DNA of 64,000 nucleotides, from assembly GCA_964637955.1 (NCBI GenBank), contig CAZWXQ010000005.1, positions 18,993 through 82,992 of the forward strand. Direction: 5' to 3'. The stretch is from an uncultured Gammaproteobacteria bacterium (GTDB lineage: Bacteria > Patescibacteriota > Microgenomatia > Levybacterales > UBA12049). Shown here in pieces: positions 1 through 64,000 of this stretch (position 1 is its first letter; every line of letters begins with the position of its first letter). The translations under genes were made by a program, and so were the position numbers. The notes beneath the pieces are model-generated. The model made no database searches, was not told the DNA's origin, and saw nothing but the letters and a program-made list of their open reading frames with translations.

Positions 1-312
1 AAAGGCCAACCATTTAAAGTGGAAGTCCAAGGACTTAGTCCAAAATCACAAAATTTTGTATTTAGCGATATAGCGCCTTTTGGAAAACAAAACATACCTG
101 TTAAATTCCACTCGCCTGGACTTTTGACAAATGAAACATTCATAGTTAAAATAACCATCGGGAAAGATCAGGTTTCGAAAGAAGTTATAGTAGAACCTTT
201 TTATAAAAATACTTATTTTCTCTTTGGAGCTGGAGGGTTAATCATTGGAACATTCTTACTCATCTTATCACTCTTTATCTACAGATCCAGGCGTCTACAT
301 TTTCCGAAATGA
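1..312 (+). CDS. partial CDS (3' end only; reading frame open to window edge): hypothetical protein with C-terminal transmembrane anchor
   Basis: Frame of ORF 19..312 has no stop back to nt 1; C-terminal hydrophobic stretch GAGGLIIGTFLLILSLFIY followed by basic tail RSRRLHFPK. Confidence 0.4.
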   Translation, partial: KGQPFKVEVQGLSPKSQNFVFSDIAPFGKQNIPVKFHSPGLLTNETFIVKITIGKDQVSKEVIVEPFYKNTYFLFGAGGLIIGTFLLILSLFIYRSRRLHFPK

Positions 313-1543
313 AAATGGAGAAGTGCTTTACGTGGGAAAAGCAAAAAATCTTAAGAAAAGAGTTTCATCGTATTTCACCCATAAAGATCTTGGTCAAAAA
401 ACCAAAGTTTTAGTAAGCCAAATTAAAACAATAAGCACGATTTCTACCGATTCGGAGCTCGAATCACTTCTTCTTGAAGCAAATCTTATAAAGAAGTACA
501 CTCCAAAATACAATATTAAACTCACAGACGGCAAAGCATATATCTTAGCTAGGATTACAGTAAAAGAAAATGACCCAAAAGTTTTACTTTCAAGGCGAAC
601 AGAAGATCCAAGCTCAGTTTATTTTGGACCATTTCCATCTTCAAATGATCTAAAAATCGTCTTAAAACTTATACGCAAAATATTTCCATATCAATCTGTT
701 TTAAACCATCCAAAAAAATATTGTCTTTACAATCATTTGGGACTTTGTCCGTGTCCTCCTATGTTCAAAACTCATGAGGAATTTAAAAATTATAAAACTA
801 CAATTCATCACATAATTCAATTTTTTGAAGGTGACACAAAAAATATTATTCGAGAACTTGAAATCGAAAGGGATTTACTCAGCAAAGAAGAAAAATTTGA
901 GGAAGCTGCACAGATTCAAAAGAAAATTGACTCCATAGATTTTATTACCAGCAAAAAGCATAATCCATTTGAATATGAGATAAATCCAAATCTCAGGCAA
1001 GATTTAAGAATAGAAGAGACTGATGAACTTTTAAAAGTATTAAATAATAACGGAGTTGAGCTTAAAAAGCTTGAAAGAATAGAGTGCTATGACATTTCAA
1101 ATATCAGCGGTAAGCATGCTGTAGGCTCTATGGTGGTCTTTACTAACGGCGAAAAAGATGGGAATAATTATAGAAGATTTAAGATAAAGCGGCCTCCAAA
1201 AGTAGTTCCAAATGATTTTGCGATGATGAGAGAAGTAATCACAAGAAGACTTGATCACTTGTCAGATTGGGGAACTCCGGACTTGATAATCGTCGACGGC
1301 GGAAAAGGACAGATTTCAAGTGCCATGAAAGCCTTATTTGAAAAGAACTGTGATATTCCTCTAATTGGGATCGCCAAAAGGGAAGAGCTACTTATTACAA
1401 CAGACTTTAGAGTGATAAGGCTATCAAATAAATCTCCAGCTTTAAATTTGGTTAGAAGAATTAGAGATGAAGCTCATAGATTCGCTATAACTTATCACAA
1501 AAAACTAAGAAGCAAATATTTTCTAAATCCTATTGCTAAATAA
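245..1543 (+). CDS. uvrC: excinuclease ABC subunit C (UvrC) homolog, GIY-YIG + RNase H-like endonuclease domains, lacks C-terminal (HhH)2 region
   Basis: N-terminal GIY-YIG signature GVYIFRNENGEVLYVGKAKNLKKRVSSYF; C-terminal LIIVDGGKGQ...EAHRFAITYH motif typical of UvrC endonuclease domain; only 432 aa so HhH tail absent; overlaps upstream ORF by 68 nt. Confidence 0.8.
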   Translation: MEHSYSSYHSLSTDPGVYIFRNENGEVLYVGKAKNLKKRVSSYFTHKDLGQKTKVLVSQIKTISTISTDSELESLLLEANLIKKYTPKYNIKLTDGKAYILARITVKENDPKVLLSRRTEDPSSVYFGPFPSSNDLKIVLKLIRKIFPYQSVLNHPKKYCLYNHLGLCPCPPMFKTHEEFKNYKTTIHHIIQFFEGDTKNIIRELEIERDLLSKEEKFEEAAQIQKKIDSIDFITSKKHNPFEYEINPNLRQDLRIEETDELLKVLNNNGVELKKLERIECYDISNISGKHAVGSMVVFTNGEKDGNNYRRFKIKRPPKVVPNDFAMMREVITRRLDHLSDWGTPDLIIVDGGKGQISSAMKALFEKNCDIPLIGIAKREELLITTDFRVIRLSNKSPALNLVRRIRDEAHRFAITYHKKLRSKYFLNPIAK

Positions 1544-1544
1544 T

Positions 1545-2915
1545 TTATTTTCTCGTCAAAGTATATGTATAAGGGAAATAAAGAAAAATGGCTGGTGCGT
1601 CATCGATAAGATATTTTTGAAAGTCCTCGTAAATCTTTTTTCTCTCTTTAATGTCAGACGTTCTTCGGCCATCTTCAAGAAGCTTATCTATTCTAAGGTT
1701 TTTATAATTTGTAATGTTATTTGGTTGACCAGTGTGCCAGAGAGTGTACTGATCTGGATCTTTAAGCACAGGAAGTTCACCTAAAAAGGCTTGAAAGTCC
1801 GAAGGAATTCCGTCAACTACCTCAATCTCAGTGTTTATACCTATTTCTTTCCAATTCTTGGCTAGCTCAGCAGCGATAGTTCTATAAGGACGAAGTACTT
1901 TTAATTTAATCTTTATGTCTCCAGATTTAGATGCATCAGAATCTTCGAGTTGTTTTTTTGCTTGTTCTAAATCTCTTTTGAAAATTTCATTTTTGTTATA
2001 TGCCCAGGAATCTTTTTTATACATTGTATACGTTCTTTCTCCCTCTTCAAATTTATCTGGAACAGAATATGCAAGCGCTTTTCTTACTTTTTTATCTGAT
2101 AAAACAGGATCTAGATTATTTATAAATACAGTAGCAATTTTATTATTGTTGATTTGCTTCTTTATGGTTGTGTTTTTAAACTTTTCAAAATTAGATCTGT
2201 CACCATATGAAAGGTTATTGATGTCTATGATTTTTGATACGTCTCCAAGCGCATATGCATCCTTTAATGCGCTTTGAGTAGGATAGAAGATGTATTTGAT
2301 TTTCTTTTTATCTTTTTTTGAAACCAACTCTATAGACTGAACGAATCCATCTTTTGTTTGAATGTTTTTAATTTTATAGTTAGAAACTCCAACAAGATCT
2401 TTATTAAATACTTTTCTGTTCGCAAGAGTTACCAAAAACGGCGAATATTTATCTTTAAGCTTGAAAATAATAACTGTTTTTCCTGGACGTTCTATTTTTA
2501 CATCAGCAAAATTATAATTAAGAGTTGTTGAGTCTAACTTCTTTCCATTTGAATATGTAATATCATCACTCAAGTAAAATATAAAGGTTTTCCCGTCATC
2601 TTTTATATCCCATTTCTTAGCAATGTCAGGAGCAATCTGTCCATTTGGTAAGACCTTAGTAAGGCCTCTGGAAGTCTTAGAGATAACTTCATCTGGTAAG
2701 TTATTTGGAAATCCGTCTTCTCTAAAATCTCCAGCAATCCCTACAGTTTCTACATTTGTAATAGGAATTACAGAAAGGAGAAGTTTTCGATTAAAAAATA
2801 AAAGAATAGCCAAGATTATTCCTATAAGTAATACTGAAAAAATAACTTTACCCCATCTTTTTATGTACGCTCGAAGTAACCAGAAAATTAATCTTTTTCT
2901 CTTTAAAAAAATCAT
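1545..2915 (-). CDS. ABC transporter substrate-binding protein, family 5 (oligopeptide/dipeptide/nickel type), N-terminal membrane anchor
   Basis: N-terminal TM helix; C-terminal region ...DPDQYTLWHTGQPNNITNYKN..IDKLLEDGRRTSDIKERKKIYEDFQKYLIDDAPAIFLYFP typical of SBP_bac_5 family. Confidence 0.6.
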   Translation of the reverse strand: MIFLKRKRLIFWLLRAYIKRWGKVIFSVLLIGIILAILLFFNRKLLLSVIPITNVETVGIAGDFREDGFPNNLPDEVISKTSRGLTKVLPNGQIAPDIAKKWDIKDDGKTFIFYLSDDITYSNGKKLDSTTLNYNFADVKIERPGKTVIIFKLKDKYSPFLVTLANRKVFNKDLVGVSNYKIKNIQTKDGFVQSIELVSKKDKKKIKYIFYPTQSALKDAYALGDVSKIIDINNLSYGDRSNFEKFKNTTIKKQINNNKIATVFINNLDPVLSDKKVRKALAYSVPDKFEEGERTYTMYKKDSWAYNKNEIFKRDLEQAKKQLEDSDASKSGDIKIKLKVLRPYRTIAAELAKNWKEIGINTEIEVVDGIPSDFQAFLGELPVLKDPDQYTLWHTGQPNNITNYKNLRIDKLLEDGRRTSDIKERKKIYEDFQKYLIDDAPAIFLYFPYTYTLTRK

Positions 2916-2927
2916 AAGACTTATCTT

Positions 2928-3140
2928 TTATCTGGGGATAAGTAGCAGAACTGAAAGCAAAGCGAAGATTATAGAAAGAATTACTGTAGCATAAATTAAA
3001 AACTTTTCCATACTTCTTCTACTTCTAAATGTCTCTCCGCTTCCACCAAAACTAGAAGAAAGACCAGTGCCTTGAACTTGGAGAAGAATTGCACCAATCA
3101 AAAGTGTTGCCACCACTATTTCAAGAATGTTTAAAATCAT
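2928..3140 (-). CDS. secG: preprotein translocase subunit SecG
   Basis: 70 aa, two TM helices; LLQ-GTGLSSSFGGSG--FRSRRSMEKFL pattern matches SecG family (LLQQGKGADMGASFGAGAS...). Confidence 0.75.
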   Translation of the reverse strand: MILNILEIVVATLLIGAILLQVQGTGLSSSFGGSGETFRSRRSMEKFLIYATVILSIIFALLSVLLLIPR

Positions 3141-3233
3141 AAGCTAATTATAGCGCCTGAGAAGCTTTATTTCAACCTGCCCAACATGCAAGACAAGTTT
3201 ACTGAGTCGTTGCGGGCGGGCCTGTTAATTTGA

Positions 3234-3644
3234 TTATTTGCTTTTAAGAAGCCAGTCAAAGAATGCGATTATAATAGACAAAATCGCTGCTGTTAAAATG
3301 AAAGCCCAGAAAGTGTTAAAGTGCATAACTGGCACTATAAATCCTGCATAAGTAAATCCATTAAATGTAAATGCTGAAATTTTTATTTGAGTTACAAAAA
3401 TAGTTAGCACATAAAGAATAATTGCATTTGTAAAAAAAGAAAAAAGTCCAAGTGTAAGCATGTTTAACGGAAGAGAAAAGATGTTTAGTATTGGCTTTAG
3501 TATTAAAAGAAGGAGCGAAAGCACAAATCCAGCGATTATGTAGGTCATGAAACCTCCAATTATAGTAACCCCAGGTATAACTTGATCTAGAATTGCAAGA
3601 GAAATTCCATTTACGACGGTGTGCCTAATTAATCCTTTCATCAT
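3234..3644 (-). CDS. small polytopic membrane protein, phage holin family-4-like (DUF360-like)
   Basis: 136 aa, 4 predicted TM segments, no other motifs; recall-based family assignment. Confidence 0.35.
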   Translation of the reverse strand: MMKGLIRHTVVNGISLAILDQVIPGVTIIGGFMTYIIAGFVLSLLLLILKPILNIFSLPLNMLTLGLFSFFTNAIILYVLTIFVTQIKISAFTFNGFTYAGFIVPVMHFNTFWAFILTAAILSIIIAFFDWLLKSK

Positions 3645-3756
3645 AAAAGCGTATCAAATTGCGCTTATAAATAAAAGTTTTAGGTGTTGTTGACTTATTT
3701 ATGGTTTATGAGATGATCATATTGTTAATGGTGTTTTATTCATTCTTCCTTATCTC

Positions 3757-4179
3757 ATGATTTTAATTATACCCATTTTGATATTTTTAATACCACGAAT
3801 TTTAAGTTTTATATTTGGGTATAGAGCAAAATCGTTTGGATTAATTACTTTAATTGAATGGACAATAATAGATATTCTAATTAATGCGCCGATAGTTTAT
3901 ATTATTGTTTTATTAGGGGGCTCAGGAGATGGCGATACTCAACCCTTAACTCCATCCAAAGAGCATGATCTATTACTTTTTGTTAGCGTTATAGTATTAT
4001 TTTTACTTCTTGTCGATATTCTTTTCTTGTCTTTAGGTGCAATAAATAAGGAAAATAATACGAAAAAAGATCCTGAGCAAAAAAAATTAGACAGTAATAT
4101 ATCAAATACTCTTCAAAATCCTGATAAGAATGCTGATGATATAATTTCAAATTCACCTACAACTAATCAAACAGCTTAA
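3757..4179 (+). CDS. small membrane protein (paralog of 4433..4786), hydrophilic C-terminal tail
   Basis: Shares PRILSFIFGYRAKSFGLITLIEWTIIDILINAPIVYII with PRILSMIFGYRSNSHGLARLLKWSVIDILINGIILIPF of the downstream paralog. Confidence 0.5.
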   Translation: MILIIPILIFLIPRILSFIFGYRAKSFGLITLIEWTIIDILINAPIVYIIVLLGGSGDGDTQPLTPSKEHDLLLFVSVIVLFLLLVDILFLSLGAINKENNTKKDPEQKKLDSNISNTLQNPDKNADDIISNSPTTNQTA

Positions 4180-4214
4180 ACTCAAGCTAAGGTAAAAAAG
4201 AGTAGAGTGTAATA

Positions 4215-4330
4215 AGACCTAAAGTTAAATGTACGTACTTCGGTAAAGATGTTGAGATTTCAGAAGCTATAGTTCATGAAATTTATTCAAAAGTAAGAGA
4301 CAGAAATAGATCGCTCAGTTTGATAAAGCG
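4215..4330 (+). pseudogene. decayed remnant of the 5' end of a DUF2130-like gene (copy of start of 4900..6024)
   Basis: about 80% nt identity to 4898..5010 (aaagttaaatgt..cggaaaagatgt.gagat.tcagaagctatagttcatgaa...aaaagt.agagac...ctcagtttga) but start codon lost and the zinc-ribbon cysteines mutated; stops in frame. Confidence 0.6.
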
Positions 4331-4432
4331 ATAGTCAAAAGAATATCAAAGCATGACTATAATGTCATTTTATATCCTTATATGAAGATTATGTATTTTT
4401 AATTTCTTTAAATTTTGATATATGATTAAGTT

Positions 4433-4786
4433 GTGAATGAATTTATTTTTATTTTTGAAATAATTATTACATTATTTACTGCATTAACTTTTATTATTGC
4501 TCCACGCATACTAAGTATGATATTTGGCTACAGAAGTAATTCGCATGGACTTGCTAGATTACTCAAGTGGAGTGTCATAGATATTTTAATTAACGGAATA
4601 ATTTTGATTCCATTTACAACTTTTGGTTTAAATATGGGAGACAGTTACGTTGAAAAAATAACTATATATGATTTTTTAAATGTTATGCCGTTAAATTTAT
4701 TTTTTATATTCATTTTATTACTCATAGATATTCTATTTATGTATTTAGGAGTAGCATTAAAAGATTTTAAAAGAATAAATATATAA
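4433..4786 (+). CDS. small membrane protein (paralog of 3757..4179)
   Basis: Paralogous N-terminal half with 3757..4179; 3-4 TM segments. Confidence 0.5.
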   Translation: MNEFIFIFEIIITLFTALTFIIAPRILSMIFGYRSNSHGLARLLKWSVIDILINGIILIPFTTFGLNMGDSYVEKITIYDFLNVMPLNLFFIFILLLIDILFMYLGVALKDFKRINI

Positions 4787-4858
4787 CTTATTTTTTCAAT
4801 TAAAAGAACGCAAACTAATTGCTTAGAAATAATTCGTAATTAGGTTTAACTAAGTATA

Positions 4859-4887
4859 ACTTGAAATTAAAACAAGTTACGCGTATT
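4859..4887 (+). promoter_or_regulatory. candidate sigma70-like promoter TTGAAA-N17-TATTAT upstream of 4900 gene
   Basis: ttgaaattaaaacaagttacgcgtattat. Confidence 0.3.
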
Positions 4888-4899
4888 ATATTTTGAATT

Positions 4900-6024
4900 A
4901 TGGATAAAGTTAAATGTCCGCACTGCGGAAAAGATGTCGAGATCTCAGAAGCTATAGTTCATGAACTCCAATCAAAAGTCAGAGACGAAGAAAGTAAGAG
5001 ACTTAAGGCTCAGTTTGAGGAAGAAAAAGCAAAAACTCAGGCTGAAAACGAAAAAAAATTACGAGAAGAATTTGAATTAGCAAACAAACAAAGAGATAAA
5101 GATCTTGAAGAAGCACGAAAAAAAGAACTCGAACTTAAAGAAAAGCTAGAAAAAGAACAAGAAGAAAGAGAAAAGGCGGAGGAAAAAATACGACTTGAAG
5201 CAAAAAAAGCGGCAGAAAAAGAAGCAGAAGAAGGTCAAGCTTTAAAGATTAAAGAAAAAGATATTCAGATGGATCAGATTAAGCGCTTAGCAGAGGACTT
5301 AAGACGAGCCAATGAGGATTTGAAGCGAAAACTTGAGCAAGGAAGTCAGCAAATGCAAGGAGAAGCGCTCGAACAGGATTTCGAAGAAAAGCTGAAATCT
5401 ACTTTTCCAGGCGACGAATTTGTACCAGTTCCAAAAGGCGTAGAAGGAGGAGATATATGGCAAAAGGTTAAGTTTAATGGAAAAGTGGTGGGTTCTATCA
5501 TTTGGGAAACCAAAAGAACAAAGGCATGGAGTAATGGCTGGTTAACTAAATTAAAAGACGATGCTAATCGTATTTCAGCAACTGAAGCTATAATAGTTAC
5601 TCAAGTTTTACCATCAGACATGAATAATTTTGACAGAAAAGATGGCGTATGGTTAACAACTTATGAACATGCACTTGGGATTTGCAGATATGTAAGATTC
5701 CTCATAACTACTGTAGCGACTATTAAATCCAGCACAACACACACTGAAGAAGAATGGGGAGCAATTCGAGATTACATGCTATCCGATGGATTTAAAAGAC
5801 GCATGGAAACACACTTTGATAGCGTAAATGCGCTGCGAGTTGGACTAGATGCAGAAAGAAGAGCAACTGTTTTAAGGTGGAAAAAGCAAGAAGCTCTTAT
5901 TGAAAAGCTTGATATAAATACAGCCAATTTTTATGGAGAGCTACAGTCAATTGTGCCCAGTTTGCCAGAATTAAAAGAAGCTGATAATCTTATTACCGAT
6001 GGCGAAGACCAAACCCTCATTTAA
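4900..6024 (+). CDS. zinc-ribbon / long coiled-coil / C-terminal globular domain protein, DUF2130-like
   Basis: N-terminal CPHCGK zinc-ribbon, about 150 aa K/E-rich coiled coil, C-terminal GGDIWQKVKFNGKVVGSIIWETKRTKAWSNGWLTKLKDD...AIIVTQVLP block; family assignment from memory. Confidence 0.45.
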   Translation: MDKVKCPHCGKDVEISEAIVHELQSKVRDEESKRLKAQFEEEKAKTQAENEKKLREEFELANKQRDKDLEEARKKELELKEKLEKEQEEREKAEEKIRLEAKKAAEKEAEEGQALKIKEKDIQMDQIKRLAEDLRRANEDLKRKLEQGSQQMQGEALEQDFEEKLKSTFPGDEFVPVPKGVEGGDIWQKVKFNGKVVGSIIWETKRTKAWSNGWLTKLKDDANRISATEAIIVTQVLPSDMNNFDRKDGVWLTTYEHALGICRYVRFLITTVATIKSSTTHTEEEWGAIRDYMLSDGFKRRMETHFDSVNALRVGLDAERRATVLRWKKQEALIEKLDINTANFYGELQSIVPSLPELKEADNLITDGEDQTLI

Positions 6025-6610
6025 TGAAGAAAATTACTACTGGAAATTCGGCATAGATCATGTATTTGGTTTAGATGAAGTAGGTCGAGGAGCATTTGCT
6101 GGGCCTATCGTAGCAGCTGGAGTGATTTACAAACCAAGTTTTAAGCATGAATTTTTAGAAAAGGTAAACGATTCAAAGCTTCTTAAGCCCAAGCTCCGTG
6201 AAGAACTTTCCCTTTTCATTAAAGAAAATTCGATTTGGACAATCGAATTAGTAGATTTAGATTTTATAAATAAGTTTGGGATAGGAAAAGCAAATTACGA
6301 AGTACTTAGCAAAGTATTTTTAAGTCTTATCGACAAAATAAAATCAGAAAATTATTTCGCAATTGTCGACGGATTTGATCTTAAAATTAAAAAGCAAAAA
6401 GCAATCATAAGAGGAGATCAAATAAGCCTATCGATTGCATCCGCTTCAATAATAGCAAAAGTTTATAGAGATGAACTTATGACAAAAGCTCACATTCTTT
6501 TTCCGGATTATAACTTTGCGCAAAATAAAGGATATGGAACGCTAGCACACAGAAACGCTTTAAAAAAATTTGGGGCAAGTAGATTTCACCGCAGTGCTTT
6601 TATTGATTAA
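5999..6610 (+). CDS. rnhB: ribonuclease HII
   Basis: FGLDEVGRGAFAGPIVAAGV ... NDSKLL ... IVDGFD ... ASIIAKVYRDELM ... FPDYNFAQNKGYGT motifs of RNase HII; start overlaps preceding gene by 26 nt. Confidence 0.9.
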   Translation: MAKTKPSFNEENYYWKFGIDHVFGLDEVGRGAFAGPIVAAGVIYKPSFKHEFLEKVNDSKLLKPKLREELSLFIKENSIWTIELVDLDFINKFGIGKANYEVLSKVFLSLIDKIKSENYFAIVDGFDLKIKKQKAIIRGDQISLSIASASIIAKVYRDELMTKAHILFPDYNFAQNKGYGTLAHRNALKKFGASRFHRSAFID

Positions 6611-7004
6611 TATCGGGTTGCACCGCTTCATTAAAGTTTCTCACCATTTCTGACTTGCTATCTGCCCATAAATCAGGAACTCTACCAAAATGATCGTAAG
6701 CATTTTGTTTTAATATAACTCTATCCCTTGCTTCAATAAGTAAATATGTTGCTCTATGGATTTGTTCTGGTGTAAGATCCAGTCTTTGCAAGAGGCCGAA
6801 TGCTTCATCAGCTACAGCCATTCGGGCATGTGCATTTGCAACTCTTCGGTCCCCAGGTCTAAAGTCCGCCCAAAATCCGTTTCTAATCTGTCTTACTCTT
6901 ATTTCTGCTTCTTCTCGTGTGGAAATTCTACCAGGATCAAGTTCTGATGATTTAGGAGTTGACTCTGCAATGAAAGTTTCAACCCTTCTTAGCGCTTCAC
7001 CCAT
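6600..7004 (-). CDS. hypothetical protein (134 aa), no recognisable domain
   Basis: Long ORF in locally GC-elevated segment; no motif recognised. Confidence 0.35.
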   Translation of the reverse strand: MGEALRRVETFIAESTPKSSELDPGRISTREEAEIRVRQIRNGFWADFRPGDRRVANAHARMAVADEAFGLLQRLDLTPEQIHRATYLLIEARDRVILKQNAYDHFGRVPDLWADSKSEMVRNFNEAVQPDINQ

Positions 7005-7069
7005 GACTAAATTAAATAGTTTTAAATTAAAAATAATTTACAAATAATGTAGTAGATGTGTAAGAAAAG

Positions 7070-7098
7070 TTGACAGTCTACCAAGGCTTTGTTAAGAT
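7070..7098 (+). promoter_or_regulatory. candidate promoter TTGACA-N17-TAAGAT; predicted TSS coincides with ATG 7106 (leaderless)
   Basis: ttgacagtctaccaaggctttgttaagat; the TTG the ORF track uses as start is the first triplet of a perfect -35 hexamer. Confidence 0.35.
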
Positions 7099-8491
7099 CG
7101 TGCCCATGAGTGAAAGAGGTCCAAATCCAGGAATATCCGAATTTGCAGCAGCTCTTAGAGGCGGTAGGAGAATTGATTTGTCAGAACAAGTAAGAGAACT
7201 TGGAGCCGAACTGGAAGATAGACCTAGCGAGATGGTAGTAGTTACTGGATATGCAGAACTTACTTCCCTAGGGGATACCGAAGCGACTCGAAGAAGAGAG
7301 TTGCTTGGAGAAACTGCAGCCAGACAGTTTCCTACAGGAAATAAAAGGACCCAAATTGCCGCACATGCTGAGTTCAATCCTCTTGATCACTTTAGTAGAC
7401 AAGATATGCTAGGAATGTCTAAACTTAGCGCAATGATGCGAGTAGTAGCCAGGGATGCTGCTCGTCGTTCAGGAATTCTTGATCAAGATGGTCGCCTGGA
7501 TCCCCGATTCCACCGCGATCATGTTGGAACTACTATTTCTACTTCTGTTGGTCATATGGGAAATATAATAGCTACAAATGAAACAATAGAAAGAGAAAGT
7601 AGAGGAGAAAAAACCCATATTACTTCTAAAGAAATATTGAAAGTTCTTCCGGAGCAATCTAATGCTGGAGTTGCACAAAACTTAGGAATAAGCGGATGGG
7701 GAAGTAACTCTCAAGAAGCATGTGCAACTAGTCTTTCAAGTATAGCTGATGCAAATTTATTAATAAGATCAGGTAAGAATAGGGTTGTGCTAGCAGGTGG
7801 ATTTGAAGATACGCTTTCAGATGGAATGTCTAGACCAGCAGTAGGTTTATTTTCAGCTTTGAGAGGAGCAATATCGACAAATAACGAATACCCTGAAAAT
7901 GCAATAAGACCTTATGACAAAGATAGAGATGGATTTGTAATGGCATCAGGAGGTGGAGTAATGGTATTAGAAAGTCTGGAAAGTGCTCTAGAGAGAGGTG
8001 CTACGATTTACGCTACGATTCTTAACGCTGAAAAAGCAATGGATGGATCTGATAATCCTACACTCTTAGACGCTGACAGAGTCGCTAGGTTACTCCTTAA
8101 AACCTTAAAAGTTCAAGGAGAAGAAAAAGGGTTTTATTTACCTGATGCTATATTTACACATGCCACTGCTACTCGAGCAGGAGATTTAGCAGAAATTGAA
8201 GCATTTAGAAAAGCATTGACGAAATATCTACCTAATATTCCTACTACAGCTATTAAATCTATTCACGGACATTTACTTGGAGGAGCCGGTGTTATTAATG
8301 CTATTGCTGCAGTACGTTCACTCCATGAAGGAATAATTCAACCTACAATTAATCTAGTTAATCGTAGTGAGGAATTTATGGATTTAGATATAGTTACACA
8401 GGCTAGAGAAACTCAGATTCAAACAGCTATAGCAACAGCGTTTGGTTTTGGTGGATATGACGCTGCGGTTCTCTTCGGGAAGTATAGATAA
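7070..8491 (+). CDS. beta-ketoacyl-[ACP] synthase (KAS I/II-like thiolase-fold condensing enzyme) with about 55-aa atypical N-terminal extension
   Basis: Active-site Cys in EACATSLSSI, His in THATATRAGD and GHLLGGAGVINAIAAV, C-terminal FGFGGYDAAVLF; KS N-terminal MVVVTGY..LTSLGDTEATRRRELLGE. True start may be ATG at 7106. Confidence 0.85.
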   Translation: MTVYQGFVKIVPMSERGPNPGISEFAAALRGGRRIDLSEQVRELGAELEDRPSEMVVVTGYAELTSLGDTEATRRRELLGETAARQFPTGNKRTQIAAHAEFNPLDHFSRQDMLGMSKLSAMMRVVARDAARRSGILDQDGRLDPRFHRDHVGTTISTSVGHMGNIIATNETIERESRGEKTHITSKEILKVLPEQSNAGVAQNLGISGWGSNSQEACATSLSSIADANLLIRSGKNRVVLAGGFEDTLSDGMSRPAVGLFSALRGAISTNNEYPENAIRPYDKDRDGFVMASGGGVMVLESLESALERGATIYATILNAEKAMDGSDNPTLLDADRVARLLLKTLKVQGEEKGFYLPDAIFTHATATRAGDLAEIEAFRKALTKYLPNIPTTAIKSIHGHLLGGAGVINAIAAVRSLHEGIIQPTINLVNRSEEFMDLDIVTQARETQIQTAIATAFGFGGYDAAVLFGKYR

Positions 8492-8543
8492 CCTCTCGCT
8501 AGTACGAGAATTAGCTTCCCCAATCAACTTGCTCAATTATCCG

Positions 8544-8572
8544 TTTACACTGAACTGGCAATCTGTTAATAT
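8544..8572 (+). promoter_or_regulatory. candidate promoter TTTACA-N17-TAATAT, -10 ends 10 nt before ATG 8582 (near-leaderless)
   Basis: tttacactgaactggcaatctgttaatat. Confidence 0.3.
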
Positions 8573-8581
8573 CCTGGCATA

Positions 8582-9889
8582 ATGAAAAGCTTGGAAATTA
8601 GAGGCGGTGAAGAAGTAACTGGTTCACAATTTTTACTTACTGGAAATAATCGCAGCAAATTTCTTATAGACTGTGGATTAAGTCAAAAAAATGATAAAAA
8701 TCCCGGAAACACTGACTTAGACCCCACAAATTTAAAAGGAGTTTTTATTACGCATGCTCATATTGATCATGTAGGATTGGTTCAGCAACTTGTTAGATTT
8801 CCAGAAGTGCCTATTTATATGACTCCAGCTACTCTTTCAATTGCTAATATATCATTGAGAAATTCAGAAAAAATTTCACCATCACTTTTTCCTCCAGGAA
8901 GTATCGACAAAATTATGAAAAGAACTACGACTGTTCCATATGGCAGGAGATTTGAAGTAGATGGAGCAAAAGCTATATTTAGAAATGCTGGTCATATTCT
9001 GGGTTCTGCAAGCCTTGAACTTAGTGAAGGAGGAGACATTGTTGCATTTAGTGGAGATATTGGTGATTCACCGTCTCGAACAGTAAAGCCAGCAGAATAT
9101 ATAAAAGAAGCAGATATCATAGTAATGGAAGCTACTTATGGAGGAATTGAAAGACAAGAACATAACTCTACCGAGGACATAAGAGAGGCGATAAGACTTG
9201 CAAGAAAAAATAAAGGAGATCTGCTAGTACCTGTTTTTGCAATCGACAGAGCTCAATCATTCTTAAGTGAGTTACGAAAATTAAGCGAAGAGGGTTTTTT
9301 AAAAACTATGGGTATGGATGTATTCTTTTCCAGCCCAATGGCATCTGATGTTACCCGTATTTACAATGGAAACAGAGATTTATTAAATGAAAAATTAGCT
9401 AAAATTATTCGTCCTTTTGCCTTTCCAGAACTTAGGGAAACATATACGCATGCTGAAGATTTGATGATTGAAAAACAAAAAGATCCAAAAATTATAGTTG
9501 CTGGATCTGGAATGATGGCTGGAGGAAGAATTATCGAGCACGCAAAAAGATGTCTTCCTGATGAAAGAAATGTCATGTTATTTACCGGATTTCAAGCACC
9601 TGGAACAACAGGTGAAAAAATATTACGTGGAGATAAGACAGTTAAGCTGGATGGCGAAGATATTGAGGTTAAAGCTCAAATTCTATTTACATCTCTAAGC
9701 GCCCATGCAGATCAAAATGGTTTACTTTCCTGGCTGGAATATCCTCATCTAGGACAAAGGCCAGTAAGAAATACTATAGTGGTTCACGGGGAAACCGTAA
9801 AGAGACACGCTTTTGCCAATTCAGTAAAGGAGAGATTCGGATTAACGACAACAGTTCCAGATTCTGGAGATATAATTTCATTTAGTTAA
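8582..9889 (+). CDS. metallo-beta-lactamase fold hydrolase of the beta-CASP (RNase J / CPSF-like RNA-metabolising) family
   Basis: HAHIDHVG motif 2, downstream D and H motifs, C-terminal ...SAHADQNGLLSWL... and VVHGE beta-CASP motif C. Confidence 0.65.
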   Translation: MKSLEIRGGEEVTGSQFLLTGNNRSKFLIDCGLSQKNDKNPGNTDLDPTNLKGVFITHAHIDHVGLVQQLVRFPEVPIYMTPATLSIANISLRNSEKISPSLFPPGSIDKIMKRTTTVPYGRRFEVDGAKAIFRNAGHILGSASLELSEGGDIVAFSGDIGDSPSRTVKPAEYIKEADIIVMEATYGGIERQEHNSTEDIREAIRLARKNKGDLLVPVFAIDRAQSFLSELRKLSEEGFLKTMGMDVFFSSPMASDVTRIYNGNRDLLNEKLAKIIRPFAFPELRETYTHAEDLMIEKQKDPKIIVAGSGMMAGGRIIEHAKRCLPDERNVMLFTGFQAPGTTGEKILRGDKTVKLDGEDIEVKAQILFTSLSAHADQNGLLSWLEYPHLGQRPVRNTIVVHGETVKRHAFANSVKERFGLTTTVPDSGDIISFS

Positions 9890-9895
9890 GTAGAT

Positions 9896-9903
9896 GTATA
9901 ATC
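9896..9903 (+). promoter_or_regulatory. extended -10 element TGTATAAT immediately after stop of 8582..9889, start of a about 170-nt structured leader
   Basis: gtagatgtataatc. Confidence 0.3.
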
Positions 9904-9921
9904 TTATTAACAGAGTTCCTA

Positions 9922-10072
9922 CTTAGATTTCGATCTAAGTGTAAGTAACTTTAAATCTCTCCCGCTTAGCGGAATAGTAAAGAGATTAAAGACCCAAGAG
10001 CTTTCGGCTTTGGGATAACTAACTCTAAATCTCTTCCTCTGAAGAGGAATCGATAAGAGATTAGTAAGGAGG
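9922..10072 (+). promoter_or_regulatory. structured 5' leader: hairpin H1 (CUUAGAU-uucg-AUCUAAG), element A' (9949..9987), GC hairpin (9993..10014), element A (10016..10062), then SD AAGGAGG; candidate cis-regulatory RNA / riboswitch-like tandem
   Basis: Element core: UAAC(U)AACU(C/U)UAAAUCUCU - variable hairpin - AUCGAUA/AAUAGUA - AGAGAUU; outer stem AAUCUCU/AGAGAUU; second copy at 46887..46965. Confidence 0.45.
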
Positions 10073-10080
10073 TGAAAAAT

Positions 10081-10497
10081 ATGGCAAAATTAAATCCTTA
10101 TATGCATTTTAAAGATAATGCAAAAGAAGCTATGGAATTTTATAAATCTGTCTTAGGTGGAGAACTCACGATGACTACTTTTAGAGAAGGTATGCATGAT
10201 CAAAGCCCTACAGCTGACAATATAATGCATGCACAGCTAACTGTTGGCCCAGAAATGACGCTTATGGCTTCAGATACGCCTCCTGAAATGCAAGCAAATC
10301 CAGGTGCAAGCGTAACTATTTCTCTTAGCGGAGAGGAAAGTGATGAAGAAAAGCTAAAGGGATATTGGGAAGGTCTTTCAGAAGGTGGAACCGTAAATTA
10401 TCCTTTAGAAAAAGCTCCATGGGGAGATACATTTGGAATGCTTACCGATAAATTCGGAATGGAATGGATGGTAAACATCGCTGGTCCAAAGCAATAA
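10081..10497 (+). CDS. VOC-superfamily protein, PhnB/YjdN-like (glyoxalase/bleomycin-resistance fold)
   Basis: LNPYMHFKDNAKEAMEFYKSVLGGEL ... GMEWMVNI pattern of PhnB-like family; ATG 10081 is 8 nt after AAGGAGG (ORF-track start 10072 is a GTG inside the SD). Confidence 0.6.
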   Translation: MAKLNPYMHFKDNAKEAMEFYKSVLGGELTMTTFREGMHDQSPTADNIMHAQLTVGPEMTLMASDTPPEMQANPGASVTISLSGEESDEEKLKGYWEGLSEGGTVNYPLEKAPWGDTFGMLTDKFGMEWMVNIAGPKQ

Positions 10498-10519
10498 TTC
10501 ATTCGACCTAAAATCTCTT

Positions 10520-10546
10520 AAAAGCTCACGAAAGTGAGCTTTTTTG
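10520..10546 (+). terminator. rho-independent terminator
   Basis: aaagctcac-gaaa-gtgagcttttttg. Confidence 0.6.
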
Positions 10547-10601
10547 ATGAACTTAATTTGTAAATAAATATTAAGCGTGCTCCTTATGTTAAAATTCTAT
10601 T

Positions 10602-11009
10602 ATGCAAAGCACAGAAAATTTAACTAAAAAACAGCTTGCCGTACTTGAGGCTGCAAAAAAACATATTAAGGATACTTATAAGGAAGGCGTAACAAGCATG
10701 GTTACGATTCTAGCCACTAAATCTGGCATGCAATATACAGGTGCAAATGTTAAGTATAAAAAAATTTGGAAGTGTATTTGCTCAGAAAGAGTTGCAATTG
10801 CAAAAGCTATGGAAGCGAATGATAGTGAATTCGATACTATTACTACAATTAAATATTTTCCAGAAACTGATTCTTTTGAAGTAATAAACATGTGCGGTGA
10901 ATGTAGGCAAATCGCCATATGTCACAAACCTCTTACTGTTATCGCAGATGATGAAGGCAAGTTAAAAGCATTATCCATTGAAGATCTATTGCCATTCCCT
11001 TATTCATAA
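10602..11009 (+). CDS. cdd: cytidine deaminase-fold protein (small tetrameric CDA / blasticidin-S-deaminase-like)
   Basis: Zinc-ligand motifs CSERVAI (C/H-A/S-E) and MCGECRQ (PCxxCRQ); 135 aa. Confidence 0.6.
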   Translation: MQSTENLTKKQLAVLEAAKKHIKDTYKEGVTSMVTILATKSGMQYTGANVKYKKIWKCICSERVAIAKAMEANDSEFDTITTIKYFPETDSFEVINMCGECRQIAICHKPLTVIADDEGKLKALSIEDLLPFPYS

Positions 11010-11061
11010 GGCCATAAGACCTATAGTGCAATTTATGAAATCATGATGTATAATTCACTTT

Positions 11062-13212
11062 ATGAGTCCGGAAATAGCACTAGATATTGATAGATCAACT
11101 GAACTAAATCAAGTTCGTGATCTTGTAAATAAAAAGCTAACGGATGCTCTTGTACCACCTGAAAAACTTCTAAATGGTGATATAAGATTTCAATCAGTTC
11201 TTTACATGAGCTATTGGCACCAAAGACTTCACAATAATACACTAGAACAAAATAGAATTAAGACTCATTTGGAAGAATATTTGGGAACTGCAGTTCCTGA
11301 TTCAACTATAGCTGCAGGAAATTTGTTGTCTAGCCCTGATCTTTCAGAAGCATCCAAGTCGTTTGTTGAAACACTTATGACTCCAACCAAAACTGTGGAT
11401 CTAGTGATTACAAGACAAAGTCCAGATAATGAAAATGAAACGGAAGTATTAAGTCTTGAAAGAGGATATTATCCTTTTGGCTCTGCGCTTCCTGGAGGAA
11501 TAATAAAAGATAGCGATGAAAGTAATGATTTAGATATCCCTCAAAATGTTTTCGCTGCACTAAGGGTTGCTGGAGATAAAGTACTAGGCCTAGGTGATGA
11601 AGCACAGTACTCAATTAGAACAAATGAAAGTGGCAAAACTTATTATGAAGTCTATTCTGAAAACGATTCTGCATCAGTAAGAATTCATCCTGAAGACGAA
11701 GGTGGTTATACATACAGAGAAAATATTAAATCTACTATACGTCCTGCTGACCCAAGACACATAGTGGACACAGTAGCATTTCGATCTGAGCTAATAGGAG
11801 AGCCTAAGACTAATCTTAAGTGGATAAAGAAGTCTGAGATCATGTCAGTAAATGAAACTACTGGCGGATTTGCGTTTGGACACCATAGAGAAATTGTTGC
11901 TCATATCACAAGTCAATCGTCGGTCGAAAAAGAAAGAGAAATGAGCGAACGTGAATTTGTAAGATCAATCATAAATAATCCTCTCGATGCATATAAAGCT
12001 CTTAAAGAAAGATTTGATAAAGATGGTGGAAGCTCCGAAACTTCTTTTCCTGAACTATTTCCTGCTGTAGATAAAATACTTTTAGATTTATTCAAGCATG
12101 AAATCAATCAAATGTGTGAAGATATTCCTCTTCTTGCAGGAATTAGAGACAAAGCAGTAATTTCACTTAGACAAGTCTCTCTTAAAAATAGAACTTTTAT
12201 GCCATATCTACCTACACTTTTAGCTATCACTGAAGGAATTACTTTTTTTGATGTAGTTTCTAGACAAAAAAAAGGATTTTACGATGAAATGCCAAAAGAT
12301 AGAATAGTCGAACATAATCCAGCCGAAACTCAGTATGCTCAGTACCATATGTATAGATACAAATACAGATTTAATGAAATGCTAAGTATGCTTCCAGGAG
12401 AAATTGTAATTCCTACATTCGAACCTCTGTCTGCAACAGATTTGATGAAAGTCAGAGGAGTTCCGGTAAGATTTGTCGGACTTGAGGAAGATTTTGTTTA
12501 TGTTGATGAATTCGAGCAATCTCCCGAAGAATTCTTAATGCATGATGTCAATCATTCCTGGAGAATGATCATGGAAGACAGAAAATATATGGAGGAGAGC
12601 GGAATGAGTAGAGACCAATTTGTTGAAGAGTCAACAAGATTCTCCAAGGTATATTTAGATCATATAAAGATACTAAAGTCAGATACCGAAGAAGAAAGAG
12701 AAATTAAAAAATTAAAGAAGATAATCTTATTCGAAGTAGTACATGAAGATGCACGACCATTTTTGCGAGACGTAATCACTAGATTTATACAAATGCAGGA
12801 AGGTAAACCGGTTCCATTTGAAGTTCCAAGAATCGACAAGGAAACTGGTTACATGGATGTTGTTGATACTTTAGATACTGGAATAAGTACTCTTTCTTAT
12901 GTCAGAAATAAACTTCAACATGGATTTTATGATCATATTGATGCTCAGCTCCCTCAAATAGTTGATCCAAAATACAGAACTGCGGCATGGATTTCATGGG
13001 CAGCGTATGAAATGCTTGTTGAATTAGGAGCTGACCCTGTGCAAGAAGCAGAGTTAGATGCACATGGAAATGTTTCATTTGAGTGGCTCATGAAAAGAAC
13101 ATGTGCAGTCGGACCAGACAATATTCATGATGAAATATCAGAAGATCCTGACTTAGCAGTTTATGGCGATGGAGCAGATAAACTAAACCCTAAAAGATAT
13201 CAGGCAACTTGA
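11062..13212 (+). CDS. large hypothetical protein (716 aa), no recognisable domain
   Basis: Uninterrupted ORF, acidic, no motif recognised. Confidence 0.45.
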   Translation: MSPEIALDIDRSTELNQVRDLVNKKLTDALVPPEKLLNGDIRFQSVLYMSYWHQRLHNNTLEQNRIKTHLEEYLGTAVPDSTIAAGNLLSSPDLSEASKSFVETLMTPTKTVDLVITRQSPDNENETEVLSLERGYYPFGSALPGGIIKDSDESNDLDIPQNVFAALRVAGDKVLGLGDEAQYSIRTNESGKTYYEVYSENDSASVRIHPEDEGGYTYRENIKSTIRPADPRHIVDTVAFRSELIGEPKTNLKWIKKSEIMSVNETTGGFAFGHHREIVAHITSQSSVEKEREMSEREFVRSIINNPLDAYKALKERFDKDGGSSETSFPELFPAVDKILLDLFKHEINQMCEDIPLLAGIRDKAVISLRQVSLKNRTFMPYLPTLLAITEGITFFDVVSRQKKGFYDEMPKDRIVEHNPAETQYAQYHMYRYKYRFNEMLSMLPGEIVIPTFEPLSATDLMKVRGVPVRFVGLEEDFVYVDEFEQSPEEFLMHDVNHSWRMIMEDRKYMEESGMSRDQFVEESTRFSKVYLDHIKILKSDTEEEREIKKLKKIILFEVVHEDARPFLRDVITRFIQMQEGKPVPFEVPRIDKETGYMDVVDTLDTGISTLSYVRNKLQHGFYDHIDAQLPQIVDPKYRTAAWISWAAYEMLVELGADPVQEAELDAHGNVSFEWLMKRTCAVGPDNIHDEISEDPDLAVYGDGADKLNPKRYQAT

Positions 13213-13219
13213 TCGAGTA

Positions 13220-13930
13220 TTAGAGCTTTAATCCCTTCTCCCATTGCTTCTGGAATTGATCATACATCATTTGACCAAACGGCTCGTATTCAAATCTTAT
13301 TCCCATACTTTTTATATAATTCTTGGGATCATATGACATTATATAAACAATTTTTTTATCGAAAATTACAATTCTTGAATTAAGCGTTTCCGAGATACGA
13401 ATTTCTTCTCCCATCTTTGTTCTAACTTTTATAAATTCCTCATTATTTTCGTTTCTTTTTTGGAAAAGAGTTCTTATCTTAACTCCTCTGTCTAGAGCAT
13501 TTTTTTGGGCTAACATTATTTCAGCAGGGAGCTCATCTCCAGAGGCAAGATTATTCATTTCATATTTTAAATTATTAATATCAGAAATCGCTTTCTCAAA
13601 CATATCCTCCCGGCTTTCGATAAAACTGATTATTGGCATATTACTTTGATTATTCGAATTATTACTTAGAAAAGTTTTCAAAAACCACTCTTTTTGAATT
13701 AGGCTAAAAGTTTCTACTGAATCAGTGGGAGAAATTGCATGGAAAATAGTTGGCCTACTACCAGACTGAATTAAACAACCTAAAACTAATAATTGCTTTG
13801 TAAGTCTGTAAACAGCATTAGGAAAGATATTTAACTTTTTTCCAATTTCTTCTGCACTAAGCGGGCCTTCTTTAAGGAGTAAAGAATAAATTTCTCTTGT
13901 TTGCTTTGAAAGAGGTGGTTTTGTTTTCAC
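13220..13930 (-). CDS. TrmB-family winged-helix transcriptional regulator with C-terminal effector domain
   Basis: N-terminal REIYSLLLKEGPLSAEEIGKKLNIFPNAVYRLTKQLLVLGCL wHTH typical of TrmB family. Confidence 0.55.
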   Translation of the reverse strand: MKTKPPLSKQTREIYSLLLKEGPLSAEEIGKKLNIFPNAVYRLTKQLLVLGCLIQSGSRPTIFHAISPTDSVETFSLIQKEWFLKTFLSNNSNNQSNMPIISFIESREDMFEKAISDINNLKYEMNNLASGDELPAEIMLAQKNALDRGVKIRTLFQKRNENNEEFIKVRTKMGEEIRISETLNSRIVIFDKKIVYIMSYDPKNYIKSMGIRFEYEPFGQMMYDQFQKQWEKGLKL

Positions 13931-13938
13931 GGCAACAT

Positions 13939-13958
13939 TTTAACAATTTTTTGTTAAA
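13939..13958. promoter_or_regulatory. perfect inverted repeat TTTAACAA-tttt-TTGTTAAA in divergent intergenic region; candidate operator for the TrmB-like regulator
   Basis: tttaacaattttttgttaaa between 13930 (- gene start) and 13992 (+ gene start). Confidence 0.35.
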
Positions 13959-13991
13959 TAAGCAATATCACTTACAATTTGCTTCGAGAAT

Positions 13992-15374
13992 ATGACAAAG
14001 CAATTACAAAGCAATGCATCAGAATTTTTATTTGCAAGAAAAAAACTTAAATCTCCTGCAATAATTAATTTACTGTTATCTACTTCATTTGGGCTAAATG
14101 CCATATTTTATGCTGCATGGCTAGGCTATTCAATTGGAATTTGGGCACTTTTGATTCAATTAGCATGGTCTATTAGTTTTTTTCTTTTAATTCCTAAATC
14201 AAAATATTTTAGTAAAGTTAATAGCTTGCATGATTTATTGGGTCAAAAATTTGATAATAAAACAAAATTAATAGCTTCAATTTGTAGTCTAATCGGACTA
14301 AATTACTTAATAGCTTGGGAAGTAAGCATAGATAAATCAGTAATAGCACCACTGCTTCCAAATACTTCATTACCTCCAGAGATCTTTGCAGGAATGATAA
14401 TTGGATTCTTTGTAATAGTTGCCATATTTTATACTATTAATTTTGGCATAAAAGGCAATGCAAATGCAGATAAATTCTTAAACGCGTTAAAAATGGTTAT
14501 CTTCATAGCTATTTGTTCAATTGCAATTTATGAATTTCTTAAATTACCACGAGAAATGATTATCTCATCGGTGTTTCCGCCAATTAGTAAGATCGTGATA
14601 AATCTAGGAATCATCGGATTTATGACAAATATCTTATTTAACTTAAGTTGGCAATTCGTAGACAATTCTTCATGGCAAAGTATCATAAGCGGATCGAAAT
14701 CAAAATCAAACGCTAGCGCAATAAACTTAAAGCAAAGTGGAATAATTATATTTTTTACAGTAAATTTATTTGCTACAATTCTTGGAATTACACTCGCACA
14801 TTTCAGTAATTTAACTCCTGACAGTTTATTCTCAGCAACTGCTGGAATCATACCTCAATTTGAAAGTATAGTTTCGCTAGGAATAATCATGCTCAGCATT
14901 GCCTCAATGATGTCACTTGCGGATGGAATGATTTTAACTTCAGCGCTTACCATAAATGTAGATCTTTTTAAGTATTTTAAATTTGCTAAAAATTACGACG
15001 AAAAGATAAAAATGAAATTTATAAAAATATCAGTAGTTATTTTTGGATTAATAAGCGTTTGGGGAATTAGCTTCATATTTAACATTCTCAATATTAATTT
15101 ATTTGAATTTATTTACATAATAATTATTACTCAACTTGCTTTAATTGGACCTGTTATTTTTGCTCTATATTCAAAAGATTCGAAAGGGGCGAATATGTGG
15201 AAAGCAATTATAATCGCCTTATTTGTAGGATTTGGGTCTGTACTAGTAGGAACAGTTTCTGAAAATAAAGTATTTATAGATGCTGCTGGAACAGTTACTA
15301 TTTTTAGTTCAGTATTTACCGCTTGGGTTATTGTAAAACTGAAATGTTTTAATTTAAAACTTAATCTAAGGTAG
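13992..15374 (+). CDS. polytopic membrane protein, probable secondary transporter (11-12 TM)
   Basis: 460 aa highly hydrophobic with regularly spaced TM helices; family not assignable from sequence alone. Confidence 0.45.
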   Translation: MTKQLQSNASEFLFARKKLKSPAIINLLLSTSFGLNAIFYAAWLGYSIGIWALLIQLAWSISFFLLIPKSKYFSKVNSLHDLLGQKFDNKTKLIASICSLIGLNYLIAWEVSIDKSVIAPLLPNTSLPPEIFAGMIIGFFVIVAIFYTINFGIKGNANADKFLNALKMVIFIAICSIAIYEFLKLPREMIISSVFPPISKIVINLGIIGFMTNILFNLSWQFVDNSSWQSIISGSKSKSNASAINLKQSGIIIFFTVNLFATILGITLAHFSNLTPDSLFSATAGIIPQFESIVSLGIIMLSIASMMSLADGMILTSALTINVDLFKYFKFAKNYDEKIKMKFIKISVVIFGLISVWGISFIFNILNINLFEFIYIIIITQLALIGPVIFALYSKDSKGANMWKAIIIALFVGFGSVLVGTVSENKVFIDAAGTVTIFSSVFTAWVIVKLKCFNLKLNLR

Positions 15375-15875
15375 CTGCTCAGGCTCTACTATTTTTGCAG
15401 AGGAAGCTATGACTTGAACTGGAATATGTTCGTAATTCATCCTTCCATCTTCCAACACAGTTAAAACATTTGAACCTTCTGGATAATCCATTGTAAATTT
15501 CACTCCACCTTCTACATAATCCACTCTTGATAAATCATGCATATCAATACCCATAGTTAACATTCTTCTGGATGAGTAATGAAGTGATGTTTTAGCAGGC
15601 AAACGGTCGTTTGCTTTTCTAACTTGAATATTAAATCTACCTGTTAAAGTATCTATAGCATAATCACTGAAAATATGACGATTAGTACCATATTGCTCCG
15701 TCTCAGCAACTCCATTAAGCGCTGTTGCGATCTTTAATACGTCGTCTTTAACCAACTCTAAATCATTTAAAGGAGGAAAAGCTTCATCAAAATTAACTAC
15801 TCCAAGATCTACTATTACGACATTGGCTGGGTCAGTTGGTTTTCCATCTGAAACTGGTTCTAGTTCTGAAGTCAT
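15366..15875 (-). CDS. hypothetical protein (169 aa)
   Basis: Long ORF, GC-elevated, no motif recognised. Confidence 0.35.
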   Translation of the reverse strand: MTSELEPVSDGKPTDPANVVIVDLGVVNFDEAFPPLNDLELVKDDVLKIATALNGVAETEQYGTNRHIFSDYAIDTLTGRFNIQVRKANDRLPAKTSLHYSSRRMLTMGIDMHDLSRVDYVEGGVKFTMDYPEGSNVLTVLEDGRMNYEHIPVQVIASSAKIVEPEQLP

Positions 15876-15986
15876 GGCTGGAATTATAACCTATGCAAAA
15901 CTAATTTTCAATTTAATGTTGAGCCCGTACTTTTGAAATAATTACATAAACTTATTTGCTCAGTTGTAGTATAATGCACAGCAAAT

Positions 15987-17039
15987 ATGCCTAGAGAAGA
16001 AAAATTAACGCCAGAACCTGGCTTACTAGAGAAATTATCACCACTTCGTGCTGAAATTAGCGCGTTATCAGATAATCCTCAAGCTCAATCTGAATTAGTA
16101 CAAACTTGGTTTTTAGAGCATCCAGAAAATCTAGCTAGAGATGTGGAAGATTTAACTATGATCTGCGTTCTAGAATATGACGAAAGAAAACTTCTTACAG
16201 ATCCTATTCTTGGAAACTGGTTAATGGGACAAATTGATAAGCTTACTCCAGAATCACCTACACAAGCAGAAGCATTAGCTAAAACGAAAGAAATATTTGG
16301 TCTTTTAAGATTTCATGATTCTCGATTTGGAAATGAAACAGGTAACAAAATTGCTGAAAATAATCTTTATGATGAGCTCAATGCATTACTTATTTCCGAT
16401 CCCGATACAGTTAAATATACAGTTGGCGAAGTAAGAAAAATAATGATGAATGCTCAAGATGGAGTTATGGAGCATGTACTAAGTGGCCGCTACAAAACCG
16501 GCCTAGAACATGGAATATTAGGACCTATGGATATTTTTTGGTATGGAACTACGTTAAATTTTGAAATAGAATCCCAATTTCATGAAGTAGAGCCAATGGA
16601 CGCCAGAATTTTGGTTTTAGACGACAAGGACGCTGAAGACTGGTATAAAAGACTCGTTGCTGCCGGCTTTAAGGATGATCCAGATCAACAAGGACATTTT
16701 ACTGATCCGTCCTTAGCATTAGTAGCTCTTTTAAATGGAAATTATGATGTTATTTTATCTGATTTAGATTTAGGGGAAGGACAAATGTCTGGAATAGACT
16801 TCGCTAGAATTGCATCTGCAATTCAGCGAGCAAAAGGTATTAAAGATCCTCTAATTTCAGTTTTTTCTTATGATCAGGCTCTTTTAGAAGAAGCCAATAG
16901 AACAATTGGTAGATATAGCGACAATCCTGTCTTATTCCAGCAAGTTAACGGTGGAAATAATAATAAAGTGGGTTTTACAGGATATGAATTTGGAAGAGAT
17001 GTTCGGACTGAACTATACGTCAGAGAAAATTTCCATTGA
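15987..17039 (+). CDS. orphan response-regulator receiver (REC) domain protein with novel about 190-aa N-terminal domain
   Basis: C-terminal RILVLDDKDAEDW ... YDVILSDLDLGEGQMSGIDFARIASAI matches REC fold (acidic pair, phospho-acceptor D, conserved G-D/SG). Confidence 0.5.
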   Translation: MPREEKLTPEPGLLEKLSPLRAEISALSDNPQAQSELVQTWFLEHPENLARDVEDLTMICVLEYDERKLLTDPILGNWLMGQIDKLTPESPTQAEALAKTKEIFGLLRFHDSRFGNETGNKIAENNLYDELNALLISDPDTVKYTVGEVRKIMMNAQDGVMEHVLSGRYKTGLEHGILGPMDIFWYGTTLNFEIESQFHEVEPMDARILVLDDKDAEDWYKRLVAAGFKDDPDQQGHFTDPSLALVALLNGNYDVILSDLDLGEGQMSGIDFARIASAIQRAKGIKDPLISVFSYDQALLEEANRTIGRYSDNPVLFQQVNGGNNNKVGFTGYEFGRDVRTELYVRENFH

Positions 17040-17051
17040 GCCGCCAGTACT

Positions 17052-17070
17052 TGCGACAGGAAATGTCGCA
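17052..17070 (+). other. perfect 7-bp stem hairpin directly after stop codon
   Basis: tgcgaca-ggaaa-tgtcgca. Confidence 0.3.
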
Positions 17071-17129
17071 GTATTTCGCATTGCGATGCTCAAGATTCAG
17101 GAAGCTCTAGCGAGGTCATCTACGAAAAA

Positions 17130-17152
17130 CCCAGACATAAGTCTGGGATTTT
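17130..17152. terminator. bidirectional rho-independent terminator between convergent REC gene and tRNA-Lys
   Basis: cccagac-ataa-gtctggg-atttt. Confidence 0.5.
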
Positions 17153-17157
17153 CATAG

Positions 17158-17229
17158 TGAGCCGCCAGAGATTCGAACTCTGAACCGATTCCTTAAGAGG
17201 GAATTGCTCTACCATTGAGCTAGCGGCCC
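17158..17229 (-). tRNA. tRNA-Lys (anticodon CUU), CCA not encoded
   Basis: Reverse complement folds as GGGCCGC-UA-GCUC-AAUGGUA-GAGC-A-AUUCC-CUCUUAA-GGAAU-CGGUU-CAGAG-UUCGAAU-CUCUG-GCGGCUC-A; 72 nt. Confidence 0.85.
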
Positions 17230-17278
17230 GCACATGTAATTTTACCAAAACTACAAGCTGGAATCCACTACGCATTAA

Positions 17279-17307
17279 TTGACTCTCAAGCTTAAGTAAG
17301 TTATACT
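17279..17307 (+). promoter_or_regulatory. candidate promoter TTGACT-N17-TATACT
   Basis: ttgactctcaagcttaagtaagttatact, 14 nt upstream of ATG 17321, no SD. Confidence 0.35.
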
Positions 17308-17320
17308 ACAGGTTTAAATT

Positions 17321-20158
17321 ATGAGTGAAATACCAAATCCAGGCATTGCGGAATTTAAGGGAATAGAAAGAATTGCTGAATATGACAGAACAGGCAACAG
17401 CATTTATCTGGATCCTCAAGTTTTTAGCGAAATACGCCCATATAGACCGAGAGTCAGAGGAGTAACATATGAAGTTAATGCCTCAATTAGTGGAGTCTTA
17501 AGAGAAAGTCCCATCGTTGAATGGATTCAAGCAAATCCTGAAGGATTCATGTCGCATGCAGGAAGAGATGTGCATATAAGAAGAGCTCTAGCTACAATTG
17601 ATGATCTGACAGTATCGCTTCAGACAGGAGACCAAGATTCGCAAGATTTATATATGCAATCTCTTGCTGTGGGAGAAAAAATCTCTGAGCTGGATATTCT
17701 TGCAAGACCGTATATACCAAAATCATTATCAACACCTGAACCTGAAGATGAGATGGCTGAATCTCCTATTTCAACAGAAGTTATTTTGCCTAGCATTCAG
17801 ATGAAACGAAACTTTGATTGGAAAAGTGCGCTGATTAAATTATTTAGTAAACTTCCTGAAGGAGCGACTATACCTATCAAACCTATCAAAACTCCGAACA
17901 TTCCACGAATTCCTATTAGAACGCCTCAAGCGCCACAAGAACGTATAGATGATTCCGCCTCGCGAAAAAGAAGAAGAGTGAGGGAGATTGATGATTCCGA
18001 CCTTCCTTCAAGATCCTTTCTTCTCGACGATTTTTACATTGCAGGTAGGGAAAAACTTACTAACCCAAGAGGAAGAGGAAATACTGTTGTTAGAGTAAAA
18101 AATAGCAGAAGACCAATCGCCACAAATGGATTTGTAGTAACTAAAGTTTACAACAGATATGATCCCGAATCAGGACTCATGACGACAGATTCGGAAAAAA
18201 CTCGAATTAGATATTATGACATTGTGCATATAGATTCCACGAGCATCAGCGCCAATATAGGTGTTATTGATCCAATGAAATTTAAAACTATCGGTATACC
18301 TTTTTATGTTACTGACACAGATAATAGGACGTTTGAGCCTGACATAAAAGATAAACTTATAAATTTACAGATTGTAGGAAAAGACGGAGTCATAGTTGAA
18401 AAATATGATCTAGTAGAATATGTAGATGTAGATGGGCTTGGAAATTTAAGCCTATCACTTGAAGACATGCCTGATGAAGTAAGAAGAAAATTAACAGGTC
18501 AAAGTCTTACCATAAATGCTTTTTATAAAACCGGTTTCAATGAACGTACAAAAGTTCATCAGTCAGAACTTCTTGGTCCATTCTCCGAAGATGAAGATTT
18601 CAGATTAAATCTTTACCCCGAAGACATAGCAAATCTTATTAGAAGACTAAGAGAAGTTATAAAAGACGGAAGCGAAAGAGATCCATTTTCAATCCTCACT
18701 CAATATTTATCAGTGTGGGCTCTTGAATACGATATTAAAGATGCAGCAATAAGCAAGGATGATCCTGTGTCTTTTAATCAGACTGAAAGAGTTCTCGAAA
18801 GAAAATTAGCTTCATGTGAAGGTGCAAATATTGCGCTTGGACAATTAATGAGACATCTTATAAAGCCTGGTGAAGGAATTGCATTTGTGACAGGGTATCA
18901 ATTGGGTACAGGCGGCACTGCAGATGATATGAGTGGACATATGATGGTGATGTATGTAGATAAAAAAGGAAACAAAACTTATCTCGATGCTACTCCCTGG
19001 CTTCCCGAACAACGCAAAAGAGTTGAAAATGAAAGAAGAGCCGCTGTGCGAGCAAAAGAAGTCTGGTATAGAAGCACAAAGTATTTGAGAGAAAACCCCA
19101 ATTTTTTGAAAGAATTTAGATCCCTTAAAGAAAGAGCGCGTAATGCAACAACTAGATTATCTGACTCCTGGAACATAGGTGACTTGACCTATGAACTAGA
19201 ACAGGAATTGAGAGATTTTGGAATATATATAGCAAAGTTTAAACAAGAACCAGCTGTTTATTTTGAAGAACCTAAATTGATAGTTCCCCAACCAGATCCT
19301 AATGATCCAAAAGGTGCCGAAAGAACCCGTGAAAGAATTGGTCTTATTCCCGTTATAAGAAAGCATTTTAAAGTACCAGAAAGGATGAAAGCTTTTTGGC
19401 CTGAGAGCTATGATTATATTGATGGCACATTAGAAATCAAAATCCCTAATTATTATCGTGATTTTTATAGAGGATTTTATTACTCCAAGCCAAAAGATCC
19501 TAGCGCTTATTATATGGGAGACTCACCGGCGTCCAGCGAGGCAAGAGCAAGACGTGATTTGCTCTATAATGGCCGTATTCAAAGAAAAACTATTTCCGCA
19601 ATGACAAGAGTACTAGAGGCTTCTACGTATGCTTCTGCTCAAAATATTCAAGCATATGAAACTCTTGCAACTTTAGTCGAAGCGGAATATGAAAGACAAA
19701 AAAGAGCATTAATAGCATGTTTTGAATCAATTCCCGGAGGATTAGGGCAGGATTTGGACAACTTCTGGAACCAGATGCCTTTTATAAGACTTATTGATTC
19801 ACCGTTTCCTCATTTAACAGACTTTTTCACTAGGTCAATAGATTCAAGTTCTCTTGGACATCTTGTAACTTCATCCGGAAACATAGAGGAAGATTTTAAT
19901 TTAAGAATTTCAGAATGGAGAACTGAGATGGATAAGAGAATTGCATCATTTTATGAATTTATTCAATATGCTCCTAGAAAATCAAAAAGTCCAACAGTGG
20001 TAGAAGTTCCAAGTACATTTTTATGGAGGCAAATGAAAGATGTTAGACCAACTGAGCCTGAAGAAAGACCTGATATTGTTGATCCATTGGGTACGTTTGC
20101 GCTTCTGGCAAGACATATGGATGACTATAAATATCCCCATACGAGAATTAATAGATAA
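17321..20158 (+). CDS. large hypothetical protein (945 aa) with central transglutaminase-like cysteine-protease core
   Basis: Cys-His-Asp arrangement CEGANIALGQLMRHL...GIAFVTGY...GHMMVMYVDKKGNKTYLDATPW resembles TGc domain (C..FA.....G......HAW.EVY....W..DPT). Confidence 0.5.
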   Translation: MSEIPNPGIAEFKGIERIAEYDRTGNSIYLDPQVFSEIRPYRPRVRGVTYEVNASISGVLRESPIVEWIQANPEGFMSHAGRDVHIRRALATIDDLTVSLQTGDQDSQDLYMQSLAVGEKISELDILARPYIPKSLSTPEPEDEMAESPISTEVILPSIQMKRNFDWKSALIKLFSKLPEGATIPIKPIKTPNIPRIPIRTPQAPQERIDDSASRKRRRVREIDDSDLPSRSFLLDDFYIAGREKLTNPRGRGNTVVRVKNSRRPIATNGFVVTKVYNRYDPESGLMTTDSEKTRIRYYDIVHIDSTSISANIGVIDPMKFKTIGIPFYVTDTDNRTFEPDIKDKLINLQIVGKDGVIVEKYDLVEYVDVDGLGNLSLSLEDMPDEVRRKLTGQSLTINAFYKTGFNERTKVHQSELLGPFSEDEDFRLNLYPEDIANLIRRLREVIKDGSERDPFSILTQYLSVWALEYDIKDAAISKDDPVSFNQTERVLERKLASCEGANIALGQLMRHLIKPGEGIAFVTGYQLGTGGTADDMSGHMMVMYVDKKGNKTYLDATPWLPEQRKRVENERRAAVRAKEVWYRSTKYLRENPNFLKEFRSLKERARNATTRLSDSWNIGDLTYELEQELRDFGIYIAKFKQEPAVYFEEPKLIVPQPDPNDPKGAERTRERIGLIPVIRKHFKVPERMKAFWPESYDYIDGTLEIKIPNYYRDFYRGFYYSKPKDPSAYYMGDSPASSEARARRDLLYNGRIQRKTISAMTRVLEASTYASAQNIQAYETLATLVEAEYERQKRALIACFESIPGGLGQDLDNFWNQMPFIRLIDSPFPHLTDFFTRSIDSSSLGHLVTSSGNIEEDFNLRISEWRTEMDKRIASFYEFIQYAPRKSKSPTVVEVPSTFLWRQMKDVRPTEPEERPDIVDPLGTFALLARHMDDYKYPHTRINR

Positions 20159-20213
20159 GTATTTAAGGAACATAGGATTGTAAAAGAGGTTGATTTAAGG
20201 CTATAATTATAAA

Positions 20214-21257
20214 ATGCCCAGGATTAAAGAATTTACTTCAAAAATCTTTTTTCATATTAAAACTCATAAAAAGCTCTTATTAATTCCTCTAATTTTAATC
20301 CCAATTTTAGTTTATTTTTTATATCCTAAAAATAAAAAAGAGATAGCTACCCAAAAAGTAACTCAAGAAGACCTAGTTCAATCTATTTCTGCAAATGGAA
20401 CACTTGAATCAGAAAATTCCGTTAACTTATCATTTTTAGCTGGAGGAAAACTTGTTTACTTGCCTCATAAAGAAGGGGATTTTGTAAACAAGGGAGAGGT
20501 AATTGCAAATCTTGACCAAAGATCAGCGCAGAAAAATCTTCAAACTTCCCTTGCGACATTTGCACAACAAAGAAATACTTTTGACCAGACTAAAGAAAAT
20601 AATAAAGATAAGCCCGTTTCTGAAGCTCTGAAAAGAATCCTTGAAAATAACCAATACGACTTAGATAAAGCTTCAATTTCAGTAGATTTACTTAGCCTAG
20701 CAAAAGAACAATCTGTTTTGACTACTCCAATTTCAGGAATCTTAACTAGACAAGATGTAAAAGTACCAGGAGTAAATGTAACTTCAGCTACTATTTTTTC
20801 TGTAACTGATCCCGCTTCAATAATCTTTAAAATGGAAGTTGATGAAGCTGATGTAGGAAAAATAAAAGAAGGTCAGAATGTAAAGATATTTCTTGATTCA
20901 TATCCAGATGAAGAACTAAATATGACTATTGATCAAATCGATTTCGCAACTCATACTACGTCAACAGGCGGAGATGCATTTTACGTAAAAGGGAAACTTA
21001 CCTCAGACAATTCTGACTATAAATTTAGAGTTGGCATGAACGGTAGCGCTGAAATAATTACAAATAAAATTCCAAACGTAGTAGTAGTTCCAATCTCAAG
21101 TATATTTGAGGAAAACAAAGTTTATGTAAAAAAAGGCAAAAAATTTGAGAAAAGAGAAATAAAAGTTGGCGTTCAAAATGATCTAATTACGCAAGTAAAA
21201 GAAGGATTAAGTGTAGGAGAGGAAGTGGCAACAGATCCATCTCTTGTAAGTAAGTAA
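20214..21257 (+). CDS. HlyD/MacA-family periplasmic adaptor (membrane fusion protein)
   Basis: N-terminal TM, coiled-coil, beta-barrel region; in operon with ABC ATPase + FtsX permease. Confidence 0.6.
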   Translation: MPRIKEFTSKIFFHIKTHKKLLLIPLILIPILVYFLYPKNKKEIATQKVTQEDLVQSISANGTLESENSVNLSFLAGGKLVYLPHKEGDFVNKGEVIANLDQRSAQKNLQTSLATFAQQRNTFDQTKENNKDKPVSEALKRILENNQYDLDKASISVDLLSLAKEQSVLTTPISGILTRQDVKVPGVNVTSATIFSVTDPASIIFKMEVDEADVGKIKEGQNVKIFLDSYPDEELNMTIDQIDFATHTTSTGGDAFYVKGKLTSDNSDYKFRVGMNGSAEIITNKIPNVVVVPISSIFEENKVYVKKGKKFEKREIKVGVQNDLITQVKEGLSVGEEVATDPSLVSK

Positions 21258-21261
21258 CTGC

Positions 21262-21939
21262 ATGAAATCAGGACAATTAATAACTCTCAAAGAAGTTAAG
21301 AAAGACTATATTTCAGAAGAAATTGTAACTAGTGTTCTTCTTGGTGTTAATTTGAATGTAGAAAAGGGAGATTTTATTGCTATAACGGGAAAGTCCGGAA
21401 GCGGAAAATCAACTCTCATGAATATCTTAGGTCTTTTAGATATTCCCACTTCTGGCACATATATTCTAAATGGCACAGATGTAAGCAAAATGGCGGAGGA
21501 TGAACTTGCTAGAGTGAGAAACAAAGAAATTGGATTCATATTTCAATCATTCAATTTACTTAATAGATCAACTGCTCTTGAAAATGTCATTCTACCTTCG
21601 ATTTATGCAGGGCTTAAAGAAGATGAAAGAGTCAAGAGAGCAAAAGAATTATTAAAAAGCGTAGGACTAGAAGAAAAAGTAAATAATAGACCTAATCAGC
21701 TTTCAGGCGGTCAGCAGCAGCGTGTAGCAATTGCTAGATCTCTCATGAATAATCCCAATCTTATTCTTGCTGACGAGCCCACGGGAAACTTGGATACAAA
21801 ATCAGGAGACGATGTTATGAATATTTTAAAGAACTTAAATAAAGAAGGGAAAACTGTAGTCGTGATAACCCATGAACCCGATATAGCTAAACAAGCCAAA
21901 AAAATAATTCATATGTCTGAAGGTATTATTAAAAGCTAA
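21262..21939 (+). CDS. ABC transporter ATP-binding protein (MacB/LolD-type)
   Basis: Walker A GKSGSGKST, signature [15 protein letters not shown], Walker [13 protein letters not shown]-loop. Confidence 0.9.
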   Translation: MKSGQLITLKEVKKDYISEEIVTSVLLGVNLNVEKGDFIAITGKSGSGKSTLMNILGLLDIPTSGTYILNGTDVSKMAEDELARVRNKEIGFIFQSFNLLNRSTALENVILPSIYAGLKEDERVKRAKELLKSVGLEEKVNNRPNQLSGGQQQRVAIARSLMNNPNLILADEPTGNLDTKSGDDVMNILKNLNKEGKTVVVITHEPDIAKQAKKIIHMSEGIIKS

Positions 21940-23132
21940 TGGAATTTAAAGAACTTTTAAAAATTTCAGTAAAAGCAATCACGGCAAATAAACTTCGAAG
22001 TTTTTTAACTACACTTGGAATAATAATTGGCGTATTTGCAATTATCTTACTTGTTTCAATTGGAACTGGACTACAAGCATATATCACTAATCAAATCGCA
22101 GGACTCGGATCAAATCTAATTTTCGTGATTCCTGGAAAACTTGGAGGTGGAAGAACACCCGGCGGAGTAGTTACAAATAAAATCGTATACCAAGATGCGA
22201 AACTACTTTCTCAAAAACTCAGAGGACAAGCTCAAATTGCCCCAGTCGTTCAACAATCAAGCACAGTAAAATATAAAGGCGAAGTCACCAAAGGATCTTC
22301 AATCCTTGGAACATCTTCAAATTATGCAAAAATAGTCCAAAATACGAAACTAACAAGTGGAAACTTCTTTTCTTCTGGTCAAGAACAATCAGGAGCTAGA
22401 GTCGCTATAATCGGCACAACTCTTCAAGATAATCTTTTTAAAAACGCAAATCCCATAGGTAAAAGAATTTATATAGGAAACAATACTTACACGGTTATAG
22501 GTGTCCTTGAGAAAAAAGGCGCGCTTTTCGGAATAGATCAAGATAACACAGCTATAATTCCTTTTTCCGCAGCTCAAAAGCAGTTTGGATTGAATAATCT
22601 AAATGCAATCTATATTTCCGTAAATGATTCAGCTTCCATGAATAGAGTTCAAGAGCTAACTAAAAAGTCACTTTTGCAACGACTTACCGAAGATGATTTT
22701 ACAGTTCAAACAGCAGAGTCTACTTTAGATATAGTCAAAAACATAACGAATATTCTCTCGATTGCGCTTGGGGGAATTGCCGCAATTTCTCTGCTGGTTG
22801 GAGGGATTGGAGTTGCCAACATAATGTTGGTGTCAGTTACCGAAAGAACGCGTGAAATAGGCCTTAGAAAGGCACTAGGAGCTAAACGTAGCGACATATT
22901 AAAACAATTTTTACTCGAAGCTGTGATACTTTCGCTTCTTGGAGGAACAATCGGGATTATTTTAGGACTAGTAGCTTCCTACATTCTTTCAATATTTTTG
23001 GTTTCAAGCGTTACGCCGTTTTCGATATTCTTGGCTTTTGGATTCTCAGTTCTTATTGGAGTGGTTTTTGGAATGGCACCTGCTATAAGGGCATCTAAAT
23101 TGAATCCAATCGATGCCTTAAGATACGAATAA
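21939..23132 (+). CDS. ABC transporter permease, FtsX-like (MacB permease domain type)
   Basis: N-terminal TM, large periplasmic domain, C-terminal 3 TM with ERTREIGLRKALGA motif. Confidence 0.8.
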   Translation: MEFKELLKISVKAITANKLRSFLTTLGIIIGVFAIILLVSIGTGLQAYITNQIAGLGSNLIFVIPGKLGGGRTPGGVVTNKIVYQDAKLLSQKLRGQAQIAPVVQQSSTVKYKGEVTKGSSILGTSSNYAKIVQNTKLTSGNFFSSGQEQSGARVAIIGTTLQDNLFKNANPIGKRIYIGNNTYTVIGVLEKKGALFGIDQDNTAIIPFSAAQKQFGLNNLNAIYISVNDSASMNRVQELTKKSLLQRLTEDDFTVQTAESTLDIVKNITNILSIALGGIAAISLLVGGIGVANIMLVSVTERTREIGLRKALGAKRSDILKQFLLEAVILSLLGGTIGIILGLVASYILSIFLVSSVTPFSIFLAFGFSVLIGVVFGMAPAIRASKLNPIDALRYE

Positions 23133-23134
23133 AT

Positions 23135-23398
23135 TTAAGCGTTAATTAACCTCAATTTTCTAGTTTTTGACCAAGACTTAATATAAATTTCCCTAAGTAT
23201 TGCTTCTTTATGAGTTTCAAATGTTTCGGAATAAACTAACGTTACAGGAAGCCTAGTGCGAACATATTTCGCACCTTTTCCACTATTATGCTTGGCAATT
23301 CTACTTGGGATATCTACACTTATCCCTGTGTAAAGGGTGTCATCGCTGCATTTAACTATATATAAATACCAATTTTTATTCGCAATATCTTTAGGCAT
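23135..23398 (-). CDS. GIY-YIG nuclease family protein (about 88 aa, stand-alone)
   Basis: WYLYIVKCSDDTLYTGISVDIPSRIAKHN...KYVRTRLP..LVYSETFETHKEAILREIYIKSWSK; start trimmed to MPKD because ORF-track N-extension overlaps tRNA-Arg. Confidence 0.7.
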   Translation of the reverse strand: MPKDIANKNWYLYIVKCSDDTLYTGISVDIPSRIAKHNSGKGAKYVRTRLPVTLVYSETFETHKEAILREIYIKSWSKTRKLRLINA

Positions 23399-23422
23399 TT
23401 GTAAATGTAAGATATAAATCTG

Positions 23423-23495
23423 CACGCTCGAGAGGAATCGAACCCCCAACCCCTTCGTCCGAAGCGAAGTGCTCTATCCGTTGAGCTACGAGCGC
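23423..23495 (-). tRNA. tRNA-Arg (anticodon UCG), CCA not encoded
   Basis: Reverse complement folds as GCGCUCG-UA-GCUC-AACGGAUA-GAGC-A-CUUCG-CUUCGGA-CGAAG-GGGUU-GGGGG-UUCGAUU-CCUCU-CGAGCGU-G; 73 nt. Confidence 0.8.
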
Positions 23496-23581
23496 ATAAA
23501 TTCATTTTATCAAAACGAGCGCATTACCTCAATAACTGATCCTATAGTCATAATTTCGACTTTTTGATATAATTCGCTCTT

Positions 23582-24319
23582 ATGGAAAATAGAATAGAAA
23601 ACGGCTATTCAAATGTGGCTCCTCTGTTAGAGAGAATGTCACGGCATGAACTGAAAAAAGAAGTACCTGAACCTGTTCAGGTCGCCTGGAATAATCTATC
23701 AGTATCACTGCGAATTGGAGACTACTTATTAGATACGACATCTGACCCACTCACTAAAAGATCTGTGGTAATAGACGCAATGACTTACCTTTCTGGAGAT
23801 AATCCCGAGCTTCAGCATGGCAACGCAACATATCATAAACAAATGTCTGGCTTAAAAGATTACTTATCTACATTACCATTATCAAGATCAAGGCAATTTG
23901 GATTTGATTTTAGAAAATTAATTATTGCTTCAGGTCGAACAGCGTCTGCTCAAAGAGCTGATGAATTACTCAAAGCAAGATATCTTGAAGGGGTGCTTAC
24001 TACAAGACTATTTATGGATTTATTACCAGCAGAATATTCTGAAATACAAGGTTTTAGAAATTACAAAAAAACAATTTACAGGCTTGCCAGAATTGGAAAT
24101 GTTTTAGATTCACTGGTCGATTTTAATGATGACTATGCTTCCGGACAAACTCTTGTCACCCCCAGCTTTACTAATAAACTTAAATTAATAGTTGGAGCAA
24201 GTGGACAAGTAATAATTGTCCTTAAAGATATTAATAAAAGAATGCTTCCAGACTTAGCAACAGGTGTTGCGCAGGCATATTTTAGAAAAGGCTCTAATCA
24301 ACTTAATTTGGAAAAATAG
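23582..24319 (+). CDS. hypothetical protein (245 aa)
   Basis: Long ORF; weak Asp-rich segments but no confident family. Confidence 0.4.
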   Translation: MENRIENGYSNVAPLLERMSRHELKKEVPEPVQVAWNNLSVSLRIGDYLLDTTSDPLTKRSVVIDAMTYLSGDNPELQHGNATYHKQMSGLKDYLSTLPLSRSRQFGFDFRKLIIASGRTASAQRADELLKARYLEGVLTTRLFMDLLPAEYSEIQGFRNYKKTIYRLARIGNVLDSLVDFNDDYASGQTLVTPSFTNKLKLIVGASGQVIIVLKDINKRMLPDLATGVAQAYFRKGSNQLNLEK

Positions 24320-24386
24320 ATCAATCCGAAACAAGTTTTAGACCTATAGTTGACAATTCATAAATTATTTTCTATAATTCGCAACT

Positions 24387-25031
24387 ATGGAAAGATTTGG
24401 AGGAGAAAGAGGCCCTGAAGACAGTATAGAAAGAAGAGCTGAAGGACTTTCATTAGAAATTAATAGACTTTTGTCACTTTTAATAGAAAGTGGTCCTGAA
24501 CTTGATCCTTATTATAAAAAGCAGCTTAGAAATTATCTTCATCAGATACTTGGCATTTTTGACTTAGAAGAAAAGGGGGCCGAAGGTCTTCTTGAAGTAA
24601 GAAGGCGAATGGATCGCTCCTTCGATAAACTTCCAGTTTCAACATATTATCCATCTATTCAAGAGTTTCAGCAGGGACTTTTGGGTGTTGTAATGTCTTC
24701 AGAGAGTTCCGATCTTCCATTAATGCCAAGAGAAGTTTCAGCTACTCAACTTGCAAAAAATGCCCAGCATGATTGGCTAAGTATTGACGGAGGTGATTCA
24801 AGATACACTCTAGATTACCTGTATGAACTTGGTAAAGTTATGGTTTCAAGACCAGCTTATGAAGCGCTATTTCCAGAAACCGATAATATCACTGTGTATG
24901 ATGACTGGCAAATTGAAAATGGACCTCAAAGAGCATTGATTTTAAGAACACTTGGATCTTCATTTGTAGCCGAAAAGGGAATGGATGCATGGATAAAAGT
25001 TGATAATCTTGAATCAAATTTAGATTCTTAA
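24387..25031 (+). CDS. hypothetical protein (214 aa)
   Basis: Long ORF, no motif recognised. Confidence 0.4.
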   Translation: MERFGGERGPEDSIERRAEGLSLEINRLLSLLIESGPELDPYYKKQLRNYLHQILGIFDLEEKGAEGLLEVRRRMDRSFDKLPVSTYYPSIQEFQQGLLGVVMSSESSDLPLMPREVSATQLAKNAQHDWLSIDGGDSRYTLDYLYELGKVMVSRPAYEALFPETDNITVYDDWQIENGPQRALILRTLGSSFVAEKGMDAWIKVDNLESNLDS

Positions 25032-25040
25032 TAATTTATC

Positions 25041-25088
25041 TAAATTTGCAAAAATATATCAATCTGATACAATATTTATACAAGGCCT
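25041..25088 (+). promoter_or_regulatory. promoter module (TTGCAA-N16-TGnTACAAT) nearly identical to 32801..32848
   Basis: taaatttgcaaaaatatatcaatctgatacaatatttata vs taaatttgcaaagatatatcaatctggtacaatttttata. Confidence 0.45.
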
Positions 25089-25111
25089 TCGGAAATACTC
25101 TGAAATTACTT

Positions 25112-25705
25112 ATGGACTTTATCAAGAAAAAAACAAATAGCATAAAACACGGTGTAAAAGAATTTCATACGAAGAAACCACACTTAGAATTTTTTGCTGC
25201 AGCCCTCACTGTTCCTGTTTTAATCACAGTACTTCTACTAAATCTTAATAACTTAAAAGGGAACAAAGAACCAAAAATTGAAGAAGCAAGCAAAACACAA
25301 ACGATCGTAATTACTCAACCCTCAAGCAATCAAGCTGAAGCTAAAGAAAAAGAAGTTGTTGTAACTAAAGAAGCTTGCAAACCTGGAATTGGGAATGTAG
25401 AAATCTCAAGTCCCGAAGAAGGACAAAATATAACTGATAACCCTGTAGAAATAAACATTAATTATGATGCAAATGGATATTGCGCAGTTGTTTGGTCATA
25501 TAGAGTAAATGGGGGAGGCTGGTCATCTTATGACGATAGTGCTATTTCATTATATAACCTCGCAAACGGAAGCGTAAAACTTGAACTTAGAGTAAAAAGT
25601 GTAGTTGATTCTTCCCAGGAGAATCTAACTAGAAACTTTACTTATTCAGGAGCGTCAAATACACCCACTATTACTCCCACACTTACTCCAACACCTACGC
25701 TATAA
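25112..25705 (+). CDS. membrane-anchored secreted protein with Thr/Pro-rich C-terminal tail
   Basis: Basic N-terminus, one TM (FFAAALTVPVLITVLLLNL), C-terminal TPTITPTLTPTPTL; start moved to MDFIKKK because the ORF-track start lies inside the promoter. Confidence 0.5.
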   Translation: MDFIKKKTNSIKHGVKEFHTKKPHLEFFAAALTVPVLITVLLLNLNNLKGNKEPKIEEASKTQTIVITQPSSNQAEAKEKEVVVTKEACKPGIGNVEISSPEEGQNITDNPVEININYDANGYCAVVWSYRVNGGGWSSYDDSAISLYNLANGSVKLELRVKSVVDSSQENLTRNFTYSGASNTPTITPTLTPTPTL

Positions 25706-25789
25706 GCCGCAGCAATTCCATTTTTCAAAACGACGCAAATAACTAATTGGGGATTTATGGCGTGAGATAAAAGTCATATAATTATTCAA

Positions 25790-26731
25790 GTGATATTTAA
25801 CCGATCAAATTTACTTTCGTGGGCCAAATTTCTTATCGGCTGGCCCCTTGCTCTTCTTTCAATCGCTTTTGTTATTAAGTTTGTCGCCGACCAAAGCGAA
25901 GGAGTTACTTTTAGTCTTTCAGATATAAATTACTTTTATTTGGGCATAGGTATAGGTCTTTTTCTTTTGTATTACTTTCTAAGAACTTACATATGGAAAC
26001 TGCTGATTGAGAGCGATGGTAGTAAAGTTGATTTAGTAGAAAACACATATAGATTTGCGTTCTCTGAGCTTAAAAGATTTACTCCTGGAAACATTTGGTC
26101 CATCATAAGTCGTGCATCTTTATTTACGGATTTAGGTGTCGAAAAAAGATTGGTAGGAATTTCAATGATTGCAGACATTCAACTCGTTGTAATAGGGTGT
26201 TCTTTAGTTTCAGTTTTTGCAATTCCATTCATTCTTAATTCATCGAATGAACTCCACAGTAAACTTTATTCACTAATTCCTTTCTCAATCATCTTAATAA
26301 TAATTTATTTTGTTGTTATAGGAGTAATTTACAAAAAAAGATATGGGAAATCTGATGGAATTATAAAAAGTTTTTTTCTACCTGGATTCAAGAATAAAAT
26401 CAAACTTCAATCAACTGTACTTACATTCATAACTTACTTCATTTATGGATTAGGAAATTTCTTTGTTTTAATTTCGATCGCAAACACTAGCTTTGTAAAT
26501 TCTATAGCAATATCGGCATTTTTTACTTTTGCTCTTTTGGTAGGCTATCTTACATTTATTACACCTATGGGACTCGGAGTAAGGGAAATAATCGTAACTC
26601 TTGGCTTATCTGAAATTCTAAGCCCTGCTGATGCTGGAGCAGTATCTATTTTTTCAAGAATAATACTTATTCTTTCTGAGCTTTCATTTTTATGTTTTAT
26701 TTTTTTATGGAAAAAGAAAGCAATAAAATAA
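25790..26731 (+). CDS. polytopic membrane protein, flippase-like / LPG-synthase-TM-like (UPF0104-like)
   Basis: 8 predicted TM segments, 313 aa; family assignment tentative. Confidence 0.35.
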   Translation: MIFNRSNLLSWAKFLIGWPLALLSIAFVIKFVADQSEGVTFSLSDINYFYLGIGIGLFLLYYFLRTYIWKLLIESDGSKVDLVENTYRFAFSELKRFTPGNIWSIISRASLFTDLGVEKRLVGISMIADIQLVVIGCSLVSVFAIPFILNSSNELHSKLYSLIPFSIILIIIYFVVIGVIYKKRYGKSDGIIKSFFLPGFKNKIKLQSTVLTFITYFIYGLGNFFVLISIANTSFVNSIAISAFFTFALLVGYLTFITPMGLGVREIIVTLGLSEILSPADAGAVSIFSRIILILSELSFLCFIFLWKKKAIK

Positions 26732-28140
26732 TTAGTTTCTTAAAAAAATATTGGCAAGAGATATGCTTAGTACTTGCTTCAATTACTTATTTTTTTTATT
26801 TTTCAATCGCAAGCATTCTTAAATATAATAATTTCTACACAGGTCGATTTGACTTGGGAAACATGACCCAAACTGTCTGGAATACAAAACATGGAGACTT
26901 CTTCATGCTCACAAATCCCAATGGCACTAATGAAGTTAGCAGATTAGCATTTCATGCAGATTTTATCTTGGCTTTTTTTGCTCCGTTTTATTTTCTTTGG
27001 GAAGATCCAAGGCTTTTACTTATTATTCAATCAGGAATCTTGGCATTAGGGGGAATTTTTGTTTTCCTAATTGCAAACGAAGTTTTAAAAAATAAAACAA
27101 TCTCACTTGTTCTTTCAATTTGTTTTTTCCTAAATCCGGCAGTAAATTACACAAATCTTTTTGATTTCCATTCTGTAACTTTAGCAACAACATTTCTCTT
27201 GGCTGCGTTTTATTTCATCCTTAAAAAGAAATGGTTCTTAGTTGTTTTATTTTTATTTCTCGCAGGAATCACAAAAGAACAAGTTTGGGGAATAACATTT
27301 ATATTTGGCCTTTATCTTATTTTTATAAGCAAACAAAAACTATTAGGCATAGTTATTTCAATTCTTTCGCTTTCAACTTTTTATATTTTATTCTGGCATG
27401 CAATTCCATACGCAGCCAAAGATCAACACTTTGCACTCGAATTTTATTCTGATTACGGAAATTCACCGGGAGAAATTATAAAAAATATATTACTAAATCC
27501 TATCGAAGCCACTAAAACGCTAATTCATCCAGACAGAATAATTTATCTTAAACAATTATTTATTCCTCTTGGATACTTATCAATATTTTTCTTTCCATTT
27601 CTAATTTTCGCTTCTCCTGATTTATTTATAAATCTGATGAGCGCCTCTCCTCAAATGCACCAAATATATTATCAATACTCATCTACTGTGACTCCTTTTA
27701 TTTTTATTGCTGCGATTTATGGAATTAGATTTTTAATTAAGAAAATTCCTGAAATATCATTTAATCTAATTTCAGTTTCAGTTTTAATTTTTTCATTAAC
27801 CTCAGCATATAATTATGGTCCACTTATCTTTGCCAAAAAACCAAATGACTCCTGGTACAAAAAACCGCTTGCAAACAAGCAGATAGTAAATAATTATCTA
27901 AATTCAATTTCCCAAGATGTAAAAATCTCTGCATCAAATGATTTAGGCTCACACTTATCTCACAGAAAAGATATTTACGTTATGCCACTTGGTCTTGAAA
28001 AAGCTGACCTAGCAATGCTTCTCATGCATAACTCAAATGATCAAGAAAGGCAAAATCTTGAAGAAATGAAAGTTAACCCAAATTTTACTCTTGTTTTTAA
28101 CGACGGAGAATTTTATGTGTTTAAAAGAATTACTCCTTAA
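26692..28140 (+). CDS. DUF2079-family integral membrane protein (putative envelope glycan/lipid-modifying enzyme)
   Basis: YNNFYTGRFDLGNMTQTVWNT...SRLAFHADFILAFFAPFY matches DUF2079 N-terminal signature; start could be ATG 26707. Confidence 0.5.
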   Translation: MFYFFMEKESNKIISFLKKYWQEICLVLASITYFFYFSIASILKYNNFYTGRFDLGNMTQTVWNTKHGDFFMLTNPNGTNEVSRLAFHADFILAFFAPFYFLWEDPRLLLIIQSGILALGGIFVFLIANEVLKNKTISLVLSICFFLNPAVNYTNLFDFHSVTLATTFLLAAFYFILKKKWFLVVLFLFLAGITKEQVWGITFIFGLYLIFISKQKLLGIVISILSLSTFYILFWHAIPYAAKDQHFALEFYSDYGNSPGEIIKNILLNPIEATKTLIHPDRIIYLKQLFIPLGYLSIFFFPFLIFASPDLFINLMSASPQMHQIYYQYSSTVTPFIFIAAIYGIRFLIKKIPEISFNLISVSVLIFSLTSAYNYGPLIFAKKPNDSWYKKPLANKQIVNNYLNSISQDVKISASNDLGSHLSHRKDIYVMPLGLEKADLAMLLMHNSNDQERQNLEEMKVNPNFTLVFNDGEFYVFKRITP

Positions 28141-28154
28141 TATATTATTAATTA

Positions 28155-28964
28155 ATGATAAATGTTATAAAAGCTGATGGAAATCTAGAGCCATTCAGTG
28201 AAGAAAAGGTAATTGACTCAATAAGACGCGCAGGAATTCCCAAATCTATAGAATCACAAGTCTTGAGCCACATTCAAGGAAGACTTTATGAAAATATTCC
28301 TACTTCTGAAATCTATAGACATATTGAAGAATTTTTAGCCAATACTCATAACGATTATCCAAGAAGTAAATATTCTTTAAAAAAAGCAATTATGGAACTT
28401 GGGCCAACTGGCTTTCCATTTGAGATGTTCATTTCTTATTACCTTAAAGCTGAAGGTTATAAAACGGAGGTAGGTCAAATTCTTTTAGGCAAATGTGTAA
28501 AACACGAAGTGGATGTAATTGCTTCAAAGGGTAACGAGAAGATTATGGTAGAGTGTAAATTTCACAATAGACTTGGCGTCAGGTCTGATCTTCATGTAGC
28601 GCTCTACACAAAAGCACGCTTTGACGACCTTAAAGAAAAACATGGATTCACAAAAGCTATGATCGTAACAAATACTAAAGTCACTCTAGATGCTCTTGCA
28701 TATGCTAACTGTGAAAACGTAAAAGTCCTTTCATGGAGCTATCCAGATCGTGAAAGCTTAAGAGATCTGGCTGAAAAACATAAACTTTACCCTATTACTC
28801 AACTTTCGTTTTTGTCTCTTAATCAAAAACAGGAACTTTTGGCTCGTGACGTAGTTCTTATTAGCCAGATCTGTAAAAATCCTGCGGTTCTTAATCAAAC
28901 CTCAATTCCTGAAGACAAAAAAAGAGAAGTTATTAAAGAGGCAAACGAAATCTGCACACTATAA
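28155..28964 (+). CDS. ATP-cone domain fused to Mrr-like (PD-(D/E)xK) restriction-endonuclease domain
   Basis: N-terminal MINVIKADGNLEPFSEEKVIDSIRRAG... (ATP-cone as in NrdR/RNR); C-terminal FEMFISYYLKAEGYKTEVGQ..HEVDVIASKGNEKIMVECKFHN (D..ExK nuclease core). Confidence 0.6.
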   Translation: MINVIKADGNLEPFSEEKVIDSIRRAGIPKSIESQVLSHIQGRLYENIPTSEIYRHIEEFLANTHNDYPRSKYSLKKAIMELGPTGFPFEMFISYYLKAEGYKTEVGQILLGKCVKHEVDVIASKGNEKIMVECKFHNRLGVRSDLHVALYTKARFDDLKEKHGFTKAMIVTNTKVTLDALAYANCENVKVLSWSYPDRESLRDLAEKHKLYPITQLSFLSLNQKQELLARDVVLISQICKNPAVLNQTSIPEDKKREVIKEANEICTL

Positions 28965-29531
28965 ATCGTTCGGGAATCTTCTAGTTAAATTGGCAACATT
29001 TGCTATTCCTTCAAAAGTCATCTGTAATATATCTTGATCATTTAATGAACCTAATCCTTGAGCCTGAAGGCCAATATATCTATAAAAAGCTTGGGTTTTA
29101 ATGTAATCTTCTCTTGGTAAACCATTTATGCTATCAAGACCTAAATCTCTATCTATTTCATAAGCTCTCATAAATGCGGCTTTTCGACTCGTAGGCTCAA
29201 TGTATTTAAGATGTTTTCCGGAGGAACCAAAAAAATATTCAGAGCCGACCATCATTAATGGATAATATTCTCCTTTATAGATATTTCCAATTGTTAGTCC
29301 TTCAAGGGTTTTAAGAAATTGCTCTTTTAGCATAAACAAATCCCTCAACTCTTCTTGTGTAGGAACAAGAACTTCTATAGTTTGGTCTTCATTTTCTCCT
29401 ACTATTTGATGCATCAAAAAATTATAACCCAAAGAATGAGCTGCGGTATAAAATAAATGTGAAGGCATAAGAGGGCTTGACCTATATTTATCAAGCCTAA
29501 GCCCTGGCAATTGCCCTTCTGCCTCTATCAT
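28959..29531 (-). CDS. hypothetical protein (190 aa) co-oriented immediately downstream of dinB
   Basis: 10-nt gap to dinB stop; no motif recognised. Confidence 0.4.
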   Translation of the reverse strand: MIEAEGQLPGLRLDKYRSSPLMPSHLFYTAAHSLGYNFLMHQIVGENEDQTIEVLVPTQEELRDLFMLKEQFLKTLEGLTIGNIYKGEYYPLMMVGSEYFFGSSGKHLKYIEPTSRKAAFMRAYEIDRDLGLDSINGLPREDYIKTQAFYRYIGLQAQGLGSLNDQDILQMTFEGIANVANLTRRFPNDL

Positions 29532-29540
29532 GATGTAGGA

Positions 29541-30794
29541 TTATACCACGCTTCCGACCAATTTCTGTCTTTCAAATTTATCAGCCATATAACCATTTGG
29601 CACAGTTTTTAGATTTGGGCCGTTTAATACAAAGCCATTCCGAATAGTGTGATCACCAAACTTTTCATTTATATGGTCTATCACATTTTGTATTTTGTTG
29701 TTTTTTGGCTGATCAAAAAGAGAGAGAGTAACGCTGCCCGAATCTTCAAGATTTCCTGTCCAAATACTAATTTGTCGAACCATTGACTGACTTCCTGGAA
29801 GCTTTGCCAAGCCCCACTCATCATATAAAAGTTTACAAATCCTAAATATATCCACTCCTTGATCGATATAAGCAGTCGTGGTCTTTCTACCGTGATATGT
29901 ATTTTCTCCCCCAAGATAAAATCCGACCGTTCTTGCTTTTTTATTTATTCTTCGAAGCTTTATTCCTACTTCTTCACATAATTCAAATACATTTTGAAGA
30001 ATCACATGCTGATCATATTCATTTTTTGGCATACAATAATTCCTGCCAACTGATTTTGTTTCACTTGGTATGTAGTAGGGAATAACTTCACGATCATCTT
30101 TGGCAAGCCCTAAATTTTTAAGAAAGTGCCCCTCTACATCTTTAAACTCATATATTAAAACGTCAAGACTAGCTGCCCTAAGCTGAAGGGGAGTATATAT
30201 GCCAATTTTATTAAGTCTTTTTTCAATTCTCTCTCCAATTCCACAAAAATCAGTAAGCTTAGTCTTGGAATATACTTTCTCCACTTCCTCTGGATTAATC
30301 TCTACGAATCCATTTGGCTTATCCATCCCTGAAGCAAGCTTCGCAAGAAGCTTATTATGACTAAGTCCTACCGACACCGTAACGTACTCTCCAATTTCAT
30401 CATTTATTCTAGTCTTAATTTTTTCAATTAACTTATACCTGTCCCCGAATAAATTTTCAGTTGCTGTAATATCCATAAAAACTTCATCAAGAGAAAATAG
30501 CTCAACATATGGCGAATAATCTTTACATATATTTAAAAACTTTTGAGTAAGTTCCCAGTATCTCTCAAAACTCGCTCTTACGGTAATAATCTGGGGACAA
30601 AGCTTTTGAGCCTCCCAAACCCGTGTCACAGATTTTACTCCCATCTTTTTAGCTTCTCTTGAAGCAGCAATAATACAAGTTCTTCCATTTGCAGCAGTAA
30701 CTCCAATAGGTTTTCCACGAAGAAGGGGATTAAACTGCTGTTCACAAGAAGCAAAATATGAATCAAAATCTATATGTAAAATTACACGTTTCAT
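29541..30794 (-). CDS. dinB: Y-family DNA polymerase IV (DinB/UmuC family)
   Basis: HIDFDSYFASCEQ (catalytic DxD), ...PIGVTAANGRTCIIAASREAKKMGV..., SLDEVFMDIT, little-finger domain. Confidence 0.85.
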   Translation of the reverse strand: MKRVILHIDFDSYFASCEQQFNPLLRGKPIGVTAANGRTCIIAASREAKKMGVKSVTRVWEAQKLCPQIITVRASFERYWELTQKFLNICKDYSPYVELFSLDEVFMDITATENLFGDRYKLIEKIKTRINDEIGEYVTVSVGLSHNKLLAKLASGMDKPNGFVEINPEEVEKVYSKTKLTDFCGIGERIEKRLNKIGIYTPLQLRAASLDVLIYEFKDVEGHFLKNLGLAKDDREVIPYYIPSETKSVGRNYCMPKNEYDQHVILQNVFELCEEVGIKLRRINKKARTVGFYLGGENTYHGRKTTTAYIDQGVDIFRICKLLYDEWGLAKLPGSQSMVRQISIWTGNLEDSGSVTLSLFDQPKNNKIQNVIDHINEKFGDHTIRNGFVLNGPNLKTVPNGYMADKFERQKLVGSVV

Positions 30795-31042
30795 AAGCTA
30801 ATTTTTAAAATTTAATATTTAGATTTTATTGAAAATTTTAAATTGAAAATTTCATGCTAGTATCCAGAACAAATACATTCGGAGAATCTTTTCGGGGAAT
30901 TTTAAAAGTTTTAAATTTAAACTTTTGGGCAGCATTAGAATAATATACGTGAATAATACTAGAATGTAAATAGAATAAAACACGAACATATTAGAACCAA
31001 AATAGATCATTTTTAAAAATCCAAAATATATATAATAAATTC

Positions 31043-32617
31043 ATGAAGAAAGTAAAAATGCTTATACTACAAAACAAACTTCTTATTCTCCTGCTTCTTA
31101 CTTACTCGTTTTTATTTACATTTTTTATTTATTTCTACTATCAAAGGCTGGGGGCTTTTGGGTGCTTCGATGACTGTTTTTATTATATGGGTGGATATTT
31201 TCTTCTCAAAGGAGAAAGAATTTATACTGACTTTTTCTTTAACCACAGTTTTTTAGTGCCAGTTATTAGTTTTCTAATCCAAAAAATCACTCACCCCACA
31301 GAACTTTATACCTTTATCCTTTTTCATAAACTTTTTATATATTTATTTTCATTTTTATTTGGATTAATCCTAATCTTTAGATTCAAAACTCAAGCATTTC
31401 TAACATTAATTTTTTACGAATTAACTAAATTTTTTACATTCGGAGATAGATTCCTCGGAGAAAGCCTAGTAGTTTATCCTGTGCTATATTTACTTGGAAT
31501 TTCCTGGGAAAAAATCCATGCAAAGAAACTTCATAGATTTGACTACTTGTTGTCAGGAATTTTTGTTTACTTTATTATATTCGCAAGAGAACCTTACGTA
31601 CCGTTAGCTTTATTCTTATTTCTAGTAATTCTCTGGGGCAAAAAAGACATTAAGCTTAAAAAATATGCTGTGATAAGCTTCCTTACTCCAGCAATTGTTT
31701 CATTCATTTTAATTTCGCCAAAAGATTTTTTTACTAACGTTTTTACACTTAACAAATCACAAATTGAAACAGAATCATCAAAAAATGGCGGAATCCTAGG
31801 AGTACTCATATATCCCCTGAGAATTTATATTGAAGGCTTTTGGAATCTTTTCAGGCAAATCACCATCTTTTTTATGTCAGCTTTTTTAATTTCAGGTATT
31901 TATTACTCTTTGAAGTTAAGAAGATTGGGGTTTATTATTTTACTTATTGCGCTGAGCCTTGCTGCAGTAAGACCAGAGATTCCTGGCACTATTTTTTACA
32001 AGGCATATCACATGAATATTTGGTATGCAGTCCTATTATTTTCTACATTTTTAGTTATTTTTGAAATATTAAAATTAAAAGCTACTAAATTCAAAATCGT
32101 AATATTATTGCCATTTTTTCTTTTATTTGCATATATATTTACTTCTCCAAACCTGATTATTAATGAAAAAATAAACAAGATTGAAGAATATAATTTTGGC
32201 TATTCTGGATATTATGTTTATGGAAATGCTATTAAAAATTTATCTAGCGACAATGACACGATATTCGTAGAAGAAAAGGATGAATTAATTAATGTACTCT
32301 CAAATCTAAAATCTTCTTATAAATATAATGGATATACCTCTTTTATGCCTTTGATTGATGTGTATAGAGATGAAAGACTTAATATGTTTAAGAATGCTCC
32401 TCCAGATTTTTACTATGACGCCTGCTATCAACTTGATAAAACACACAGAGCTTATACTCCAAACATTGAAAAAAACTTTACAAGAATATATATATTCAAT
32501 AAACCATCCTGTTTACTTATTAACAACAAAAAAATTAACAATATAACTGATGAGAAATGGAAGAAAATTAAAAACTTAGGCTTTCAAAAGCCTGAAAAAA
32601 CTAAACAGCAATATTAA
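31043..32617 (+). CDS. large polytopic membrane protein, possibly GT-C-type glycosyltransferase
   Basis: 524 aa, about 12 TM, extracellular C-terminal domain; family tentative. Confidence 0.35.
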   Translation: MKKVKMLILQNKLLILLLLTYSFLFTFFIYFYYQRLGAFGCFDDCFYYMGGYFLLKGERIYTDFFFNHSFLVPVISFLIQKITHPTELYTFILFHKLFIYLFSFLFGLILIFRFKTQAFLTLIFYELTKFFTFGDRFLGESLVVYPVLYLLGISWEKIHAKKLHRFDYLLSGIFVYFIIFAREPYVPLALFLFLVILWGKKDIKLKKYAVISFLTPAIVSFILISPKDFFTNVFTLNKSQIETESSKNGGILGVLIYPLRIYIEGFWNLFRQITIFFMSAFLISGIYYSLKLRRLGFIILLIALSLAAVRPEIPGTIFYKAYHMNIWYAVLLFSTFLVIFEILKLKATKFKIVILLPFFLLFAYIFTSPNLIINEKINKIEEYNFGYSGYYVYGNAIKNLSSDNDTIFVEEKDELINVLSNLKSSYKYNGYTSFMPLIDVYRDERLNMFKNAPPDFYYDACYQLDKTHRAYTPNIEKNFTRIYIFNKPSCLLINNKKINNITDEKWKKIKNLGFQKPEKTKQQY

Positions 32618-32800
32618 AATAACCCAAAATAATATTAAATATAAGCCTTGGACCTTTAAATACAACCGTAAATAAAATTAATAAACCAATGAGCCCCACA
32701 GCTATCATCAAGAGCTCAAACAAATGCTCTTTAGTTTTCTCATCCATAATTAAATATTAACATAAAACTTTAGAGATTATGAGCAAAATTGCTTGACTCT

Positions 32801-32848
32801 TAAATTTGCAAAGATATATCAATCTGGTACAATTTTTATAAGACCTGC
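32801..32848 (+). promoter_or_regulatory. promoter module TTGCAA-N16-TGgTACAAT (second copy of 25041..25088)
   Basis: taaatttgcaaagatatatcaatctggtacaatttttataagacctgcc; -10 ends 17 nt before ATG 32850. Confidence 0.45.
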
Positions 32849-32849
32849 C

Positions 32850-33719
32850 ATGAAACAAAATAATAATTACAAGTTCCTCGCAGACAAATGGACGACTAAG
32901 CATCAAGATCTCTCAAAACAAATTGCTAAAAAACACAAGAAATCTTTCTCTTGGTTATCTGAAAATTCTAAGCAACTGGCAGTTGGTTCTTTAAGTGGCC
33001 TTTTACTTCTTACAGCACCTATTAAAGCCCCTACACAAGGCGCTATCGCAAGCGAGCAAGCTCAAAAAATTGATAATAAAACTTTTCTCATTGCAGACCT
33101 GGCAGGAAGCGTTCCCGACGAAGTTAGACCTCTGACCCAAGATGAAGAAACAAAGATAGGCGAATTATTAACAAGAAGCTACGGAATAAATGCGGCAGCA
33201 CAGCTTGATGGAAAAAGACTTAATAGAAGCTATGGCCTAATTGGAGCAGAACAACATTTGGCAAGATATCCGGGAGACACAATAGGTAGTCATTTTGATG
33301 GAAACATGGAAGATGATTCGAAATATCACTCTTCAGGTATGGCTCCTGGACTTGGAGCTTGGGGATATTTTGCCACTTCAAGAGCTGCAATGACGAAGGA
33401 AGATGATATGAGAGAAAAATACTATTTAGCAGTTCAAACTTTCCTTATACCGGACTATAACGAAAGAGTTGGCGAATATAGAGATTTTTTTAGATTTAGA
33501 AAAATGCTAGTAGTAAATCCTCAAAACGGAAAAGCCGTCGTTGCGGTAATTGGAGACTCAGGACCAGCTGAGTGGACAGGAAAACATCTAGGAGGCTCTC
33601 CTGAGGTCATGAAGCACTTGGAAAGAGTAGATGGACGTTCCCGTGGGCCTGTACTATACTTTTTCATAGATGATCCAAATGATGAAGTCCCTTTAGGACC
33701 AATTGAACCAAAACCATAA
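32850..33719 (+). CDS. membrane-anchored secreted protein (290 aa), unknown function
   Basis: Basic N-terminus, TM LAVGSLSGLLLLTAPI, extracellular domain; start moved to MKQNNNY downstream of promoter. Confidence 0.5.
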   Translation: MKQNNNYKFLADKWTTKHQDLSKQIAKKHKKSFSWLSENSKQLAVGSLSGLLLLTAPIKAPTQGAIASEQAQKIDNKTFLIADLAGSVPDEVRPLTQDEETKIGELLTRSYGINAAAQLDGKRLNRSYGLIGAEQHLARYPGDTIGSHFDGNMEDDSKYHSSGMAPGLGAWGYFATSRAAMTKEDDMREKYYLAVQTFLIPDYNERVGEYRDFFRFRKMLVVNPQNGKAVVAVIGDSGPAEWTGKHLGGSPEVMKHLERVDGRSRGPVLYFFIDDPNDEVPLGPIEPKP

Positions 33720-33720
33720 T

Positions 33721-34047
33721 ATGAAAAAATATTTTTATCATAGCGTAGTTGAAACATCTTCCATAAGCCTTGCCATAGCTGATATGGATATGAGTAAGGA
33801 TGAAAGAAAGCATCTTATTTCCCTTGTGGAAGAAAACCTTCATCATGCAATTTTAGATTCTGTTCTTTCTGAATTATCAGATAAAGATAAACAAGAATTT
33901 GTAGAGCTTTTTGCAGAAGGAAAAGACGAAGAAGTTTGGAAACTTCTTAAAGACAGAACAGATAACATTGAAGATAAAATTAAAAAAACAGCGGATGATT
34001 TAAAGAAAGAGCTTCACAGGGATATTGAAGACAGTAAGAAGAAATAA
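33721..34047 (+). CDS. small acidic hypothetical protein
   Basis: 108 aa, K/E/D-rich, coupled to downstream gene (shared ATGA-like junction at 34047). Confidence 0.35.
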   Translation: MKKYFYHSVVETSSISLAIADMDMSKDERKHLISLVEENLHHAILDSVLSELSDKDKQEFVELFAEGKDEEVWKLLKDRTDNIEDKIKKTADDLKKELHRDIEDSKKK

Positions 34048-35246
34048 TGGTTTCAAAACTAACTGCCAAAATTCACAAAATTCATCCGGGAATTGTTCCT
34101 GTCTCTGCTGTGGTCATTGGAATTACTGCAATATTTATTTTCGGCTTTGCTGCAAATAATTACATCAAGAGTTCAAATTATCAGATAAACAGACTAAATG
34201 AAGCTAATAAAAAGATAAATAAAGAGCTCAAAGATTTTAAAAGCACTGATCAAGTCAAAAGAAATGACGAATTAGAAACAAACATTAAAAACATAGAAAA
34301 AACGTATTCAGAGAGTACAAAAGTATATGAAAATATCATTAATATGCGTGATCAAAAAAGAGATACAAAAGAATATGAAAAACTGTTTGTAGTAGCTCTT
34401 GGACAATTATCAAAGCGTGAATATTCTTCAGCTTCATCCACTCTTACTCAAATCAACAAAACAATCGAAGCAGATAATGCAAAAATTGCCGCTGCCAAGA
34501 CATTTTCAAATGCAGTAGGTGATATTTCAAATGTGGCCGTAAATAACTCAGCACCAGGATCTGGATTTAGTAGGCAAAAAGTTCATACAGATTTTGGAGA
34601 TTTTCTTGTAGATATAGTCGCTGCTGATCTGGGATCGACTAGAGTAGTAGTTGACACTGCTTCTGATTCAGATTGCCGTGACAATTGCCCAGCTATGGCG
34701 CTTGGAGATTATGTAGGGCGAAGTGGAGCATATGCTGGCATTAATGGATCTTATTTTTGCCCGGCTACGTATCCATCTTGCGCAGGAAAAACAAATTCAT
34801 TTGATACTCTACTCATGAATAAAAATAAACATTATTTTAATTCTGACAATAATGTTTATTCGACAGTTCCAGCCGTTATTTTTCAAGGCGGTAGTGTCCG
34901 GTATGTTGGACAAAGCCTTGAATGGGGAAGAGATACAGGAGTAGATGGAGTAATTGCAAATCAGCCACTTTTGGTTTCAGGAGGAAACGTAGTCTTCGGT
35001 GGGGACGATGAAGTAAAAAGAGCTGGAGCAGGGAGCAGAAGTTTTGTTGGCTCCTCAGGTTCAACTGTTTACATCGGAGTTGTGCACGGCGTAAATGCAG
35101 CTCAAATGGCAAGAGTCTTAAAAACAATGGGAATACAAAATGCACTTAACCTAGACAGCGGTGGCTCAACTGCCCTCTGGAGCGGTGGATATAAAGTGGG
35201 GCCAGGTAGAGCAATTCCAAACGCTATATTGTTTATTAGAAAATAA
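34047..35246 (+). CDS. membrane-anchored phosphodiester glycosidase family protein (NAGPA/DUF2233-like) with coiled-coil stalk
   Basis: C-terminal GINGSYF ... VGSSGSTVYIGVVHGVNAAQMARVLKTMGIQNALNLDSGGSTALW typical of NAGPA domain. Confidence 0.55.
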   Translation: MVSKLTAKIHKIHPGIVPVSAVVIGITAIFIFGFAANNYIKSSNYQINRLNEANKKINKELKDFKSTDQVKRNDELETNIKNIEKTYSESTKVYENIINMRDQKRDTKEYEKLFVVALGQLSKREYSSASSTLTQINKTIEADNAKIAAAKTFSNAVGDISNVAVNNSAPGSGFSRQKVHTDFGDFLVDIVAADLGSTRVVVDTASDSDCRDNCPAMALGDYVGRSGAYAGINGSYFCPATYPSCAGKTNSFDTLLMNKNKHYFNSDNNVYSTVPAVIFQGGSVRYVGQSLEWGRDTGVDGVIANQPLLVSGGNVVFGGDDEVKRAGAGSRSFVGSSGSTVYIGVVHGVNAAQMARVLKTMGIQNALNLDSGGSTALWSGGYKVGPGRAIPNAILFIRK

Positions 35247-35264
35247 CAGCTAAACTTAACATTA

Positions 35265-35960
35265 ATGAAACTTCCTCTTGGGATTGGTGTATTTACTTTC
35301 ACTCTTACTGCAATTGCAGTTATATTTTTTTTAACATTTATTCCTCAATATCAGAGTCAGCTTATTGATATTACTAAAACTTATCCATTCTTGGCTCCTT
35401 TTGTAATAATTTCATGGAGAATACTTGCAATTATTATTCCTCCACTTCCCGGAGGAGTTTTATCCTTTGCTTTTATTCCGATAATTGGATGGTTTTGGGC
35501 ATATGTTTATAGTGAAATAGGTGTTTTAATCGGCGCTACTTTGGCATTTTATATAGCTAGAAAATTTAGAGAGCCTGTTGCAAAAAGATTTGTTCCCATT
35601 AAGTCTCTTCACGAATGGGAAGAAAAATTGTCGAAAAAGAAAGAATTTTTTGCATTTCTAGGAGTAAGAATTGCGGCTTCATCCATGATGGATTTCGTGA
35701 GTTTTGCCGCAGGACTCAGTAAGCTTAGTTATAAAAAGTTTATATTAGCAACAATAATCGCAGAATTACCTCTTCTTGCTTGGTATTATTTCGGTGAAGT
35801 GGCATACAATCAATACGCACAAAAAAGCGGGATACTTAGTGGAATAATTTTAGTAATTGCAGTAATTGTGATTCTATACTTTGTGATGAATCATGGATAT
35901 TTGAAGAAAAAAACTACAGTCAAACACTTGATAAAAAAAGATGATAGTAAAGAAATGTAA
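35265..35960 (+). CDS. TVP38/TMEM64 (DedA-superfamily) membrane protein
   Basis: PPLPGGVLSFAFIPIIGWFWAYVYSEIGVLIGATLAFYIARKF signature. Confidence 0.65.
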   Translation: MKLPLGIGVFTFTLTAIAVIFFLTFIPQYQSQLIDITKTYPFLAPFVIISWRILAIIIPPLPGGVLSFAFIPIIGWFWAYVYSEIGVLIGATLAFYIARKFREPVAKRFVPIKSLHEWEEKLSKKKEFFAFLGVRIAASSMMDFVSFAAGLSKLSYKKFILATIIAELPLLAWYYFGEVAYNQYAQKSGILSGIILVIAVIVILYFVMNHGYLKKKTTVKHLIKKDDSKEM

Positions 35961-36016
35961 GAAATTCTTCATTTTGCTTGACAATTTTTTCAAATTTTTT
36001 AATATAAAAATGTATT

Positions 36017-37027
36017 GTGAATTTATCAAAATTTATAAAAATTAGCGATAATTACTTGCCGCGTTTACCTTTAAATGTGAGGAGTATTAAATGGACAAAT
36101 GACCCTCAAATCTTAAAGACAGATAAGTACTGGGATCAAAAGGATCCATCGCCCGTAGCGATCCCTGATAAAAATAATAATAAAATTGTTTATCACATTT
36201 ACGGCACAAAGGGTGATGACAGAACCCGGCAGTGGGAAATTCTGCATGCAATAAGTAATTCTCCTGGTGGACCATGGACGGAAGTTTCTACCATAGATGC
36301 AGTAATAAAAGGAAAAGGAGTTGCAGCTCCGGGAGTTATCTATGAAGACGAAAGAGTTCATATGTTTTTGCAAACTGAATTTTTATCTTTAGACGGAACA
36401 ATTGAATATCTTACTTCCGATGACGGAGGCTATAGTTTTTACCATCAGGGAACAGTAATAAGATCAAAAAAAGGCACTGACCAAGCTGGAGTTTATGACC
36501 CTCAGCCACTCATAGTACAAACTCCCGGAAAAACAAAAAGATATATTGTTTACACAGGCATGCCTAAAGTAAGTCATGGAGACGTTTTTCTGGCATCCAG
36601 TAGTGCAGGATGGCACGGACCTTATGAAACTAAAAAAATTATAAGCCATGAAGAAATAAACCATCATAATCAACATAATGATCTAGATTATGAATGGGGG
36701 CTAGAAGGAGGAAACATATTGCTTCTTCCAAACGGTAAATTTTTATTTGTTGGAGTGTCATTCCTGCCGACAGGAGAGAGAGGCACCAGACAGCGTGTGT
36801 TCACGGCAATTGCTAGTAAGATTGAAGGACCATATAAAACACTTGGCCCACTTATAAAACCTAAAAAACCTGGAGAAAATGGTCACCCGGGAATAATAAT
36901 TGAAGACAAAACCATAAGGCTTTTTTATCAAGAAAGAGAAGTAGGAGGACCTTGGAGAATTAAAGAGAGAAATATAGACATGAATGAAATAAACCGAATG
37001 CTTAAAAAAGAAAACTTTAACGTATAA
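36017..37027 (+). CDS. five-bladed beta-propeller glycoside-hydrolase-like protein (GH43/GH130-like)
   Basis: PGGPWT, GVAAPGVIYEDERVHMF, TSDDGGYSF, repeated blade-like segments; tentative. Confidence 0.4.
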   Translation: MNLSKFIKISDNYLPRLPLNVRSIKWTNDPQILKTDKYWDQKDPSPVAIPDKNNNKIVYHIYGTKGDDRTRQWEILHAISNSPGGPWTEVSTIDAVIKGKGVAAPGVIYEDERVHMFLQTEFLSLDGTIEYLTSDDGGYSFYHQGTVIRSKKGTDQAGVYDPQPLIVQTPGKTKRYIVYTGMPKVSHGDVFLASSSAGWHGPYETKKIISHEEINHHNQHNDLDYEWGLEGGNILLLPNGKFLFVGVSFLPTGERGTRQRVFTAIASKIEGPYKTLGPLIKPKKPGENGHPGIIIEDKTIRLFYQEREVGGPWRIKERNIDMNEINRMLKKENFNV

Positions 37028-38263
37028 CTATTCTTTAATTTTGTCTGCAGAGGATTTTTCACGTCTGGATAGATAAATAAACGGAATTGCGCCGAACTGC
37101 AAAAGAGAACCAACCAAGTATGATGCTGAATAACTATAAACATCTGCAACTTTTCCAAGCGCAGGCTGAATAACAATTCCTCCGCTTGAGCCGATAAGTG
37201 AATCAAACGAAAGAACTGTTGCGCGCTGCTCCGATGGGATCAATCCATTTATATAAGTTTGTCTGACTGGCATAAGAGAAGAAAACATAAGACCCCACAA
37301 GAGAATTAGAACTAATGCCAGCCAAAAATTTGTAACAAATGAGACTGAGATAAGAACAATGGCAGAAAAAAGTGTGCCCAAAATTAAAATTGAAGTTCTC
37401 TTGCTGAAAAACCTAGGAAGACGAGAAGCCGTAATCCCTCCAATTATATTTGAAACTGCGACTAACGCAGCTACAAGACCTGCAACAGCATAAGAATTTT
37501 TATCTCCATAAAGCTCAAGAAGATACGGCTGGAGTGCATAAAAAACATAAAAACTTAGTCCCACTAAAAAAGCTTGAGAGAACATAAGATACCTAACAGG
37601 CTTATTCCCAAGTCCATATTCTACAGATTTACTAAATATAAATTTCATTTCAGTAATAGGATTTTTAGGTTTTTTTGGCGAAAAGCCTAAGTCTTTCATA
37701 AGCAAAAAGGCAGTAGCAAAATTTAGAATTAAGATTAACCCTCTTAAAATATAAGGAACACCTAAATTCATGTATTGAGCAATAACTCCACCAGAGATAG
37801 AACCGATTAGCATTGCTACACCTGCTGTTATCTGGCCTTTGGCAAAAATGCTCTCAAGAGTTCCTTTAAAATTAGTGAATTTTAATGCGTCGACCAACCA
37901 AGCCTCTGTTGCACCTGAGAAAAATGCATAACCTATTCCTAAAAACATAGAAGAAACACACCAGCCCCAAAAAGGACCCTGGATTTGCCACATATAATAG
38001 TAAAGAATAGTAGACACAGATAAAGACAAAGTTCCAAGAAGATATGAAGTTCTTCTGCCATAAGTATCAGCAACTATTCCTGTGGGGATTTCAGACAAAA
38101 CCTGTCCAACCGTAAAAAAGGCATTTGCTGCGAAAGCCTGAAAATTTGAAAGACCTGCGCTTAGAAGAAATATTGTATTTATACCCCAAATCAGAGAAGT
38201 AGCTAAAGTGTTCTCGAAAACCAAACTCAAATAAATACTTTGGATACTTTTAAATTTTTTCAT
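37028..38263 (-). CDS. MFS transporter
   Basis: 12 TM, ADTYGRRTSYLLG loop motif (MFS signature G-x-x-x-D-R/K-x-G-R-R). Confidence 0.75.
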   Translation of the reverse strand: MKKFKSIQSIYLSLVFENTLATSLIWGINTIFLLSAGLSNFQAFAANAFFTVGQVLSEIPTGIVADTYGRRTSYLLGTLSLSVSTILYYYMWQIQGPFWGWCVSSMFLGIGYAFFSGATEAWLVDALKFTNFKGTLESIFAKGQITAGVAMLIGSISGGVIAQYMNLGVPYILRGLILILNFATAFLLMKDLGFSPKKPKNPITEMKFIFSKSVEYGLGNKPVRYLMFSQAFLVGLSFYVFYALQPYLLELYGDKNSYAVAGLVAALVAVSNIIGGITASRLPRFFSKRTSILILGTLFSAIVLISVSFVTNFWLALVLILLWGLMFSSLMPVRQTYINGLIPSEQRATVLSFDSLIGSSGGIVIQPALGKVADVYSYSASYLVGSLLQFGAIPFIYLSRREKSSADKIKE

Positions 38264-38343
38264 TACAAAATAATTTTACTATTTTTTTATTCCAAACTTA
38301 AATACCTGTTGACAAGAAGTTTTCAATCTGTTTTTATATATAT

Positions 38344-38616
38344 ATGGCAAAGAAAAAAACGAAAAGTTCAAGCAAACCAGTCGCTAAATCATCAAGCAAG
38401 TCATCAAAAAGTCATGGTCAATTGTTTGATAGTCATCCGAATTTAATTTGGCTACTTCCTGTATTTCTACTTATTGCCGCAGTTGCAGTAATTATGTATA
38501 AGAATTCACTTAACCCAGTATCATCTGATACTATGGTTCAAGTTGAACAAATCCCTCAAGAAATAAATACTACTACGTCTCCAACAGAAGCTATGGAAGC
38601 TCCATCAGGCTACTAA
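38344..38616 (+). CDS. small basic membrane protein
   Basis: MAKKKTKSSSKPVAKSSSKSSK basic N-terminus, one TM. Confidence 0.4.
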   Translation: MAKKKTKSSSKPVAKSSSKSSKSHGQLFDSHPNLIWLLPVFLLIAAVAVIMYKNSLNPVSSDTMVQVEQIPQEINTTTSPTEAMEAPSGY

Positions 38617-38662
38617 TCCTATAGTTTGATATTTGTATCCAGTTTGTGTTAAAATAGATTCT

Positions 38663-38685
38663 CACCGCTTGTGTGCGGTTTTTTT
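38663..38685 (+). terminator. hairpin + U-tract terminator ending exactly at the typA start codon
   Basis: caccgc-ttgtgt-gcggt-ttttttATG. Confidence 0.5.
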
Positions 38686-40509
38686 ATGAAAGATATAAGA
38701 AATATTGCAATTATTGCTCACGTAGATCATGGAAAGACTACTCTCGTTGACGCACTCCTAAAACAATCAAAAACTGTTATGCATAAAGATACTGCAGATT
38801 CTCTAATCATGGACAGCAATGAACTTGAGCAAGAACGTGGAATTACTATTTTTTCTAAAAATGCTTCAGTCACCTGGAATAATACAAAAATAAATATTAT
38901 CGATACACCAGGGCATGCTGACTTCGGCGGAGAAGTAGAAAGAGTTTTAAAAATGGCCGATGGATGCCTACTTTTAATTGATGCCAAAGAAGGACCAATG
39001 CCGCAAACTCGCTTTGTTCTCAAAAAAGCACTTGAAATGAAGCTAAAAATCATAGTTGTAGTAAATAAGATAGATAAACCTGATGCTAGAATTGAATATG
39101 TTTTAGATAAAACTTTAGACTTATTTATTGATTTGGGAGCTGATGACGACGCCCTTGAGTTTCCAGTAATTTATGCATCAGCAAAAAACGGCTTAGCTGG
39201 AAAAGTGCCAGATCTGTCTCAAATGACAGACATTAGTCCGATATTTGATTTGGTTTTAGAACAAATTCCTGCTCCATCAGGTAACCCCGAAGAAGCATTG
39301 CAAATTTTAATAACTACACTTTCAAGAGACACACACAAAGGCAGAATTGCCGTAGGGAGGATTTATAATGGACGCATATCAAAAAATCAAGAAGTTTCTC
39401 AAATAAGACGAAGTGGAGAAATATTAAAACATAAAATTACTTCACTTATAACATTCGTGGGTCTCGACAAAATGGAAGTAGACGAGGCAGAAGCAGGAGA
39501 TATTGTAGCAATTGCTGGAATTGCGGAACCTGAAATAGGAGAAACTATATCAGATCCTATTAATCCTTCAGCTTTGCCTCTTCTTTCAATCGAAGAACCT
39601 ACCATTAGAGCAACATTTATGGTAAATGATTCACCTTTTGCAGGGCGTGAAGGGGAATTTAAAACATCACGTCAAATAAGAGACAGACTTTATAAAGAGC
39701 TTGAAACAGATATGGCACTTCGAGTTGAAGACAATGATAAAGGCTGGCTTGTTTCAGGTCGTGGAGAATTACATCTTGCAATCTTAATTGAAAGAATGAG
39801 AAGAGAGGGATATGAATTCCAGGTAGGAAGGCCTCAAGTGATTAACAAAATGATAGACGGAAAATCATTAACCCCATATGAAAAGGTTTACATAGAAACT
39901 CCAGAAGAATATAGCGGGGCTATAATTCAAAAGATGGGAACAAGACGAGGAGAAATGAAAGACATGAAAACTGAGAATGGAATTTGCTTCATGGAATTTA
40001 TAATAACTACTAAAAATCTTTTTGGTTATAGAAGTGAATTTATAACCGATACAAAAGGCCTAGGAATAATGAACACATTATTTTTTGAATATGGAGAAGA
40101 TAGCGGCTTTTCTATTCAAAGAGACCAGGGCTCCCTTGTTTCTCACGAAAGTGGCGTTACTACCGGATATTCCTTAACAAGTATTCAAGATAGAGGATTA
40201 TTATTTATAGGCCCAGAGACACAAGTCTACAAAGGTCAAGTTATTGGCCAAAATTCTAGAAATGATGATATTCGCGTAAATGCTTGCAAAACAAAACAAT
40301 TAACGAATCACAGATCAAAAGGCGATGGAGTTTCTGTTTACTTTAAGACACCAAAAGAAATGAGTCTTGAAGATGCTCTCGAATACATTTCAGATGATGA
40401 ACTGGTAGAAGTTACTCCAAAAACTATCAGAATTAGAAAACTTATCCTAGATGAAATAGAAGAAAGACGAAAACGCGCAATGGGACTTTCTCCACGACCT
40501 CAGGCTTGA
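38686..40509 (+). CDS. typA: translational GTPase TypA/BipA
   Basis: IRNIAIIAHVDHGKTTLVDALL, DTPGHADFGGEVER, NKIDK; EF-G-like domains; start taken at MKDIRN. Confidence 0.9.
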   Translation: MKDIRNIAIIAHVDHGKTTLVDALLKQSKTVMHKDTADSLIMDSNELEQERGITIFSKNASVTWNNTKINIIDTPGHADFGGEVERVLKMADGCLLLIDAKEGPMPQTRFVLKKALEMKLKIIVVVNKIDKPDARIEYVLDKTLDLFIDLGADDDALEFPVIYASAKNGLAGKVPDLSQMTDISPIFDLVLEQIPAPSGNPEEALQILITTLSRDTHKGRIAVGRIYNGRISKNQEVSQIRRSGEILKHKITSLITFVGLDKMEVDEAEAGDIVAIAGIAEPEIGETISDPINPSALPLLSIEEPTIRATFMVNDSPFAGREGEFKTSRQIRDRLYKELETDMALRVEDNDKGWLVSGRGELHLAILIERMRREGYEFQVGRPQVINKMIDGKSLTPYEKVYIETPEEYSGAIIQKMGTRRGEMKDMKTENGICFMEFIITTKNLFGYRSEFITDTKGLGIMNTLFFEYGEDSGFSIQRDQGSLVSHESGVTTGYSLTSIQDRGLLFIGPETQVYKGQVIGQNSRNDDIRVNACKTKQLTNHRSKGDGVSVYFKTPKEMSLEDALEYISDDELVEVTPKTIRIRKLILDEIEERRKRAMGLSPRPQA

Positions 40510-40544
40510 CATCTGCTCTAAAATAGCCTATAATACGCAATACT

Positions 40545-41096
40545 ATGGGATCAAGATCAATTATTTTAGCGATAGCACTCATAATTTTTACGGTTATTCT
40601 TGCAATTGTATTTGTAATTGGAAGAGTTAGAACCAATAATTCTCCTGAGAAGAAAGTTGAAGAAACAGTAACTCAAGTTGAAGTTAGAGATGTAGTTCCT
40701 GTAAGAGATATTATCCAAACACCTATGGTATATGCTGGATATAATCTTGAGGTAGATTCAAAAATTGTAGCTTGGGCCACAAATAGAGCATTTTATTTCA
40801 ATACAACAATCGGAGCTGGATTCGCTGGTGGAACTAAAAGAAATTTACTCGTTGTAGCGAAAGAACCATTTAACCTGCCACAAGATCCAAATGATGGAAA
40901 AGTTGGCCTAGGCGAAACAATTAATGTTACTGCAAAAGGAACAGTAGAAATACTAAATAAAGATCAACTAGAAGCTTTACTTGGCATCGATTTTGATGAT
41001 CCAAATAATGACTTATATGACGCTTTTCTCCAAGGATGGACACTTGGACCAGTTTTAGTTTTAGGAGAAGTTGAACCTGTGTCCACTACTAAATAG
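40545..41096 (+). CDS. membrane-anchored secreted hypothetical protein
   Basis: N-terminal TM IILAIALIIFTVILAIVFVI, extracellular beta-rich domain. Confidence 0.45.
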   Translation: MGSRSIILAIALIIFTVILAIVFVIGRVRTNNSPEKKVEETVTQVEVRDVVPVRDIIQTPMVYAGYNLEVDSKIVAWATNRAFYFNTTIGAGFAGGTKRNLLVVAKEPFNLPQDPNDGKVGLGETINVTAKGTVEILNKDQLEALLGIDFDDPNNDLYDAFLQGWTLGPVLVLGEVEPVSTTK

Positions 41097-41149
41097 CTAC
41101 TTAAGAAATTCTTAAGCATACTTTCAGCAAATTGGTATAATCTAGTATC

Positions 41150-41815
41150 ATGAAAATACTCCTCGTTGAAGACGAACATAAAATTGCCAACTCGATTAAA
41201 AATGGTCTTACCCAAGAAAAATATGTGGTTGATGTTTCCTTTGATGGTCAAAGTGGACTTGATTTAGCAATCTCAGAGAGCTATGACGTGATTATATTAG
41301 ATAGAATGCTTCCAGAAATAAGTGGCGATGAAATCATAACTGAAATAAGAAAAAACAAAATACACACACCAATTCTCATGCTTACCGCCAAAGGAACAAT
41401 TGAAGATAAAGTTGATGGCTTAAACATGGGCGCTGATGATTACTTAACCAAACCTTTTGCATTCCTAGAGCTTCTAGCAAGAATTAAGGCCTTAGCCAGA
41501 AGGCCAAAAAACAAAGTTGATCAAACTTTGACTTACGAGAACATAAGCCTAGATACGCAAAGATATGAAGTTAAAAGAGGAAATAATAAAATTGAATTAT
41601 CCAATAAAGAATTTACCCTTTTAGAGTTTTTCATGAGACATCCTGAAAAAGTTTATAGCAAGGACCAAATTATAGCTAGCGTATGGAGCTATGAATCTGA
41701 TATTTTGCCAAATTCTGTTGAAGTATATGTAAAACACTTGAGAGATAAGCTTGGTAAACCTGATGCAATTACCACTGTCAGGGGATTTGGGTATAAACTA
41801 AAAGTAAAGAAATAA
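41150..41815 (+). CDS. OmpR-family response regulator
   Basis: REC domain (MKILLVEDE...ILDRMLPEISGDEI...MLTAKG) + winged-helix (VYSKDQIIASVWSYE...VEVYVKHLRDKLG...TVRGFGYKL). Confidence 0.85.
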   Translation: MKILLVEDEHKIANSIKNGLTQEKYVVDVSFDGQSGLDLAISESYDVIILDRMLPEISGDEIITEIRKNKIHTPILMLTAKGTIEDKVDGLNMGADDYLTKPFAFLELLARIKALARRPKNKVDQTLTYENISLDTQRYEVKRGNNKIELSNKEFTLLEFFMRHPEKVYSKDQIIASVWSYESDILPNSVEVYVKHLRDKLGKPDAITTVRGFGYKLKVKK

Positions 41816-41816
41816 T

Positions 41817-42809
41817 ATGTTTGAAAAAACCAGAATTAAGCTTACTACCTGGTATTTGGTAATTATAATGATTATAAGCCTCCTTTTTAGTGTGGTTATA
41901 TATTCTATAGTCAATTCGGAATTCATTAGATTTGAAAGAATGCAGATTCGTATTCAGCAAGAGATTGAAAATGGAATCCAACCTCACGCTCCAAGGTTTG
42001 TTCAGATCGATCCAGATGCTATTAGTGAAGCAAGGGAACACCTAATCACAAGGCTTGCATTAATTAACTTGGCTATATTTATATTTTCAGGTGCTGCTGG
42101 GTATTTTCTTGCAGGCAGAACTTTGAGGCCCATTAAAAACAGCATGGAGGAACAAAAACGTTTTATTTCAGACTCGTCACACGAGCTTCGAACGCCATTA
42201 ACATCACTTAGAAGTGAAATAGAAGTAGGATTACTTGATAAAAATCTAACGCTTATCAAATCAAAGAAAATTCTAGAAAGTAATCTTGAAGAAGTTATTA
42301 GTCTTCAGACTCTTAGCGATAATCTTCTCGAACTTGCACAAAATGGTAAAACAATCAGCAAGGATGCTGATAATATTTCACTAGAAAATATAATTCAAAA
42401 TGCAATTAAGAAACTTGAGCCAATTGCCAAAGCAAAAGAAATAAAAATAGATAATACGGTAAACAAAACAAAAGTAAAAGGAATTGAAGATCGACTTCAG
42501 GAACTTTTCGTGATTCTTATTGATAATGCTATAAAATATTCTCCTAAAAAATCTATTATAGATATAAAATCAAAACAATCTGGAAATAAAATTGAAATTC
42601 TGGTAATTGATCATGGTAGAGGTATTTCTGAAAAAGATTTACCACATATTTTTGATCGTTTTTATAGAAGCGACGAATCCCGTTCTGAAAGCGGATATGG
42701 ACTCGGACTATCAATTGCAAAAAAAATTGCGCAGTCTCATAATGGGGAAATTGAAGCAACAAGTACACTTGGCAAAGGAACACAATTTAAGGTTATTTTA
42801 CCTGCCTAA
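41817..42809 (+). CDS. sensor histidine kinase
   Basis: 2 TM, H-box SHELRTPLTS, N-box IDNAIKYS, G-boxes DHGRGI and GYGLGLSIAKKIA. Confidence 0.85.
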   Translation: MFEKTRIKLTTWYLVIIMIISLLFSVVIYSIVNSEFIRFERMQIRIQQEIENGIQPHAPRFVQIDPDAISEAREHLITRLALINLAIFIFSGAAGYFLAGRTLRPIKNSMEEQKRFISDSSHELRTPLTSLRSEIEVGLLDKNLTLIKSKKILESNLEEVISLQTLSDNLLELAQNGKTISKDADNISLENIIQNAIKKLEPIAKAKEIKIDNTVNKTKVKGIEDRLQELFVILIDNAIKYSPKKSIIDIKSKQSGNKIEILVIDHGRGISEKDLPHIFDRFYRSDESRSESGYGLGLSIAKKIAQSHNGEIEATSTLGKGTQFKVILPA

Positions 42810-42874
42810 TATTTAGTACAATAAACAGGCTTTTTTAAGCTAACTTTAAGGAACCTGCCCTAAAATGATTCTAA

Positions 42875-44197
42875 ATGAAATTATTCTTAGGACGGATTTC
42901 GTCCAAAATTAAATCTATCTGGCAAAGGTTTTTAAAATTATCCTTATTTAAAAAGGGGATAATTTTGGTAGTTATTTTGGTGATTATCTTTGCAGGATAT
43001 AAGTTTGCAGAAAGTAAAAAAGATGTTAAACCCGTTTACCAAACGACGGCAGCTGAAAAAGGAACTCTAATCTCCTCAATTACATCGTCTGGAACAATCA
43101 CTTCAGCAAATAGTGCTTCAATCTCGACAAATGCGTCAGGAATCGTAAAAGAAATTTATGTAAAAGACGGAGACTATGTAACTGCAGGACAATCAATTGC
43201 AGCTTTGGAATTAGATCAAGTAAGTCAGCAGAAAGCAACAGCAGCTTACGCCTCTTATTTGTCAGCACAAGCAAGCTTAAATAGTGCTCAGGCAAATATT
43301 AATTCGCTCCAATCTGCGCTATTTAAAGCAAATCAAACATTTGTAAATGGCAAAGGAAGCTCAGCGACTCCTGACACTTCGGACCCCACATATATCCAGC
43401 AGCGTGCGGATTGGCTTCAGGCAGAAGCAAACTATAATAACCAACAAACTGTGATCGCAGCAGCTCAGGCCAACCTTAGTAGCGCATCTATTTCTATGAA
43501 TCAAACATCTTCGACCATAACTGCACCAATCGCAGGCTATATCTCAGGTCTTACCTTAACTGCTGGACTCCCAATTAAATCTACGAGTTCTGACTCCACT
43601 TCAAACGCCTCAGGAACAACGGTTGGAGTGGTAAAACTAGCAGATACTAATCCTCAGGCAAGTGTTAGTCTAACTGAAATCGATGTTACGAAGGTAAAAA
43701 TAGGACAAAAAGTCAGCATGACTCTTGATGCATTGTCTGATAAATCATTTACTGGAAAAGTTGTTTCAATTGATACGACTGGCTCTGTCTCATCTGGAGT
43801 AACTTCATATCCGGTGGTAATAGCGTTTGATACATCACTTGATAATATTTATCCAAATATGAGTGTTAATTCAAATATAATAACCGATGTAAAAGATGAT
43901 GTACTCATCATTCCAACAGCTGCAATTCAAACAATAAATGGCGAAAAATTTGTAAGAGTGAAAAAAGGAGACCAGGTAACGCAAGTTAGTGTAACAACCG
44001 GAAACTCTAATGATACCCAAACAGAAATTACATCAGGACTAAAAGAAGGCGATTTGGTAGTAACTGGATCAGCATCCTTACAAGCTCCAGGTGGACAAAC
44101 TGTCTCTCCATTTGGAAATGCTGGATTTGGAGGAGCCACTAGAGCAACTTCTGTAGGAGGAGCTGGTGGAAACGTAATCAGAATCCAACAAAGATAA
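42875..44197 (+). CDS. HlyD/MacA-family periplasmic adaptor
   Basis: N-terminal TM, long Q/A/S-rich coiled coil, C-terminal beta domains; followed by ABC ATPase + FtsX permease. Confidence 0.6.
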   Translation: MKLFLGRISSKIKSIWQRFLKLSLFKKGIILVVILVIIFAGYKFAESKKDVKPVYQTTAAEKGTLISSITSSGTITSANSASISTNASGIVKEIYVKDGDYVTAGQSIAALELDQVSQQKATAAYASYLSAQASLNSAQANINSLQSALFKANQTFVNGKGSSATPDTSDPTYIQQRADWLQAEANYNNQQTVIAAAQANLSSASISMNQTSSTITAPIAGYISGLTLTAGLPIKSTSSDSTSNASGTTVGVVKLADTNPQASVSLTEIDVTKVKIGQKVSMTLDALSDKSFTGKVVSIDTTGSVSSGVTSYPVVIAFDTSLDNIYPNMSVNSNIITDVKDDVLIIPTAAIQTINGEKFVRVKKGDQVTQVSVTTGNSNDTQTEITSGLKEGDLVVTGSASLQAPGGQTVSPFGNAGFGGATRATSVGGAGGNVIRIQQR

Positions 44198-44198
44198 T

Positions 44199-44891
44199 AT
44201 GATAAATATTTCTCATGTCCGCAAAGTATACAAAATGGGAGATGTAGAAACTGTTGCACTCTCTGACATTTCATTTAATATCAAAAAAGGTGAATTTGTA
44301 GCCATAATGGGTCCATCTGGATCTGGAAAATCTACACTCATGCATATTCTAGGAGCTCTCGATACTCCTACCTCGGGGAGCTATATTCTCGACGGAGAAG
44401 AAGTTAGCAAGCTTAAAGATGATGAGCTTGCCAAAATAAGAAATCGAAAAATTGGTTTTATTTTCCAGTCGTTTAATTTGCTTCCCAGAACTTCGGCTCT
44501 AAAAAACGTCATGCTTCCGATGAGATACGGAAATGTAGAAAAAAGTAAAAGGCAAGAAACTGCAGAAAAATATCTGGAAATGGTTGGACTTAAAGATCGG
44601 ATGTCGCATACTTCAAGTCAACTTTCAGGCGGCCAGCAGCAAAGAGTAGCAATCGCCCGGGGTCTTTCCATGAATCCTTCGATAATCCTTGCTGATGAAC
44701 CTACTGGAAATATAGCCTCATCTCAAGCCCAAGAAGTCATGGAGATTTTTCAAAAAATAAACAAAGAAGGTCACACGGTAGTAATGATTACACATGAGCC
44801 AGATATTGCAGATTATGCAAAAAGAATAATAACCATAAAGGATGGCAACATAATTTCAGACAAACTTAATAGCAAAATCTTCAAAGTATGA
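44199..44891 (+). CDS. ABC transporter ATP-binding protein (MacB/LolD-type)
   Basis: [33 protein letters not shown]. Confidence 0.9.
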
Positions 44892-46123
44892 TTAATTCAG
44901 AATTATTTGAAACGTTTATAGAAAGCTTATCTACGCTAACCTTAAATAAACTGCGGACTGGACTAGCTATGCTTGGAATAGTGATTGGAATTGGAAGTGT
45001 TATTGCTCTTTTATCTCTTGGCCAAGCTACACAAAAACAAATAACAAATCAGATTCAATCTCTAGGCGCAAATCTGCTTACGGTCACTCCGGGCTCACAA
45101 ACCGGTGGCGGAGGAGTAAGGGGAGCATTGGGAGGCGGCACTACTTTAACTCTTGAGGATGCAAATGCAATCTCAACTGATCCATCAATAACTACTATTA
45201 ATAACGTTTCGCCTGAGCTTAATTCGCGAGATCAAGTCACCACTGGAAAAAGCAATACAAATGTTCAGATAATTGGAAGCACACAGACCTACCCTGCAGT
45301 TCATAAGCTGGAAATATCAGAAGGATCTTTCATTACTGACTCCCAATCAAATAGTCTATCTCGTGTCGCTGTTGTAGGCCCACAAGTCGTAACAGATCTT
45401 TTTGGTGAGGGAAGTAGCGCAATCGGACAAACCATAAGAATAGCTGGACAATCATTTACAATAATTGGTGTCACTGTTTCAAAAGGTGGCACTGGATTTC
45501 TTAACCAAGACAATATAATTTATGTTCCTCTGAAAACTGCACAAAAACAGCTTTTTGGTCAAGATTACTTAAGCTCTATAGCTCTTGAGGCAAAAAGTCC
45601 TGAATTAATGACCCAGGCCCAAAGCGAAGTAGGATATCTTCTTTTAAATAGACATAAGCTATCTGATCCCGCTGAAGCCGACTTTTCTATTTTTTCTCAA
45701 CAAGATATTCTAAATGCTGTTTCTTCAACAACTGGCACATTTACAGCGCTTCTTTCAGGTATTGCGGCAATTTCTCTACTTGTAGGAGGCATTGGAATTA
45801 TGAATATAATGCTTGTGACTGTAACTGAAAGAACTCGCGAAATAGGCCTTAGAAAAGCTCTGGGAGCCACAAAAAATACTATAGTAACTCAATTTTTATT
45901 CGAAGCTGTGATTCTTACTTTTATAGGCGGAATCATAGGAATGATTGGTGGAATAATTGTGTTTTTTGGGATTTCTAAATTTGCTAATTTTCCATTCATT
46001 ATTTCAGTCCCGTCAATTTTCTTAGCATTACTCGTAAGCGGAGTTATCGGAATTATCTTCGGATGGTATCCTGCAAGAAGAGCCGCAAATTTACAACCAA
46101 TTGAAGCATTAAGATTTGAATAG
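44888..46123 (+). CDS. ABC transporter permease, FtsX-like
   Basis: Paralog of 21939..23132 (shared ...LLVGGIGI.NIMLV.VTERTREIGLRKALGA...). Confidence 0.8.
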   Translation: MINSELFETFIESLSTLTLNKLRTGLAMLGIVIGIGSVIALLSLGQATQKQITNQIQSLGANLLTVTPGSQTGGGGVRGALGGGTTLTLEDANAISTDPSITTINNVSPELNSRDQVTTGKSNTNVQIIGSTQTYPAVHKLEISEGSFITDSQSNSLSRVAVVGPQVVTDLFGEGSSAIGQTIRIAGQSFTIIGVTVSKGGTGFLNQDNIIYVPLKTAQKQLFGQDYLSSIALEAKSPELMTQAQSEVGYLLLNRHKLSDPAEADFSIFSQQDILNAVSSTTGTFTALLSGIAAISLLVGGIGIMNIMLVTVTERTREIGLRKALGATKNTIVTQFLFEAVILTFIGGIIGMIGGIIVFFGISKFANFPFIISVPSIFLALLVSGVIGIIFGWYPARRAANLQPIEALRFE

Positions 46124-46249
46124 AATTAATATAATTAAAAATTGAAATTAAATAAAATTGGATATCCATTTTAGCCTATGGCTAAAAGGATCCAAGATGT
46201 TACTAAGCTTTTTTAAAAAAAGCAAGTAAATCTAGGAGGAGGTGATTAT

Positions 46250-46717
46250 ATGAAAAACCAATTAATAATAGGCGTTGTAGTTGCTTTAGCTCTCGGTGGA
46301 GCTTTAGGGTTTGTGGGCGGTATGCAATATCAAAAATCTCAGAAACCTGACATGATGGCATTCACGACTGGCTCTCAATCAGGACAGGCAATAGTGGGCA
46401 GAAGAGAAGGCGGAAATACTACATTTGCGATGCGTACAGGAGGACCAAATGGAGGTGGAGCCGTTGGGGAAATTATTTCAGCAGATGATAAATCAATCAC
46501 TGTTAAACTTCCTGATGGAAGCAGCAAAATAATTCTTATTAATAGTAAAACTTCAATAAATAAATCTTCGGAAGGAAGTATTGAAGATCTAAAAACAGGT
46601 GAAAGCGTAGCTGCATTTGGAGAAGGTAACTCAGATGGATCAATTACTGCGGTAAGCATTCAATTAAATCCACAAATGAGAATAATGACAAGACCAAGCG
46701 GTGAACCACAACAATAA
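46250..46717 (+). CDS. secreted Gly/Ser-rich hypothetical protein
   Basis: Signal/TM LIIGVVVALALGGALGFVGG, strong SD AGGAGGAGG upstream. Confidence 0.45.
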   Translation: MKNQLIIGVVVALALGGALGFVGGMQYQKSQKPDMMAFTTGSQSGQAIVGRREGGNTTFAMRTGGPNGGGAVGEIISADDKSITVKLPDGSSKIILINSKTSINKSSEGSIEDLKTGESVAAFGEGNSDGSITAVSIQLNPQMRIMTRPSGEPQQ

Positions 46718-46744
46718 GTTAAGGAACATAGAATTAAACAGCTC

Positions 46745-46772
46745 CCTTTTGGGAGCTGTTTTGCTTAGTTAA
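46745..46772 (+). terminator. rho-independent terminator
   Basis: acagctccc-tttt-gggagctgt-tttgc. Confidence 0.6.
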
Positions 46773-46886
46773 GCAGTTTTTAAGTTTTCTTCTCTAATAT
46801 AGACAAATAAGATCTAAAACTAATTTTCAATATATCCCGTAAACGTATTGAAGAGTTAATTGATCTACATTCAAAAGTGAGTCAAT

Positions 46887-46965
46887 ACTTAGATTGAAGA
46901 TCTAAGTATAACTAACTCTAAATCTCTCCATCTAAAGAAGGATCGATAAGAGATTAGTAAGGAGG
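46887..46965 (+). promoter_or_regulatory. second copy of structured leader element (hairpin CUUAGAU-ugaag-AUCUAAG + element B + SD AAGGAGG)
   Basis: Flanks identical to 10016..10072 copy (19 nt 5' and 28 nt 3'); inner hairpin differs with compensatory changes. Confidence 0.45.
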
Positions 46966-46975
46966 TGAATAATTA

Positions 46976-47461
46976 ATGATAAATAAAAAAATAGTTATAC
47001 CATTCGTAGTATTAGGATTCTTAGCTTTTAGTACATTAGCTACGCAAAGTTATGCTTCTATACAAGAAAACACAGATCCTGAATCAGCGATTGTAGAAAA
47101 AATTGCTACTAAATTTGGACTAAATAAGGTCGAAGTTCAAAAAGTTTTTGATGAACAAAAAACACAAATGCATGCCGATATGCAAAAGAAAAACGAAGAA
47201 AGATTAACTCAACTTGTTACTGATGGAAAAATAACAGAAACACAAAAAACTCTAATTCTTAACAAACATAAAGAAATGCAACAAGAAAGAGAAACTAACA
47301 AAGATAGTTTTAAAAATCAAACTCCAGAAGAGAGAAAATCTCAGATGGAATCCAAAAAAGCTGAAATGGAGGCTTGGGCAAAAGATAATGGAATTGATTC
47401 CCAATACTTAATGCCAGAATTTGGTGGCAAAGGTCATGGTGGACCTAAAATGGGGATGTAA
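46976..47461 (+). CDS. secreted K/E/Q-rich hypothetical protein ending GGKGHGGPKMGM
   Basis: Signal peptide VIPFVVLGFLAFSTLATQSYA; ATG 10 nt after AAGGAGG. Confidence 0.5.
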   Translation: MINKKIVIPFVVLGFLAFSTLATQSYASIQENTDPESAIVEKIATKFGLNKVEVQKVFDEQKTQMHADMQKKNEERLTQLVTDGKITETQKTLILNKHKEMQQERETNKDSFKNQTPEERKSQMESKKAEMEAWAKDNGIDSQYLMPEFGGKGHGGPKMGM

Positions 47462-47480
47462 ATTCCACATCCACTCTCTA

Positions 47481-47516
47481 AATACCCCCGTATTTTCGGG
47501 GGTATTTTGTTTTGTT
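47481..47516 (+). terminator. rho-independent terminator
   Basis: aatacccccg-tatttt-cgggggtatt-ttgttttgtt. Confidence 0.65.
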
Positions 47517-47626
47517 ACATAAATTATTCTTATTAATTTTTTAAATAGCAAATCTCGACTAAATTAAATATTAAAAATCAAATTACTTCTGAATTTCAAA
47601 ATAAAACAATCTGTTATACTCAAACT

Positions 47627-48118
47627 ATGGGAAAATCTACATCAATTTTTACTAAATCTCTTTTAAAAAAAATTCTTCTTATCTTTTCAGTAATGATTAT
47701 TTGTTTTATCTTGAGTTATTTTATACTTGGCTTAAAAAATAAAAACGAAAAGACTCCAATCGACACTAATCTAGTAATAATTAATTCTGATTCAACTTGG
47801 AATTTAGTACAAAATTGGCGAAAAGAGAATAATCTAAAAGAATTTGAAAAAAGCGATCGCCTCTGCGTTATCGCAAAAGATTTAGCAAACGATACAAATA
47901 TAAAAAAGATTTCCTTTAGAGATAAGTACTGGAATTATCCCTACAAAATAGGTCAGGTCTCAATTTATAATGCTGATTCCGCAAGTGATGTTTTAGAAGA
48001 GTGGATAAATACCAAAGATAATTTAGAAATATTAAAAAAAGATTGGAAATATTCATGCTTAGTTTGTGAAGGAAATAACTGCGCTCAGATTTTTTCTAAT
48101 TTAGAAAAACCAAATTAG
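47627..48118 (+). CDS. membrane-anchored CAP/SCP-like (YkwD-like) domain protein
   Basis: N-terminal TM; LVQNWRKENNLKEFEKSDRLCVIAKDLAND resembles CAP-domain N-terminal helix; tentative. Confidence 0.3.
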   Translation: MGKSTSIFTKSLLKKILLIFSVMIICFILSYFILGLKNKNEKTPIDTNLVIINSDSTWNLVQNWRKENNLKEFEKSDRLCVIAKDLANDTNIKKISFRDKYWNYPYKIGQVSIYNADSASDVLEEWINTKDNLEILKKDWKYSCLVCEGNNCAQIFSNLEKPN

Positions 48119-48435
48119 TTGGGAAATTTTTCAGCAAATTTAGCAATCTCATTAATTACCGGAAGAATTGCTTTCCCCTTTGGAGTTAAGCCATAAACTA
48201 CAGAAACCTTATCAAGCGTTTCCTCTTTTCTCTCCACAAGACCTTCTTTCTCTAATCTTTTAAGCCTATCTGAAAGAGTAGTGGGATTAAGACCACCAAT
48301 TTCTCTCTGAAGCTCATTAAATCTCATTTCTTTCTCGGATAGATGATTTATAACGCAGAGCATATGAGCCTCAGCTATCATGTTAATAGCATTATCTATA
48401 TCTTGACGGGTAGCATTTAAATTACTTCTAGTCAT
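48115..48435 (-). CDS. HxlR-family winged-helix transcriptional regulator
   Basis: CVINHLSEKEMRFNELQREIGGLNPTTLSDRLKRLEKEGLVERKE....VVYGLTPKG matches HxlR pattern. Confidence 0.7.
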   Translation of the reverse strand: MTRSNLNATRQDIDNAINMIAEAHMLCVINHLSEKEMRFNELQREIGGLNPTTLSDRLKRLEKEGLVERKEETLDKVSVVYGLTPKGKAILPVINEIAKFAEKFPN

Positions 48436-48486
48436 ATATTTGGTATCAATACAGTTTTTTTATATGTATTGACATACTATTCTTTC

Positions 48487-48498
48487 TATAGTACTATA
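48487..48498. promoter_or_regulatory. perfect 12-bp palindrome TATAGTACTATA in divergent region (candidate HxlR operator overlapping a -10-like element)
   Basis: also imperfect inverted repeat GTATCAATAC...GTATTGACAT at 48443..48475; TTGACA at 48469. Confidence 0.35.
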
Positions 48499-48541
48499 AT
48501 TATTGTAGTGCTATAGATTATATAGTTATTATATCAAAAAT

Positions 48542-49174
48542 ATGAACTCAACTCAAATAAAATACACATCTCTTGCGTCAGAAACTTCAATTAAAAAAAC
48601 AATTGAATCACTCAGTAAAAATGGCTTTATCCCAACAGTTGCGGATTCAGAAAAAGAAGCTTTAGCAGAAATCATAAAACTTATCCCTGAAGGATCGTCC
48701 ATTAACAATGGGACTTCAAAAACTCTTCAGGAAATAGGATTTGTAGATCTTCTTAAGGCAGGGGATCATAGCTGGGAAAATCTACATGAAACTATATTGG
48801 AAGAAAAGGATCCCAAAAAACAAGCACATCTTAGAAAACTCTCAACGATTTCAGATTTTTATCTTGGTAGCGCACACGCTTTAACTGAAAATGGGGAAAT
48901 ACTGATTGCGTCAAATACCGGCAGTCAACTTCCGCACTTAGTATTCACATCTCAAAATATAATTCTTGTAGTAGGAGCGCAGAAGATTACCAAAAACTTA
49001 GATGATGCATTCAAAAGACTAAACGAAGTTGTTATTCCGCAAGAAAACGAAAGAATGATGGGTGTTTATGGAGTCGGAACAACTCATGCAAAAACTCTTA
49101 TACTTCATAAAGAAAATCCTATGATGGGAAGAAAAATTTATGTGATTTTAGTAAAAGAAAGTTTAGGATTTTAA
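48542..49174 (+). CDS. LUD-domain (LutC/YkgG-like) protein
   Basis: About 210 aa with ILIASNTGSQLPHLVFTSQNIILVVGAQKI pattern consistent with the LUD family. Confidence 0.45.
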   Translation: MNSTQIKYTSLASETSIKKTIESLSKNGFIPTVADSEKEALAEIIKLIPEGSSINNGTSKTLQEIGFVDLLKAGDHSWENLHETILEEKDPKKQAHLRKLSTISDFYLGSAHALTENGEILIASNTGSQLPHLVFTSQNIILVVGAQKITKNLDDAFKRLNEVVIPQENERMMGVYGVGTTHAKTLILHKENPMMGRKIYVILVKESLGF

Positions 49175-50112
49175 TGAAAGCAGCTCAATATAAAAAATAC
49201 GGCGATACAAGTGCTATAGAAGTTATTGACAATGCTAAGGATCCTGAATATTCTGATTCTCAAATACTGATTGAAGTTTTTTCTTCAAGTATAAATCCTG
49301 TTGAATCCGCAATAAGAAATGGCTACATGCAGCAAATGCTTCCGTTAAATTTCCCAGCAACACTTGGGGGAGATTTTTCGGGTGTAGTAAAAGAGGTGGG
49401 TAAAAATGTAACTAAATTTAAAATTGGAGATGAAATTTTCGGAATTGCTAATCCATTTAAAGGAGGATCCGGTTCAGTTGCTCAATTTGTTACCGCTAAT
49501 GAAATAAATTCTGCTATAAAGCCTTCTAACATTGACCATGAAAAAGCTTCGAGCTTACCCCTGGTCGGAACAAGTGCAATCCAAGCCTTAGAAGAACACA
49601 TTCAGATTGAATCAGGCCAGAAGATATTAATCCATGGAGGTGCTGGAGGCATAGGATCAATAGCTATTCAAGTCGCTAAATCACATGGAGCGTATGTTGC
49701 AACGACCACAAACAATGAATCAATTGAATTTATAAAAAACTTAGGAGCAAATGAAGCAATTGATTATAAAACCCAAGATTTTACAAAAATACTAAAAGAA
49801 TTTGATGCAGTTTTTGATACAGTGGGCGGAGAAATAACAAATAAATCAATTTATATACTTAAAAAAGGTGGTATTTTAGTTACAATGGCTGGCCAAATAG
49901 ATGATAATTTAGCAAAAGAACATGATATAAAAGCTATAACTCAAATGACAAACGGAGACACAAACACATTAAATAGGTTAAAAGACTTGATTGAAACAGA
50001 AAAAATTAAGCCTGTAATTGATTCTGTATTTTCACTAGAACAAGCTAAAGAAGCTTATGAGTTACTTGAAGAAGGTCATACAAAAGGTAAAATTGTTATA
50101 AGGATTAAGTAA
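49174..50112 (+). CDS. zinc-type alcohol dehydrogenase / NADPH:quinone oxidoreductase (MDR superfamily)
   Basis: N-terminal GroES-like domain, Rossmann GGAGGIGSIAIQVAK, C-terminal KGKIVI. Confidence 0.8.
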   Translation: MKAAQYKKYGDTSAIEVIDNAKDPEYSDSQILIEVFSSSINPVESAIRNGYMQQMLPLNFPATLGGDFSGVVKEVGKNVTKFKIGDEIFGIANPFKGGSGSVAQFVTANEINSAIKPSNIDHEKASSLPLVGTSAIQALEEHIQIESGQKILIHGGAGGIGSIAIQVAKSHGAYVATTTNNESIEFIKNLGANEAIDYKTQDFTKILKEFDAVFDTVGGEITNKSIYILKKGGILVTMAGQIDDNLAKEHDIKAITQMTNGDTNTLNRLKDLIETEKIKPVIDSVFSLEQAKEAYELLEEGHTKGKIVIRIK

Positions 50113-50236
50113 TCTTCTCAATCTCTGAGTAAAATATTCTATAGAATCAGAATCAAATCAAATTTACTATTAAATAAATGCACGCTTTAATATTTTCCTT
50201 AAACTTATAAATTTTGGAAAGGTTATAATATATGAG

Positions 50237-50608
50237 ATGGATAAAAAGTCTACAAATTATAAAATTCTTCTAACGTATAAGGGTAAGGCTCTAATGATGT
50301 ATAAATTTAATAGCGCAGTTGATGTCGAAATGCACGATTGGAAATTTATTGGTGGAGAAAAAATGGCGAGAGAAACCTCAGAAGACGCTCTATCAAGAAT
50401 AGTTAAAAATGAAGCAAATATAAAGATAGGTGATGTAAAATTAATTTCAAATAATTTTTATCATGCTAGACTTACTGATGAAAACGTAAATCAGATAGAG
50501 AGAAGCGAAGGACAACTACTAGATTTTTTCACGCCAACTGACTTGCAAAAATTAAAGCTAGATGAAGACACTAGAAATTTTACTTCAAAATACGCCAATC
50601 TAATATAG
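50237..50608 (+). CDS. hypothetical protein (123 aa), possibly degenerate Nudix-like
   Basis: GGEKMARETSEDALSRIVKNEANI loosely resembles Nudix box with key Glu substitutions. Confidence 0.3.
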   Translation: MDKKSTNYKILLTYKGKALMMYKFNSAVDVEMHDWKFIGGEKMARETSEDALSRIVKNEANIKIGDVKLISNNFYHARLTDENVNQIERSEGQLLDFFTPTDLQKLKLDEDTRNFTSKYANLI

Positions 50609-50620
50609 CTATCCTATAGT

Positions 50621-50649
50621 TTGATTGTGAGAAGCAAAACTGATATAAT
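50621..50649 (+). promoter_or_regulatory. candidate promoter TTGATT-N17-TATAAT for DEAD-box helicase gene, about 75-nt 5'UTR
   Basis: ttgattgtgagaagcaaaactgatataat. Confidence 0.45.
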
Positions 50650-50728
50650 AAACACACTGAATAATTAGATAAGAACATCTTATAAACTGTCTCTTTTCCT
50701 CATTTTTCACAATTTAAACATTTTAGTT

Positions 50729-51910
50729 ATGTACAAAAATCATAGCAATCATAGAAATAATAATAGAAATAACCGTGCGAACGGACAAAGAAACCCTGCT
50801 AAAAAACAGGCATATATTGATCCTGTTCTTTTCGTGAATAAGCCTGAAAATGTTATCGAAGCTCCTAGAATTGAAATCAGGCATAATTTCTCAGACTTTT
50901 TAATTGCTGATCAGATAAAAACAAATATATTAAATAAAGGCTATGAAAAACCTACTCCAATCCAAGATCAGGTTATTCCACTAGTTCTTGAAGGACGAGA
51001 CATAATAGGGATTGCAAACACTGGAACAGGAAAGACCGGAGCATTTTTGATTCCACTAATTAATAAAGTTTTATATAACAGATCCCAAAAAGTTTTAATT
51101 ATCGCACCAACCCGTGAACTTGCAGTTCAAATAAATGACGAATTAAAAATTTTTGCAAGGGAAATGAATATCCTCTCGGTTCTTTGTATCGGCGGATCAG
51201 GATTGTCTTATCAAATTGCTAGCATAAGGCGTCCTCATGATTTCATCATAGGAACTCCAGGAAGAATCAAAGATCTTAAGATGCAAGGTAAATTAAATCT
51301 AGCTAACTACAACAACATCGTGCTTGATGAAGTCGACAGAATGATGGACATGGGATTTATTCATGACATGAAATTCATAATTTCTCATTTACCAGGCAGA
51401 AGACAAGGTTTATTTTTTTCAGCAACTATGCCCAAATACGTTCTCCCAATCGCTGAAAGTTTCTTGAGAAATCCAGCAACTGTTACTGTAAGATCACAAG
51501 ATACTTCCATAAATATTGATCAAGACGTAATAAAACTTCAGGGTAGAAATAAAGTAGATGTTTTGCATGATCTTCTAGCAGAAGACGATTTTGAAAAAGT
51601 TATCGTTTTTGGCAGAACGAAGTGGGGAGTAGAGAAACTAAGCAAAACACTTCAGCAAAGAGGTTTTAGAGCAATGGCTATTCATGGAAATAAAAACCAA
51701 AACCAAAGACAGCGCGCAATTGATCAGTTTAAAGACAATCAAATTCAGGTTCTTTTAGCTACTGATGTGGCTTCCCGAGGACTAGATATTGATGATGTAA
51801 CTCATGTTATTAACTTTGATCAACCTGCGACTTACGAAGATTATATTCATAGAATTGGAAGAACTGGAAGAGCCCAAAAAAAGGGAAAAGCCATTACTTT
51901 TATCGACTAA
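50729..51910 (+). CDS. DEAD-box ATP-dependent RNA helicase
   Basis: Q-motif, GTGKTGAF, DEVDRM (motif II), SAT, HRIGRTGRA. Confidence 0.9.
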   Translation: MYKNHSNHRNNNRNNRANGQRNPAKKQAYIDPVLFVNKPENVIEAPRIEIRHNFSDFLIADQIKTNILNKGYEKPTPIQDQVIPLVLEGRDIIGIANTGTGKTGAFLIPLINKVLYNRSQKVLIIAPTRELAVQINDELKIFAREMNILSVLCIGGSGLSYQIASIRRPHDFIIGTPGRIKDLKMQGKLNLANYNNIVLDEVDRMMDMGFIHDMKFIISHLPGRRQGLFFSATMPKYVLPIAESFLRNPATVTVRSQDTSINIDQDVIKLQGRNKVDVLHDLLAEDDFEKVIVFGRTKWGVEKLSKTLQQRGFRAMAIHGNKNQNQRQRAIDQFKDNQIQVLLATDVASRGLDIDDVTHVINFDQPATYEDYIHRIGRTGRAQKKGKAITFID

Positions 51911-51928
51911 TAAATTCTCTGGTAAAGC

Positions 51929-52597
51929 TTATTGAGATTCTAATTGATAAGTAGAAAATGATACACCCAACTCTTCTGGAAAATTTAAGTAAGGCATTTT
52001 AGGATTAAATACAGAAGAATAATTATTAATTTTTGTTAATTCTATAAGGCTGAGCGATGAAGGAATTTCAAGTCTTTCAATTAATCCAGTCTTCGGCATG
52101 AAATCAATTATTTGAATACCATTTACCTCAAATTGAATTAAATGTCCTTTCTCTCCAGTAAGTAAACTTCTTTTTTCAAAGCCAGGAATATCAAATATTG
52201 GCGTGAATAAAAAAGTTTGACCATTAAATTCGTAGTTTGCCAAAAGCATATGATACATTTGACTCTCTATCGGAAAAGGATTTCTTCCTACAATCCCAAG
52301 GGAAATTTGAGGTGTTCCAAAAGTAACATTGTAGTTGGCTTGAAATAATGGGCCATCATCTCCTTGGTCTATTGTCCAACTTACATTATGAACTCCTCCT
52401 TCATGATCCATACTTACAGCAGTTTTAAGTTTTCCATCTTTTTCTACGAAATATCTTCCATTCGCACCGAACTCGTCTTTATACACAAAAAGCCCAGGAC
52501 CCACCTCAACTCTATCTAAATTTTCATCATATTCTTTAATCTGCTGATTAAATAAATCAAAATTTCTTTCAATGGGGGTTGGAATTTCAGATTTCAT
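51929..52597 (-). CDS. hypothetical protein (222 aa)
   Basis: Long ORF; no motif recognised. Confidence 0.4.
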   Translation of the reverse strand: MKSEIPTPIERNFDLFNQQIKEYDENLDRVEVGPGLFVYKDEFGANGRYFVEKDGKLKTAVSMDHEGGVHNVSWTIDQGDDGPLFQANYNVTFGTPQISLGIVGRNPFPIESQMYHMLLANYEFNGQTFLFTPIFDIPGFEKRSLLTGEKGHLIQFEVNGIQIIDFMPKTGLIERLEIPSSLSLIELTKINNYSSVFNPKMPYLNFPEELGVSFSTYQLESQ

Positions 52598-52644
52598 TCC
52601 CCAATTATATTGAATTAATAAGCTAAATCAACCCTCTTTCGTAT

Positions 52645-52673
52645 TTGACAGAGAATTAAAATAAGTTTAAAAT
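52645..52673 (+). promoter_or_regulatory. candidate promoter TTGACA-N17-TAAAAT, -10 ends 10 nt before ATG 52683
   Basis: ttgacagagaattaaaataagtttaaaat. Confidence 0.35.
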
Positions 52674-52682
52674 CCTTCGACT

Positions 52683-53834
52683 ATGCCAGCAAACGAAACA
52701 GAGCCTATAAATCAGAGTATATTTCCATTTAATGCTATCGAAACACAAAGCGTTCTAGATGAGCTTAACTTTAGTAAAAATTCAAGCGCAAATGATCTGT
52801 GTGAAAGTGAAATTGACTTACTCCTAGCTCAAAATCCTGAAATACATTTCGTAGTTGAGGATGCAATGGCGTATTTTAACAGACCTGAAGATCCTGAGCT
52901 CCAGTCACATCTTCATAATCAATTTCTTTGGGGGAATATAGTCACATATAGATTAATAAGACAAAAGTTGGAGTCAAGTGGGCAATCAATGCCACAATTT
53001 AGCCTAGACTATATAATTGAACATGCCAAAAGATTTGATGAGATTCTAAGAAGCTCAGCGTCTTATGTTGGCCAAGAGGAAATACACTTGCTTGAAAGAA
53101 ATAGAGAAGTATTGGCTTTTGAAAAAGCAGAAGAAGTCTTAGCTAATTTGACTGCAAATGCCATGGAAATTGAGCAAGGAGAATTGAGAGAAAGTTCACC
53201 AGGATATATGGGAATGGTTTTTCAATACCATTTACTTAAAGAGGGCCTTAGAAGATCTGATACAAAAAGAAGAAGTTCTTCTCCAATTCCATGGCTTACA
53301 TCTGAAGAATTTCGAAGGGAAGCAGTTTTTAACAAACACTTGGCAATTATTGAAAAACTTGATGGTTTTTTCTCAAGCGGAACCCATGCAAGATATCCTT
53401 TAGTCAGTTTAGGTCGAAAAGTAGATCTCACAGACGCCTCAATTAATGCTAGCGCAAAAAACCGAAATGTATTAGCTCTATATATTGATGGATATTCTGG
53501 AGAAAATACAAATTTATCGCTTCAAACCTTCCCAGTTTTAGATGAAAAATCCACTAGCTACCTTTTAAAGAAAACACCAGAAGAAATCCTCCCAACCAAG
53601 AAAAGACAACGTGATACAAATGGTGATCAAAGATTAGTAAAAAGAATCTCAGAAGGAGACCTTCCGCTAGTATTAGCTGTGTTAGATTTAGACAAGGGGC
53701 AAGAAGCAATGCAACTTTTTCATTCTCCATCAATAAAACCTAGAGACGCAATCAACTTTATACAAACTGGAGTAATTAGCTCAAGACAAGGAAACGTAGA
53801 GGTAGTAAGATATGAAAATGGCCAATTAAATTAA
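52683..53834 (+). CDS. hypothetical protein (383 aa)
   Basis: Long ORF; no motif recognised. Confidence 0.4.
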   Translation: MPANETEPINQSIFPFNAIETQSVLDELNFSKNSSANDLCESEIDLLLAQNPEIHFVVEDAMAYFNRPEDPELQSHLHNQFLWGNIVTYRLIRQKLESSGQSMPQFSLDYIIEHAKRFDEILRSSASYVGQEEIHLLERNREVLAFEKAEEVLANLTANAMEIEQGELRESSPGYMGMVFQYHLLKEGLRRSDTKRRSSSPIPWLTSEEFRREAVFNKHLAIIEKLDGFFSSGTHARYPLVSLGRKVDLTDASINASAKNRNVLALYIDGYSGENTNLSLQTFPVLDEKSTSYLLKKTPEEILPTKKRQRDTNGDQRLVKRISEGDLPLVLAVLDLDKGQEAMQLFHSPSIKPRDAINFIQTGVISSRQGNVEVVRYENGQLN

Positions 53835-53846
53835 TCTAAAATAAGC

Positions 53847-54236
53847 TTACTTTAATCTTTCTAAAACTCCGCGGCGCTTAACTATATTTTTATAATCCCA
53901 TTGAATATCACGAGACTTCTTTAGCCATACGCTCAGTTCTTTTATGTTAATCTCACTAACGTCGTTGTAGCGCTTCTGTGCGGCCTTAAAACTGCCTTCA
54001 ACTTCAAGCCATTCTTCGTCAAATGACTGTCCACTCCAAAAAAGCAGCTGAATGTCATTTTTTCTCTTTGCATACCCCGTAACAGGGTTTCCGTCAAGAA
54101 ACCAAACAGGATGTCCATGCCAGATTTTACTTTCAGCTTCTTTAAGTTCTGAATCAATTTCTTTTCGAAGTAAATCACAAATATCTTTATCAGCAGGCGA
54201 TAGGGAAGAGCTGTAAGAATCAATATCTTTTATCAT
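53847..54236 (-). CDS. DUF1801 (YdhG-like) domain protein
   Basis: IWHGHPVWFLDGNPVTGYAKRKNDIQLLFWSGQSF pattern. Confidence 0.4.
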   Translation of the reverse strand: MIKDIDSYSSSLSPADKDICDLLRKEIDSELKEAESKIWHGHPVWFLDGNPVTGYAKRKNDIQLLFWSGQSFDEEWLEVEGSFKAAQKRYNDVSEINIKELSVWLKKSRDIQWDYKNIVKRRGVLERLK

Positions 54237-54250
54237 AATGTTTTATTCTA

Positions 54251-55036
54251 CTATCTTGCGAACAATCTTTCCAGCTCTGGAGGAAGAATTTCTTTTATTC
54301 CAAAAAGCTTTCGAAAATCCACTCCAATCCAGGATCTATCAAGTCTCGTATCAGGACTTGTCGGGTTTGCACGAAGCTCTGGAGAAACTAATGAAGAAAC
54401 TATAACTTCTGTATCTATTTTTCTCGGAATTTGAAAAATGACATGATCATCGGCAAGCTTTCCAGATTGATCTATGGTTACCCCTTCAACTCTTATACTA
54501 TCTTCAAATGCTGTGTATTCAAAAGCGATATCATATCCACCTGAATTGCCTGAAACTACCTTATGACTAGAATCATCAGGTCTAAATTTTTCCTTATATT
54601 TTGCATGTTGAAGATATTGAGCTACACCTCCAAATATACCATACCCTACATCGACTAAATCTCCATTTAAGAATGACGCTTGTAATTGATTTAACCCGAA
54701 AGGAAAATCAAAAGACAAATCAGATCCTAACAAATCAGAAACCATACTATCATTTAATAATATAAACAATTCTTGTCCTTCTCCACTTTGACTAATAGTT
54801 GATACCTTACCTTCTGGATCGAAATTTAATCTACCAGTTTGCTCAAAGCCGTATTCTTGAGCTGGGCCATAATACAAACGACTTATGCCAAAATTACTTA
54901 TAATTCTAAATAATTCCGTTGGGTTTATATGAATAGTTTGACCCGCTCGTCCTTCATTCAAATCTAGCTCTATTAAATATTGCTCAAATGGCTTCGGTCC
55001 GGGTGTCATATCTGGATAAAAATCAAATTCCATCAT
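54251..55036 (-). CDS. hypothetical protein (261 aa)
   Basis: Long ORF; no motif recognised. Confidence 0.4.
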   Translation of the reverse strand: MMEFDFYPDMTPGPKPFEQYLIELDLNEGRAGQTIHINPTELFRIISNFGISRLYYGPAQEYGFEQTGRLNFDPEGKVSTISQSGEGQELFILLNDSMVSDLLGSDLSFDFPFGLNQLQASFLNGDLVDVGYGIFGGVAQYLQHAKYKEKFRPDDSSHKVVSGNSGGYDIAFEYTAFEDSIRVEGVTIDQSGKLADDHVIFQIPRKIDTEVIVSSLVSPELRANPTSPDTRLDRSWIGVDFRKLFGIKEILPPELERLFAR

Positions 55037-55083
55037 GCTGTGATTATATTAAAAGCGAGGCTAATAGTCAAACTATAGGTTAG

Positions 55084-55377
55084 TTAATCTCTGCATGCTT
55101 CAAAAACAATTTTTTCCTGTCTTTTATTTCTTATTCCATCAACCAGATCATATATTCCAATGCCTGCTATGAGAACAGTGGTGGCTCCAATATTTCTTAA
55201 ATCTGCACTTGATAGAATATGTCCCGCATAAGCAGTACCAATCCCTGCAACAAGAGTAGCCGGCGAAAGTTTTGTATTTATACGAGATAATCTGCCAGGC
55301 TCTTTTTTTATTTTTGGAAATAAAATACAGTGTTCATAATTTTCATCAATAATTTCAATTTTTTGAATTTCAATCAT
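55084..55377 (-). CDS. small membrane protein (97 aa)
   Basis: Two hydrophobic segments. Confidence 0.3.
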   Translation of the reverse strand: MIEIQKIEIIDENYEHCILFPKIKKEPGRLSRINTKLSPATLVAGIGTAYAGHILSSADLRNIGATTVLIAGIGIYDLVDGIRNKRQEKIVFEACRD

Positions 55378-55473
55378 TCATATATGATAAGTTTTAAGAC
55401 AAAGAGGTGCTTTACATTATTCCGACCCGAAGAAGACATAATCCTGAAATCTAGAACTTTCAATAATTACCTC

Positions 55474-55521
55474 TTGACAAATTTACAAAAAGTAGTATAG
55501 TTAGTGTCATATGTACACTAA
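55474..55521 (+). promoter_or_regulatory. promoter TTGACA-N16-TATAGT plus 21-bp palindromic operator TTAGTGT-N7-ACACTAA overlapping the nrtR start codon
   Basis: ttgacaaatttacaaaaagtagtatagttagtgtcatatgtacactaa; ATG (55511) lies in the centre of the inverted repeat, 10 nt after the -10. Confidence 0.45.
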
Positions 55522-56203
55522 ACTACCTGAGACAAAGATAAGAAACCTCAAAGAAATAGAAAAACCTGCAGTATCAATTACAGTTCTTATTTTTTCCATT
55601 AACAAAGGGAAACTTGAAATTGTTTTAGTTAAAAGAGTACGAGATCCTTTCCTTGGTTTATTAAGTATTCCAGGAGACATTATTTCAATCGATGATGATT
55701 TAGAAGCAGCAGCTAGGAAAATTCTAAAAGATAAAACTGGAATTCATGATGTTTATCTGGAGCAGCTTTACACTTTTGGAAATGTTAATAGAGATCCTCG
55801 AGGAAGAGTTATTTCTATCGCATACTTCGCATTTCTTCCACACAACAGCGTTGACTTATCACTTGCTCCTGATTCACTGCATGCTTCCTTTATCCCTATT
55901 GAAGATCTTCCGAAACTTGCTTTTGATCATAATGAAATAGTTAATTATGGAGTCGAAAGAATTAAGGGAAAAATTGAGTATAGCAATATAGCACAAGGCC
56001 TTCTTCCTGAAAAGTTTAGACTATCTGAACTACAAGCAGTTTATGAAATAATTTTAGGTAAAAAATTAGATAAAAGAAATTTTAGAAAAAAGATGAATGC
56101 AGTGAACTTACTTGAATCTACGAATGAACTTTACAGAGAAGGAAGTCACAGACCAGCAACACTTTATAAATTTAAAAGCAAAGATTTAGTAATGTTTAAT
56201 TAA
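55511..56203 (+). CDS. nrtR: NrtR-type regulator: Nudix-like N-terminal domain + C-terminal winged-helix DNA-binding domain
   Basis: Nudix fold (VLIFSINKGKLEIVLVKRVRDPFLGLLSIPGDIIS....RKILKDKTG) followed by NrtR-type HTH (FRLSELQAVYEIILGKKLDKRNFRKKM). Confidence 0.6.
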   Translation: MYTKLPETKIRNLKEIEKPAVSITVLIFSINKGKLEIVLVKRVRDPFLGLLSIPGDIISIDDDLEAAARKILKDKTGIHDVYLEQLYTFGNVNRDPRGRVISIAYFAFLPHNSVDLSLAPDSLHASFIPIEDLPKLAFDHNEIVNYGVERIKGKIEYSNIAQGLLPEKFRLSELQAVYEIILGKKLDKRNFRKKMNAVNLLESTNELYREGSHRPATLYKFKSKDLVMFN

Positions 56204-56243
56204 TATTTTTTTACACTTTAGTTAGTGTAGGAATTACACTATT

Positions 56244-57761
56244 ATGAATGGAGAATTATTTAGAGGAGTTGAAATAAATGCACTGCCAGATAGGGAAAGG
56301 CAATTTTCTGAAAGATATCTGGGATTTCCAGAAGATCTAACATTTAATGAATTTAGATTAATTAATCCCGAAATTAGAAAACAAATAATTCTTAGGAATC
56401 CTATTATTCAATCTGACACTTATAACAGAACCATGGAACATCTCGCTGGCGAAGACTTAAATAAAGAAGGTGTCTATGTTCTCCAATTAAGAAAAGCTAA
56501 GTCAGGTTTTCTTATTGCGACAGGAATTCAGGATGTAGTTAATGAAATTGCAAATGTAAAAATTACACAAGCTCAATTAGATTTTGCTAAAGATTATTAC
56601 GCACAATCTTCAGGAGTGCCATATTTTAATCCAGAAAAATGGGAGACTGTAATTAGAGACCACGGAGGAAAACTTCCATTTGAAATTTACGGAGTTAAAG
56701 AAGGAACTTCTGTTCTTCCTGGGGATCCTATTCTTAGAGTACACGGTCCAAATGAACTAGTTGCGCATTTTGAACCGTATTTTCATCGAATTTTTTATCC
56801 AACTCTTGTTGCAACAAACGCAAGAAGAATTGCAGAAATTATAGATCCCAGCAGATTTATAGAGGTTGGCCTAAGAGGAGTTGAAAACAATGACAAACAT
56901 CTAATCGCAGTAAAAGCGATGTATATAGGTGGAGGAATTAGAAATACTAGCAGCGATATGGCAAATGCATATTATCCTCAATTTAATCTTATAGGTACCA
57001 TAGGGCACAGATATATTCAATCTTTTGTGAATGAGGAAGAAGCATTTAGACATGCCGTAGAAAACCTGCCAGCAGTAACTCTTTTAGTTGATTTAAACGA
57101 CAGTTATGAAGGCATCGAAAAAGCATTAAGAATAAAAAGAGAATATAGAAATTCAGGTAAAAAAATCTGGATGAGACTTGATTCGGGAGATCTTTTGGCA
57201 GAGTGTGTTTACGCCCTAAGAAGACAAGAAGAGCTTGGATTAAAAGACCCAGAACTAGACAAAATTGTTATTGAAGGAATTGAAAGCATAGAACAACTTG
57301 AAGATATAGAATCAAAATTAAAAATGCTCGATCTTCCAGCTGAAGACTATGTAATCTATGGCGCAGGTGGACTTTTGGTTTCAGAGAATACAGCTAGATG
57401 CGATGCTTCAAGCGGATTTAAGCTCGCAAAATATGATGGCCGTCCCACAGCTAAATTTACAAATAGCTCAGGCAAAAGCTCTATTCCAGGAGTTCCTTTT
57501 CTTGGAGAACTAAAAGGAGAGAGAATCATTTCTCAATCTGGTGAACATGTAAGACGCTCACTTTTCCAACCATATTATATTGATAAAAAAGTGGTTCAGC
57601 CAGAAAGCATTGAGATTGCCAGAATTAATGCAGGGCTGACATACGAGGAAATTGCAGAACAAGCAAAAAATAACCAAAGAACTCAAAAATCTTACCAAAC
57701 AAGCACGCTCCTTTATGACTTAAGACCTAAGAGTAAAACAAAGGAGACAGTTTTATTATGA
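56244..57761 (+). CDS. nicotinate/nicotinamide phosphoribosyltransferase family protein (NAPRTase/NAMPT-like)
   Basis: IIQSDTYNRTM (D-x-Y-K-like), LIGTIGHRYIQSF (GTxxH), WMRLDSGDL; 505 aa. Confidence 0.65.
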   Translation: MNGELFRGVEINALPDRERQFSERYLGFPEDLTFNEFRLINPEIRKQIILRNPIIQSDTYNRTMEHLAGEDLNKEGVYVLQLRKAKSGFLIATGIQDVVNEIANVKITQAQLDFAKDYYAQSSGVPYFNPEKWETVIRDHGGKLPFEIYGVKEGTSVLPGDPILRVHGPNELVAHFEPYFHRIFYPTLVATNARRIAEIIDPSRFIEVGLRGVENNDKHLIAVKAMYIGGGIRNTSSDMANAYYPQFNLIGTIGHRYIQSFVNEEEAFRHAVENLPAVTLLVDLNDSYEGIEKALRIKREYRNSGKKIWMRLDSGDLLAECVYALRRQEELGLKDPELDKIVIEGIESIEQLEDIESKLKMLDLPAEDYVIYGAGGLLVSENTARCDASSGFKLAKYDGRPTAKFTNSSGKSSIPGVPFLGELKGERIISQSGEHVRRSLFQPYYIDKKVVQPESIEIARINAGLTYEEIAEQAKNNQRTQKSYQTSTLLYDLRPKSKTKETVLL

Positions 57762-58657
57762 ATGAGGAAACTAAAATTCAGACTTTAAGTCTTGTAGCGG
57801 GCACAGAGGCTTGCAACGCCAGATGCCCATTCTGCGTATCTAAAATGACTCCTCTTCAAGGAGTGACTCTTAAAGAAGAACCCATCGACTGGGACAGATT
57901 CAAAGTTGCTATGACGCTAGCAAAAGAAGGGAACACAGAGACAGCAATGATTACCGGAAAAGGCGAACCAACACTTTTTCCAGGACATATCACTGGATAT
58001 TTAGATAATTTAAGAAGCGAAGAGAACGCTCAAGGTTTCCAAATCCCAAAAAAAGAACTTCAAACTAATGCTATAGTTTTCGACAGAAAAAGAGCCCAAT
58101 ATGATCCGCTACTTGAAAGATGGGCAGAACTTGAACTAGAAACTGTCGCTATTTCTATAGTTCACTATGAACCAGAAAGAAATCGAGAAATTTATTTACC
58201 TTATTCAAATTCATATATTAACCTTGAAAGCGTACTCGAATATCTGCATGGAATGGGAATTCGCACAAGACTCGCATGTGTTTTGGTTAACGGTTACATA
58301 GATTCAAGTGATAAAATTGCACGTCTTATCGATTTTGCAAGAAATAATAACTCTGAAGAGCTCACCATAAGACCTGTTAATAAACCAGATTTAGCACAAG
58401 GAGATGTTTATGAATGGACTGCCGCACATCACTTAACTCGTCCTCAATTTGAAGATATTCACACTTTTCTTGAAAAAAATGGCAGCATCCAAAGGGAGTT
58501 TCCATTCGGTGCTACAGTTTATGACATGGGAGGACAAAATGTTTGCCTAACAAATTCTCTAACAAAAGATACCAATTCGCATTATAAGCGTCAATTAATA
58601 TTTTTTCCAAACGGAAGAATTGCGACTGATTGGACGGAAGGATCTCAAGCGCTATGA
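57758..58657 (+). CDS. radical SAM enzyme (299 aa)
   Basis: CNARCPFC (CxxxCxxC) cluster motif and ITGKGEPTLFP SAM-binding glycine-rich motif; ATGA overlap with upstream gene. Confidence 0.65.
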   Translation: MNEETKIQTLSLVAGTEACNARCPFCVSKMTPLQGVTLKEEPIDWDRFKVAMTLAKEGNTETAMITGKGEPTLFPGHITGYLDNLRSEENAQGFQIPKKELQTNAIVFDRKRAQYDPLLERWAELELETVAISIVHYEPERNREIYLPYSNSYINLESVLEYLHGMGIRTRLACVLVNGYIDSSDKIARLIDFARNNNSEELTIRPVNKPDLAQGDVYEWTAAHHLTRPQFEDIHTFLEKNGSIQREFPFGATVYDMGGQNVCLTNSLTKDTNSHYKRQLIFFPNGRIATDWTEGSQAL

Positions 58658-59709
58658 ATGAATTTGATCCCATGAAAGCAGTTTATAGTTACTATTTTCC
58701 TGAAACCCGTGCCGTTGTTGATTCACTTGCACTTACACCCCACGATATCTTTCTAACACAAACAAATATTGCTCAAGCAAATGAAGCTATTTCTCAGTAT
58801 GGATTTAAAAACGGATTTGAAATTCCAAAAACTCCAGCTGGAAATGTGGATCTTGATATGATTCATGAACCAATCATAGAAGCGATTATTGATGAATATA
58901 AAGATGTTGTACCAAATCTCTCTGAATATCCATTCAGATATCCAACATCAGGATCTTCTGAAGGAATTTTCCATTATCTTTCATTTTTAAGATCCCAAAA
59001 CATCACGACGATTAATACTTTTCCAGGGGAATATGAAGGATATAGAGAATACGGAATTGGCATAGGAATTAATACCGTTGAAGTTCCAATTGAAAAATCA
59101 GCTGAAAGTAGAAATGAATTTTGGTTTATTTCAAACCCAAATGCCCGAAATGGAAATATTATCGATAACGCTACTATAAATTCAATTGCTGAGGCGGGAA
59201 ATGACATTGCACTTGACTTAGCATATGTTGGAAATACCAATCCGCAAGAATTTGATGTCTCAAATCCTAGAGTCAAAGCTGTATTTATGTCTTTTAGTAA
59301 ACCGTATGGGCTTTTTAGATTTAGAATAGGATTTACATTTACTAGGGAGCCAATTCCTACTCTTTATGCAAACAAATGGTTTAAAAGTGTTCCATCTCTT
59401 TTGTTAGCTTTAAAAGTAGCTCAGGATATTGGACCAAAACTTTTACCTGAGAAATATAAAGCAGTTCAGGCGGAAATCGTAGCCGAAATAAATGATCAAA
59501 CAGGACTCAACATTACTCCAAGCGATGCATTTCTCTTAGCTCATATGCCTCTATCGGACTCGATGAGATTAAATAACGACCAAAAAAACTTGATCGAACA
59601 ATTCCAAAGAGCTGACAATTATAGATTTTGCCTCACTCCTTATTTTGAAAGAAAAGAAAAAGAATTATGGCTGCAAAATGGCACTCAGATTTTTTCTCCA
59701 CCAACCTAA
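58654..59709 (+). CDS. class I/II aminotransferase-fold PLP-dependent protein (HisC/CobD-like, divergent)
   Basis: TSGSSEG, FWFISNPNARNGNI (PNNPTG-like), DLAYVGN, MSFSKPYGLFRFRIGF (SFSKxxGLxGxRxG with PLP lysine); ATGA overlap with radical SAM gene. Confidence 0.55.
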   Translation: MNEFDPMKAVYSYYFPETRAVVDSLALTPHDIFLTQTNIAQANEAISQYGFKNGFEIPKTPAGNVDLDMIHEPIIEAIIDEYKDVVPNLSEYPFRYPTSGSSEGIFHYLSFLRSQNITTINTFPGEYEGYREYGIGIGINTVEVPIEKSAESRNEFWFISNPNARNGNIIDNATINSIAEAGNDIALDLAYVGNTNPQEFDVSNPRVKAVFMSFSKPYGLFRFRIGFTFTREPIPTLYANKWFKSVPSLLLALKVAQDIGPKLLPEKYKAVQAEIVAEINDQTGLNITPSDAFLLAHMPLSDSMRLNNDQKNLIEQFQRADNYRFCLTPYFERKEKELWLQNGTQIFSPPT

Positions 59710-61389
59710 TACAGGATTACTTTCTACTTGCCAATTTTTTGCCATTTCTTCGTATTCAGAAATCTTGGGAATGGATGCCGATCTGTTATATAATCCTGAT
59801 ACATATTTTGGATCTAACCATTGAAGTAGACCAACTTTTTTAAATTCCCATTTTTCATCATAGGGATAAACCTTACCATCAATATAAACCATTTCAGTAG
59901 TACCGTTTTCTTTTTGAACCCTGTACCAGTTAAAAGGATTCGTATCAAGCTGCCATCTTTTTCCGAGCTCAAAAGTATTTATGTATTTTGCCATTTGTTC
60001 TACATCTACTTCAGATAATAATCCGTCTTTAATAAGTTGCGCTGCAGATAACGAACCTTCAGGAATTTGCTCCTGTACAAAGTATCTATATGGAGGCCCT
60101 CCTGGATCAATTTCTAAAATTTTCGCATGAGGAACACCGTTTTCATCAAGCAAATTTTCCCTTTCAATTGATTGCTGCATTGCTTTAAAAATATTGTGAT
60201 CATTCTTGCCATCTTTTCTAACAACTTTTAGTACTTTTTCTCCCTCTTCAAGAACAAAAACCATTTTTTTACTTCCAAATGCTACTTCATGGCTAGGAGA
60301 TATTTTGAATTCTTGGTCACCAATCTTAACAACCCTTCTTTCTTCATCAAAATTTATGCTCGATTTAATTTCCTCATAATTAACGCTTGATATTTCAGGA
60401 TCAGTAATTAACTTTCTAGCTTCAGGTTTAACCCCCACAACAACCATATGAGTTGTAGGAAAGGGAAGAGGTATAAAATTTCCATCTTCATCTTCCTTGG
60501 ATAATTCTACTTTTCCTTCTAGTCTATTCTTTAATATAAATTCATTTGGATCAGGAATAACCTGAATATCTATGAATCCAGCATCTTCAAGCACTTTTCT
60601 TGCTTGCTCTTGAGTCCAATAAGTATATTTCTCATGAATTTCCTGCCTCCAATTTCCTGTATAGTCTTTTCTCATATAAAACTCGTGTGCCCACTCAGGA
60701 AGAATATTTATATATTCATGTCCATTTCGCTTAAAAAAATGATAATTAAAAGCATTTCCACCGCCAAATTCCTCATGAAATCTTAAAAACAAAGCTCTTG
60801 GGGAAAGCTTATTGTAGTCAATAATGCCATCATGAGTCGCTTTTTCTACATCATCTTCACCGACCTGCGTGAGTAATCTCATGTTAATTGGCGTGGTGTC
60901 AGTAGGCTTTGCAAAATCCCTTACGATAATTCTACCTCCGGGTTTTAACTCTCTAAATGTAGCTTCGACAGCATCAGTCATTCTCCCAGCTCCACCAAAC
61001 GATTCAATTTCATGTCCACTAGTGGAATAAAATTTGATATCAACTGAATCATCTGGAAATACTTGCTCTGACGCGTCACCATAAACAAGTTGCGTAAGCG
61101 ATTGATTCTCCGTTGCTCTTTCTGCAAGTTCATGAGAAAAATCTAATGCATAAACATTTGCTCCTCTAAATTCTCTAGCTATAGCTTCTGCCATTAATCC
61201 CGTCCCTGAACCTGCGTCAACTATACGAGCACCATCTGGAACTTCACCGAAATAAGGAACGACGGAACGTAATTTTGCTTCCAAAGCAACGTCCATACGC
61301 CAATCATAAACCGTAAAATCACGCCCTTCATTTGCTAAATCAAATCTTCTTTTAATTTCTGACGGATCAGGCGCAGGAACTTCAATCAT
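59665..61389 (-). CDS. class I SAM-dependent methyltransferase fused to about 380-aa C-terminal domain of unknown function
   Basis: RIVDAGSGTGLMAEAIARE....NVYALDFS (motif I/II), RIIVRDF; start taken at MIEVPAPD (61389); 45-nt convergent overlap with 58654..59709. Confidence 0.55.
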   Translation of the reverse strand: MIEVPAPDPSEIKRRFDLANEGRDFTVYDWRMDVALEAKLRSVVPYFGEVPDGARIVDAGSGTGLMAEAIAREFRGANVYALDFSHELAERATENQSLTQLVYGDASEQVFPDDSVDIKFYSTSGHEIESFGGAGRMTDAVEATFRELKPGGRIIVRDFAKPTDTTPINMRLLTQVGEDDVEKATHDGIIDYNKLSPRALFLRFHEEFGGGNAFNYHFFKRNGHEYINILPEWAHEFYMRKDYTGNWRQEIHEKYTYWTQEQARKVLEDAGFIDIQVIPDPNEFILKNRLEGKVELSKEDEDGNFIPLPFPTTHMVVVGVKPEARKLITDPEISSVNYEEIKSSINFDEERRVVKIGDQEFKISPSHEVAFGSKKMVFVLEEGEKVLKVVRKDGKNDHNIFKAMQQSIERENLLDENGVPHAKILEIDPGGPPYRYFVQEQIPEGSLSAAQLIKDGLLSEVDVEQMAKYINTFELGKRWQLDTNPFNWYRVQKENGTTEMVYIDGKVYPYDEKWEFKKVGLLQWLDPKYVSGLYNRSASIPKISEYEEMAKNWQVESNPVLGWWRKNLSAILQP

Positions 61390-61492
61390 AAGATGCCATT
61401 TTACTTCTTTTGTGCCTAAATAGCAAACTATAGGGTGAACATAAAACTCACAAGTAACTAGATTTAAAAACAATTGCTATAATTATATCGTT

Positions 61493-61912
61493 ATGGAAAA
61501 AAACAAGAGAAACCCTAGACAAGAATTATTTAGAGAAATGGTTTTGGGAACTCTGGTTTACTCAGTAGTTTTGGGATTCTTTAATGATTATACACAGATT
61601 ATTCACACTGGAACTTATTCGACTACGTTTTTAGTAGCAGTAGTAATGCAAATCCTAACCTACATTACTTTTTGGTTAAAAGGCATAGTAGTTAAAAAGT
61701 TCAAAGGGAAAGAAGATTCTAAATATAAATTTGCTTTAGTTTTTGGTGTTTGGATAATTATGTTTTTATCTAAATTTGTTTTTCTGGCAGTAATCGATTT
61801 TGTTTTTGGCGGAAATGTAAAAATAAGCGGATTTATCGGACTTGTAATTATAATCGTAATTATGACTTTATCTAAAAAAATGATTGATATTCTTTACGAA
61901 AAACTAGCTTAA
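61493..61912 (+). CDS. small membrane protein (139 aa, 4 TM)
   Basis: Hydrophobic profile only. Confidence 0.4.
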   Translation: MEKNKRNPRQELFREMVLGTLVYSVVLGFFNDYTQIIHTGTYSTTFLVAVVMQILTYITFWLKGIVVKKFKGKEDSKYKFALVFGVWIIMFLSKFVFLAVIDFVFGGNVKISGFIGLVIIIVIMTLSKKMIDILYEKLA

Positions 61913-61913
61913 T

Positions 61914-62498
61914 CTATTCAGGCTGGAGGAGTTGCCAATTATGTGAAACATATGGCTCAGAGCAAAGACTTCTATTAAAACAGCAAGGCCGTCTCATTCC
62001 TTTATTTAATTTATCAAGCATTACAATAAGATGCTTTTCTCGTGTTTCCAAAGTCTTCACAGCCCGAACCCAACGAATCCAATCCCAACGAGCCATTGGA
62101 GTAATGTCATTCCATAAGTCTTGCGCCTTTGCCGAGGTCGAAAGCGCTTTTTTAACATCATCTGGAACTTCTGGCTCTATCCATTCTTTTGTAGGTTCAA
62201 GCTCAACCTTAACTATATCTCCTGCCCGCAACGCCAGCAAGCCAGCTTGCGTGGCAGGTGGGCCTCCCTTTTTATCATTATTTTTAAATAAAGCTGAATC
62301 AACTCGAAACCAATGACTTGATCCTTTTCCAGGCCAATATTTTCCATCTGGCTCAAGAAGAGTTTTAAAAGATTTACCGTTCAAAGTTCCTGCCACCATA
62401 ATCATTCCACGAGAGGGAAGCTGGGCACTTGCCTCCAGAGGAAGATGAATAATCGTCCAGTTTTTTATTTTTAATAATTTAGATTCAAAGAGTATCAT
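61914..62498 (-). CDS. DUF1905 + YdeI/OmpD-associated-like domain protein
   Basis: N-terminal GMIMVAGTLNGKSFKTLLEPDGKYW.......GDIVKVEL (DUF1905-like), C-terminal W..I.WV....KTLETREKHLIVMLDKL. Confidence 0.4.
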   Translation of the reverse strand: MILFESKLLKIKNWTIIHLPLEASAQLPSRGMIMVAGTLNGKSFKTLLEPDGKYWPGKGSSHWFRVDSALFKNNDKKGGPPATQAGLLALRAGDIVKVELEPTKEWIEPEVPDDVKKALSTSAKAQDLWNDITPMARWDWIRWVRAVKTLETREKHLIVMLDKLNKGMRRPCCFNRSLCSEPYVSHNWQLLQPE

Positions 62499-62569
62499 GA
62501 TTATGCTTAATATTATACCAAAAGCTGGAATATGAAATTTAAAATTATTTAACTGATATAATTTGAAAT

Positions 62570-63508
62570 ATGATTAATCCGCGAATAATTCAAAATAACC
62601 GTAAGAAATTAGCAGTTTTGGTATTTTCTGACATTGATGGAACGATAAATGATGAACGAGCACCTGAAAAAGAAAGATTAAATACAGTCGCTCCTGCAAA
62701 AAAAGCTATAGAACAACTTCAGAAAAATAGAATTCCCGTTGGACTAATAACTGCCAGAAGCTTTGGAGAGACATTAATATATAAAAATGTCTTAAAAACA
62801 GAGGGTATCATAATCTCTGAAGACGGGGCTGTCCTTATTCTTCCAAGATTAAATGATCCTGATTTTAAAAATTTATCAAAAAAAAATAATTTAATTACTT
62901 ATAAAAAAGAAAAAGCTTTAATTTTAAGTAAAATTAATACTTCAAAAATTAAAGAATATTTTAAATTTATCAATCGAATTTTAAATGAAAAATCTCTTAA
63001 TGAACTCATAACCTCCTGCACGAGTGATCCGAATCTACTTATGAAATTAATCAACTATGAAACTTTTAAAGATTTAGAAAGAGCAATTGACAGATTAGCA
63101 TCTGCATATGTTAGAAATTCATCGCCAGAACAATTCGAATTAGTTAAAAAGTATTTGACTAACTACAATTTACGAATTGGAGGAGAATTACATCACTTTC
63201 ACATACAAGGAAAAGATGCAGACAAGGGCTTAGCCATCAAATTTATAAATAATCATATTTTTGAAATTTTCCCAGAAAATAACTTTGATGGAATTTTTCC
63301 AATAGTTCTCGGGAATGATTACAATGACTTGAGATTATTTGAAGAAGCACATTCCATGGGAGGTATTGGAGTAATCGTAAAAGATTCAAACGGTAACTTT
63401 AAAGTTTCCGAAGACAAAATTCCGTCTTATGTCTTAAAAAGTGAAGGAGCTTTCGGGCATGGTATGCAAGAGGCTATAAAAATAATCTTAAAGAAATTAG
63501 GAGATTAA
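62570..63508 (+). CDS. HAD-superfamily subfamily IIB phosphatase
   Basis: Motif I FSDIDGTIND, motif II GLITARS, motif IV LGNDYNDLRLF. Confidence 0.65.
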   Translation: MINPRIIQNNRKKLAVLVFSDIDGTINDERAPEKERLNTVAPAKKAIEQLQKNRIPVGLITARSFGETLIYKNVLKTEGIIISEDGAVLILPRLNDPDFKNLSKKNNLITYKKEKALILSKINTSKIKEYFKFINRILNEKSLNELITSCTSDPNLLMKLINYETFKDLERAIDRLASAYVRNSSPEQFELVKKYLTNYNLRIGGELHHFHIQGKDADKGLAIKFINNHIFEIFPENNFDGIFPIVLGNDYNDLRLFEEAHSMGGIGVIVKDSNGNFKVSEDKIPSYVLKSEGAFGHGMQEAIKIILKKLGD

Positions 63509-63573
63509 ATTCAAAGAACTTATCCTACGCTTAGAGTTAAATGATATTAAACATAAACCCAAAACTATGAAAA

Positions 63574-63936
63574 TTAAAACGCAACAACTTTCGTCACCAT
63601 ACTAGGCACTACCTGCTGTGCATTTACCAAGCTAGGTACTTGTAAATCTGCTCCAAATTCTCCCTTTGTTATAGCTTGAAATGCAACACTATAGGCATTC
63701 TCAATAATTGCTCTCGTATTTTCTTCAGTTAGACTTATTCCTTGAACAGGGGAGACATTTTCACCTTCTGCAACATCTCTACAGTAATTTTCGATTACTA
63801 ATTCTGCTGATCCTTCAGGAACTCTTCTTAAGTAATCAACTGACAAATCTCCAATTCTTTCTCTTTTAAGGTCATCAACCTGGGTTTGGACATTAATGGC
63901 TCTGTTTTTACCATGACCAAATGATCTATATATCAA
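63574..63936 (-). CDS. hypothetical protein (120 aa)
   Basis: ORF only; no motif recognised. Confidence 0.3.
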   Translation of the reverse strand: MIYRSFGHGKNRAINVQTQVDDLKRERIGDLSVDYLRRVPEGSAELVIENYCRDVAEGENVSPVQGISLTEENTRAIIENAYSVAFQAITKGEFGADLQVPSLVNAQQVVPSMVTKVVAF

Positions 63937-64000
63937 TGTACTTATTCTGATCCCATCTGTTACGGGTTGTGTAACTTTAATTTTTACACTTTCATTCCTA

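Follow-up and report, generated by a model that had tools for sequence, protein, structure and literature searches.

The window, as we call the whole analysed stretch of 64,000 nucleotides, contains an envelope-type gene cluster at 41150-47461. Its products are, in gene order, an OmpR-type response regulator, a HisKA kinase, an HlyD-type MFP, an ABC ATPase, a MacB/FtsX permease and two secreted proteins, a DUF5666 protein and a K/E-rich one. The gene for the latter (46976-47461, plus strand, ATG at 46976) codes for 161 aa with a signal peptide, a helical body and a Gly/His/Met-rich tail ending in GGKGHGGPKMGM. Its AlphaFold model is all-helical (pLDDT 76), and no significant Pfam, NCBIfam, PDB sequence or fold match was found; the best Foldseek hit had an E value of 1.2, and the OmpH-like similarity stayed below the threshold. 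The protein belongs to a family (homologues P0001-P0105) that is widespread in CPR and shares the motifs VQKIATKFGLNK-EVQKVFDE, LTQLVTDGKITEAQK and WAKENGID. All named homologues stem from CPR/Patescibacteria, namely from Levybacteria, Saccharibacteria, Uhrbacteria and the 'Patescibacteria group'. The K/E gene is part of the cluster in the window and is located just behind the kinase gene in relatives, which suggests that its product is an accessory or a target of the two-component system, comparable to CpxP or Spy.

At 48115-50112 a gene for an HxlR-type regulator is divergent from genes for a LUD-domain protein and a zinc-type alcohol dehydrogenase, and the HxlR-LUD pair is kept beside the K/E gene in the relatives L023, L025 and L033. 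This set represents an electrophile- or aldehyde-type module that neighbours the leader-controlled gene, with no obvious link to it. Elsewhere in the window, three open reading frames had no Pfam match (11062-13212, 716 aa; 17321-20158, 945 aa; 31043-32617, 524 aa), the last of which resembles a polytopic membrane protein.

The leader of the K/E gene (46885-46978, plus strand) begins with an upstream hairpin, P0, at 46885-46909. It is formed by AUACUUAGAUU-GAA-GAUCUAAGUAU with up to 11 bp (z = -4.1) and includes the core stem CUUAGAU-UGAAG-AUCUAAG (46888-46894 / 46900-46906) named in the original prediction. P0 is followed by the conserved unit, referred to as unit C (46908-46965), and by the Shine-Dalgarno sequence (SD) AAGGAGGUGA at 46959-46968, whose GGAGG (46961-46965) begins 2 nt past the basal stem P1. 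The order of hairpin, conserved unit and AAGGAGG proposed for this second copy is hence present where it had been placed. A terminator-like hairpin 3' of the DUF5666 gene (46736-46761) lies about 125 nt 5' of P0.

The element also precedes a gene at 10081-10497 on the plus strand, where it is arranged in tandem. The product of this gene had been assigned a VOC fold, and matches to PF06983 and PF00903 as well as to YjdN-like proteins confirmed it as VOC/PhnB/YjdN-like. Its leader, likewise on the plus strand, starts with a P0 (ACUUAGAU-UUCG-AUCUAAGU, 9921-9940) that has the same stem as the P0 of unit C and another loop. Then follow unit A (9941-9997), a spacer hairpin CCCAAGAGC-UUUC-GGCUUUGGG (9993-10014) serving as P0 of the next unit, and unit B (10015-10072). 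In unit B, P1 spans 10018-10026 / 10056-10065, an internal UC/UC loop lies at 10032-33 / 10050-51 and the GGAGG of the SD at 10068-10072. Upstream, the gene for a Beta-CASP/RMMBL metallo-beta-lactamase ribonuclease (RNase J/CPSF-like, 8582-9889) ends 30 nt before the P0 of the VOC leader, and a weak terminator-like hairpin (9855-9869) is located within its 3' end.

An alignment of unit C with 10012-10076 showed that both flanks common to the two copies, ATAACTAACTCTAAATCTCT on the 5' side and ATCGATAAGAGATTAGTAAGGAGGTGAA on the 3' side, are identical. In agreement with the original prediction, unit C (46908-46965) and unit B (10015-10072) differ in the inner hairpin only. A portion of the shared 3' flank, AGGAGGUGA, is the standard SD of the lineage and also occurs at genes without the element. 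The pattern AAATCTCT-N12-30-AAGAGATTA gave 3 matches in the window versus 0 in 100 shuffles.

Fold and covariation of the leader element

Covariation identifies the element as a genuine structured RNA, as opposed to a chance repeat. It forms a rod of about 50 nt which consists, from 5' to 3', of P1 with 9 bp and usually one bulged A, an AA/A 2x1 loop, P1b with 3 bp, a 2x2 UC/UC loop and the hairpin P2 with 4-6 bp. In unit C, an AUA junction (46908-46910) connects P0 to P1 and overlaps the base of P0; in the alignment this junction reads RUA in 7/7 units. The P1 5' strand ACUAACUCU (46911-46919), which was supported by the covariance model alignments, pair counts and the minimum free energy (MFE) fold, pairs with AGAG-A-UUAGU at 46949-46958, A46953 being the bulge. 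The 5' side of the A-rich internal loop (A, then A/G; 46920-46921) is opposite a single A at 46948, and the two loop positions A13 and A42 are invariant. P1b pairs AUC (46922-46924) with GAU (46945-46947) and covaries among the units as AUC/GAU, AAC/GUU and AGU/ACU. The adjoining 2x2 loop is made up of U18 C19 (46925-46926), found in 7/7 units, and U37 C38 (46943-46944), which is UC in 6/7 units and UA in unit A. The variable hairpin P2 (UCC-A-UC UAAA GA-A-GGA, 46927-46942) differs in each of the seven units, with compensatory changes.

The stems thus exist in several sequence versions, three each for P1 and P1b and seven for P2. P1 is ACUAACUCU / AGAG-A-UUAGU in the window, AGAAAAACU / AGUUUUUCU in L023 unit 2 and in L033, and AGAAACUCU / GGAG-A-UUUCU in L034. 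The terminal loops of P2 are just as diverse (UGAA, UAAA, UUA, AUU(C), CUACA, UUAAU and UCU). Unpaired and fixed in all seven units are the U-A of the RUA junction, A13, U18-C19, U37 and A42, and C38 is kept in six.

In the covariance model alignment 89.7% of the cells pair, compared with 66.7% in shuffled and at most 47% in slid controls, and changes on both sides were found in 11 of 17 pairs. An independent MAFFT/RNAalifold alignment returned the same core, with 93.5% of the cells paired and compensatory changes in 9 of 12 pairs. These values are based on seven units, which come from four metagenomic genomes of close relatives, and on a model built from the same family, so that relatedness could inflate part of the statistics.

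The true helix can be told from the units of L023, L033 and L034. The most conspicuous inverted repeat, AAUCUCU / AGAGAUU, which had been put forward as the outer helix, was rejected: 81.6% of its cells can pair, no better than in shuffles (70/500), and only one double change was observed. The conserved helix is ACUAACUCU / AGAG-A-UUAGU, and the AAUCUCU / AGAGAUU register is an alternative conformer at best. The inner hairpin had to be corrected as well, since the proposed CCAUCU/AAGGA does not reflect the actual pairing of UCC-A-UC with GA-A-GGA around a UAAA loop. At units A, B and C and in L034, P0 is strong and ends 0-3 nt 5' of the AUA junction. It is weak or absent at both L023 units and is therefore a frequent part of the element, not an obligatory or defining one. 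Its CUUAGAU...AUCUAAG form is confined to the two leaders of the window and the orthologue in L023 (2308-2323).

Unit A deviates at otherwise invariant positions. In this unit C38 is replaced by A and C11 by U, P1b has lost two pairs and P1 its outer ones, and a long uninterrupted stem, CUUUAAAUCUCU/AGAGAUUAAAG, forms as an alternative. It reached 59-64 bits in the covariance model search, compared with 79-81 bits for unit B, and may be a decaying duplicate.

Distribution and turnover of the leaders

The covariance model was built from four units and rebuilt with seven, and relatives were reached via the downstream proteins. The search revealed exactly seven distinct units with 59-81 bits, which are distributed over four Patescibacteria genomes related to each other; all other matches on either strand of about 171 kb scored at most 19 bits, with filters off or at default. 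In addition to units A and B at the VOC gene and unit C at the K/E gene, the model found L023 unit 1 (1623-1680) before the DUF5666 orthologue, L023 unit 2 (2327-2381) before a K/E orthologue with 83% identity, and one unit each before the K/E homologues of L033 (5-59, 67% identity) and L034 (3921-3975, 64% identity). All seven units are 5' leader elements in sense orientation. Six of them are proximal to the SD, with 1-6 A-rich nucleotides followed by AGGAGG or AGGGGG, and unit A comes first in the tandem.

The original prediction had named copies inside coding regions or in random orientation as a sign of a MITE-like repeat. No coding-region or antisense copy was detected in the approximately 171 kb, nor did the covariance model find copies at 3' ends. 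Two units lie inside operon-like spacers without an annotated terminator, one between the histidine kinase and the K/E gene (L034) and one between MacB and DUF5666 (L023). Matches to AACTYTAAATCTCT-N-AAGAGATT in contigs of public genomes (5 loci) and metagenomes (16) were dismissed as chance, being mostly coding-looking and lacking the inner hairpin. Viral contigs gave 0 matches to the patterns of the window-type and the K/E-type unit.

The element is ancestral upstream of the K/E gene, which is tied to the two-component system, and was copied to the VOC gene in the lineage of the window. Among K/E orthologues, conservation is higher in the unit than in the protein: the units of L023 and L033 are nearly identical, while the proteins share 83% and 67% identity, respectively, with that of the window. 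In L034 the unit is located in the spacer from the kinase to the K/E gene. The K/E homologues of L025, L026, L035 and L036, which start 34-60 nt behind a kinase gene, have no unit. Similarly, the leader is absent at four loci with VOC orthologues of 78-83% identity.

The window and L023 share 88-100% identity near the K/E locus, but only 50% in the segment of unit C and 33% in the DUF5666 leader. Such low values in an approximately 90% identical background indicate that leaders were replaced as blocks; the element is evolutionarily labile. Accordingly, the alignment of window and L023 showed that the whole leader between stop codon and SD was exchanged, without duplicated flanks. Moreover, L023 carries a window-type unit before DUF5666; the K/E unit of the window is also of the window type, and another type is common to L023 and L033. 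The identity of units B and C is therefore due to recent copying, or replacement of a cassette, within the lineage and not to co-regulation over long periods.

Two further differences between the leaders of relatives were noted. The DUF5666 leader of the window (46124-46249) and its counterpart in L023 (1606-1687) differ in that the motif unit is found only in L023; the window has an unrelated double hairpin, in which GGAUAUCC...GGAUCC encloses UUUUAGCC/GGCUAAAA and is followed by UUACUAAGCUUUUUU/AAAAAAAGCAAGUAA. In L034 (3975-4004), the site at SD spacing that holds AUG-AUA-AAU-AAA in the window is occupied by AUA-AAU-AAG-AAA, and the annotated start of the K/E gene is an internal AUG five codons downstream which has no SD. 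Translation in L034 begins at a non-canonical AUA, or else the N-terminus was miscalled.

Possible functions of the element

The stems were turned over during evolution and the loop bases remained fixed, which argues that the loops are recognised by some factor. We tentatively favour, at slightly less than even confidence, a lineage-restricted leader hairpin that would be recognised by a protein and would control translation and/or the processing and stability of the mRNA. We infer that the unit is transcribed, that its near-invariant loops are the recognition site of a trans-acting factor and that translation or mRNA stability responds to it. A protein, either a translational repressor or an endoribonuclease, appears likelier as this factor than a metabolite. 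Since the rod abuts the SD, a translational operator is favoured: occupancy of the rod, whose base touches the SD, could govern the access of ribosomes. Alternatively, cleavage within the AUA junction could yield a downstream mRNA that is protected by the rod at its 5' end and has its SD exposed. In each case the gene would be uncoupled from the upstream genes and its expression level would be set, and genes bearing the module would share this control.

Whether shared control amounts to a regulon is a separate matter. The original prediction had placed functionally unrelated genes under one element, and this holds true for the VOC and K/E-rich proteins in the window and for the DUF5666 protein in L023. 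The downstream genes have no metabolic or transport theme in common. Of the small regulon that was thought to respond to one signal, the sense-strand leader element at unrelated genes stands; the further step to a regulon with a shared signal stays hypothetical and is weakened by the recent copying behind the identity of units B and C and by VOC orthologues that have no such leader. As the DUF5666 leader of the window differs and the VOC orthologues lack the leader, specific control seems to be dispensable.

Conserved junction nucleotides and covarying stems, the tandem arrangement at the VOC leader and the different genes behind the same element would also suit a metabolite or ion riboswitch, which we regard as doubtful. 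Here the UC/UC and A-rich loops would form the pocket and the ligand would stabilise P1, resulting in an ON switch; a stable P1 would hold a pyrimidine tract (CUCU of the 5' strand in window-type units, UUUCU of the 3' strand in K/E-type units) off the SD, and the tandem units of the VOC leader would sharpen the response. A rod-like riboswitch with the ribosome-binding site at the P1 3' arm has a precedent in THF-II (PMC9881143). The folding energies bear on this reading from both sides. In five of six leaders the MFE fold is the rod with an unpaired SD, and in L023 unit 1 it is the SD-pairing alternative. Forced pairing of the SD costs only 0 to +3 kcal/mol in window-type leaders (B, C and L023 unit 1), with CUCU of the P1 5' strand as the competitor, and +1.6 kcal/mol in L034, with UUUCU of the P1 3' strand, but +5 to +7 kcal/mol in L023 unit 2 and L033, where UUUCU of the P1 3' strand competes again. 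Moreover, an anti-SD common to all units was rejected, as the competing strand differs between unit types, and the alternative register has no covariation support. According to these folding models, competition between P1 and an anti-SD is possible and would not be a conserved platform. The His/Met/Gly-rich tail of the K/E protein is compatible with a metal theme, yet the downstream genes (secreted K/E-rich protein, DUF5666, VOC) form no coherent set, VOC orthologues and kinase-adjacent K/E homologues do without the element and its known distribution is very narrow. Besides, leaders were swapped between approximately 90% identical genomes, which we would regard as unusual for riboswitches. A narrower version, namely the first riboswitch specific to Patescibacteria, in which the tandem U.C/C.U and the A-rich loop of a minimal rod-shaped aptamer would bind a small ligand or metal ion and turn on a secreted His/Met-tailed envelope-stress protein and detoxification-type genes, is in our view unlikely.

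The turnover of the leaders could also point to a selfish or neutral palindromic repeat of the REP or MITE kind, or to a cassette that spreads by recombination and has no regulatory role. The identical flanks of B and C at unrelated genes, the exchange of whole leaders in an approximately 90% identical background, the presence and absence among close relatives and the resemblance of unit A to a decaying copy would all be expected from it; the shared AGGAGGUGA SD would perhaps provide microhomology, and the compensatory changes would arise from intrastrand templated repair of the palindrome. Such repair does not explain why the loops are fixed while the stems change, which argues for selection on unpaired bases. 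The sense orientation of 7/7 units, with none in coding, 3'-end or antisense position in about 171 kb, the lack of a target-site duplication at the replacement borders between window and L023 and the retention of the unit in K/E orthologues whose proteins are as little as 64% identical further make this explanation decidedly unlikely. Finally, the element could act as DNA, with (T)ATAAS as a -10 box or with the inverted repeats as an operator for a dimeric regulator such as the adjacent OmpR-type response regulator or the HxlR-type regulator. TATAAC or TATAAG is found in three units, TTGAAT-18 nt-TATAAG in L023 unit 1, and the K/E gene is located within a two-component-system cluster. However, no unit has the final T of a -10 box, the last base in TAnnnT being C or G throughout, and the first T is absent in four; a consensus promoter scan gave 0 sites. 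A transcription start past this box would delete the P1 5' strand, yet P1 covaries. P2 and P1b vary and stay complementary, which a protein operator would not need, and the spacing of the P0 half-sites is 4 in one case and 5 nt in another. A signal at the DNA level is consequently highly improbable. The probability that remains is assigned to none of these four readings. Termination of transcription has no counterpart in the leaders, since no U tract follows P1 and the scan for intrinsic terminators gave only the hairpin of the upstream gene at 46736-46761.

Relation to known regulatory RNAs

Post-transcriptional regulation in Patescibacteria is almost unexplored. In a recent review, riboswitches figure only as an engineered tool for inducible expression, and natural ones are not described (PMC11665869). 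A compact module that is reused before different genes and exchanged among close relatives offers a testable entry point. An RNA-binding regulator, a processing pathway or a ligand sensor might be discovered through it, and it could serve as a native part for expression control. If it turned out to be a mere stabilising hairpin, the module would still show that leaders evolve as cassettes in reduced genomes.

Rfam 15 gave two tRNAs only when the whole window was searched at the gathering threshold. At E <= 10, a search of both window leaders and the leaders of L023 and L034 left the units at the level of noise, the best match being mir-711 with 16-18 bits versus a threshold of 68. Being structured, with covarying stems and conserved junction bases, the element has the generic features of a riboswitch aptamer. 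Among the known classes, THF-II (folE motif) is a rod of approximately 50-60 nt in the 5' UTR with two coaxial helices and an internal loop, where two pyrimidines on opposite strands (J12/J21) hold the ligand (PMC9881143). Both are small rods with conserved residues mainly in the internal loop and near the ribosome-binding site. However, THF-II has one strongly asymmetric bulge (J12 of about 7 nt, J21 of about 1 nt) and the ribosome-binding site inside the P1 3' arm, whereas the element described here has 2x1 and 2x2 loops, an SD outside P1 and downstream genes unrelated to folate. Membership in THF-II was therefore rejected on account of the different loop architecture, the missing Rfam match and the lack of folate genes downstream.

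In an intergenic spacer of the two-component operon saePQRS of S. aureus, a 24-bp duplex guides RNase Y to cut 6 nt upstream, which stabilises the downstream fragment and changes the expression ratios (PMC5449607). The element resembles this system in its rod of about 20-22 stacked positions, in the 0-3 nt past AUA and in its association with a two-component-system cluster. P1 (9), P1b (3), the 2x2 loop and P2 (4-6) add up to about 20 positions, so that the likeness to an RNase guide concerns geometry only. In contrast to the element, which abuts the SD, no invariant internal loops and no distribution over several genes have been reported for sae. Furthermore, the window showed no gene for RNase Y. 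The RNase III sites of phage T7 (R0.3, R1.1 and others) are likewise multiple hairpins of related sequence within a single genome, with a conserved internal loop between a lower and an upper stem, and they are intergenic and located before genes. They belong to another type of organism and have another loop architecture.

Guanidine-II (mini-ykkC) and pan RNAs are small hairpins, often in tandem, that lie immediately 5' of the SD, and those of mini-ykkC carry ACGR tetraloops. The element shares with them the single or tandem hairpin units directly 5' of the SD. Membership in guanidine-II was nevertheless rejected, as the terminal loops vary and contain no ACGR, the conserved bases are internal and no Rfam match was obtained at E <= 10. 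With REP, Correia and ERIC sequences the element has in common that it is a short imperfect palindrome, presumably transcribed and present in several copies, which is gained and lost among close relatives. However, such repeats lie in either orientation, mainly at 3' ends or in intergenic regions, and number tens to hundreds of copies, whereas the three copies found here in 64 kb are all sense 5' leaders, two of them at the SD, and have conserved unpaired bases. Taken together, the leader module is a new RNA family that is absent from Rfam, and it represents a kind of element that is already known.
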